A stretch of 64,000 nt of DNA from Podarcis erhardii (Eukaryota): NCBI GenBank assembly GCA_964252035.1, contig OZ176201.1, one strand, 5' to 3'. The notes below the pieces were generated by a model that had not been told where the DNA came from, made no database searches, and saw nothing but the letters and a program-made list of their open reading frames with translations. This document shows, piece after piece, positions 1 through 64,000 of the stretch; within the stretch, counting starts at the first letter, position 1; the number at the start of each line of letters is the position of its first letter. The translations under genes were made by a program, and so were the position numbers.

Positions 1-13628: not shown

Positions 13629-14475
13629 CTTTTGCTTCGTTGTCAGAATTGTCAGTGCTGGTGTCTGTGCATTTATTCATGTCCTTCTCAGTTTCCGACG
13701 AACTGATTTTGGCAGCGGGGAGACTTTTTTCTGTTTTAATTTCGTTGGCGGACGTGTTCTGAGGGTTATCAGACTTTGCGTTGTCAGGGAAGCTGACTTT
13801 AGCTCCTGGTTGGGACAGTGGTGGCGGTGGCGGCTGCTGCTGCTGCTGTGGTTGCTGAGGTGGTGGTGGTGGAGGTGGTGGTGGTGGAGGAGGTGGTTGT
13901 GGTGGTTGTTCAAGATGCTCACTCCTTTGGCTGAGGCTCGCCCTGGGTTCAAAACTTGCCTCAAACTCGCTTGGGTTGCTGCAGTTTGACGCCTTTTCCA
14001 TGGAGGAATAACCTTGGCTGGCTCGGTAGTAGCTGGGCACGGGGACTTCATGGTCATTTAGGCAAGGTTCAGGCATCTGATTGGGGTAGAGGGTCGCCTC
14101 AGTGGCGTTTTTTGCTCTTTTGTCAGCATTGTACATACAGCAAGCATTTTCTTCCTTGACATTGGTTGGGAAAGAGCAGGAGGGGAGTTGTCTCGCAACA
14201 GGTTGTTCGATTCGGTAAGTATTTTTGGGGTCACACCAGGTGTCTAGCTGAGAAAGGTAAGATGGATAGGTGTTGAGAGACAGGCTGGCGTTATTCACCT
14301 CGTCTCTTTTGGAAAGAGACGGGATAATTCCACAGTTCCTCATCATTCCACAGTTGAAGTCGTTCCCAGATTGCATATACATTCCTTGGTTAGAGGAATA
14401 ATTCTCCCCTCTGCAGGTACCGGCTAACGAGTCCATCAAAAACGAGTTAGAAGTCACATTGTTGGGACATGACAT
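13629..14475 (-). CDS. HOXC10: Homeobox protein Hox-C10, exon 1
   Basis: MSCPNNVTSNSFLMDS...MYMQSGNDFNCG...EVPVPSYYRAS...SDNEAK matches HOXC10. Donor AAAG|GTAAGG at 13628. 847 nt + 278 nt = 1125 nt = 374 aa + stop; intron 10270-13628. Confidence 0.97.
13819..13908 (-). repeat. Coding trinucleotide tract giving a 30-aa poly-Pro/Gln stretch in HOXC10
   Basis: CCA/CCT/CAG/CAA-rich run translating QPPQPPPPPPPPPPPPPQQPQQQQQPPPPP between EHLE and LSQPGAKVSF. Confidence 0.93.
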
Positions 14476-14490
14476 TTTCAGAGAGGGATT

Positions 14491-14523
14491 TTAAAGAGGA
14501 ATACTACAGCCAGGGGCTGACAT
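14491..14523 (-). other. Upstream ORF in the HOXC10 5' leader (MSAPGCSIPL*), in frame with the main ATG
   Basis: ATG TCA GCC CCT GGC TGT AGT ATT CCT CTT TAA AAT CCC TCT CTG AAA ATG. The upstream ATG is 48 nt before the main ATG and the stop is 15 nt before it. Confidence 0.7.
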
Positions 14524-14559
14524 CTTTTTTTTAGGGAAAAATATCAGCACCATAATTAT

Positions 14560-14650
14560 CCACGCATTGGTCCCAACCACGTGACTGTCAGGCCAATGAG
14601 GATTGAAAATGGCCTTGATGATTCAGACGCCGGTGACGTCACCGGGGTCA
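14560..14650 (-). promoter_or_regulatory. HOXC10 proximal promoter module
   Basis: ATTGG 14566-14570, E-box CACGTG(AC) 14578-14583, CCAAT 14593-14597, YY1-like AAAATGGCC 14606-14614 and CRE TGACGTCA 14634-14641, all 90-170 bp upstream of the ATG. Confidence 0.75.
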
Positions 14651-17600
14651 AGTTGTTGAGAGAGGAGAAAACCAGCGTGGAGCAACAGCGACATCTATCA
14701 GTTTCTGAAGGGTAGAGAACCCAGGACCTTCACGTTGAACAAAGGAGAGAGACCCCCTTTTCCTCCAGTTTGTTTACCAATGAACGAACGCGTGTCTACA
14801 GCAGAGTGGGGGGGAAATAAAGGAAGCGAAAGCGTAAATAGAAGCAAAGTCAAATTCAAATTAAAAGGTCAGCAAAAAAATCCACCTTCATCTCCCACTC
14901 TTTTCTTTCATTCTTACCCTTTCTTTTTTCTCGCCTAACCCCCTTAAGATAAGTCTAATTTCTTGTGGGCAAATAATTAATCAACCCCAAACCCCAAAAG
15001 AACTCCCCTGCCATCCCTTCTTCTTATATCGAATTTCTCTTTCTTTTTCGTTCTCTCCCTCTTTCTTCCCCCCCGTTCCCCACCCCAATAGCTAAACTTG
15101 AATGCATGAAAACTGTTCCTTCAGACATATTTTTTTTCTTGTTTCAGAACTACTTTGGTAGATTCATTTTGATTTGGAAAACAAGCAAACAAACCTCGCT
15201 ATATTGAATGCAATTCCCTAAAGACGTAGGTCGAAGCACCTTGAGAAATCTGAAGCAGTGTCGTTAGGGTCACTTTATATTAAGTTCAGGTGTTTTTTGC
15301 GTGAGGAACCAGCTTAATAACTGAAATGGCGAAATTTTAGATTTTGTTTCATGCGAATCGTTCTTTCTAGTCTGTTATAAAATTGTTCTCTCCGTTGGTT
15401 TCTCTCTGGAGTACTTTTGTAAAAATATTTCCCCTGCAAATACTGAATGAAACGTTCTTCTCCTTTCTAACAACCCCCAAACCCGCAAACTTTCATCATT
15501 CCTGCTTTCACTGACGCAGAAGCTCTGCACAGGTTTGTTAATAAACTTCCCAAAATTGCATCAAAATAAATATCTCAATGGGAGATATCACAGAAGTATC
15601 CTCTACTCTTAGGGTACAAGTCTGTACATTCCCCACCCCTCTTCAGGAAATTACGACAATTAAATAGAATGAAATTTTAAATTATTGGGTATTTTAGGGG
15701 TGCTTTATTCAGCAGAAAGGTTGTCCGATCAAACACGGTTTTTTATTTGATCTATTTAATTTTCATTGATTAAACTCCAAGCAAATATCTATGTGTGTTT
15801 ATTTCTTCTTAATTTCCCTACTCCAGTCTCGTTCAGTCTTTATGATCCTGTTTCCCTTCTCCTTCTCGCTTTCTCTCTCTCTTTTAATTTAACGATCTCA
15901 GAATAATAACTGGTATTACAGATATAAACATATGTTGAACGAGGTGCTTTCATTGTGCTGTTTCCTTTATTAGACGTTTTCTAAACAGGCTAGCAATTAA
16001 GCCAAATTATTATTTAGTGTATATCAAATTGACTACACTGTTAGAATCCCGCTTTGACAATGATGTCTATAGTTTTGGGTGGTTGTTGGGTGTTTTTTTT
16101 TTAAAAAAAGGGATCTGACACTTTGTGGCTAAATCCATGAAAAAGAGAGGAATAGTACTAGACAATGAGAATATTAATACTACCAATACTCATAATGGCA
16201 GCTGGGAACAGAATTAGCTAAACGGCTGGAATCTCAAGATCATTACGACGGATCTGAAACCTTTTAAAGAGTTCATAGTCATTCTCAAGGAGTGGGAGGG
16301 AAGCCTTTTCAGATAGAAGCGGAAAACGGTGAGGAAAATTGAGCCAGAAAGTTTGGTAGGGTGTGGGGTATGTGGAGAGAAGTGAGGAACTTGACCAATT
16401 TCAGTAATGTATATTTTGGTGTTTTTGTTTTAAATGCAGTGCTGGCTGCCTAAAGCCATCAGACCTTGACGACAATGTTTTCTACAACAACTGTTTTACA
16501 ATTCCACTCGGCTGTTGCTTCGGAAGGGCTTGCAGCCTGCTGGCCCCCACCTTCAAAACCAGTCCCCTCCACATCTTCAAGGGTGAGAAGTTTTAATATC
16601 TTAGGCCAAGGAAGTCTTAAACCGCATCATTCTATTTGTCTCAACCATCCCCACCCCCACCCCCGACCGCCCCACAATCCACCTCCACCTCGAAATACAG
16701 CCAAGCTAAGAGCTTTTTTCCTGCACTTTAAACGCCGTTTGCTTCCTCTGGAAAGCTATTTGAGACTTTATAGCCTCTATTTGTGTTATCTGCATAGGTC
16801 TTTTTAAAACAGTTTGATAGAAATCGTTCAGTTTTATGATATCCAACGAAAATTCCACATAATATTTATAAGCAAAGAATAAAACTTTAGCATGGGAACC
16901 AATACTTCCTCATTTATAGGTGATGAAATTAAAGACCAATGCAGTTTGGCATTATATGGCTTTTTCCCCGTTCTCTCTCTCCACCCCCACCCACCCCTCC
17001 CCCACCCTTTCCTTCTTTATTTTTTTGCAGATCATGTGGCTGACTCAATATTTTTAGGCTCTGAAGCCCTACACGTCTTCATATGTGCATTTTGTGGCGG
17101 GGGGAGAGACCAACATTTGACCCCGTTTCCTTCCCTGTGAGTGAAAATGAAAATGTGTTTCCAAGTCTTTTATATCCTTATTTACTGCTGTGCATTCTTG
17201 CTGTGTGTTATATTCTCCCTTCCTCTCTCTCACACACGCATACTAGGAAGCAGGAAGAGGAATTTACAAACCGCACTGTGGTGAAACCTGTCAAATAATT
17301 TGATTTTTATCCTCTTCACAGATTCACATACCGCCAAGGAATTTTCAGTGGATGAGATGTTGTACCCATATCTCTGAAGACAAGATAGAGGGCGTTTTAA
17401 ATGTGTGAAGATGATGAAGATAAAATAAAATGTTATGGGTGGGTGGGTGTGTATACACACACACACACACAAATATATATATACATGTGTGTATATACGT
17501 GTAAGAAAAGCTGGTGGTTTTGACTATCATTGTTTTCACTGAGGATTATTGACATATTCATACATATGTATTTTAAGGAGCGTAGGTGTCTCGGAAGTCA

Positions 17601-20600
17601 TTTTTTAAAATGTAAAGCCATAGAGTTATTTAATTCCAGGCGTCTCTTGTGGGCTTTGACGGTCAAAGTCTTACCCAAAATAAAACAACAGTCAGAGAGA
17701 AGGGGCGAGAGATGGTCATAGTAGATGGAGGGACGTGGAGGAGAACCCGCTTCATCACAAACAGCGAAATGCATATTTCCTGACATCATTCCAGGTCTTT
17801 TGATATCTGGCGGATCTGGCGCTGAAGGAATGCTGGGGAATGTCTCCAGGAGACCGAATATTGTTTAAAGTTAAAAATAATTAGAAGTATGATAAACATG
17901 GGTCATTAATGGGGAGAGAAATAAAATCCATCAGCCTAAGTAGAACCCCCGTTGGGAAAAATGCTTTAGTCTAATTGCAGAAAATAAATACCAACAAATG
18001 CTATTAAAACTTAAAAAGGAGAAAGCCTGTGTGTGGAATAAAGACCTATAACAGCCTGCTCTGGGTTTTTACACTCCTTTGGAAATCAGGGTGGAAATGA
18101 AACATGCAATGCCCCTTATTAAAAAAAAAGGAATGGAGGGGGGAGGAAGAGGGTAAGAAAGATTGGGGTGGGTGGGGAAAATTATACATATGTGGACTTT
18201 AAGTTGGCTCACATGTGGAGTGGGGTTCGGCAGTGCCTTATTCTCTTGCTTTGTGGCTACTTCGGTATGATTTCGCGGGAGTAAAAGCCAGGAAGTGGTT
18301 TTTTAAAAAGTCAAAGAGGGAGTTTAAAAAAAAATATTAGGGGATTTCTTCCTTCCTTTCTTCCCAGTGTCTGGACATATGAGGCAAACTGCAGACGATC
18401 CTGCTATTGTCTTTGGTGTCTGATTGCTCTCTCTCTGAATGCCAAAGGCAGACAGTTCAGTTGACCCAAAAGAGGGGGTGAGGAGCCTTGAAACCCGTCT
18501 CCCTTTGCTTTCCTAGAGCTTTGCTCTGGGCTGGAGACGGAGGGCACGCGGCTGCGAGGGGTTATGGGGTGGGTGGGAAACACAAACAGGCGCGCGCACA
18601 GGCGCGCTGCCAGAGCACCACATTTCCCATAAAAATCTAAAGAATTTTTCTCCCCAAAAAAAGCAAGCAAGGAAGAAAAAAGATGCACGTGTCCAATAAT
18701 TCACGTAAAAGCACATCTCAAACTTGCACATAATATTTTACCTGTTCCCTTTTCCTTCTAATTATTTAACCGTGAGTTATGCGTGGAAAGTGTCTCTTAC
18801 GTCCATTGTATTTTTTAACCAACTTCCCCCCCTTAACATTTTTATAGCGAGCATTCATTTTCGCTTCTAGGAAGTATTTGGTGGCAACACTTTAATGATT
18901 ACCTTAAATTTGTATTTTTTTCCCCTGCCTGGTATTATGCCCCGTGTTGTGGAGGAAATAATTCTGATTTATGGCAAAGTACACTAGAGTACAATAACAG
19001 TGATGCAAAAATAAAACCCACGCCTTTAGATGTTGGCTTAGAAACTGTAAACTATCACCACCAGAAATCTATCAAACTTTACAATCCCTCTTATACTGCT
19101 TCCTTCTTTCGGAGTAACTTAAGTCAAAGAATTATGGAATGATATTATGTTCCTTGAGGTGGTATTGAAAAGTGCTCAAGTTATTTCTACCTCCAACATA
19201 GAATCTTCAGTCACCAAAAGACCGGCCTGAGGTTGGCCACCTTTCTTTGTTTTGCATGGTGGAGACCAAAGTTGTCCAGAGTTACTTCGTGGTGTTCACA
19301 CACACCAGTGACAGTATTCAAGTTGCTGCTCCTCTCCCTCTCTCTTTCTACGTGTGTGTATACAGTTACACATACCCCCAATGCACACAGAATGCAAAAA
19401 AAAAAAAAAAGGAGTTTAAGCAATGTTAAAGATTGCATTGGGAACATCAAAGTCGCTGGGCCGCTGGCCTTATCCGTCAGGCTCTTCTTAACTAAAATCA
19501 CACACTGAGAAGAGAAGCAATAATGTGAATATATTGCCTACTATTTGTTAGCATCTGATTTTTCCTGATACCATTCCAATTTCAGCTTGAAGGGTGATGT
19601 GAAAAAAGCTTTGAATTTGGGGTGTGGCGATCTGGTCCTGATAGATGAGGGGATATCTATCTTTATACCTATCTGGCTTATGAATACTTTATTATTGCAA
19701 ACTACTTCGTGCAATTAGCTTGATAAGTTGACAAAGAAGCAGGGAAGGCTGAAGGGGGTCATATCATTCGAAGCTGCGTTCATTAGGAGAGAAACCATCG
19801 TACTATGCCTGGTATTTTCGAAGGATTTTCTGACTTAGTTCCATTATTGGGTTAAAGTGTGGTTCAGTGGTTTACAAAAATACGTGCTCCTTTACACCGC
19901 TGCTACCTCTTTTTCTAAGAAAAATTTAAAAATACAAATAAAAGAAATAGTATTTTTCCCAGGGAAGAGAACAATGTTATATTCTCAGTGGGGAAGAAAA
20001 AAGAAAAACGCGCGGAAAGAGAATTTTAGGATACACAGAATTAGTTAATTACCTGTTTTTAAGAGAAACTAACGACAAAAGACCTGAGAAACTGCCTTTC
20101 CTCCAATGGCAGTATATAACCGTGCAGGCTATCGGATAAGATGTGCAAAAACACATTTCCCGATTATTTCGAAATATGTATTTCCCCCCTAGTTTTTCCC
20201 TCGGCTGTTAAAATTTATTAATAGTGATACAGGTGTTGGAATCCTTTCTCCAAAGCGAGAAGCCGTCGGTTCAAATAAAACCTCGGCTATAAGTCCATCC
20301 AAAGTCTGTATCCTGCGTCGCTATGTTCCAAAGATCTGTGGCACGACGTGTGGATGCTATTTCATTCAATTAGTTAACAATTCAGCATAGGTGTTTTCAA
20401 TAGGAAGCGATAAGTGCTTCAGGGAGTTTAGTTATATATGCAAGCGCCCACACTACCATATCCTTAGTTGTAATGTTGATATCAGCCGCAGCCGCTGCTC
20501 ATTTTTTAAGGTGAAATTTCTGTGAAAAAAACCTCGATCGGCACAAGGGTATCCAATTATTTTAGCAATCGTTTGAACCGAGACATAAGGTTTACATTAA

Positions 20601-22789
20601 AAACGTTTGAAAAGAATGGCTGCAAATGGGTCTGTACATGTATTGCTTAGATCGCCTCTTTTAAAATGTTGTCGACTTAATTTTAACCACGTAGAGAAGC
20701 GTCTTTTTTTGTTCTGCTTTCAGTCCATAAACAACATTGATTGTTCATTTTATTATTTTATTTTTCGCCAGAATAAACATACATATACATATATTTTTTT
20801 TGTACGGCTCCTATCAACAGCGTGATCAATTTTCATTCGCTGCAGCAGAGATTCGAAAGTCTTCCGAGGCTGCAAACCACATTCTTGTGGTTTCATGTTG
20901 TAATTCGGTGGTTATCAAAAGCAGAGAGACCCGCTTAGGTCTAACATATGTTGAACATCCGTACAGTTCGCAACTTTATTAAAAGAGTATAAACGAGGCC
21001 TTAATGAGACGCCATTTTAAGGGTGGTTTTTGTGAAAAATACGGTATATAACAAAAATGAGGGTGCATGATATAATGTGAAAGCCTGATCAATTTTGCTC
21101 TCAAAGTAAACTTCAGATTCATATAAGGATTATCTAAATGGGGGGATTGAAAGTATGGAGGGATGGGGGGCTATTTTTGCTGTATTTCCATCAATGCCAT
21201 TTCCCAATGCAGTCACACACAAATCCATATTAAAAAGGGGGGAAAATAGGCCTTATCATAGTCCACCTCCCCTTTATCCAATTTTGTGCCCATCAGATGT
21301 GCAAAGAAAGGCAGGAGACAAAATTAATCGTACATTCAATTATGCTTTTGGAGAGGAGGGGAGGGAGGTTGCTCTTAACGACCCACAAGAGTCTCTCGCC
21401 CTAGCAAAATGGGGGGTCGCGGGGGCATTTTATTTACAGGCACGCAGGCATGGCTGGTTCTCTTCGTCGGGGGCTCGGAGGTGCCTCCTGCAGAAGTTAC
21501 TTGCAAGCAGAGCGGCGAAAGTCACCCCCCTCCCCGAATCCACAACCAGGCGAAGAAGACCGGCTCAAGGCGATAGGAGCTTCAAGTCCACTTGCCAAAG
21601 CCACTGCCCCTTTTCTCTCCTCGACAGGCTTCTCCAGGGTCCATTGAGGCCAACTTTCCGAGCCCCAAATTCCAAACTCTTTGCGGACCTCCAGTGGTGG
21701 TGGAAAGCCTTGCCCAGGGCGATTGGTCTGGCGGCTCTTTTGCTGGGTTGCTTAACAGAATTGCTTTATTTACATGATGCCACCGGCGAGCAGGCTGCAC
21801 AGTCAAGTTTATGTTTCTCAACTCCAGAACTCAGAGGAGGAGGAGTGTTCTCTGGGCTGCTGGGACCACTTGCCGAGAGGTGCGTGGGTCTGCATGCCCG
21901 TGAACAGCCATGTTCAACATACAAGCTGTAGCCTGCACAAACCACGCCAGGCACACGCAGAAATACACCCGGACGCGCACACATCTCCATCTCCCCCAGC
22001 TCTAGTGCCCACTGATGGTTGTGGTGGGGGGACCAGCTTGCACTTCGCAAACAAACAACAAACAGCAACAATAACAAAACGGGAGAACTTATTTCTTGCA
22101 CTCCAATTAACATTTTAAAACAGAAGAAGTCTTGCCCAGAATCCAATTAAAAAACTCGCCCCTCACCTTCCTCACTCTGAGCTATATCTCCCAACAATGT
22201 CACCTCCTAGCAGCTTCCAATACGTTAAGGAGGGATTCCAGGCAGGGGGACAGGAAACAGGTTCGCTTAGCTGTGTGTTTGCACGTCACACCGAGAGGTC
22301 CTTCGCAATTAGCCTGTGTGCCATTAACGTGGCTTTACACCGAGATCCCCAGCCTATGAGGGAGAGGACCTTATCCTGATGGACCTTCCGAGCGAGAAAT
22401 AAAGTTGTCTTATGCAAAGCCCCAAATGCGTGCTAGGAATTTAGAGGGAGGAGGAAAAGAAGGAGGGGGGGAGAGAGAGGGAGAGAGGAGAGGGGCACTT
22501 GTAAAACTTTTATGCCAAACAAAGTTATAAAAACTTTCCATGCGTTAAGATATCAAAAGGTTTATAACAATAATAAAGCTTGAATGTGTGCTGGTGTGTG
22601 TGTTTGTGTGTGAGAGAGAGAGGGAGAGAGAGGGGGGGGGAGAGAGGGAGAGAGAGAGAATTCTAATATTCTAGCAATATTAAATCGCTGAGCAACTGAG
22701 TTAAATATTAAGTACCATAAACACCAGGCTTGGTTCGAAATCGGTATTTGTAATGCGTGAGTCCATATATATTCAAGTGGGTGTCATAT

Positions 22790-22791
<2 letters not shown>

Positions 22792-22827
<36 letters not shown>
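22792..22827. repeat. (GT)18 microsatellite
   Basis: Perfect dinucleotide run. Confidence 0.95.
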
Positions 22828-22829
<2 letters not shown>

Positions 22830-23483
22830 CCCACACCCACAAACCCACACCCACGTATCGCCGCCTGCTGCTGGACTCTTAACTCAGTAGGCGGGAACAT
22901 TTAAAAAAAAAACGAAAAAAGAATCTGAAGGCCTTTCTGATTCCGGTTTATTACAAAAGGGTTAAAGGTGATGGACTTGACTCCATTGAAGTTCAAAGAC
23001 ATCATATATTCACATTTTTTTGTAGTTGTTCTTGTGGATCTCTTCGTCTCTCCCCCCCCCCCCTAAACACAATGCAACCAACATAACGCTAGCGTATAAA
23101 GTACAGTTAGCTGTTAGGCTATATTGCCGCTAGATGCCTCGACTCTGGTGAGGGGAGGGAGGCAGAAGGCTAAAAAAATGACACCCCTGCTCCTAAATGG
23201 TACCCCCTCACTCCCCTAGCTAAATAGTCCCCTTCCAAAAGAAAAAGGAAAAACCCCGAAGAACATTAACGGGTTATCCCTACCTCGCACTGCTGCTTAA
23301 TACCCTTGTAAAGTCCCACATGGTCTATAAACTTGGATTTTACAACTGGCATTCCATTTTAGCTCGAGAAAACTTTGAACTAGGCCTCCAGTTTCATTGT
23401 GTCGCAGCCCCAGCCAAAGACGTGGAAAAGGAGGTGGGATGGGGGGGCGGAGAGGACAGGAGAGGGGGAAAGTTAGGAGTCAG

Positions 23484-23516
<33 letters not shown>

Positions 23517-26465
23517 AAGGGGGGGGGGGACTGGAAGAAAGCTAAGCAAAGACACCCTTATTTGTTTACTATTTACTGCGGAAGTCTTTTTCTATGGCCA
23601 GACGGTGGTAATTAAGGAAAAATTAAGCTGTTTAGTGCTGCAGTCTTTATTACAATGTCTAGACTAGTCGCCCCCTTTGTCCAGACAACGGCCGCAGTCA
23701 CGGGGTATTGACTGGACTTTCTGACCTGGCGATGTGCACCTTATTGCACCTACGTTTTAAGTTTCCCCCTAACCTTGGAAAAGTTTAGAAGTCGCCCATT
23801 AAAGAGAGGCGGGCGCCTTTCTCCCCCATCAGAAAGATGCGCCATTTTGTTTCCTCCGTATCCCCCGCGTGTGAGTGGGGTGGTTTTGGCTCCACTCCTA
23901 AGGGCTGTTTCGGACCTTCTCTGATCCACCTTGGGTTCCATGGCACTTCCCACACCCTTCTGTGCTCTGGGCACCACAAACCAAAGAATCGCCCATGACA
24001 AGGACATATTTACAGTAGACCTTGACTGTCTAATCCAAGGAAGAGGGAGGTTATAGGCCCTACATCCGTATTCGCCAGACTCTTCAGGGAACAACCGCAC
24101 CACCACACACACGCACCAGGAGGAAGAAGGGAGAAAAACAGATAAATGCAAAAATAAAGCAGTTTCCATCCCGTGTATGTATATGTCTGTATGTCTGTTT
24201 ATATACAAACACGCACATACCCCTATTATTATACATAATCTTTTCCCCTCATCTCTTCTAATGAGAAACATTCCTGTTAACATAACCCTTTCAGATAGCA
24301 TCATGGCGAACTGGAAGATGGATCTATCAAGGAAGCTAAAGTTTCTTTTCTCTCTGCCTCTTTTCTTGCAAACGAAGCACATTTTTGTGGGTTTCCCCAT
24401 AGCTGACAAATCAAACCGCAAAAGCAACATCAAAGTATTTGCATTGCAAATGGTTGCATTTAGAAGCAACCCGTGAGGAACTCACATTGCCTGTGAAGGA
24501 GAATATAATTTTGTTACTGCTTGCCCTTTAAGCTAGAGATACCTTCAGACACCAAATGTGAGTAACACGAGGATTCGTCAAGAATGAATTGGTAGATTTA
24601 GAGTAGGAGACAGACTGACCATTCAGAATTCTTATATTCTCCACCACCACACAAAATTAAAAAAAATACATTCAACTAGTGAAAGCGTCTTCCTGCGCAT
24701 TTTTTTTATCACTGTGAAGAAAATTACATTTATTTAACGGAGGGAGGAGTTGTACACGTAAAACTGCGCTTCTGTCCCTATGTCTGTGAGTTGAACTTGT
24801 TTTTGTTTAAGAGAAGGAATTAAGTACTTGACTTTGCATTTGTGCATTGCAAGAGGCAAAAGGGGAGGGGGAGGTACTTTATCCTTGACATTACGAAAAT
24901 TTCCGCTTCTTTTGTGTTTGCAATCAGAGATGCGCTCATTAGCAGACATCACATTAGTTGTGCTTTTTAAAAAGAAAAAGGGGGAAAAGCACGTTGCAAT
25001 ATTGCTCATTAAGCACCAATTTCAGCATATTGCAATATATTTCTCTTCCAGGGTGGGGTGGGGGAAAAGGGAAAAGAAATAAAAAGATTAACAACATTGG
25101 GAAAACAGACAAAGACATCTGGAGCCAAGCACAGGGCTGTATTATTGGGCCAAGAAATTCCTATAAATTTGAATGCAATGATGAAAACAATGAACTCCAC
25201 AACAAATGTCTAGTTAAACGCAGAAGGTTCATATTAATTTGGCTATATCATATCGCATACGTATGTGTGCGTGTATATATATATATATATATATATATAT
25301 GCATGCGTAGGTACACACACACACAATTTAACCATTTGGCCATAGGAAAGTCCATGCCACGTTGACCGCAATGAGTCTTTTAAGAGGGAAATACTAATAA
25401 AATGGTCAAATAAAATCATAATGTAGAACAGCTTGAAATGTCTTTATTTGCCACAGAATTTCACAGAGTTTCCCGGGATTCACTTCTTTACATACACAAA
25501 GATTTATTTATAATTGTGGTTGTTACTGTTGTTCTTGTTCTTGCTGCTGCAGTTTGGTCTCCCACGTCCAGGAAAGAAAGGAAAAAAAGCATTTACATAC
25601 CATTTAAGAGACAGTTATTGCGAATTTATTGTAGTCCATTCCCCATTTCTCCCCCCCCCCGCCCATCCCCCACCCCTACCCTCTCTCCAGATGCAAAGAG
25701 GGGAAGAAAGAAAGAGAAAAAAAATCAAACCTGGGACTGCATAGAATATGAATATATAAAAGATACATGAGGGAATCAATGGAAATCACATCCTTATAGT
25801 GATACCAATTCTTGGACAGGTTATTTAAATTAGATTTCAATGAACAACAGTCCTTGGCATGTACAGCAGTGGAACCCTAATGGAGTGGAGTGCGTGTGCA
25901 CGGATGAACACGTGTGGGTAGATACACACACACACACACACACATCTGCACGCACACTCAGACAAAGCCCTCCTCCCAACCGAAGACTTTGGGAGGTGCT
26001 TTTGCGTAGATGCATCATCAACTTGTATATCAAAATAAGGAGAAGTAGGTGCATACTGTCGTGAACACAGCACTGTAGTTTCCTCCATCGAACATAGATG
26101 ATGATGATGATGATGATGAAGATGAACTGAACAAAACAAAACAAAACAAAACACCGATGATAAAAATAATTCCATTTCTTCAAGACTAAACGTTAAATTA
26201 AAAGTTCATACAGTATTCAAGTCCTTTCAACGTTTAGGTAATCGGGAAAAGTGTATAACCCTGAACCAGGTCCCAAACATACAGATATAAGGAAGGACGG
26301 AGAAGGTTGAAAACTCTGAGGGTTGCTTGAAGACTCCACAGTCAAACCGTGCTTGCAACTTCCCTTCTTCATACACAGAATACTTCAACTAGCAGAGGAT
26401 GTATTTTTTATTTTTTTATTTATATATATATATATAGATATGTATATATAATATACAAAAGAGGT

Positions 26466-26698
26466 TCACAACAAGGGATTTCCAGAGAAATACTGCAGGC
26501 GGTCTCTGCTTAGTTTTTTTTCTTTCATCCTTCTGTTCTGAAACCAAATTTTAACTTGTCGATCAGTGAGATTCAACATTCTGGACAGCTGCAGCCTTTT
26601 TTCTTTGTTTATGTAGACATTGAAGAAAAATTCTCTCTCTAGCTCTCTGATTTGGAATTTCGAATAGGGACATCGCTTCTTTCTTGTGCGGGGGGCAC
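26466..26698 (-). CDS. HOXC11: Homeobox protein Hox-C11, exon 2 (homeodomain)
   Basis: Polypyrimidine tract then TAAAG|GT GCC CCC CGC. Encodes [76 protein letters not shown]. Confidence 0.97.
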
Positions 26699-27492
26699 CT
26701 TTAGGGGGGAGGGAGGGAGAAAAATATAACCAGGAGGGAGTGAAAATAACTAAGCAAATGACACAACAGAGCCCCAATAACCCCCCCCCCATCACCAAGA
26801 GCTCAAATGCATAGCTTCTCTCTCACATGCACACCCATCTGGAAGCACATCCTACGGCCATGTGTAACATCCTAACAGACATGTGTACCACAACACAGCC
26901 ATGAAGACAGCCTTTCCTGTTTCCAGCCCATGATCATTTTCCCCTGTTTTGGGGGGCTTTTCCAAAGGGATTCCTGAGTGCAATAATCAACAATAACTGC
27001 TGGGGGGAAGGAAGCCGGCGAAGCAGCTGGGAAGCATACACGTTCAAACTGCAAATCTGCCGCCTTTCTTACAGAGTTAGCAGGAGCAACGTTAGAACTA
27101 TGAGGGCTCAGAATTCTGCTCTGCATAAGTTTTTGATTATCGGGAACGCCACCCTCCAAATACATTCAGCACACACATACACACAGAGAGAGAATCAAAG
27201 CAACATATCTGAGCAGTCAAAAAAAAAAAGGGAAGCAATGTGTTTCCCAAGGCAGCAAACAGAATTGCAAATACAACGTGTGCGCGCGCCTGTGTGTGTG
27301 TGTGGGTGTGTAAGTTCACGCAGGACTTAGCGTTCCATTCACCTATGAATGAAAAAATAAATAAACATCCATGATGCATTTACTTGAACAGTTGCTTCGA
27401 TTTAAGGTTGTTGTTGTTGCTTTAAAAATGAAAATAAACCCACTTATATATGAATATCTAAAGGCATCTGAGTATATTAAAATATACTTAAA

Positions 27493-27493
<1 letters not shown>

Positions 27494-27527
<34 letters not shown>
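27494..27527. repeat. (TG)17 microsatellite in the HOXC11 intron
   Basis: Perfect dinucleotide run. Confidence 0.95.
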
Positions 27528-27528
<1 letters not shown>

Positions 27529-28141
27529 TAAACACATTTAATAGCAAAATAAGCATTGTCTATTTGAAAAGAAATCACCCAAAGAACTACGCCTAAGCAA
27601 TGCAATTTGCAGGAAGAAAAGCAACAACAAGAGCAAGAACAACAACACAGGATGCACTGAGGACATGAAAACGTTGCATTCCCTTTCCCCACATTCATAG
27701 CAATATTTGAATTTCTGCATGCATTTTCAATAAGGGGAAAAAATAACACCACCACCCCCCCTCGCTCGCTCGCGTGCATCTCTCAGTGCCTCCTCGCGAG
27801 GACAGGAAGCAAGAGCAGTGTTCTGCCCAATTGCCTTTTACCCTCAGAAGCCCGGGACCAAATCCTTTTAAAATGCTCATGTAAGTTCATGATCAAAGTT
27901 AATATTTGTCACCATGGTGTGCTTTTAAAATTTCACAGACTCTGAGATACTGTGTCTGCGCCTAACATCTCCATTTTTCTCAAAGAGCCTTTCCCATCGT
28001 AAAAATTCTTCTCGTTGCAAGAAAGAGCTTTGTAGGTTATAATAAAATCCTTTGAATGCTTATAAAACTCCACATAAAATTTGACCGACAAAACAGCGGG
28101 CTAGTCCCTTAACCTTTCCATTTACTGCTTTCTCTACCTAC

Positions 28142-28820
28142 TCGAGTTGCTGGTTTTGCTCCCTTCCTTGTTGACAGAGGAGGATGAAGCTGAAGAGCCC
28201 GGGTTGGTGTTTTCTTCCTCGTCTTCCGGGTCTACGCCTTGGTCGCCGCGGGATGACAGCGCGGTGGGCTGGGAGTCGGTCTCCAGCTTGCTCTCGGTCT
28301 TCTGCAAACAGGTCTCGGGCGGGTTCTCGGTGGAGCAGTAGGCGTTTTCGAAGAACCGGTCGAAGCCTTGCGGGAGGACACTGTTTTTGTTCATGCTGGA
28401 GTAGAAGCCCGTGGACGCCGGGTGGTTGGAGCTGGGGTGATGGTGGTGGCTGTATACGCTTTCGTTTTTCATTAGCATTTCGGTCATGGTGGAAGGCGGG
28501 AGGCAATCCCTGTGCATCAGATCTTCCGCGGAATAACACGAGGCGTAATTGCTTCTATGGTGCCATTTATTCGAGGGGTCTAGCCCGTAGGAGACCTCTC
28601 GCACTGGCTGCACTTGAGAGAGGTTAGTGGAATAAGGGTAGGAGATTTGGCGAGAGGGGGCCTGTGGCAAGAAAGATGACACAGTTGAAAATTCTGGGAC
28701 GTAATAGGTGCAGCTGGGGAGGTAGAGATTGGAAGCGCAACCTGCTCGCTCTCCAAAGTCAGCACTCCGCTCTTTGCGCGACTGGGAGCAGAAGTTTCCT
28801 AGGTTCACTGAGTTAAACAT
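28142..28820 (-). CDS. HOXC11: Homeobox protein Hox-C11, exon 1
   Basis: [64 protein letters not shown] matches HOXC11. Donor TCGA|GTAGGT at 28141 gives phase 1. 679 + 233 = 912 nt = 303 aa + stop. Confidence 0.96.
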
Positions 28821-28924
28821 CTTTCTCCTTTTCTTGCTCCTATAGATAGATGTTTTGGATCCGATGTGCAGAGGGGGAAAAATTTGGGAAGGCGAGATGA
28901 CGCGCTATCCGTCTTAGTCGCTCT

Positions 28925-29040
28925 CTCCAGGACACGTGATCCAAAGTAGATATTGTCATATATCAGTTTGGAGCACTTAGAAGCGTAGGAGTGGTTCACT
29001 TAGGTAAGATCTCAGAGGTTCAAACGATTGGTTTTCAAAC
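28925..29040 (-). promoter_or_regulatory. HOXC11 proximal promoter region
   Basis: E-box CACGTGA 28933-28939 about 115 bp upstream of the ATG, a TGACA (minus) site near 28954-28958, and ATTGG near 29027-29031. Confidence 0.6.
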
Positions 29041-29144
29041 ACCGCAGAAACATTATGAAAATCAATCGCAGATTTGTATTCATTTTCTTCCAGGCACACC
29101 CCTTGTAAGCATTCAAAGCAGATAGCGAGGGGATGGCTGATGAA

Positions 29145-29146
<2 letters not shown>

Positions 29147-29186
<40 letters not shown>
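29147..29186. repeat. (TC)20 GA-tract upstream of HOXC11
   Basis: Perfect dinucleotide run about 330 bp upstream of the ATG. Confidence 0.95.
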
Positions 29187-29190
<4 letters not shown>

Positions 29191-32100
29191 TTGGATTTTG
29201 CTTTCAGTTGTTCAGGAGGATTCAGATATGGGGTTGGGTGGGGGTAGCTCAGGGGTGGAGGAGGCGAGGGAGGGTCTAAAGGATGTGTTAACTGTAATTT
29301 TTCCTCTCTTACTTTTTTTTTAAAGGGGGTTCTTTCCATGCAAGTCACATTTTAGGCATGATCATACATATTCTTTTATTTCCCTTTTTCTTCTTCTCTT
29401 CTCTGTCTTTTTTTCTTTTCTTTTCTTAAAAATGTGGATTCAACTGTTAGAAGCCCAGGGGACTGGATAAAGATTCTTCAGTAAGTTTTCAAACATTTCT
29501 CAAGGTCTTGCTCCAGGAGTCCGGAGCACATCTCCATATAGTGGGTGTGGGTGGGATCTTTGGAACAGATAGGTATATAGGGGAGCAACTGGCAAGTTTC
29601 TCACGTTTATTAATTACTTAGATGCCTATGTAGGGATCTCATGTATGCATAAGGACACCTAATCTGCCAAAGAGAATGCACACCTCCAGCAGAATATCCC
29701 AAATATGCGAGGAGCCGAATAAACTTTGAAACTTTTCTAGGGATTTAAGCCCGAACCTGAACCCTCTGAGGCATGGGCTTAATGACTTCAGAGTATTGGA
29801 ATTAGGGAGGATACATCAGGACATAGGACTAATAAATATTCGAAAGCCCCCTTTAACGTTTGGTTAAATATTTATTATGTAAGAGTGGTATATTGAATAT
29901 TTAATGCAGCTGTTTATTGTCAATCAATGTATGTTCACGGTGCCTTGCGACCTTTATTCTGCCAGCGAAAGAAAAGGCAGGGGGGTGCACTGAAAAATAA
30001 ATAAATAGGATTCTTATTAAAGTCATTTGTCCTTGTATTTGGTGCTCTTGGAGTCTCTCAGCGCCCACCCTGTGATTCCCTCAGATTTTTAAAGCTGGAA
30101 GAAGGAATATTTGTAAAAGGTGTCTTGTAGAACATTCCTCGTGACTTTCAGACAATTGTTAACCTAAAGTGTCTTCTTTCAGAAAGCCATGCTATAAAGG
30201 CGTTTAGAGAATATTGACAGTTGATAGAGGCTGCTGGCATATCCAGTAAAGTCCCCCTAAACAAAGGATGCGTGCTTAAAACTCTCCTGTCTTTCAGATG
30301 ATCTGGAGCACACATCACACAGGCTCATCAAACAGATTTTGCGCCTGAATTGACAACTTTTTCATTTGTTTTTATTTTATTTTTTTAAAAGGTCTTGTAA
30401 TTGATCTGCAAAGAAATAAATAAAAATGTTTAGTTTCCACCTGATGCAAAATATCTCCAATATTTTGTTGTCTTTTTGCTCTCATCTCTGCCTTTATCTC
30501 TGTTTTTAATTCACTTTGCTCTCTTCAAAGAAGTGTGTGTGTGCGTGTGCGTGTGTGTAGGACCCAACAACTTTGCTTTGTTTACATAGAATCCTCCCGC
30601 CTTAATCTCCATCGCTGGCTCCAGTTTTGGACAGTTTAAAAGCCTCATAACAAAATTCACACAGCATCAGGAGGGCAAAATGACTTTACTAGTGATATCC
30701 TGTCAATTCGTGTTGCAGTAAATTAAACTCTCAGGAACAAATAACAAAGTCCAGGAACATGGCGGGCTGGTATATAAGAATATGTGGGAACTGAGGGGTT
30801 GTTGTTTTTTAACGTTATGGTTTTTGTGGTTGTGAAGCTTTTCCTTTGGGTAAGCCTTGAACAAATCCTTAAGAAGAAGAAAAATCTAGCAACTTGTGAT
30901 ACAAAAGGAGACGCTCTGCGATGACCTCATTTGCCCCATAATTCATTTTAATTTGGGATGCTCTTTTTACTTTTAAAACCACCAGGTAGAGTTTAGTCAG
31001 CAGGTAGAACAGATACCTAAGCAGTCTGCAGCGACGAAGACGCCCCAGGAAAGGAAGGGACATCTGCTGAAACAAAAAAGGGAGGATGAGATTAATGAAC
31101 AGAATGACTGAAACGAAAAATGATTTTTGGTCACGGGGAGGAAACTGACTATATCGGACAGGAGATCAAAATCTTTAAAGGTCGTGTGTGACTCGGGACT
31201 GAAGCATAGCCTTAAAAACCACAGTGGGACTTTTATTGGGTGGGTTTCTTTCAAATCCAGAGTCTTTATTAAGTGATCCTACAGACAAAACCTAAAGAAA
31301 ACATGGCGGCTCTTGCTCTCTCTTTCTCGTGAAGCCCTCTGATCAACCTGTCCTTTTAATTTCATACGCCTACGGGCGACGTTCTTCACTTTCGACTGTT
31401 CTGCGTCTTTGGACGTAGGATGCCTCGCCCGCAGAGGGTTCAGATAAACGCGCCTCCAGGTTCCAAACCATTCTGAGCCTCCTCACCAAATACACACCTC
31501 TGCGCATGGGGAAGAAGAGATGGGTGTGTGTTGTGTGTGAGAGAGGGGGGACAGGAGTAGTGCAAGGCTTCTGCAGGGATGGTTTGTTTTGGCTCTCTCC
31601 TTCGCTCTGCCGTTTATGAGTTGGATGATGCTTTAGACACAAACTTTTAATTAAAGTGTCAGGGAGCCTTTAACGACCCCTTTTTACGCAGCAATATTCA
31701 TGCTAACTACAAACTAATAAAAATATTGTTTACGGGGATCATTATTTTCCTCCACTCCTTCTTACCAAAGACTATTTATTGAACCTGCCCGAGGTGGGGT
31801 GGGGAAACTGAAGAAATTTGCAGTGCTGGGTGCTGTTTCGGAATGGTTCTGCAACATCTCTTGCAAAGTTGCCCCCGCCCATTCCCCCCACCTCTTCTTC
31901 TTTATTCCTTCTTTCCACTTTTCCTGGTGGGGCAGAAATTTCTCCTCTGTCTCATCCGGCTGCATTGGTGGCGAGCAGAAAGGGTCTAAAGCGGGTGGCT
32001 GTTGAAAGCATGTGGGGTATAACACACAGGATATCTCCTCTAGGTGTGCGAATAATTTATTGCTCTTAATAGGTAGATATAAGCTCAAGCGAGCCCCAGT

Positions 32101-33647
32101 GCCGTTGTGTTTTTTAAAGCCCGGTTTAAAGTATAGGATTTGTCGGCTTCCTGCGAAGAAGCACAGAAAAGACAGCTGTGGAGCCACAGCACTTGAATTT
32201 GAACCACCAAAGTCAATTCCCTGACTACCATAAAACAGAAGAATGAAGGCTGGAAGTCTCACATTCCTTTTGGTCTCCACTTAGAAAAAAATATATAAAA
32301 CAACACAAAAAACCCAACAGCACATTGAGCATAAACCGTGAGTGCTTTACTCGTTGATAGATTTCATATTCACAGCCAAGAAATACTTTTAAAAAACTTT
32401 TTTTAAAAAAATAGTTGTCTAAAAACCCTCTTTAATATATATGGGGGAGAGAGAAGAAGTAAGAAAAGGAAAAACCTTTCAAAGTAGGTGCGTTGTGACA
32501 GTGTGTCCCCAAGTTGTGTGATGGTGTGACTCACTATGAAGATGCACAAGAAAGAGCAGAGCAGGCAGAGAGAACAGGATTGTGTCAATTGCCAGGCAGA
32601 GCTTCCTAGGTGTAATTAGACATATGTATATGTTCACCCGGCTGGTTATTTGTGGCTCGCCAAGTGTACTTCAACATGGCATTGCTGTGTTAATCTGTTG
32701 CCGGGTCATTTGCCCGACAGAACCAAGATCACACTATAAACACATCCCAGTATTTTGTTATTGTTATTATTATTTAGGCAGAAAATTGTATCCACGTGGA
32801 CAAGACTTTCTAGGAAACGTACTTTTCTGTGGGTAAAATGAACTTTGAAAGAACCCAGCTCCGATTATAGTTGTGGCGGGTTTGGCCAAAGAAATGTTCC
32901 CATCGTGGTCAGGACTCCGGTCTCTGGGTTTGTTTGTGTACATTAAGCGAATCAAGACTGAACGGTACATGATGGACAAGGCGGATTTGGGCATAACTAA
33001 CAAACATTTGCCAACTAGTCTATGGACGGCAAAGATTTGTAAGTGTGGTCGAAACCCGCCTTGGATTTCATATGAACTAGTTTCATCGTCTTCTTATCAG
33101 TTTGGGAGATAAATTAACATATGTAAATCAGTGCAAATTTCGATTAACTTCATGGTCCACACCGATTAATGCTTTCATTCAGAGATCGCCATACTGGTCT
33201 CTCTTTTAGAAATGTGCAGACTATGACACAAAGACTACCTTCTAGAATATGCATAAATGTAGATATTCTAATCTAAATCTCTCTTTTCCCATCTCCCAGA
33301 ATCCCAATCATAGGCACATGTACTACCCAACCCTAAAGCTTTTCCTAGGGAGAAATGGGGTCACGAAAATGTTGTTTACCTCTTGCCTTTTGGCCTTTTC
33401 TTGCCGGATTTCCCCCGAATTTCAGAATGAAGCGGACGCCCCTTAGATATTTCTACGGCCTACAGTAAGATAGGTTCTCTATACAGGGGATGAAGGATTA
33501 CTTTTGTGAGGTTTGGGGATGGGAAGCCACCCAAACCTTTCAAGCAGCCGTTTTCGCATGCCTTCTTTGGGCCAAAGAATCCCAAACTTTTGACGCTTTA
33601 GGATTGTGACCTGTGAGTCTTCAGCGATGCAGCTCACTGGAAGCAAT

Positions 33648-33706
33648 TGAGTCCCACTGAATCCTATGCAAGTGACTTACAAGTCAATGTGTTTGGGATC
33701 ACAGCC
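33648..33706. mobile_element. Degenerate fragment of the short palindromic repeat family (family A)
   Basis: GAGTCCCACTGA...GACTTAC...GGGATCACAGCC resembles the better copies at 45701 and 61661. Confidence 0.4.
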
Positions 33707-34278
33707 TAGGAATGATTTTTTTCCCCGTGCTACAGCAATGCAATTACTTCCCAAGGAAAAATAAAATACCCCGATGTATTTAAATCAAGCCAAAGGGTAC
33801 TACAAACCTTCGCCAGCAAGCAGATTATCCTCGACTGCTTGTGTGTTCAGGAAATCCGGGGCCAGAGACAATAGCTACAAGTAGGAAGCTCTTGGAAAAT
33901 ATTATTGTCCCCCAATGGCAAAGATAAATTTAATTGGATATAAGCCAGCCTACTAAAGACGACTTCATAAGCTGCTAACGATTCAAAGCGGGGAAGCGGG
34001 GAGGGGGAGAATGTTTCAGATCTTCCACAGGCCAGGGCTGCAAGTTCAAAATCATGTGGACCCAATAAAGATAAAAGCTGATAAGCGGTATGCTTCCCAG
34101 CCACACGCAAAGTCAACAGTGAGCAGTATAGCTGCGCTGAGGGATGCCCGGACTAGATGCCCCACGCAGAATTCTCCTCTGCGCATTATTGCGGTAATAT
34201 AAACCATCATAATTGGGAGGATTGCAAATGATACTTGGCATATTGCAATGAATAATAAAGTGCAGTGATTGCTCAGTA

Positions 34279-34379
34279 GGGTCTGATCCTGTGCACACAA
34301 GCAAGTTCGATTGAAGCCCATTGTCTACAGAGGGTTGCTTGGCTTTACTCCCAAGAAAAACGTGCATTGGGTTGCAGCC
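34279..34379 (-). mobile_element. Short palindromic MITE-like repeat (family A), degenerate
   Basis: Ends GGTCTGATCCTGTGCAC ... GTGCATTGGGTTGCAGCC form imperfect terminal inverted repeats. The internal TACTCCCAAG is shared with other copies. Confidence 0.55.
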
Positions 34380-37300
34380 ATATCAATATACATGTAAGGA
34401 TCGTTAGGTCAGTTCCACTAGTTAGGAAGCTAGAAGCGAATAAAAGGAACTCTTACGCCAACATATTTGGCCGACCCTTCCAGTCCAGACACACTTGAAT
34501 ATATATGCTACAAAGCCAAGTTCACTGGAGTTTGCCAATGGCTTATTCCGCTTTCCAAATGAAAGGGGACCTAGTAATTCACCCAAGAAGCCAATTTTCG
34601 GTGTGTTTCAGGTTCCTTTCAAAAAGAATAGCTGCACTGGATTGTGTTCAAAAGAAAGTGGGCCATTGACCAACATAATACACAAACGTTTTAAAAGCAC
34701 CCAACGTTTTAAATAATAAAATTCTACAACACGCAGAGAGTGAATAGACTTGCATAGATTTTTTAAAAATGCTTTATTGTCTGGATGAGGTTCTCGGGAT
34801 GTGGATCATCAAATCCCATCTAAGGAATTCTTGTTTCACGTGAGAGTTCAGTTTTATTAGCAAATATCTCCGTATGCACGATACAAACTGTATTGTAACG
34901 GGATAGCTTCTTATTAGATTGTGTGAAGGAAGACATAGCAGCCACTGCGAGTGAGATTTTGCCAAAAGGGGTTTAGCTTATATGAAACATTCTGCATTTG
35001 GTTGTGTGTATGAGCTGGATTTTTTTAGCTTTTTAGTCTACCTTGATACCTACATTTCTTTCATTTCAGCCAGCAGGCTGCCTTGTTCCCATCAGACACA
35101 CCGTGATCAAAGTGAAATCTCAACGTTTTTACAGGGGAGGGGCGGAAAGAAACTTCAATAGCTTACCCTCCCGCTCCCCGATGTAAGTCAGTAGGGCTGG
35201 AATCAACCCCAGTATCCACATTTATCAGAATAAAATGAAACAGAATGCCTGGGATAGTTGTGTGGTGACATTCGGCAAACATAGAAACCAGCTATAAGGA
35301 ATGCTCATTACTTCAGAGCGCCTTTTGGCAATGCTATGAAATATCAGCCTCTTTGTTTGCATGGGGACGTGTGCGCGTGCGCAAGGCAGTCTCTCTCTCT
35401 CTCTCTCTCGCTCTCTCGTGAAATCTATGTGTCCCTCAATATATGCATATGAGAACAGTTGAAAGTAACTTGATAGCCCACAAGTGCATCTACAGACATC
35501 AATTGTTGGAAATTCGCATGAAATGCAACTACAAACGCATGACTCTATATGTGCTTTTTGTTTTGTTTTGTTTTGAAATCTCGTGAATTATTATGTCTCA
35601 TGGTTTCTAGAAATTAGCGGTAGATGAGTTACTTTCAGTGGGGTACAAGATCTAAATGATCCAGTCAAGATCCAGATCCTGTCCTTTAACAATAAAGTTG
35701 GGGGGGGGGGGAGTGTGCAGCAATGCATTTAACTTTCAAACGTTTGCATTCCCTTGGAAATCCTTCTTTAAATCTCAAATTATATTTATAAAATGAGGTA
35801 CTTAGTTTAAAAAAATTACTTGGAACAAAACCCAAATGCTGTATTTCTCTGTATGCCATTCCACTCATGAAGTCGAATAGTTATTGTGGTCACGATCCGG
35901 CCACAGTTAAATCCCACCAATGTCACTGAGGGACATACTTTATATACACACACTACCCTGAAATTAATTTAAAAGTGACAGTCTTTGGCTGGATCGTGCC
36001 TTTGACTATTTACTTGTGTTACAGCTGTCCCTCTCCCCATTTATAAACCCTCTTTTTATTAAATACCAGACGCTTTCTTTCTTTCTTTCTTTCTTTCTCT
36101 CTCTCTCTCTCTCTCTCGTCTCTCGCCCGCCCTCTCTCTTTATAGATATATACACACAGAGTGACTTACTAAACTGAAATTTAAAATATCTGTTTTCTTA
36201 GTAACTTTATATTGCTTTAGTTATTGACTTCATCCTACTAGGATTCAGAACCAGCTTGTCTGAAGTGCTGTTTGATGCTTCTATTCTCTCCCTCACGCGC
36301 ACATTCCATCATTCTGCTTTCTTTATCAGACATACTCCCTTTGGGACTTCTTCAAATCTGCTATTCTGTGTCTACATATAAATGGATATTTTTTTACAGT
36401 AAGGAGTTTAGGAACTCACATGGTCGCATTGTCCATTTCAGTAAGCGAGAGGGGTGGCTGTAGCGAGAGCAAATCCAAAATTGTGCGTCCTCTGCACGCT
36501 GGAAAAGGATGCAGATTTGTTTGGCTTTGTTCTTAAAATACCTTTAAATGCTAGCAGCGAGATACTAAATATTTTAAGCTCGGAGTTCCCGTTGACTTCA
36601 AGGATGTGCACATAAGGATGTCTCCTCATAGTGACTCGTATCGTAGGTAACGTGGCAAGTAGGCTGCTGTTTACAACAAAAATAAAGCAACGCTAATTGA
36701 TAATGTGGGACTGAAAGGAAAGGACAAGTATATTCCGTGTTGATTTTTTTATTTTTTTAATAGAAACAGAGGCCGTCTTTTTTGAGGTGGAGTCCTGTTT
36801 ACCAATTTCCTCTGCCATGCAGGGCAAACGAATGGGAAAAAAAGCTCTCCCGTGCCTTCTGCGCCACGCAGAAATCCTAAAACAAACAAATAAACAGGAC
36901 TGGAAGTTCAAAACGGGGAAGAACTGCATGCAGATAGCGCTGCAAATGCACATCTGGCATTAGTCTGGGAAGAGCCACACAAGCGCGCGCGCACGCTGTA
37001 TAGATTAGGCGGCTTTGAAAACTGTCACTGGGAAATCTGTTCATTTTCTCTAATGGACTAGGAGAAGGATTGTTGTTATATTCCTCGCCCATCCCACAAC
37101 AATATCCTTGCTAAACAGCACGCACGAACGCCGGGTGTCAAGACAATATAAATGATTGGGTTTGTGTTTTTTTGTTCATATGCGTTGCGGCGCTGCCGCC
37201 TCAGCTAAGTAACAACTGTATCCGCTACCGCTATGGAGGAGGGCCATAGACCCAGGCGAAATTTATAGCGGCCCCGGCGTTGCGGTTATGATTTTGCTAT

Positions 37301-38300
37301 GATATTACTTGGGAACAAAGTCCCATTGATTCCCTTGGAAATCTACTCTCTTGCAAAGGCGTGGGGTTTTTTTGTTTGGTTTGTTGCTTTCCCTCCCTTA
37401 CTCCCACCGTCCCCACCGCACTCCTACGTCGCTGCCAATACGAGAAGAAAATGGGAAGCGGGGGGGGGGGGGGAGTGGAGCTACTTGGATAGCCTAAAAT
37501 TATGGGTTGACCTCGATCGAGATTTAATTCTCATGCTCCCCTCCTCCATCTTGCGGTGGTAAGGAAGCGAACCTGCTCTTCTCCTCCGTCTCAGCCAAAA
37601 CAAGGACTCCAGCCATTTTTCATATGTTTCCTTCGAGAGGAAGACTTATCTTTCACCATAATGAGAACGGCTTTGCCACTGAGAGGGAGGGGCGCTTTTT
37701 TGGGGTGGGTGGGTGGGAAATAAATAAATAAATAAATAAAGCCTCTTTATTCACCCACTAACCACCCACTTTCGCCTCTCTCTCTCTCTAAATTTCCTCC
37801 CTTTCCCTTCCCTTCCCCTCTCCTCCATCACCCTCCAGCCCTTATCCCAGTCGTGATATCACCTTATCGGTTCAATCTATGTAAAGACCACCCACCCACT
37901 CCCCTCTTTAACCTCCGAATCCCTGGCAGATCTCCTGTGCGCAATTAGGCCCGTTCTGGGACCTCCGACGGACAACCTGTGATATGAGAAGGTCTATAAT
38001 CCAGCCCTCCACAGTAGACAGGCTACTCAAGACTTTGCAGGATCTCCCCTCATTTCCGCTCTTATTAATTTCAGGCGCCCTGATCTATCCAGCCCATCCC
38101 TCCCACCTCCTCCTTTATTTAAAGATTATACGATTAAGACAAGAAAATCTAAACCCTCCTTTCCCTTATCCCCTCCCCCCACCCATTCTCCCCCTCTCCT
38201 TACCGAGCGAACTTCATTGTTTTCTGGAGGAAACCGTAATGTTGAGACATTAAACCCTAATTGGGCTTTTCTTTATGACGTTTAATTTCCTCCATCGCAG

Positions 38301-38660
38301 ACGTGTTTGCATCTTGCTGAAAGAGGAGTTGTTTGAAGTCTGCAATCCCGGAGGGGGGGGGAGAGGGAGGGGAAAAAAAAACTTTCCAAGCAGCAGTCGT
38401 CATGCGGACTTCTGGTCTCATTCCCACATAGTCTCACCCTCCATGCACCCCCACAGCCTTCCTCTTGATCGTTGCATTCAGATAGGCCCCCCTCCCTCAA
38501 AATAAGAATGGTGATGTAAAAGAGAGGGGGAAATGGGCCGGGGGGGTGTTTAAAAAGAGAGACAGAGACCCATATGTTTACTCGGGTAAGAAATGCGATG
38601 GCCATTTAGCTCTGTTGTGACAAATCCATGAAAATGGAGGACCGCCGTATACCATATAAG
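38301..38660 (+). ncRNA. HOTAIR: Candidate HOTAIR-homologous lncRNA exon block (antisense to HoxC)
   Basis: Motifs ATGTTTAC, AGAAATGCGATGGCC, TGAAAATGGAGGACCGCCG and CCATATAAG|GTAGGA align colinearly with my recollection of human HOTAIR exon 4. TTTGAAGTCTGCA...GAGAGGGAG resembles exon 3. There is an acceptor TTTAATTTCCTCCATCGCAG at 38281-38300, and the position between HOXC11 and HOXC12 is syntenic. Transcription is not shown by the sequence. Confidence 0.55.
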
Positions 38661-41176
38661 GTAGGATGCTAACTTGACCTTCACTTTGTAATGGCGGCCC
38701 CCGCCCACCCAGACAGACTGTTGTAAACAGAAGTCATCCGACAAAAAAAAAAAAAAAAGATTAGCACCGGGCAGACAAGGTCTCGCAGAATTGCTAACAC
38801 ATTTGCTGGTTTTTAAGCGGCGGCAAACGAGGTACAATATTCTCTGAACTACAGTAGGGGACGGAGTGGGGGTGGGGGATGGAGGAGGAGGAGGGAGAAG
38901 AAGAAGAAGGGGGGCGGGCCTCATCATTGGAGATCAACAAAGGTCTCCCCAGATCTTTAGTTTGCTGTATTAAAGGGTTGTTAAGAGGGGGTCTTCCAAC
39001 GCCGGGCTTCGTTTAGATTACAGCGTCCGGAGCTGTTGTTGAATGTGGCCTTGAGGTAGAGGGTGGCTGGGTGACTGGGTGGGGGTGGCCGGCGCTTCTC
39101 TTAATGAATTTATCTGTCCAGATTCCTTAAAAAACAGCAATTCTTCATTACGATGACGACGAGGACGGACGATTTACGAATTCACTTTAATTTTAATGCA
39201 GGAGATCATTCAAAAAAATCGCCTCTGCTTTTATTTAAATCTATAGAATGTTTTGTTTACGTCAATCTGAAATGGAAAGTGTTAAAAGAAAGCGCGAGTA
39301 GCCTTCCTTCTTTCCTTTTTAAGGAAGGCAACGAGAGTCTCCTGACTCGCCATTTCCGCAGCAGCCAAATCACAACAGTGGCAAAAAGTTTGTCAGAGTG
39401 CAGAAAATAGGTTTAGTTTTCCTTTTCGAAATGCTGTGTTTGGGCCCAGGAAAACGCTCGGTCCGTGATTGTCAGTGCGGGGAGTTCAGCCTTGTATGGT
39501 GGTGGCGGCTGTTTGCTGGGGGGGGGGGGAGGGAGGAGGAATCGAGACTGTACCTGATCAAACAATATAATTTATTTAACATACCTTTTTGCTTGTTAGT
39601 TACCTAGACATAATGGAGCGCTATCGATAGACGGGTCATGGATCCCGATCCACTGCACGTATTAGACGATCGTCTCCATTTAAGTCATTTTATCCCCCTT
39701 TAAACCAACCTAGTAATAATGGCCACCAAGTTATTGCATCTTCCACAAACTCAGAACTTTTAAAATCAGCGCCGCATACTTCACTGATGCAACGCCGCCA
39801 GTAGTTTATATAGATGAGTAACTAGGAAAGGCACGACCAAAGACCAATTAATTTCAATGAGGAAGAATTAAGCACGTGCTTAATCGACAACAAGGGGACT
39901 TACAAGCGCTCCACTTTGACTGGATCCTGCCCTTTCAGGAATACAGAGGAGGCAGTAAACTCTAGGTATTGTTAGGCTGATATTGTATCACTACATTCTG
40001 ACGCAGATAACTGGCATAGCAAGCAGAGCATGTTTGCTTGTTTGTATGTTTATTTGTGTGGAGAAACACAACATTCTAATCAGACTCATCATAAGCATGA
40101 AAAAGGGTGAACATGTTCAAGTCTCTGTCGGCAAACACAACCACCTATTGCCCGGTCTTGGCGGGCTAATCGTCGCCTTCATTTCAAAGCTGCCCTCTCC
40201 CTTTGATTTTAGCAGCAGCTACTGGGAGGTGTGTTTTGTGGGTGTTTAAAGCCCTTCGTTTGGTGGCCCTACGTGTACCTCTGAGACGGAGTACATGCGT
40301 TCTCCTTTGTCATTTACATCCAGAGCTCTGGATTTGTTCCTTTGAATATTTGTTCCTTAATTCCTATGGCTGCTTTGTATGGCCCCTCACTGACCCAAAA
40401 TTTGCACTACCACGCAAACGCATGCAGAATATGTGCAAATATTTTGCCCCCACTCAGTCAGGAATCCTCGAGGGACACAAAGGATGCCGGCAGCAGGACT
40501 TTGCTGATTGTGCAACCTTTAAAGGACAATTCGGTGGAACTCCCTCTTCAACTGCAGTAAATGGCAGAGCTCTCGCAGATTTTGATGGTGAGTCTTGGAA
40601 GGCGCTAGCTGTTCGCTATTAGGACTCCCTCCTACCCCACCCTATTTCATATAATAATACTAATGATTCTTTCTTTCTCAAAACCTCACACAGCCTCATA
40701 ATAGATTAATAGTTCTTCATCACAATGAGATGAATTTTCACATGCCCTTTAATTATCATCTCATCTCCAGCGAACACTGGTTTTGGAGAAGGTAAAGGGG
40801 AGGTATTGGATACAACTACAAAGATGGTCCCCCCCCCCCTTGGGAAGATTAATGTTGGCTGTGATTCTTAAAAGATCTTCAGATATAGCCCAGGCTGCTT
40901 GCATAACAACTATCAACTACCACAAGGCCTTCATCACATCACTTTATTAAAGGGGGAAAGTATTTTTAGCCTGTCTGTTTCAGACCCAGCCAACCATAAA
41001 GAAAGATTCTTAAATGCAAATGCGGTCTTATTTGGGTTCCAGAAAGGCAAATGAGATTTCTAACTTTTGGGCATGCCTTAAAAGGAGAGTTTTTAAAGCC
41101 ACCTTCACTCTTAATTATGGGAAAGCCCTAGCGTTTCCAAATATAGGAAAACGACTCAGTCCAAGTTAAGCGTCAA

Positions 41177-41212
41177 CTTGCTTCTGAGTAAAACTGGATA
41201 GGATCCGGCTGC
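41177..41212 (+). mobile_element. Half copy of palindromic repeat family A
   Basis: CTTGCTTCTGAGTAAAACTGGATAGGATC matches the 3' half (TTACTTCTGAGTAGACATGGATA) of the 61661 copy. Confidence 0.45.
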
Positions 41213-42170
41213 AAAATTTATCGCTTTCAAGTGGGAGAGATTTAAACACCTGCTTTGAGGCTGCAGTCATAGGCAGACACATTTACTTGGGAATAAGTAA
41301 ATAGGGATAGTATGAGGGAGCACATCTCTCTGAACTCTATAGAACTCCATAGCCCTTAACTCAAGCTAGAATGTGTGCACATTTCCTTTCAAATTAAGGT
41401 TATTGGGAGATACACGTAGACATAACCTCATGTTGTTGTTAGTTTGTTGGTTGGTAAGTGAGTGGTTTTCTTTAATTGATTCATCAACTCTGCTGGTTAA
41501 CATAATCTCACAGAAACAAAGCCTGGCTGTAAGAAATTCTAAGCAAACTCTTATGGCTCCTGCAAGGAATACAAATGTATCCATCTTTGTATCTTTCCTA
41601 TCCTTTTCATCTTTATTATCACTCTTGTTAACAACACCAGCGAGGCTTGATACATATATCTCGTTTAAATGCAGTCAACCATGAAGCCACTGCAGTTGGT
41701 TGCTACAGACATATTAATTAATTTATTCTCTCAACAGTAAAATATTGCTGTGTCTCCTTGCTACCAACCAAGTCATATAAAAATCAGGGTTTATTTTTTT
41801 ACCCCCTCTGCAGTTCATTAGGCTTTACCTATAAGTTTCCATTTGAAATGATTTGCTTTAAAACTAATTACTCGTATTCTATTTCATTTCCCAATCCCGG
41901 AGTGTAAGATGGATTCAAAGGTGGCGTGGGTGGCATATGTTGGTAAACATTGCTAATTATTCCCACTCTGTCTTGATTGTGTATTTATGAACCCACCCAT
42001 ATAAAAGGGGGAGAAAATACTCAGTAAAAGGTGCGCTGGCATATTGATGATAATGGCACATGTTACTTAAAAGAGTGCAGTGTCGCTAGGGACAGTGTAA
42101 GATGATAATGTATCAGCCGAGATTTTGTTTAGCAGATTTCCACTTTGAGAATAAAATATTGGACTCACTC

Positions 42171-42366
42171 GCAGCGCATTCCAATACACACCTACTCAGA
42201 AGTGAGCCTCTTTGAGGTTAGGCAACGTGGTGCCCTCCAGGTGTGGTGGACTGCCAAAGCCTATCAGTCCAAGGCAGCATGTCCAATGGTCAGGGATGAT
42301 GGGAGTTGGAGTCCAACATCTGCAGAACACCACAGTAGACTATTCATGGTGTATATAGGACTGCAG
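42171..42366 (-). mobile_element. Family A palindromic repeat split by an inserted MITE (left part 42171-42218, right part about 42337-42366)
   Basis: Left GCAGCGCATTCCAATACACACCTACTCAGAAGTGAGCC; right GTGTATATAGGACTGCAG. The two ends are mutually inverted. Confidence 0.55.
42219..42342. mobile_element. Fold-back hAT-like MITE
   Basis: Left arm 42227-42266 GTGGTGCCCTCCAGGTGTGGTGGACTGCCAAAGCCTATCA versus reverse complement of right arm 42297-42333 GTGGTGTTCTGCAGATGTTGGACTCCAACTCCCATCA. The 5' end TAGGCAAC resembles the TIR of the neighbouring element. Confidence 0.75.
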
Positions 42367-42540
42367 TTTCAGGGTGAGGAAAAAGAGAATAAGGACCAGA
42401 ATTGCACACTGGGATGACAACAGAAGGCCCAAGCATAGGCTAGCCCTGCACAATGTCTACAGTGCTCCAGGTGTATTCAGAAAAGACTGTTTTGGGGCCA
42501 TGGCTTCTAGGGAATTTCAGGGACCTCTGTCTGCCTAATT

Positions 42541-42793
42541 CAGGGGTAGGCAACCTAAGGCCCAGGGGCCAGATGCGGCCCAATCGCCTTCTCAATCTGG
42601 CTCGCGGACGGTCCAGGAATCCGTGTGATTTTACATGAGTAGAATGTGTCCTTTTATTTAAAATGCATCTATGGGTTATTTGTGGGGCATAGGAATTCGT
42701 TCATTTCCCCCCCTCCAAAATATAGTCTGGCCCCCAACATGGTCTGAGGGATGGTGAACAGGCCCATGGCTGAAAAAGGTTGCTGACCTCCTG
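42541..42793. mobile_element. Non-autonomous hAT (Charlie/Tip100-like) DNA transposon, about 253 bp
   Basis: TIRs CAGGGGTAGGCAACCT ... AGGTTGCTGACCTCCTG, subterminal GGCCC motifs, near-matching 8-bp flanks GCCTAATT / GCCCTAAT, and no coding capacity. Confidence 0.85.
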
Positions 42794-45486
42794 GCCCTAA
42801 TCTCTGAGTAAATGCTGGCACATAGCTTCAATTGCAATCTCAATTCCAAACAAGTGGGCAGGGCAGACCACTTGCCAGGGGAGCTAGTTGATGGTTACAC
42901 CTCCTGGGCTGATACACTTCCTTAATCCCAATGGCAAGGATTTGATCCTCTGTGTTTGCATTTGCTGAAGAGAGGTATGCCCACATCAGTACTGTTAAGG
43001 TATTTATTTACCCCTCCAGGGATATCTCTTCTGGTGTGGCTGAGGACTAGTATTGAAATAAAATCAGAAATGAGGGGAAAGTAGATGTTGCTTTCATTAA
43101 GCAGCATCTAAGAGTCCTCTCTGATGTGGTTTTAAGCTCTTTCCACTCAAATGGAAAACAATGGGACTTAAAGTGTGTTTAACTCCGACTGGATAGGATC
43201 TATCATTATAATGATGAAGAATCCAAGAAAAGGTAACCACTTTAAAGTCCTGTTGATTACAGTAGGGTAATCAGAGTTAAACACCTGATTAACTCAAAGA
43301 GCTTTTAATTTTGAGTAGATCGTGCCCGTTTGTATAACTAACTCTACTACTCCCGCATTGCACCTATATGATAGCGTACCTAGGGTGCCATTAATATAGG
43401 GTGCTATATTAATACAGTATTTACATAATGTTATGTAAGTATTCATTTTTAAGCTTCCCGTTTAAAAAGGTTGGAGAGATTAATAATGAGGGCTATAATA
43501 TTTCCTCCGGAACACGCCTGGCCCCAATCTTCTGATCGCCCTTTGCTATTCGGTGTCCCGAAAGAAGATGCAGTCGTAACAAAGCCTATCCTTTTTCGAA
43601 AATAGACACAGTTTGTACGTGGCAAATGGCGCCTAGTGTCATACACGAGCGAATGACCCTATATAATGGAATTTCATTTTTTAATGCCCTTCACGACGAG
43701 ATTTGTTATGTTATCTTTTTTGCTTTCTCTTCAGTCTGCGGGGTCTTTCCAAAAGACCAGAAGAGCATGGGAATGTTTGCAAAACATTTTTGGCTGCAGC
43801 CGTTGACGGGATGAAAGCCAAGGCAAAGGGAAGAGACAGACAGATAGCTTTGCCGCAGATCTTCCGTGAAGTCCAAGACCAAGGCTTGCTGACCCCCAAG
43901 CGAGGGACCATTTGTCAAGAGGGAAGACATCCCGTGCGCCCGGGAAACCGCGAGAAACAGTATTTCAATTGTCTTATATATGCTTCAAAATAGCACCGAT
44001 TATGAATTCTCAGTAAGTAGATATATGGCAGTCACTGCAGAGGCTAAGCTTACCGAAATATAAGATAGATACAGGGATTAGAGAGAGAGACAGACAGATG
44101 GATAAGACGGACAGACAGAAAGCGGAGGCAGGCCAACCAGTATTCCACATTTGCACATTAGCACGAGACAATGGCGTTTTAATAATTTAAAATAATAAAA
44201 AAAATTAATCACTGGCTTGCATTTTTTTTTTAATCCACGCTAACATTTCCCTACTTTGGTAACTTGAAGGAAATGTGTCAAATACATTGTTATCCGGATC
44301 ATAAAAGCTGCCTTCTTACTTGGGAACAAGTTCCATTGGAATAACTATGCATAATGCGACATGCTGCTGCTGTTGGTGGTGGTTTAGTAAGAAGGAAAAG
44401 GACATCCTGTTAAACCGATCCTGAATTTTGGGTGGTAGTTGTGGTGGTGATGCGTGTGGAGCTTACCTGATACTGGCGAGCAAGCAAAACACATCGCTGG
44501 GCTTTTCTTGGGACTAGCATGCATCGCTTCAGATCTATAATATATAATTACTCTTTGCACCATCTTTCTGCGCTGAACAATGACTATTATGTGCATATGT
44601 TCAGCCCCAGAGGGTAAATTCTCTATTTCCCCCCGATAACACATAAAACATTTGCTCACAACCCTTTCGGTATAGAGAACACCTATAGTAAAATAATACT
44701 AATAATGATAAAGATAAAGCATTACTTGTTTTTGGACCAAGCCTATGCGCTTTTGCATATTTCCCATAATTTTGGAATAATTTGCACTGTTGAAATACAA
44801 CTTAACTGGGTGTGTGCCTGTTGTTGGGGTTCCCCCCCCTTATTCTCTTGAAGGCAGAATTATTCCTTGCAATTCAGGAGATGGGGTTATACTTTCCGCT
44901 TCTTAATGAATTCATTTTAAAGCCATAGCTATGAAATACACCCCTATATAAAAAAAAGCAGCAGCAGAAGCAGCAAGCAAGCTGAGGAACAATACGCACT
45001 TTTACTGCGAGCAACAATTTGTCCTAGCCACTCAATGGTAATAAATAAGTTTTATCTATTTGGGTGAGTGTTTAAGCGTCTTTGGAACCAAGCATTCCCT
45101 CTTCAAGGTGAACCGATCCACAATTTTCTACACAATTTATGCCTCTATATACAATCCCGGCTTGTTGGAGATGATCCAGAACCCTATTCACTTCTGTGGA
45201 GCCCTTAACAGTCCTCATATGACAACCAACGTTCCGTGCACACCTCCAGTAAAAGAGGCAGAAATGATATTTGTGTGGGTACTTCTTTCGAAGAAATGAG
45301 AGTGAAAAAAGAAAAGAGAAACCTTGTGAGTGAAATCTATATCCTTTTGAAGCCAAGGGCAAGTCTCCAATTGATTTTAATGGTGGTGAATGACAGCTCT
45401 TGAAAGCACGGTGGGGAGTGATTCAGTGAGATGGGCACCCCTAAACAAATGCACTTGAAAGAAAGTCCTACAGAGATACACCAAGG

Positions 45487-45562
45487 TCCTCTGCGTCCTT
45501 ACACAGAAGTAAGCCCCACTTAGTTGAATGCAGATTACTCCCTAGTAAAGGGTGCATAGAGA
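45487..45562 (-). mobile_element. Palindromic repeat family A copy (reverse orientation)
   Basis: TTACACAGAAGTAAGCCCCACTTAGTTGAATG...TTACTCCCTAGTAAAGGGTGCATAG is the reverse complement pattern of the 45701 and 61661 copies. Confidence 0.65.
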
Positions 45563-45700
45563 CGGTATTACTACTGCTGCTGCTAGCTCTTTTGAGTGTT
45601 CTGAGCACTTCAATCCCTACAACAACCTTGAACGGTAGGTCAGTGTTATTAAAGGTGAGCAAGGTGAGATTGCCATGTTAACAGCTTGCCTAGCGCCTGC

Positions 45701-45787
45701 TAGGCTGTAACGCTACACAAATTTACCTGCGAGTTAATTCCATTGAACTTAATGGGGCTTACTTCTGGGTAGGCATGTAGAGAATTG
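45701..45787 (+). mobile_element. Palindromic repeat family A copy
   Basis: TAGGCTGTAACGCTACAC...TTACCTGCGAGT...CCATTGAACTTAATGG GGCTTACTTCTGGGTAGGCATGTAGAGAATTG, with central palindrome CCATT..AATGG at 45740-45755. Confidence 0.7.
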
Positions 45788-46342
45788 AACTCTTAAGGGC
45801 CGCAGCGAGGTTTGTACCAGGGACTAGCCCTCAGCGAAACTTGCTTCCAGATAAGCACCTTAGGCTCCAATTATTGCAAGGAAAAGAACGCACATAGAGT
45901 TTTCTGTGCTGGGGGAATCAAGAGTTACCTATCTATACCTCGAGGCATCCATAGCCGCCATTATTAGCATTTAAATGAATTTGGGCCGGATTCTTAAGGG
46001 GAACAGTGTGAATATTAGAGGAATCGGTGAATGTTTAAAGGATCAGGGCCCCGTTGTCTTGCAACTTCCCATAGATCTCCATTACTCTTGATGTATCGTA
46101 GAAATAGTTTCCCTTGAAATGGATATTACATCCTAAAAGCTTCTGGGCTCATATCCAGCCCAGGTACTGAACAATATCGAGTTCCAAATGTAGAATGTTC
46201 ACCTACAAAGGCACTATAGCCCTATGAACAAAGAAGCAACATTTTATATCATTCGTGTCATTAAATTTTAACTCATAGCCCGCTGTTATAATTTCTTCCT
46301 GGACTTTATGAAGGATTTCCTATTAATTTCGCGCGCGCGCAA

Positions 46343-46373
<31 letters not shown>

Positions 46374-47126
46374 CCCGCAGCTCCACCCAGTATTTTAAAT
46401 GCGTGCGATGGGGTCAGAGCTGAATACAATCGGATGCTGTTGCCGACAAATAAGAGGAGGCTGACCAAACCTTGTATGTTCACCTTTTAAATAATATTAT
46501 GCACACACAATATACAAATCAATACATCCCCAATGATCCGTCTCTGATACCGATACGTGTGCGAGTGTTGTTTGGTCACAATTGCAGCTCCTGCACACCA
46601 CAAGCCAAGCAGCCTCTCTGGCGCGTCAATATTGTGTGTGTTCAGAAGGGGGCGTCGCGGGTTGGGGGGAGGAGAGAGGAGTTAGCAAACTACATCACCG
46701 ATCTCTAACAATTGCCTTCGCGCAATCTCTTTCTTTCCTTAATGCACCTATACCATAAGAACACAGGACCTCTTTGCAAGGAAGTGCCTTCTTCTAATAA
46801 CAGGACTAAAGAAAGCGGAGAGAATAGACTGCTCACACCTATCCTATTCCCACTTATTAAGAGCCGAAGGCGCAAAGGATTCTACATGGGGATGAGCAGT
46901 TCTTGATCCGCTTTTTGGAGATGGTCTCTCCCTCCTCCCCTTCACAATCCACTTATTGATCTTTTAAAAGGTTTTTGGCGTGCGTGCGCCTGCCGGTGTG
47001 TGTATTAATGCATTGCTCCAGCCGCCACTAAACTTTATGGTTGAACCGAAGACCTGAAAGGTGGATAAAACCATTACATGTAAATCTTCCTTTCCAGAGG
47101 AAGATTCCACCTCTCTCTCTCCCCCT

Positions 47127-47175
47127 ATACATACATACATACATACATACATACATACATACATACATACATACA
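47127..47175. repeat. (ATAC)12 tetranucleotide microsatellite
   Basis: Perfect tandem run. Confidence 0.95.
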
Positions 47176-50100
47176 CCCCCATCCCCTACCACTCATACAA
47201 CCTACACAATTCATGAAATTTAAATTGACTCTGTGGAATCGCTGCTATAAAGGCACCTGGCTGGATATTCAGAAGAGAGAATAAAACACGAAGCCAACGG
47301 GAGGAATTAAATATGGGCTTATTGAAGAAGATCGAATCCAAGGCTCGTGAGGGTTTTTGTGCTTTGTTTTGGAGGTGGGGTATTTGTTTTGTTTTTGTTT
47401 CTATTACAAGAGTTGCAGATTTAAATAAAAGTGTCTCTTAATTAAAAAAAAAAATCCATGTTATTTTAAATAAATAAATATCTTCCCCCTTTAATCTAGG
47501 GGAACTTTGTCTTGGCCTCAGTTGCTCCTGAAAGGGGACAAAAAGAAATAGACTGGTGACACTTCTCTTTCCCAGTGAACAAAATATCAGTAATGATTCC
47601 GTTTATAAGCAAGGCCATCAGAAGACCCCCCCCCCAAAAAAAACACACACCCTTATATTCGCATTAAACGTTAACATCCCAGATTCATTTACTCTCTTAT
47701 CTTCTTGGATTTTTTTTTTTAATTATAGGTATCATTGTGCTCCGAGGCACCCCTTACTTTACAACCTATTTTATATATCCACTTAATTATTTTTTTAAGG
47801 GAAACATGATCTATATACCTCCAAATGTTTCATTGGCTTATTTCTGTGTGCGCGCTACTCTTTTACTAAGCTTTCTCGGTCCTCCAACAGTCGATGGTAA
47901 ATCACCAACCAGAGGTTTGAAACATTTTATTTATTATCAGAAATCACATAATAATACATTCAATTTATTATTATTATCATTATCATTATTATTATCATCA
48001 TCATCATTATTATTGTGAAACAACTTTTTACATGACTATATAAAGCCGGGGGAACGTGCTATGGACAGACATTTGCATAGGCCCTACATATAATAGCTTG
48101 AGGTAAGAAACATTACATATGGACTATATTGCCAACGATGCATATTTAACAACAGCAGGAAACTAGACTAGAGAATAACAAGCGAAGGACCGAGCCACAG
48201 ACACCGGGAACTAACACAAGACGAACAGAATTCACACGGAATAATAATACTTCAATGCAATCTGAACGAGAATATTGCATATATTTAACTTCTTCATTTT
48301 CAAATTTTAAATTATTATTCCCCCTCCCTTTAAAAAAATCGTTGAAGTGGCAACTGAGAATCGCCTGTTATGTGCAGTTACACACCAAGGAGACCATTCT
48401 CAGGACTCAAGATTCTTGCTGGTGGGTTGTGTATTGTATTTCTAAGCGTAAAACTCCTTCGCTGTAGATAGAAATCGCTCTCGGCGCGTAAAATATTAAC
48501 ATCAAGACAGTCTCTTTCTCTCTGTCTGTCGCTTGCCACAATTGTAACCGAACGCTGCGTTATAACATTGCCCCCTAAACGCTCAAAACCCTGGTAAGCC
48601 AGAAGCCAACCCCTTCCAAAATGCAACCTTTTGCCAGCGAGTGACATGTCACATCTTTTCAAGAGGAAGCGATGGTAGCAAACCAAGTACAATACTGATA
48701 AGTCTGATTCCTCGAACATGTTCCTCCTTTACCGCACAGACACAAGTCTTCCCTTCTAGATTTATGCAACACACCCCATGACATTTCAGTTGGCTGAAAG
48801 TCGTTATTTTGACCGAAAATGCTGCTTCTTTCTTATGAATATTATTGAGAAAACTGGGACAAAATGGATGATGACAGCGCTACCGGCTTAAGCGGTTTCA
48901 TCGGACTGCTCTGTTCAAAGGAGGCAAAGCACAGGCTGGAGACAAGGGGAATGGCGTTAGACTGAAGCCTACAGTTTTCAGTTCTTCAAGGTACCTTTTT
49001 GGAGAAATAGGTAGGCGTCCTCCACATTTAGCCGCCTAACAACACAGACACCCACATGTGCTCTGTTCATTGCACATAACTGGGGGGGAAATATATGGAT
49101 GTCTCTCACACACGCCCCCCTCCCAATCTATTGCACATAATTGTGACTGGGTACCTATTAGATTCAAAGCAACTCACAGGCAGAGAGGATGCCTCATCTT
49201 TTACAAAGGTTAGAGTTTGTAAAGCGGAGGGGTGATATACCAAAAGGGTGATACTGGGATGGGGGACCTCTCAAAACTCTGGATATTGGGGGGGGGGCAG
49301 GGGGAAAGCGGACTAAAGACAAGGAACGATGGCACAGCCATGGGAAGCAGACCTAAATATAAGGCTTGCAAGGGTGGAGAATGAGCGGGGCGGGGGACAC
49401 ACAGAGGCATTTTAAGGACTAGACGGCATCCTTTGCAGCTCGTAAAGGCAAAGCATTCCTGCCACCGGCCATGACCATGAACGCCGGGACGGGGAGCCAC
49501 GTGGTGACAATTGAGTGTGGCCCAGGAAAACGTTGCCTTTGTCATAAAATTAATCCCCTCCGATATAAAAACGAATGAAGCAAAGCCTGTCGTAGCAAAA
49601 CTCGCCGCTTAGACCGTCTTGACCCCCCTCACCCTACTTTGCTGTTGTGGCTCATTTGTCTCTTCGTCCAGTTCCCGGCCGCTCCCCCCCCCCGCCCCGC
49701 GGCATTTTTTTTTTTTTTTAAGTATGCAATTAGGAAACCAGCAGAACAGAACGAGAATAGGTTCCTGGACCCCGATGGAATAAGTACCAGGAATATCAAG
49801 GGAACTTATTCCCAAGTCAATCATTTAACGGGCTGACAGGGAGAGAGATTCCTGTCGGGTTACTTCTACGGTTGCAGCAACCCTTGTCTGCCGCCTCCCC
49901 GCGCGCCTTCCTCCCCGCATTGAGTGGGAATTTAAGGAATGGGAGTTTAAGCAATGCCCAAGCCTGGCAGAGCTATTAGGAAATCTAATGGTTGTCTGAG
50001 GCAGGAGCTGACCGGCAAGGCAACCGGCTCTGCGCTTTCCCTTGCCTGCTCTGGGACTGTTCTACACCGGGGAAAGTACAAAGGGGAACCGGCGGTGGGG

Positions 50101-50279
50101 GTGGGAGTTAGACGGATGAATGAATGCATTGGGCAGAAATTACCGTATATCCCCCAAAGCAGAATGCGTGCGTTTGTGTGGCTGTAGTGTGTGTGTGTGG
50201 GGGGGGGAATAAGGCGACACCCCCCATAAATGTTCAGAGTCATCAGCTGCTGCCTATGAAAAATCAGGAATGAAAATAA

Positions 50280-50315
<36 letters not shown>

Positions 50316-50356
50316 ACACACACACACGGGGGGGGAGAGAGAGAGAGAGAGAGAGA
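50280..50356. repeat. Compound microsatellite (TG)n(AG)n(AC)n-G run-(AG)n
   Basis: Read directly from the sequence. Confidence 0.9.
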
Positions 50357-52061
50357 ATTTTTGATTCTTAAGGGAGAACTGCCGTGATTAAAAATAAAAA
50401 TCTAACTAAATATGAGGAAGATTAAAAGAGGGGAGGGGTGGTGGAGGTAGAGGAGAAACATCTCATTCATTTCGAAAATAGCCACCATTAAAGAAAACGT
50501 TTTTAATGCCAGAAGAGAACTCTCTATCTTAGAAGGAGGGAAGCTATTAATAGCTTAATTAGCTCCAAGGGGCTGCCACTATAGTTAATGTATAAAAGGG
50601 GGCATCCCCCCACCGCCCCTCGCCACCATCTTGATCATCAATAAACACAGTAGCATAATAAGCGGGACGAAGTCTCCTTCAGTGGAGCTATTATCAAAAC
50701 ACAATTTGAAATTATTTTTATCGTTCTGTTCCGCTTATGGGGTTGTGGACAGAGGAGACCCATGCAGGCGGCGCGGCTGGACTAGGAACGCGAGAGGTAC
50801 CGCGCAATTCTACACAGGTCTACTCTGAAGTAAGCCCCCCTGCTAAACCCCAGCATGCAAAGGAGTATAGGGTTGCAGCTGTAGCCTCTGAAAAGGTTGC
50901 ATTTTTATAATACCCTAACATGACAAATCATTCCTCACTTTATGGAGTATTGGATTAACTCGAGGTGGGTTTCTCCCCCCCTTTTTTTGGTGTTTTGCAG
51001 CCCAATCATAGGCGTTGTTTACTTGAAAGTATTCCCACTAGGTACACTGGGCATCCTTAGAAGCGCGCGTGTGGGCACCGCCTGCCATTGGAAAAGCCTT
51101 GGGAGTAGATGTCTACAAAATTCCATCCTCAGCTCGACTTTCCCCCAGAAGAGCATTCGAGTAAAGCACCAATATATTTCCCACCCGCCAAGCACGGGGG
51201 ACAGCCAGCTGAACCTCGAAGTTTCAAATATTGGACACCCCTATTATTATCGAGATAGATACGCTGCAAACCTCTATCTAGGTACTGAACTTTTTTCCGC
51301 CCAGTGTGCCCTGAAAATAAACCCTGGCAAACATAAAACACTGGCTCGCCATTCTCCATCAGAATGGTTACGGTTGATTTAAGGTGAATGCCACATCCAC
51401 TTAAGCTTTTACTCCAGAGAATGAAAAATCCCAACACACTAAACCGAGATATATATAGGACAGTGACTTTGCTTCCTGGAATGCTCTCTTGCTGAGGACC
51501 GGGTTACCGACCAAACAAAGCCAAGGCCAAGGCAATGGAGACCCTCCCTCACTCTGCCCCACACAAAAGAGGGAACCCTGTTGCTTAGAGGGGAAACCCT
51601 ACCTGTGAATGCTCACACACGCGTAATAAGAGCGAGAGTGTCGGGCTCAAGACTCACATTCAGAACATACTCAACGACACTGACTGACAAATCTTGGTGA
51701 ACCATACATTAGAAAAGCCACGCTGATGGATGAAGGGGCGGGGGGGTTTCCTTTCTGCGTATTCACATTTGGTTCTTCCCTAACAGGTTCAGAAGTGGAA
51801 GAGAAGCATCCCACCCCCTCATACTCTCTCAATCACACACTTATAACGTAGACACGCCTGCTGTTGGCTGGCTTTCTTTATCTTTTTTAAGGATACTGAC
51901 TTTCGTTGGTTTGTTTTGTCTTAAAGGAAAATAATAATAATAATCTAAACTGGCTATTCAAACCAGATCAGGTACGAGTCCCGGTACCACCAGTTGTGAT
52001 GAAGAAGGCCGGAGAGTCTCTGTGGGGGTTTTTTTTACCCGATAGCGGACTTGTCTGAACT

Positions 52062-52300
52062 TTAAAAGAAGGAAAGGGCTTGCTCTCTCAGGAGGAGTCT
52101 TTTCTTTTTCATACGCCGGTTCTGGAACCAGATCTTCACCTGCTGGTCACTCAGGTTTAACCGATCTGAAAGCTCCCTCCTTCTTTGGCGAGTAATGAAT
52201 TCATTGACCATAAACTCCCCTTCCAGCTCCGCTAGCTGTAGTTTAGAATAGGGTTTTCGCTTTTTCCGGGACCTTGTGTGCATCGGGTACCAGGGAGCAC
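52062..52300 (-). CDS. HOXC12: Homeobox protein Hox-C12, exon 2 (homeodomain)
   Basis: Acceptor TTCTTAG|GT GCT CCC TGG. Encodes [79 protein letters not shown]. Confidence 0.97.
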
Positions 52301-52666
52301 CTAAGAACAGCGTGATGGAAAGGAGATTTAAACACATGGAGGGGAAGAGAGATAGAGAAAGAAAGAAACGAAAAGAAAAAGGGGAGCGGGTAACGCTTTA
52401 AAAAAGGGAATGCTTCCCCCCTCCCTTTTTGACCCACACACGGCTCGTTATTTAATAATATGAGATACACGTTTCTAATGCGCAATCCAGTAAAGATGCT
52501 TTAACTTCGAGAGAAAGGAGGATGGGTGGGAAGAAGAGCTTTACATCTTCGTTTTAGATTCCAAGCTCCTGGGCTTCTGTGTCACCACGCATACCACATA
52601 AGTCATACATTGCAGGTTTTCGGAACTATTAGGATTTAAGGAGAGACCTTAAAAAAACTAGTTAGG

Positions 52667-52668
<2 letters not shown>

Positions 52669-52718
<50 letters not shown>
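52669..52718. repeat. (TC)n(CA)n microsatellite in the HOXC12 intron
   Basis: Read directly from the sequence. Confidence 0.95.
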
Positions 52719-53534
52719 CCACACCCCGCTGGACTTTTATAACCGATGGCAACTTTTGCTTATTTATCTTACAGAAAAATAAGCAACCTAAGCTAGCTCT
52801 TACAGATCCCGAACAGCCAAAAGGTACCAGCACCACCAGCTAGAATGAATGCTAGAGTGTCTCTGTGGTTACCGTGTAAGACCTCAAGGCACCAGATGGG
52901 CTGGCATGCCTTAGGTGTCCGGTTTAGGAGATGTCAGATCTGAAGTTTAAGGACGAGGAAGCCTCTGTCTTCAGAGTCCCAAAGCCAGATTCTGCAGAGG
53001 GAGTGAAACATCTCCAGCAGCCAGGGACGCTTCACAGGAGACGAGAACCAACTGGTCCTTGTTCCTGGAAGTGTTTGCTCACCAGAGGATCAGGCACATA
53101 ACGGGAAGCTTTATGAGACAGAGTTTGTTTGGGTTGGGTTTGTTTTTGGTTTTTTTTTTTTTGTATTTTGGCAAATGGTGTCTCAGCATTGCGTGGAGAT
53201 ATATACTTTTCTTTATAGAACCTTCCCGGTTTTGTATGGGGATGGGCTGGGATGGCGGGAAGGCGAGAATTGGGTTTTGAAAACCAGGGTGTTTGTTTCC
53301 CTTTTTTTAATGCAGAGCTTGGCACCATCCTTAAAATGGGTTTTTACCCAGGGTGGCTAATCTCACCGGGGACAGAAAACCCGTGGAAGTTTAGCCCTGC
53401 AGTCAGACTTCTACCAAATCTTCCAAATACAATCACACACCCTTCTACATTTCATTTCTGTTGCAAAAGCTTCACGCACCCAGTGGGAAATTGTCCTGCA
53501 TGTAGCGTGCCTGTTCGGATTCGGGAGGAGGGTG

Positions 53535-53567
<33 letters not shown>

Positions 53568-53919
53568 GCATGGAAATCTGTCTATCTGGGCCATCGCGAT
53601 CTCTTTTATGGGATATTTACATGTTTATAGGCTTTTCTTTTAAAAGAAGCAGCACCTAATAAAGCACGAGGCATTTGAGTGCTACCCCTAGTGGCCTCGG
53701 CACAAATAGACATGCTTCAGTCCCAGCTGCTAATTTCATGGAATTTATAACAGCAAGAGTCGCGAGCAGACTTTTTCAAGCGAAAGAGCGCGCGCGCGTA
53801 AGAGAGAGAAATAGAGAGAGAGAACACAAAATAGGAATAAAATAAAGAAGAGGCATTGCATAAATTCGCTTTTCTTATTCGTATATATATATACATATTT
53901 CCTGGTCGCACGTTCTTAC

Positions 53920-54484
53920 CCCCAGCGGAAAGATTGCTTCCTTGGTTGATAGGGGAAACCATTGTGGACGGCTCGCTGGTGGCGCCCTTATTGCCTTCAT
54001 TGAGTAAGGAGGAGCTGGAGTCTGACTCCAAAGACTGACAAGAGGGGGGATCGTGGGGCACCGCCTCGGGAGCCGGATAGTCAAATTTGCCGAAACTGCC
54101 GCTCATTCCATTGGGGATCCCCGATTCGAGAGGCATCAAGGCATTGTCCCTAACCCTCTCTTCCCTTTTGAGGGGAGCGTTCTCGGAGCACGCCTCCCTA
54201 TAGTAGCACTTGCTCTCTTCCACTCTAGCTAGGTCGCAGGCTCGGCTGAAGGAAGGGTTAATAGACACGGGGCTGCTGAGATAGGGCTGGGGGTATCCGT
54301 TGCAGGGTTCTGAGGATGCCCAGGGCAGAGAACAGACATTGTCCCTTCTTGGGTAGGAGAGAGACGGCAAGCCGGGCAGCTGTCCTCCGGAGGCTCGGAA
54401 ATTGGGGAAATAGAAGGTGTCTCCCGTATGGATGTTCACCAACGGTCCCACAAACCCAGGATTAAGGAGATTATGTTCGCCCAT
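53920..54484 (-). CDS. HOXC12: Homeobox protein Hox-C12, exon 1
   Basis: [33 protein letters not shown]...[24 protein letters not shown] matches HOXC12. ATG at 54484 and donor GGG G|GTAAGA at 53919. 565 + 239 = 804 nt = 267 aa + stop. Confidence 0.96.
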
Positions 54485-54554
54485 TTCCGCGGGCCTGACC
54501 AAGAGCTTCTAGTTTATTGCTATCTGACATTAAACATAGTTAAACCTAAAGGTC

Positions 54555-54590
54555 CACCCTATTGGTCCGCAGGGGTCACGTGGGCGCCAA
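54555..54590 (-). promoter_or_regulatory. HOXC12 proximal promoter module
   Basis: ATTGGTCC 54561-54568 and GTCACGTG 54575-54582, about 80-100 bp upstream of the ATG, the same pairing as at HOXC10. Confidence 0.65.
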
Positions 54591-57500
54591 CTTGCGTTGG
54601 AGAAAGGGTGCCACCCACCTTTAGCAATTTGAGACAAAACAAAACACTAAGTTCTGCCTTTCGGTTTTTTATATGCTTTTTTTAAAAAATCATAAAACAT
54701 TTTATAAAATAAAACAACGGGCTTTAAGCACTGGCCTGAGAAACCCAAAGCACTGTAAAAAAATAAAAAATATTATCCCCCCCCTTCACCTTAAAGAAAT
54801 GACACCCTTCTCCCCCAGCTGCTTTTAGGGTCCCTTCAACAGCTGGCAAAATTAAGCAATTTTCTCATTAATTAGCTCCTTTATTAACTAAAACAGTTGA
54901 AATTTACAATATCTCTCAATAAATTACTATTAGATATTGTGTCATATAAAGTTTACAGGCTCTTTAAGGAGACGAATGAGTCTAACCGCAACAGGCTCAT
55001 ATTTACAGATGATAGGGCGAAAGAGTTTTTAAATCTCTTCAACATTTCCACCTTTAACAGGGCGGAGTGCGGGGGGGCTTCTGCCTCTGCGCCGCCTCCC
55101 CCCCCCAATTCTGTTTATTTATTTATTTTTTAAAAGCAATCAAACAGCCTAGTTAGGGTGAATTTGTGTGTGTGTTTTTTTCTGGGGGGTTGGTGGGTGT
55201 GCAAACATTGCCACGGCCAATTTCTGAGGGCTTTAAAAAAGGAATGATCACCCTTATGAAAATTAGATACATTAAAACAAAGGGAACTGGCGGGGGGGGC
55301 GTCGTTTTATCCGCTCCGCTCACCTGAAATAACAGTGAGGAGGACGCGTTAGCGGACCTTCAATTAGTACCCACTCAAAGTGGGACGAATCGGTCCTTTC
55401 TAAAGCTCTGAGCTAGAGGAAGGAGGGAGGGGACCCCGAAAATAAGAGCTGGTTCTGTCTAGGAGAGAGACTGCTGGGGGCGTCCTCTTCAGAAATCCGA
55501 TATACTGTGTCAGAGAGATCTCGCTTTGAGAAAGGAACCTTAAAAGGCAATCCCGATTTAGGAATGATCAAAACTAAGCTTCGTGGAGAACAAAGGGGAG
55601 AGAGGTCATCTTATAGGAAAGGGGGGTATATATATATTTATGGGGACTGCATCCCACGCCGCCGCCACCCCCCTAAAAAAGAAGAAGATCGGAGGAATTT
55701 TCTTTGCTACCAACTTCCAAGACTACAGAATTCGACGACAAATTACCGTAAATACTCATGTATACGTAAAAACTGATTTGTCGGAGGTCTTGTCGAAGGC
55801 ACCGAACCCTCGACACCCTACCCCGTATAAGCAAACCAACATGAGGAATGGACGGCTACATACCTTTATTTTTATTTTTATTTAAACAATAGCAACCTAC
55901 CCCCTATATTGATGCGCAAAACCCCGGTGTTATAGAAATCCCTCGGAATACATTACCCGGGACTTCCTTTACATTAATGGCTACTCCCCCTTCTCCCGAC
56001 ACGCTCCGTACTTTAGCTCTGCCAGCTATGTAGGAAGGGGGGAAATCACGTGTTAATCAAATAAACACTTTTCTTTCCTAGTTCTATTAAAGGGCCAGCT
56101 CCCTAATACCCCAAATTTCCCTTCCAACATGCTCCTCATACACCTATATGTAAGTGGGCATCCTTTTCGGGCAGATACGTACCTTAATGTGAGAGCTTTG
56201 TATCCGGCTAAACACTGTTAACCCGTCCTTACTTAAGGTTAGTACATTATTATTATTATTATGATTATTTTAAAAATTCAGGTGCAGTTCCTTGCACTTC
56301 TTTGATTTTAAATGGAGATAGTGCATATCTCTTGACGGAGTAAACCGTTTTACAGCCAGCAAGCGCATGATCGCCGCAGATCGAGTATAAATTTGGACCT
56401 CTTTTAGGGAAAAATAATAATCGTTCTTTGTTTTAATCATTCTACCTTACATTCTCCAGCAGTCTTCGTGGCTTTGTTCTCTTATCGACACCGGAACATT
56501 AACTTTAGCCTCGCGGAGACGTTTTAATCCTTCTTTCACTCGCTCTAACAGCGAGAGGAAGAGATAACAATAGTTGTAGAGGCACCGAGGTTTTCCATCC
56601 AAGAAGACCGTATCGTTTCTATATTATGAGATAACGCCCCACCCTCTCAAGAATAAAGAGAGCGAGAGAGAGAGAAACCCAGATTATTCTCGTTGGCAGC
56701 AGGTCTCGAACCATCTTAAAACCCAAGAATAAAAACCTGGTGGTATCTCTCGGTTTGGCTGCAATCGTGTCCACCGCGCGACCTTTTCAACTCTTGTTGA
56801 ATTCAGTGGGCTAGAAGCCGGTTGACTCTGTCAAGACCGCAGCCCATAACACCAGGAAAGCAGGTTCACAGGTACACAGCGTGACACGTTGATATATTTC
56901 TGGCCGGTTTAACAATGATAAAGCTTTATTAGTATTATTTTATTTGGAAACACCGCCCCTCCTCATTGCACTCTTTGCAGCGGTTCATACTGGAATAAAT
57001 GATGTCGGAGGTCCAAAGGAGGCAAGGGGGGGGGGGTGAGTCTCGGTGACGGTGTTTAAAGTCTCCGGGTTTCTGTGATAATCTATTTATTGCCAGTAAG
57101 GATGCCCATTTCGGTGGGAAAATAATGATGATGATAATAATCTGACGGTTATGATTGTCTTTTCTTTTCTTTTTTTAATCCACCCCGTTTACTTGCAGCA
57201 AGAGAATGTAATTACTTTACTGCGGACCTTAAAATAAAACATTCTAAAGACTCGACTAAGGCTTCTTCATGAATAATTTATATTACTAATTTAGAAGAGG
57301 AAGGGGGATATATTCTTTTGGAGGGAATATACATATCAGACTCTTTCTTGAGGGATTCAGGGATGCGTTTTTCCCCCCAGAGGGACCCAGTTCCATGCAT
57401 TTCTACGTTCACATCGGATTTCTTTTTTTAAAATTACTATCACATCAAATACCCTAGACCTCCCCCCCCCCCCGACATACAGACATTCAGCAACAGCAGT

Positions 57501-57936
57501 AGCTATCGAGGAAAAAAATTAATACTAACAGGCCTGAAATGAAGGCATAACGTTAGGGAGGAGAGAAATGTTTCGAAATTTTCCCCCATCGCCTGTCTTT
57601 GATCTAAAGGCATTTTGGATATTTCTGCAGAACCAGCGGAAAGCTCCTTTAATGATCCTTTGAAAATAGGGTGCTCACAGAAAGTCGAATCCGAGCCGAG
57701 ATGGCGCTTGAGCCAGTTCAAGGTCACTGTCTAGTGTATTAAATGGGCTCTACATCTTATGCAAATGACTGTCTTGAAAGAACACCAGCTCTTGCCAGAG
57801 GAGAGAGAAAGGGAGACAGAGAGAAAAAAGACCCTCACTGGGTGGGGGGACAGCTTGCTCTTCCCGGTCGACTCTTTCCAAAGCTTTGTTCCAATGTTAT
57901 CTTCAGCATTCTAAGATCTTCAATAAAGTATATATT

Positions 57937-57980
<44 letters not shown>
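57937..57980. repeat. (TC)12(AC)10 microsatellite
   Basis: Read directly from the sequence. Confidence 0.95.
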
Positions 57981-59654
57981 TGATTATACTTCCTATGCCC
58001 TCAACTTTTCACTTTCTTTATTTTTAGATTTCTGCTTCCAGCAGCTCTTTACCACTGCCTAAGCTTCTCCCGATTAAAACTCCCGCAAGTTCATATAGTA
58101 CCATCCCATACCTGATTCCCCAAAATGTTGTTTAAAATTACATTAAAAATGGACTTAGGAAGACCTGGCAGTTGTTGCAAGAAAATACAATTGAACTTAA
58201 CCTTCTAGCGGAAAATTCCTTTCCCCAGCATAAAAACTATACCGCCTTCTATTTCCCCGCTTCCTTTTTAACACCCAATTGACATAGTCTCAACTTTTCT
58301 TTTGTGACTATGTTACCAGGCAAAACCCAAACTCCGCCTTCAGTCCTAATTTAATTGAATAGCTTGATCACTAAAATTAAAATTAAAAAAAATAAACAAC
58401 ACCTCAAACCATCTACTGACATCGCATGCATTTCATTCCATCCTTGAAAATGTCCTTTTTGAGACTAACAGAATATATTTATTAAGAGTGGACCTTACAA
58501 GTGGTCTCTAAAGGTTGATAAGGACCACCAATGTATATGGAAATTATTCTGTTTTAGCTATCTGAGTGTGAAAGCTTGAACAGATCAAATTGGATAGTTC
58601 TTATGAAATGCAGACGGGGAGAAAAGATGGAAGGGAGTAACAGAATGAAATAGATACAGCAAAAGAAATGCAGAAAGAGTAAATCCTTTGGAAAGCATAT
58701 ATAAAATTAGATTTAAAAGCGTTTTGCATGGACTTTGAAATCAAATTAGAAGTTCCATCTATAGTCTCTCTCTGTGCATTGAAGAGTTAAATGCTTATGA
58801 TGCAGCTACATTTTCCCCAACACTGCCAGCAGAGGCTATCATTCTCCTGCTGGATTTATGTAAACAACTGCCTGCATCTTCAGTGAAGCAAAAGTATATC
58901 CCATAGAAAGCGAAGACAAAATAATTATAAGGGTTTCCTTTGTTTGGAGGGAAGTTTATCTACATCTGTATATCGTCCTGCCTTGCTATGCAATGTGCTT
59001 TTATGGAGCAGAGAAATCAATTCAATTCTAAATACATTGAAATAAATCTCCTTGCTCTCAATTGGGCTCACTTCCAAGCAGAAAACTTTGGATCTCAATA
59101 TCCAAAAGTTTTCTCAAACTTTTGTTAAAGGGTGACAAAATAAAGCAATCTAAGGCAACTCTCTCTCTCTTATTCTCTCTCTCTCTCATAGATCTATTGA
59201 TTTATGGAACATACTTCACTGGTATGGTGTGCATATCTCATCCTCTTTTATTAATAAAACAATTCTAAATGTAATTTCCTGGACTGAGGGTACGAAGGAA
59301 GGAACATGATGAAGAGTACAGCGATTTAGCAACTTACCTCAGCTTATAGCTTGGTGTGAGAGCAAGCTTCCCCCTCCCTCCGTACAAAACAGCAACTTTA
59401 AAAACTTTAAAAAACAACAACTTCAAGTGCAAGCGATACATGAGTAGGAAATGGGAAAATGGAGGAAAGAGGGGGCGCCTTTTACTATAAAAGCCCATAG
59501 TTAAGAAGCTACTCAAAGCACTTAATACAAAGGAAAGAAAAGGCTAAACCTGGGAAGCTTCCTTTTCATGCCTTTATTGTTGGTCATTAGGCCGTCTGTC
59601 TAGACTTGAAATGACACCTTGTTTATCTGTAAACAGAAGCAAGGGACACTTTGG

Positions 59655-59722
59655 AGAAGATCAGCCCCTGAGTTGCTGCTAGAAGATCAAGTCCTGAGTT
59701 GTTGCAGGAAGATCAAGGCTCT
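59655..59722. repeat. 26-bp period tandem repeat, about 2.5 degenerate copies
   Basis: AGAAGATCAGCCCCTGAGTTGCTGCT / AGAAGATCAAGTCCTGAGTTGTTGCA / GGAAGATCAAGGCTCT. Confidence 0.8.
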
Positions 59723-60710
59723 AGCCTTGTTGAGTATTATGCGCGAAGCTCGTGATGTCAAGGTCAAATAGGCCGCATAGTCACGGTCAAGGCTAGCCCA
59801 GCAGTGACGTTATAGCGTTCCCAACCAACACCAACGACCAACAAACTTACTCAGCACAAGGTGGACGGTGGACGGTCCCTGTGCATTCAGGGAGAAATGG
59901 GAAGGAGAGGGGAAACAAGACCATCTTCCATGTCTGTGAAATCCAATGACAACCCCGCCTCCTAACTCCCCACCCCCCAAAAGGTTGAGAATTCTGGGTG
60001 CAAATACATTAATTAGATTAGAATCAGGTTCCAGGCCCACAGCACTGGTCAATTGTACTGGTAGGTTTGTCGGAGACTAGGCTTCACTTTTTACAATATC
60101 TTTTCTCCTTCCTCTTCTTCCTCACCAATTCTGCCTCCCCAAAGATGGTGAAGGTTGTAGAGACACGAGTGCTTCTTTACGATCACAGGTGCCTGTTAAA
60201 GTTTAGAGAAGGGAGGAGAACAAGAGGAAGTAAACTTTATACAGCCGTGAGAAAAGGAATGGCGGAAACGGACCTAAGAGGGTACCATAACATGATGCAG
60301 AAATCTTTTGATTTCCTCGAACCCTGGTCTTTAAGGTATCTCTTTTATTAGGGGAAGGATAGAAGGGTGGATAGATGGAAAGAGACAAACAGAGACAGAC
60401 AAACATATATACCCATAGAGTGTGAGCGTGTGTGCCTGAGCAGACGCTTTATTCCATGCACTTTTAGTATTTTTATAAAGTTTCTTCATTTGTGTACATT
60501 GACTCTTTAGACGTCCATATTCCCTTGAAGTCAGCAGCCATGTGCCTGGTGCTGGTGATTCTGGGACGCACTTCAACGCCCTCAAAATGAATTGTTTCTG
60601 GCTTCATCCATTGATCACTTTCATACAACTCTTCTCCGGCTTGCGACACTTAGGATGCGGTAGGAAGTGAGGTGAGTTCTGGTACGATTCTGCAGCAACA
60701 CAATTCTGCA

Positions 60711-60766
60711 GCACCTTAAAAGACACTGTTGCTCAAGCCCTTCGTAGACTCCACTTCTGGAGATAC
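60711..60766 (+). mobile_element. Possible decayed Penelope-like element terminus
   Basis: GCACCTTAAAAGAC...CAAGCCCTTCGTAGACTCCACTTC resembles my recollection of the reptile Penelope terminal motif GCACCTTAAAGACTAAC...AAGCTTTCGTG...CCACTTC. The match is short and diverged. Confidence 0.3.
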
Positions 60767-61417
60767 TCTCAAGGGGTCACCTAAGTTGTTATATAGGTAA
60801 TAAACATGGGTATATAGAGGTGCCGAGCGAGTTTTACGAAGTGGGTCTCCCAAAGCTAAGAAAACTCGAGGCTAGTCCAAGACACAACACATTTCTATGC
60901 CGATCACAGATGTACATTTAAAAATACTGGGTGTGGGTGTTTAAGTTCAGTAAATATGGGGAGAGAGCGATATAGTAGTACACGAAGATCCGATTCCCAT
61001 ATAGGGGATACTATTGAATGGTATGGAAGATGCCAAGAGTCCTCTTCTGGCTGTAACATCTCGAGTTACTATGAACTCCGAAAGATCAATGAAGCCCCTT
61101 TCCAATTAGCCTGGATCGAACTGATAGAGATTCGGGTTTGAGTGAAGCAGGATGGAGAGAGTTGCCACCCCTCCAATTGCAGGGGGCTGGACCCAGGGAT
61201 GCTGCCCTGTGTCCTTCTCAACTTAACCCAAAGCAAAGTGCTCAACAAGATCTGAAGAGGAGCGACTGGATCTGCCAACCTGCTAGTGTGTGAAGTTGGT
61301 AGGAGTCGCACCCCGATCTTCAACATACTTAGGTGGAAGTAAGGCTGCTTTTAAATATATCCTCGAAGTTAACATTAAAGGAAGATACGTTAATCGAAAC
61401 CCACAGCATGCAAAGCC

Positions 61418-61509
61418 TAAGGCTGCAATCCTTTGCAAGGTTCGGAGTGAGCCACATGGAAATTCACTGGGGATTTGCTTCCGAGTAAGCACACACAGAA
61501 TTGGGTTGC
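61418..61509 (+). mobile_element. Palindromic repeat family A copy
   Basis: TAAGGCTGCAATCCTTTGCA...GGAGTGAGCC...GGATTTGCTTCCGAGTAAGCACACACAGAATTGGGTTG. Confidence 0.65.
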
Positions 61510-61660
61510 TTATTCCTTCAGTCAATGGGTCTGAACTCCCAGTTCATCATTCAAAAGATCATTTATTTTGGAAGGTTTTAGGGGACTAATTTCCCTTTAA
61601 ATAATTTGCAGAATGAAGTGGGCACCAGTTTTAAGAAGAAAACCCGAGTCTGCAGTGGTA

Positions 61661-61730
61661 GACACGCTTACCTAGGAGTGAGTCCCAGTGAACTCAGTGA
61701 GTCTTACTTCTGAGTAGACATGGATAAATC
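61661..61730 (+). mobile_element. Palindromic repeat family A copy
   Basis: CACGCTTACCTAGGAGTGAGTCCCAGTGAACTCAGTGAGTCTTACTTCTGAGTAGACATGGATA is the best-preserved core in the window. Confidence 0.7.
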
Positions 61731-64000
61731 AGCTTCAAGAACTCGGGCAGAATTTGATCGGCAACATTTAGTGCTGTTGCCCCACGTCCTCCTGTTAACT
61801 TGGAGGGGAAGGCGGATAGAAGGGCCATCAGATACGTTTGTAAACCGCTTTGATGTATTTTCTTACAATCTAGCGGTATATAATCTGTATGTAATAAAGG
61901 AAACAAAAATAAATTTCTCCAGGAGCTCAGAGAAACTACAAGAGTTTCGTATTTTGCGGGGGGCGGGGAGGAGATGTTTAAATATGGTACATTTTCTCTC
62001 TTTCCCAATTTAAATTCTTTATTTGGCTGTTGATATTGTTTTTAGACATAAAGCGCTTTCTTTCAGACATAAGAAGAGGCAACAAGCCGAAAACAATAAC
62101 CAACTCACAATATGAAGCAATCAAGTCTGTAACTTGAAAGTAACGAGCAGTTCTTATATGCACAACTGAAACTGGAATCGTTGGATTTAAGCAGATACAC
62201 AGTCCGATGTACAGGCCAGCTAAGCTAAAAAAAAGGGACCTCAGTCGATATTAGTGGAAACTGAAGACAAAATGGCGTCGCTATCTCAATATCTAGGCTT
62301 AAAGGGGTTGCGAAATCAACTGCTGTACCGCCTGAACGCATTGTACTGACTACATCGCAACTTCATCCCATATAAGTATATTTAGGCTTATTGGCTTGCT
62401 CTTAATTCATCAAGTTTAGGTTGGGTCTGCAATCAATTGCTTTTGGGTTTTATCAATAGTAGATTCAGTTGCTTAGGTTAAGGGGGTCCAAAAGCATATT
62501 ATTTGAAAATCAATGGGTCTTGCCTGTAAAAAAAGGGGGGGCAGGGGTACGATCTACTCTAGCTAAACACAGCATAGTTAAATCCCGTGAACTGGCATAT
62601 TCCTAAAGAGAATCATTTTCAACTGGAATAAAACGGAACTTTTTGATCAATGCATTTAAGATGGAGTCGTGGGCTTGTGCGAAGAGGGAGAGGTAATGGA
62701 ACTCAGTAAGCAGCCATTCAGATACCCTTCCTATTACCCCATAGCGAGACCCTGCTATAAGAACTCTTTGTCCATGTCCAGGGGTCATAACTGACTAAAC
62801 TGGGCCAGACGAGACTGAATTCCATATGAGGAGAGTCATGGTTTTCTATCTTAATCGGACTTGACTTGAACAGAGCGATATCTTTAGATCTCCCAAACTC
62901 AGGAGGGGTTCCTGCCCATATATATTTCCAGATTTTTTATTATCATTGTCAAACCCCAAATCCCAGCTGAGGTTAGGAAACTTGAACCGATCTATTTTTC
63001 ACCTTCTACCTGGGTTTAAAAAACAACCGCCAAAGGACCCAACCCGGGTGAATATTTATAGTTTCTATATTTAAGACGGGAAGGGCGTGTCCAGTGCATT
63101 TCTCTTCGAAACCAGAAAGAGAAGGGGTTGTCTTAAGAGTACTTCTACACCACGTACCAAGAACATGAAGAAGGCGGAAGCGGGGTGAGGGCTGGGGAAG
63201 ATCTCAGAAATTTAAGAGTTCACAACAGATTGGATGAGTTGATTTCAGGGCCTATTTGATTTCGGTGGAGGGGAAATGAGAATCCACCCAGTCTTCTCTT
63301 GGCCATCTTTACTGGTTGTGAGTGTGGTGGACCTCCATAAAATATGGTAGACAATCCATACGCTGTTGAATATATGCGATAATTTTATAAGGTTCTGATC
63401 ATTAGAGGGCACCGAAGAGTCTACTGTGCGTAGGCGGAAGGGGTCATATATTCTTGGGCCTAATTTACAGAAAGTTAAGCGCCTAATGCCATCATTCTGT
63501 GAATACTTCCTTGGAAATGCATTACATTGATATTGGTCAGGCTTTCCTGCTAGTAGTAAACAGAATTAGGACCTGGATGCAACAAGTCCCGTAAGATTCA
63601 CATACCCCATTTAACTTACTCTGAACGGTCTTCACATAACAAAGGTTTGGGATATTAGGTACCTAATTAACCTGTCGTGCGCCCCCCCCCCTTCTTTTTA
63701 TTAACCGTCCTTTGCACTGCAGACAATGGATCACAACCCGGCAGCGTCGGGGGAGCTTGATCCACATAGAGTTTTAAGGGAATTGAAAAGCGAGCACAGC
63801 AGTACAGTACACAGGATCGTGGGCAGGAAGGGATTCTGTAGGACACGCAACATATTCAAAAAGCATCTTAGGATATCTTTAAAAGGTACTCGAATCTACC
63901 TTCCTACCTATCTGCCCGCACTTGCTGTCAGCGACGGAACACTCTCAGGACCGGTTGTACGGGACATCGGTGACTCCATAGGCACTCAGTGTACGTAAAA

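What the first reader, a model, noticed from the sequence alone, without database searches (positions are those of the whole stretch)
38281..38666. HOTAIR exon 3/4-like block with intact splice signals in a reptile HoxC cluster
Seen: on + (antisense to Hox) 38574-38666 reads ATGTTTAC-tcgggta-AGAAATGCGATGGCC-...-TGAAAATGGAGGACCGCCG-tata-CCATATAAG|GTAGGA. Recalled human HOTAIR exon 4 end: ATGTTTAC-aagacc-AGAAATGCCACGGCC-...-TGAAATGGAGGACCGGCG-cctt-CCTTATAAG|exon end. Four motifs match in order and the match ends exactly at a GT donor. About 200 bp upstream, TCGCAG...TTTGAAGTCTGCA...GGGGAGAGGGAG (38295-38369) matches recalled exon 3 (TCGCAG...TTTAGAAGCCTGCAG...GGAGAGAGGGAG) at the expected spacing. 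A polypyrimidine tract + CAG acceptor (38281-38300) and a CTAAT branch candidate (38257-38261) would define a 360-nt exon. The block lies about 42% of the way from C11 to C12, close to the relative position I recall in human. HOTAIR has generally been described as mammal-restricted in sequence, so this would point to an amniote-ancestral spliced lncRNA or conserved cis-element. The human sequence is from memory.
Basis: partly seen in the sequence, partly recalled or inferred. Interest (0 to 1): 0.88.

Follow-up and report, generated by a model that had tools for sequence, protein, structure and literature searches.

The report
Gecko copy of HOTAIR's conserved core
This gecko carries a true counterpart of the most conserved part of the mammalian HOTAIR locus, next to an already published ancient conserved element, and it looks more like a regulatory DNA module than a proven spliced RNA exon.

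Summary
The window is a gekkotan HoxC cluster on the minus strand, and 38558-38660 (+) is orthologous to mammalian HOTAIR exon 4. Rfam HOTAIR_3 hits it at E=2e-4 to 8e-4. A profile built from sauropsids only, without the donor or the CNE, finds the expected site in camel (E=1.8e-5) and bat (E=2.8e-3).

That is the same offset the paper reports for human. That paper already lists alligator, turtle, frog, coelacanth, gar and shark, and notes longer conserved flanks. So the finding extends known work to squamates.

The exon-3 part is weak: one shared 10-mer. Conservation does not stop at the proposed exon borders. The best-conserved stretch (38198-38295) lies upstream of the proposed acceptor.

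The "donor" is also a perfect CArG box (38652-38661), and a human SRF ChIP peak covers that spot. Three bird assemblies lack the exon-4-like sequence and the GT but keep the flanking elements. HOTAIR_2 and HOTAIR_1 (exon 6) matches follow colinearly at 41597-41744.

No transcript evidence could be obtained. Best reading: an enhancer-type module, possibly transcribed. Interest is modest.

The parts
38198..38295 (.). Upstream conserved module, the best-conserved part apart from the CNE and the short stretch just before it. It carries homeodomain-type motifs (TAATTG 38258-38263, TTTATGAC 38272-38279, TTTAATT 38281-38287) and a Sox-like CATTGTT (38215-38221).
   Evidence: 85-93% identical to Gekko, four turtles and three birds, 69% to bat. 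The sauropsid profile hits the bat at the colinear place with E=3.6e-12, birds at E~1e-35 and tinamou at E~3e-33. The motif readings are my inference from consensus knowledge.
38281..38300 (+). The AG at 38299-38300 is kept in all nine sauropsid sequences, but it sits inside conserved sequence that continues about 20 nt beyond it.
   Evidence: Alignment A1. The bat does not align here. No evidence of use.
38331..38344 (+). GTTTGAAGTCTGCA motif, the only well-supported piece of the exon-3-like match.
   Evidence: Conserved in geckos, turtles and birds. The bat has TTTAGAAGTCTGCAG between its upstream module and exon 4. The profile test is not significant on its own.
38558..38660 (+). Exon-4-like segment, the orthologue of Rfam HOTAIR conserved region 3. 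The 3' 29 nt (38632-38660) are 90-97% identical in reptiles and 83% in bat. The 5' part keeps TGTTTAC and AGAAATGCnATnGCC.
   Evidence: Absent from three bird loci (no hit at E<=1).
38652..38661 (.). Perfect CArG box CCATATAAGG (CC[A/T]6GG) spanning the exon end and the first intron base.
   Evidence: One of only 6 CArG boxes in 64 kb. CArG + 8 nt + CNE is kept exactly in Gekko, 3 of 4 turtles, bat and camel. A human SRF ChIP peak at chr12:54359673-54359803 covers the orthologous spot.
38661..38668 (+). GT donor and 8-nt spacer GTAGGATG. The donor AAG|GTAGGA matches 7 of 9 positions of MAG|GTRAGT.
   Evidence: 100% identical in geckos, turtles and bat; camel has GTACGATG; replaced in birds. 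[quoted passage not shown]
38669..38700 (.). The published 32-nt HOTAIR CNE ('HOTAIR ancient sequence').
   Evidence: 30/32 identical to the human sequence printed in Table S1 of PMC7139118. Unique in the window, with 0 expected by chance. 81-100% identical in all ten aligned sequences.
38697..38745 (.). Downstream flank. The GC box GCCCCCGCCCACCC (38697-38710) is kept in all species. CAGACAGAC..TGTAAACAGAAGTCATCCGACA is kept in geckos and turtles only.
   Evidence: A human SP1 peak overlaps the orthologous region.
41597..41662 (+). HOTAIR conserved region 2-like block (a mammalian exon-6 domain).
   Evidence: RF01905 at 47.5 bits, E=1.4e-8. 76-80% identical to camel and bat at the colinear place.
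41707..41744 (+). HOTAIR conserved region 1-like block, 45 nt after the previous one (49 nt in bat).
   Evidence: RF01904 at 22.9 bits, E=2.1 alone, but colinear and 73-83% identical to camel and bat.
28134..28820 (-). HoxC11 exon 1 (context; anchors the interval).
   Evidence: 94% identical to Gekko japonicus Hox-C11.
52062..52337 (-). HoxC12 homeobox exon (context; far end of the interval).
   Evidence: The ORF translation contains a homeodomain.

Best explanation
Window 38198-38745 is the gecko orthologue of the central HOTAIR region of mammals. In order it holds an upstream homeobox-site-rich module, the exon-4 sequence, its 5' splice-site sequence, the published 32-nt HOTAIR CNE and a GC box. 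The orthology is shown here. The mechanism is my inference: the block acts mainly at the DNA level, as an enhancer-type regulatory module of the posterior HoxC genes. Likely binding factors are SRF at the CArG box on the exon/intron junction, SP1/KLF/EGR-type factors at the GC box, YY1-type factors at ATGGCGG, and homeodomain or Sox proteins in the upstream module. Like the human and mouse element, it is probably transcribed on the anti-Hox strand when active. Whether that RNA is spliced at 38660/38661 is unproven. The exon-4-plus-junction unit is a separable sub-module. It is kept in squamates, turtles and mammals and lost in the birds sampled.
For: Orthology: Rfam and profile E-values; CNE unique in the window; CNE sequence. 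Order, orientation and spacing are the same as in bat. DNA-level reading: conservation is continuous over about 650 nt in geckos and turtles (70% over 691 nt, E=2.5e-90). It peaks outside the proposed exon (upstream module 85-93%, CNE 91-100%), while the proposed exon interior is 36-68%. It is one of about eight conserved non-coding blocks upstream of HoxC11. The junction is a perfect CArG box kept in 6 of 7 non-avian comparison loci. Human ChIP peaks for SRF, SP1, TCF12, EGR1, CTBP2 and EZH2 cover the orthologous 730 bp, and the paper's text adds YY1. The paper also reports bidirectional CAGE, DHS, H3K4me1 and H3K27ac in myoblasts and in mouse hindlimb. There is no strand-specific RNA structure signal.
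Against: No chromatin, reporter or expression data exist for any reptile, so the enhancer role is carried over from mammals. The 8 nt after the junction, which lie outside the CArG box, are also invariant, and a used splice donor would explain that. Birds lost the exon-4-like sequence and the GT together while keeping both flanks. That fits an exon unit as well as a lost binding-site cluster. One turtle breaks the CArG (CCATATACGG) but keeps the GT.
Confidence: 0.55

Rival explanations
1. Mouse-like HOTAIR orthologue. The upstream module and the GAAGTCTGCA region form the promoter-proximal region of an anti-Hox lncRNA. Its first exon ends at the conserved donor 38660/38661, and its last exon contains the HOTAIR_2/HOTAIR_1 block (41597-41744). 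The sequence constraint would then be partly on the RNA and its splice site.
For: Mouse Hotair has two exons. The second half of exon 1 matches human exon 4 and exon 2 matches human exon 6, while human exons 1-3 have no mouse match. Tammar keeps exons 4-6. Those are the pieces conserved in the gecko. The donor context and the next 8 nt are invariant in geckos, turtles and bat. The exon-4-like sequence and the GT are lost together in birds. A mammal-type exon-4 acceptor is poor in this gecko (GGGGGTGTTTAAAAAG) and absent in Gekko, which fits a first exon.
Against: No transcript evidence. An ORF lookup meant to recover transcript contigs found nothing. The exon-6 acceptor cannot be aligned. There is no RNA structure or covariation signal. 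The junction conservation has the CArG alternative.
Confidence: 0.25
2. One reading: an internal 360-nt exon (38301-38660) of a spliced reptile HOTAIR, fusing the exon-3-like and exon-4-like parts. It would use the CAG acceptor at 38300 and the CTAAT branch point at 38257-38261.
For: The pyrimidine tract (14 of the 17 bases before the CAG) and the AG are present, and the AG is kept in all nine sauropsid sequences. The donor is a reasonable match to consensus.
Against: The proposed branch point and most of the pyrimidine tract lie inside the most conserved module, which is also conserved in the bat, where the acceptor itself does not align. Conservation runs across the acceptor. The exon interior (38381-38557) is about 42% identical in turtles and carries large indels. 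The exon-3 homology is weak. It would need an upstream exon and promoter, for which there is no evidence.
Confidence: 0.1
3. Chance resemblance, or a false match from recalled sequence.
For: The Rfam score (33.1 bits) is far below the family's gathering score of 80.
Against: E-values of 2e-4 to 8e-4 across all 4227 families. Independent profile hits at the exact colinear place in two mammals. The adjacent published CNE is 30/32 identical at the same 8-nt offset. HOTAIR_2 and HOTAIR_1 follow colinearly.
Confidence: 0.01

Closest known systems
HOTAIR CNE / 'HOTAIR ancient sequence' with its conserved flanks (Nepal et al. 2020, iScience, PMC7139118)
   Same: The 32-nt core is present (30/32), between HoxC11 and HoxC12, 8 nt from the exon-4 donor, with longer conserved flanks. 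The authors already list alligator, painted turtle, frog, coelacanth, gar and elephant shark HoxC copies, and they read the element as a poised or active enhancer producing eRNA.
   Different: No squamate was in their 37 species. The text I could read does not describe conservation of the exon-4 sequence, its donor, the CArG box or the upstream module in reptiles, nor the loss of the exon-4 part in birds. They attributed the birds' missing HoxC CNE to unassembled clusters, whereas the three bird loci here do carry the CNE core.
Mammalian HOTAIR exon 4 (Rfam RF01906, HOTAIR conserved region 3)
   Same: Same position, orientation and motif order, ending at the same donor. It is the exon shared by human, mouse (as part of exon 1) and tammar.
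   Different: Scores 33 bits against a gathering score of 80. The middle of the segment has diverged and carries indels. Exon status in reptiles is untested.
Mouse Hotair two-exon architecture (Schorderet and Duboule 2011, PMC3102750)
   Same: The gecko conserves the exon-4-like and exon-6-like (HOTAIR_2, HOTAIR_1) pieces that make up mouse Hotair, and lacks clear counterparts of human exons 1-3.
   Different: Transcription, start site and splicing are unknown in the gecko.
Other Hox antisense lncRNA loci with conserved domains outside mammals (HOTAIRM1, HOXA11-AS, HOTTIP; Gardner et al. 2015, PMC4378963)
   Same: Several Rfam 'conserved regions' recovered in order at the syntenic place in sauropsids.
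   Different: Those are in HoxA and reached reporting thresholds in birds, alligator and turtle. That survey's text, as read here, does not report HOTAIR itself.

Membership tests
Rfam RF01906 HOTAIR_3 (HOTAIR conserved region 3) | Score at or above the curated gathering threshold (80 bits) | tested here: not met
   33.1 bits, E=2e-4 to 8e-4. The bat itself reaches only 68.1 bits because of a 20-nt deletion.
Rfam RF01906 HOTAIR_3 (HOTAIR conserved region 3) | Syntenic place between HoxC11 and HoxC12, same strand relative to the Hox genes, colinear with HOTAIR_2 and HOTAIR_1 | tested here: met
   Window order is HoxC11, HOTAIR_3, HOTAIR_2, HOTAIR_1, HoxC12. All hits are on the Hox-sense strand, as in bat. 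The gap between HOTAIR_2 and HOTAIR_1 is 45 nt against 49 nt in bat.
HOTAIR CNE (Nepal et al. 2020) | 32-nt core with few mismatches, between HoxC11 and HoxC12 | tested here: met
   38669-38700, 30/32 identical to the printed human sequence, unique in the window.
HOTAIR CNE (Nepal et al. 2020) | Lies 8 nt from the exon-4 splice site | tested here: met
   GT at 38661-38662 and CNE starting at 38669. The paper gives the same offset for human. This holds at the sequence level only.
HOTAIR CNE (Nepal et al. 2020) | Enhancer chromatin (DHS, H3K4me1, H3K27ac) and bidirectional transcription | not testable with these tools
   Reported for human and mouse only. No reptile data were reachable.
HOTAIR lncRNA gene (spliced, polyadenylated anti-Hox transcript) | Transcription from the anti-Hox strand and use of the exon-4 donor | not testable with these tools
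   No RNA data.
HOTAIR lncRNA gene (spliced, polyadenylated anti-Hox transcript) | Counterparts of human exons 1-3 and 5 | tested here: inconclusive
   No HOTAIR_4 or HOTAIR_5 hit in the window or in the bat. The exon-3-like match is limited to one 10-mer.
HOTAIR lncRNA gene (spliced, polyadenylated anti-Hox transcript) | Conserved RNA secondary structure with covariation | tested here: not met
   RNAalifold z=-1.1 on the HOTAIR-sense strand and -2.2 on the opposite strand for 38558-38660. Single-sequence z=-1.8. Only six sequences, so power is low.
SRF-bound CArG element | CC[A/T]6GG sequence conserved at the orthologous place | tested here: met
   38652-38661. Kept in Gekko, 3 of 4 turtles, bat and camel. 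SRF binding is known only from one human ChIP peak.

The most novel reading that the evidence does not exclude
HOTAIR is not a mammalian invention. Under this reading, squamates and turtles express a spliced anti-Hox lncRNA with a mouse-like two-exon core: a first exon ending at the 38660 donor and a last exon carrying the HOTAIR_2/HOTAIR_1 block. It would be inherited from the amniote ancestor and lost secondarily in birds. The sampled birds deleted the exon-4-plus-donor unit but kept the flanking enhancer pieces.
Probability: 0.3. Interest if true: 0.6.

Novelty: new member of a known kind. Interest (0 to 1): 0.35.

Why it matters
HOTAIR is still widely described as conserved only in mammals (for example PMC3103462 and PMC5577775). 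This locus shows that the pieces shared by all mammalian HOTAIRs are also kept, in order, in a squamate and in turtles: exon 4 with its donor, the adjacent CNE, and the exon-6 domain. So the sequence core is at least as old as amniotes. It also gives a concrete, testable contrast between DNA-level and RNA-level function. The same ten bases form both a CArG box and a splice junction, and birds provide a natural deletion of that unit alone. The central discovery, an ancient HOTAIR element with conserved flanks, is already published, so this refines that work rather than adding a surprise.

Tried and rejected
1. Rfam at gathering thresholds found only mir-196. HOTAIR hits appear only with E-value thresholds.
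2. HOTAIR_4 and HOTAIR_5 were not found in the window or in the bat, even on a 3.9-kb slice. Exon 3 therefore could not be anchored with a curated model.
3. Transcript evidence: an exact lookup of the 107-aa minus-strand ORF across the block found no contig.
4. Loci that could not be used: opossum and frog returned no DNA, and the Paroedura protein was not on record. The tinamou contig ends before the CNE. So palaeognath birds, snakes and ray-finned fish are undetermined.
5. RNA structure: there is no strand-specific signal. A hairpin pairing AAAATGGAGG with the CNE's CCTTCACTTT across the donor has invariant arms, so covariation cannot be tested.
6. Coding potential was rejected: only short or chance ORFs are present, and indels break the frames between species.
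7. Chance similarity was rejected (see the rival explanations).
8. The earlier-findings index held nothing relevant.
9. I did not use human sequence from memory. The human anchors are the 32-nt CNE and the coordinates printed in PMC7139118, plus Rfam consensus lines.
Full report
CONTEXT. The window is a HoxC cluster on the minus strand. It holds mir-196 at 7463-7536, HoxC10 exon 1 at 13570-14475, HoxC11 at 26466-26798 and 28134-28820, and HoxC12 at 52062-52337 and 53717-54502. HoxC11 exon 1 is 94% identical to Gekko japonicus and 90% to Paroedura picta, so the genome is a gekkotan lizard. The window contains no N. The finding lies 41% of the way from HoxC11 to HoxC12, on the anti-Hox strand.

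OBSERVATION. To avoid relying on recalled human sequence, I used Rfam's curated HOTAIR models. HOTAIR_3 (RF01906) covers 38557-38659 at 33.1 bits. Its E-value is 8e-4 for the whole 23-kb interval against all 4227 families and 2e-4 for 6 kb. That is well below the gathering score of 80.

HOTAIR_2 (41597-41662, 47.5 bits, E=1.4e-8) and HOTAIR_1 (41707-41744, 22.9 bits) follow colinearly. All three hits are on the Hox-sense strand. In a bat locus the same three models also hit the HoxC11-sense strand, two of them above gathering score. Hotair is transcribed from the opposite strand. So the Rfam models are written as the reverse complement of the RNA, and the gecko arrangement matches the mammalian one in order, orientation and spacing.

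INDEPENDENT HOMOLOGY TEST. I fetched the 10 kb upstream of HoxC11 from Gekko japonicus, four turtle assemblies, three bird assemblies carrying the columbid HoxC11 protein, a tinamou, Myotis davidii, Camelus ferus, a snake and a bowfin. I built profiles from sauropsid sequences only and searched them against the two mammals.
- The exon-4-like segment without the donor or CNE (38558-38660) finds the expected site in camel (E=1.8e-5) and bat (E=2.8e-3).
- The upstream module 38191-38300 finds the bat site at E=3.6e-12.
- The CNE with its flank finds both mammals at E~1e-13 to 1e-15.
- The exon-3-like segment (38301-38380) has no significant hit at the expected place. Its best hits are purine-rich sequence elsewhere.
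Only the 10-mer GAAGTCTGCA is shared with the bat in the anchored interval.

Nepal et al. 2020 (PMC7139118) described a 32-nt "HOTAIR ancient sequence". Their Table S1 prints it. Window 38669-38700 matches it at 30 of 32 positions and is unique in the window. It begins 8 nt after the GT at 38661. [quoted passage not shown] The paper lists HoxC copies in alligator, painted turtle, frog, coelacanth, gar and elephant shark, and says the flanks are conserved over a relatively long stretch. It interprets the element as a poised or active enhancer with bidirectional CAGE tags, DHS, H3K4me1 and H3K27ac, and with intron-retained reads. No squamate was included.

COMPARATIVE ANATOMY. With strict scoring, 38191-38844 aligns to a turtle at 70% over 691 nt (E=2.5e-90), and it is one of about eight conserved blocks upstream of HoxC11. 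Identities to the window by sub-block:
- Upstream module 38198-38295: 85-93% in sauropsids, 69% in bat.
- 38301-38380: 36-46% in turtles.
- 38381-38557: about 42% in turtles.
- 38558-38631: 66-68% in turtles, 51% in Gekko, 36% in bat.
- 38632-38660: 90-97% in reptiles, 83% in bat.
- The 8 nt GTAGGATG: 100% in every non-avian sequence of that alignment. The camel, aligned separately in the same call, has GTACGATG.
- CNE: 81-100% in all.
So conservation peaks outside the proposed 360-nt exon and runs across both of its borders. The three bird loci keep the upstream module (E~1e-35) and the CNE (E~1e-17). They have no exon-4-like sequence (no hit at E<=1) and no GT.

SPLICE SIGNALS. The donor AAG|GTAGGA matches 7 of 9 consensus positions. 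A mammal-type exon-4 acceptor is good in turtles, poor in this gecko and absent in Gekko.

A DNA-LEVEL ALTERNATIVE FOR THE JUNCTION. CCATATAAG|G (38652-38661) is a perfect CArG box. It is one of six in 64 kb. It is kept together with the 8-nt spacer and the CNE in Gekko, three of four turtles, bat and camel. In human H1 cells, an SRF ChIP peak at chr12:54359673-54359803 covers the CNE (54359708-54359739) and the exon-4 end. SP1, TCF12, EGR1, CTBP2, CHD1, EZH2 and SUZ12 peaks cover the same 730 bp, and the paper's text adds YY1. The invariant GC box (38697-38710), ATGGCGG in the CNE, and the homeodomain and Sox-type motifs in the upstream module fit this picture. These motif readings are my inference.

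RNA-LEVEL TESTS. RNAalifold on six species gives z=-1.1 on the HOTAIR-sense strand and -2.2 on the other strand for the exon-4-like segment. A hairpin across the donor has invariant arms. The single-sequence fold gives z=-1.8. There is no coding potential. No transcript contig was found.

ARCHITECTURE. Mouse Hotair has two exons, corresponding to human exon 4 (as the second half of mouse exon 1) and exon 6. Tammar keeps exons 4-6. The gecko conserves the same two pieces.

VERDICT. Orthology to the HOTAIR exon-4/CNE region is secure, and the sequence is at least amniote-ancestral. The finding extends a published element to squamates and adds detail: the donor that doubles as a CArG box, the upstream module, the exon-6 blocks and the loss in birds. 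Function is inferred. Interest is 0.35.

Noticed in passing
window 38557-38659, 41597-41662, 41707-41744; L009 348-2848: Rfam HOTAIR_1, _2 and _3 models hit the Hox-sense strand in a mammal as well as here. They are therefore written as the reverse complement of the HOTAIR RNA, and strand calls from these families should be inverted.
   Followed up: yes
window 29829-29934, 30579-30760, 31641-31750, 32010-32290, 33801-34112, 35217-35272, 36919-37061: A chain of conserved non-coding blocks between HoxC11 and the HOTAIR-like block, shared with turtles and mostly with birds. 29843-29930 and 32170-32235 are also shared with bat, camel and bowfin.
   Followed up: partly
L006-L008 about 1540-1950 (birds), against window 38381-38668: Three neognath bird assemblies replaced the exon-4-like sequence, the CArG box and the GT with unalignable GC-rich sequence of similar length. 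They keep the upstream module and the CNE core. Nepal et al. had attributed the birds' missing HoxC CNE to unassembled clusters.
   Followed up: partly
window 38631-38640 and 38678-38687: AAAATGGAGG in the exon-4-like end can pair with CCTTCACTTT in the CNE (9 of 10 pairs), placing the donor in a loop. Alifold gives z=-2.9, but both arms are invariant and the opposite strand scores z=-2.2, so there is no covariation evidence.
   Followed up: partly
window 38198-38745 (HoxC) against the HoxD11-12 paralogue (not in the window): The reported D11.12 Polycomb-responsive fragment is said to contain an alternative HOXD11 start site. Nepal's HoxD CNE lies about 55 nt downstream of the ncHOXD11 start site. 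The HoxC block may therefore be the paralogue of that fragment. Untested.
   Followed up: no
L001 about 150-240 against window 38558-38631: Gekko japonicus has diverged more from this gecko in the 5' part of the exon-4-like segment (51%) than turtles have (66-68%), and it has lost the AGAAATGC motif. Constraint on that part appears relaxed within geckos.
   Followed up: no
window 7463-7536 (-): mir-196 precursor at 87.2 bits, the only Rfam hit above its gathering score in the window.
   Followed up: no
window 47128-47176: A TG/TA microsatellite that scores weakly as mir-297 (30.4 bits against a gathering score of 90). This is a low-complexity artefact.
   Followed up: no
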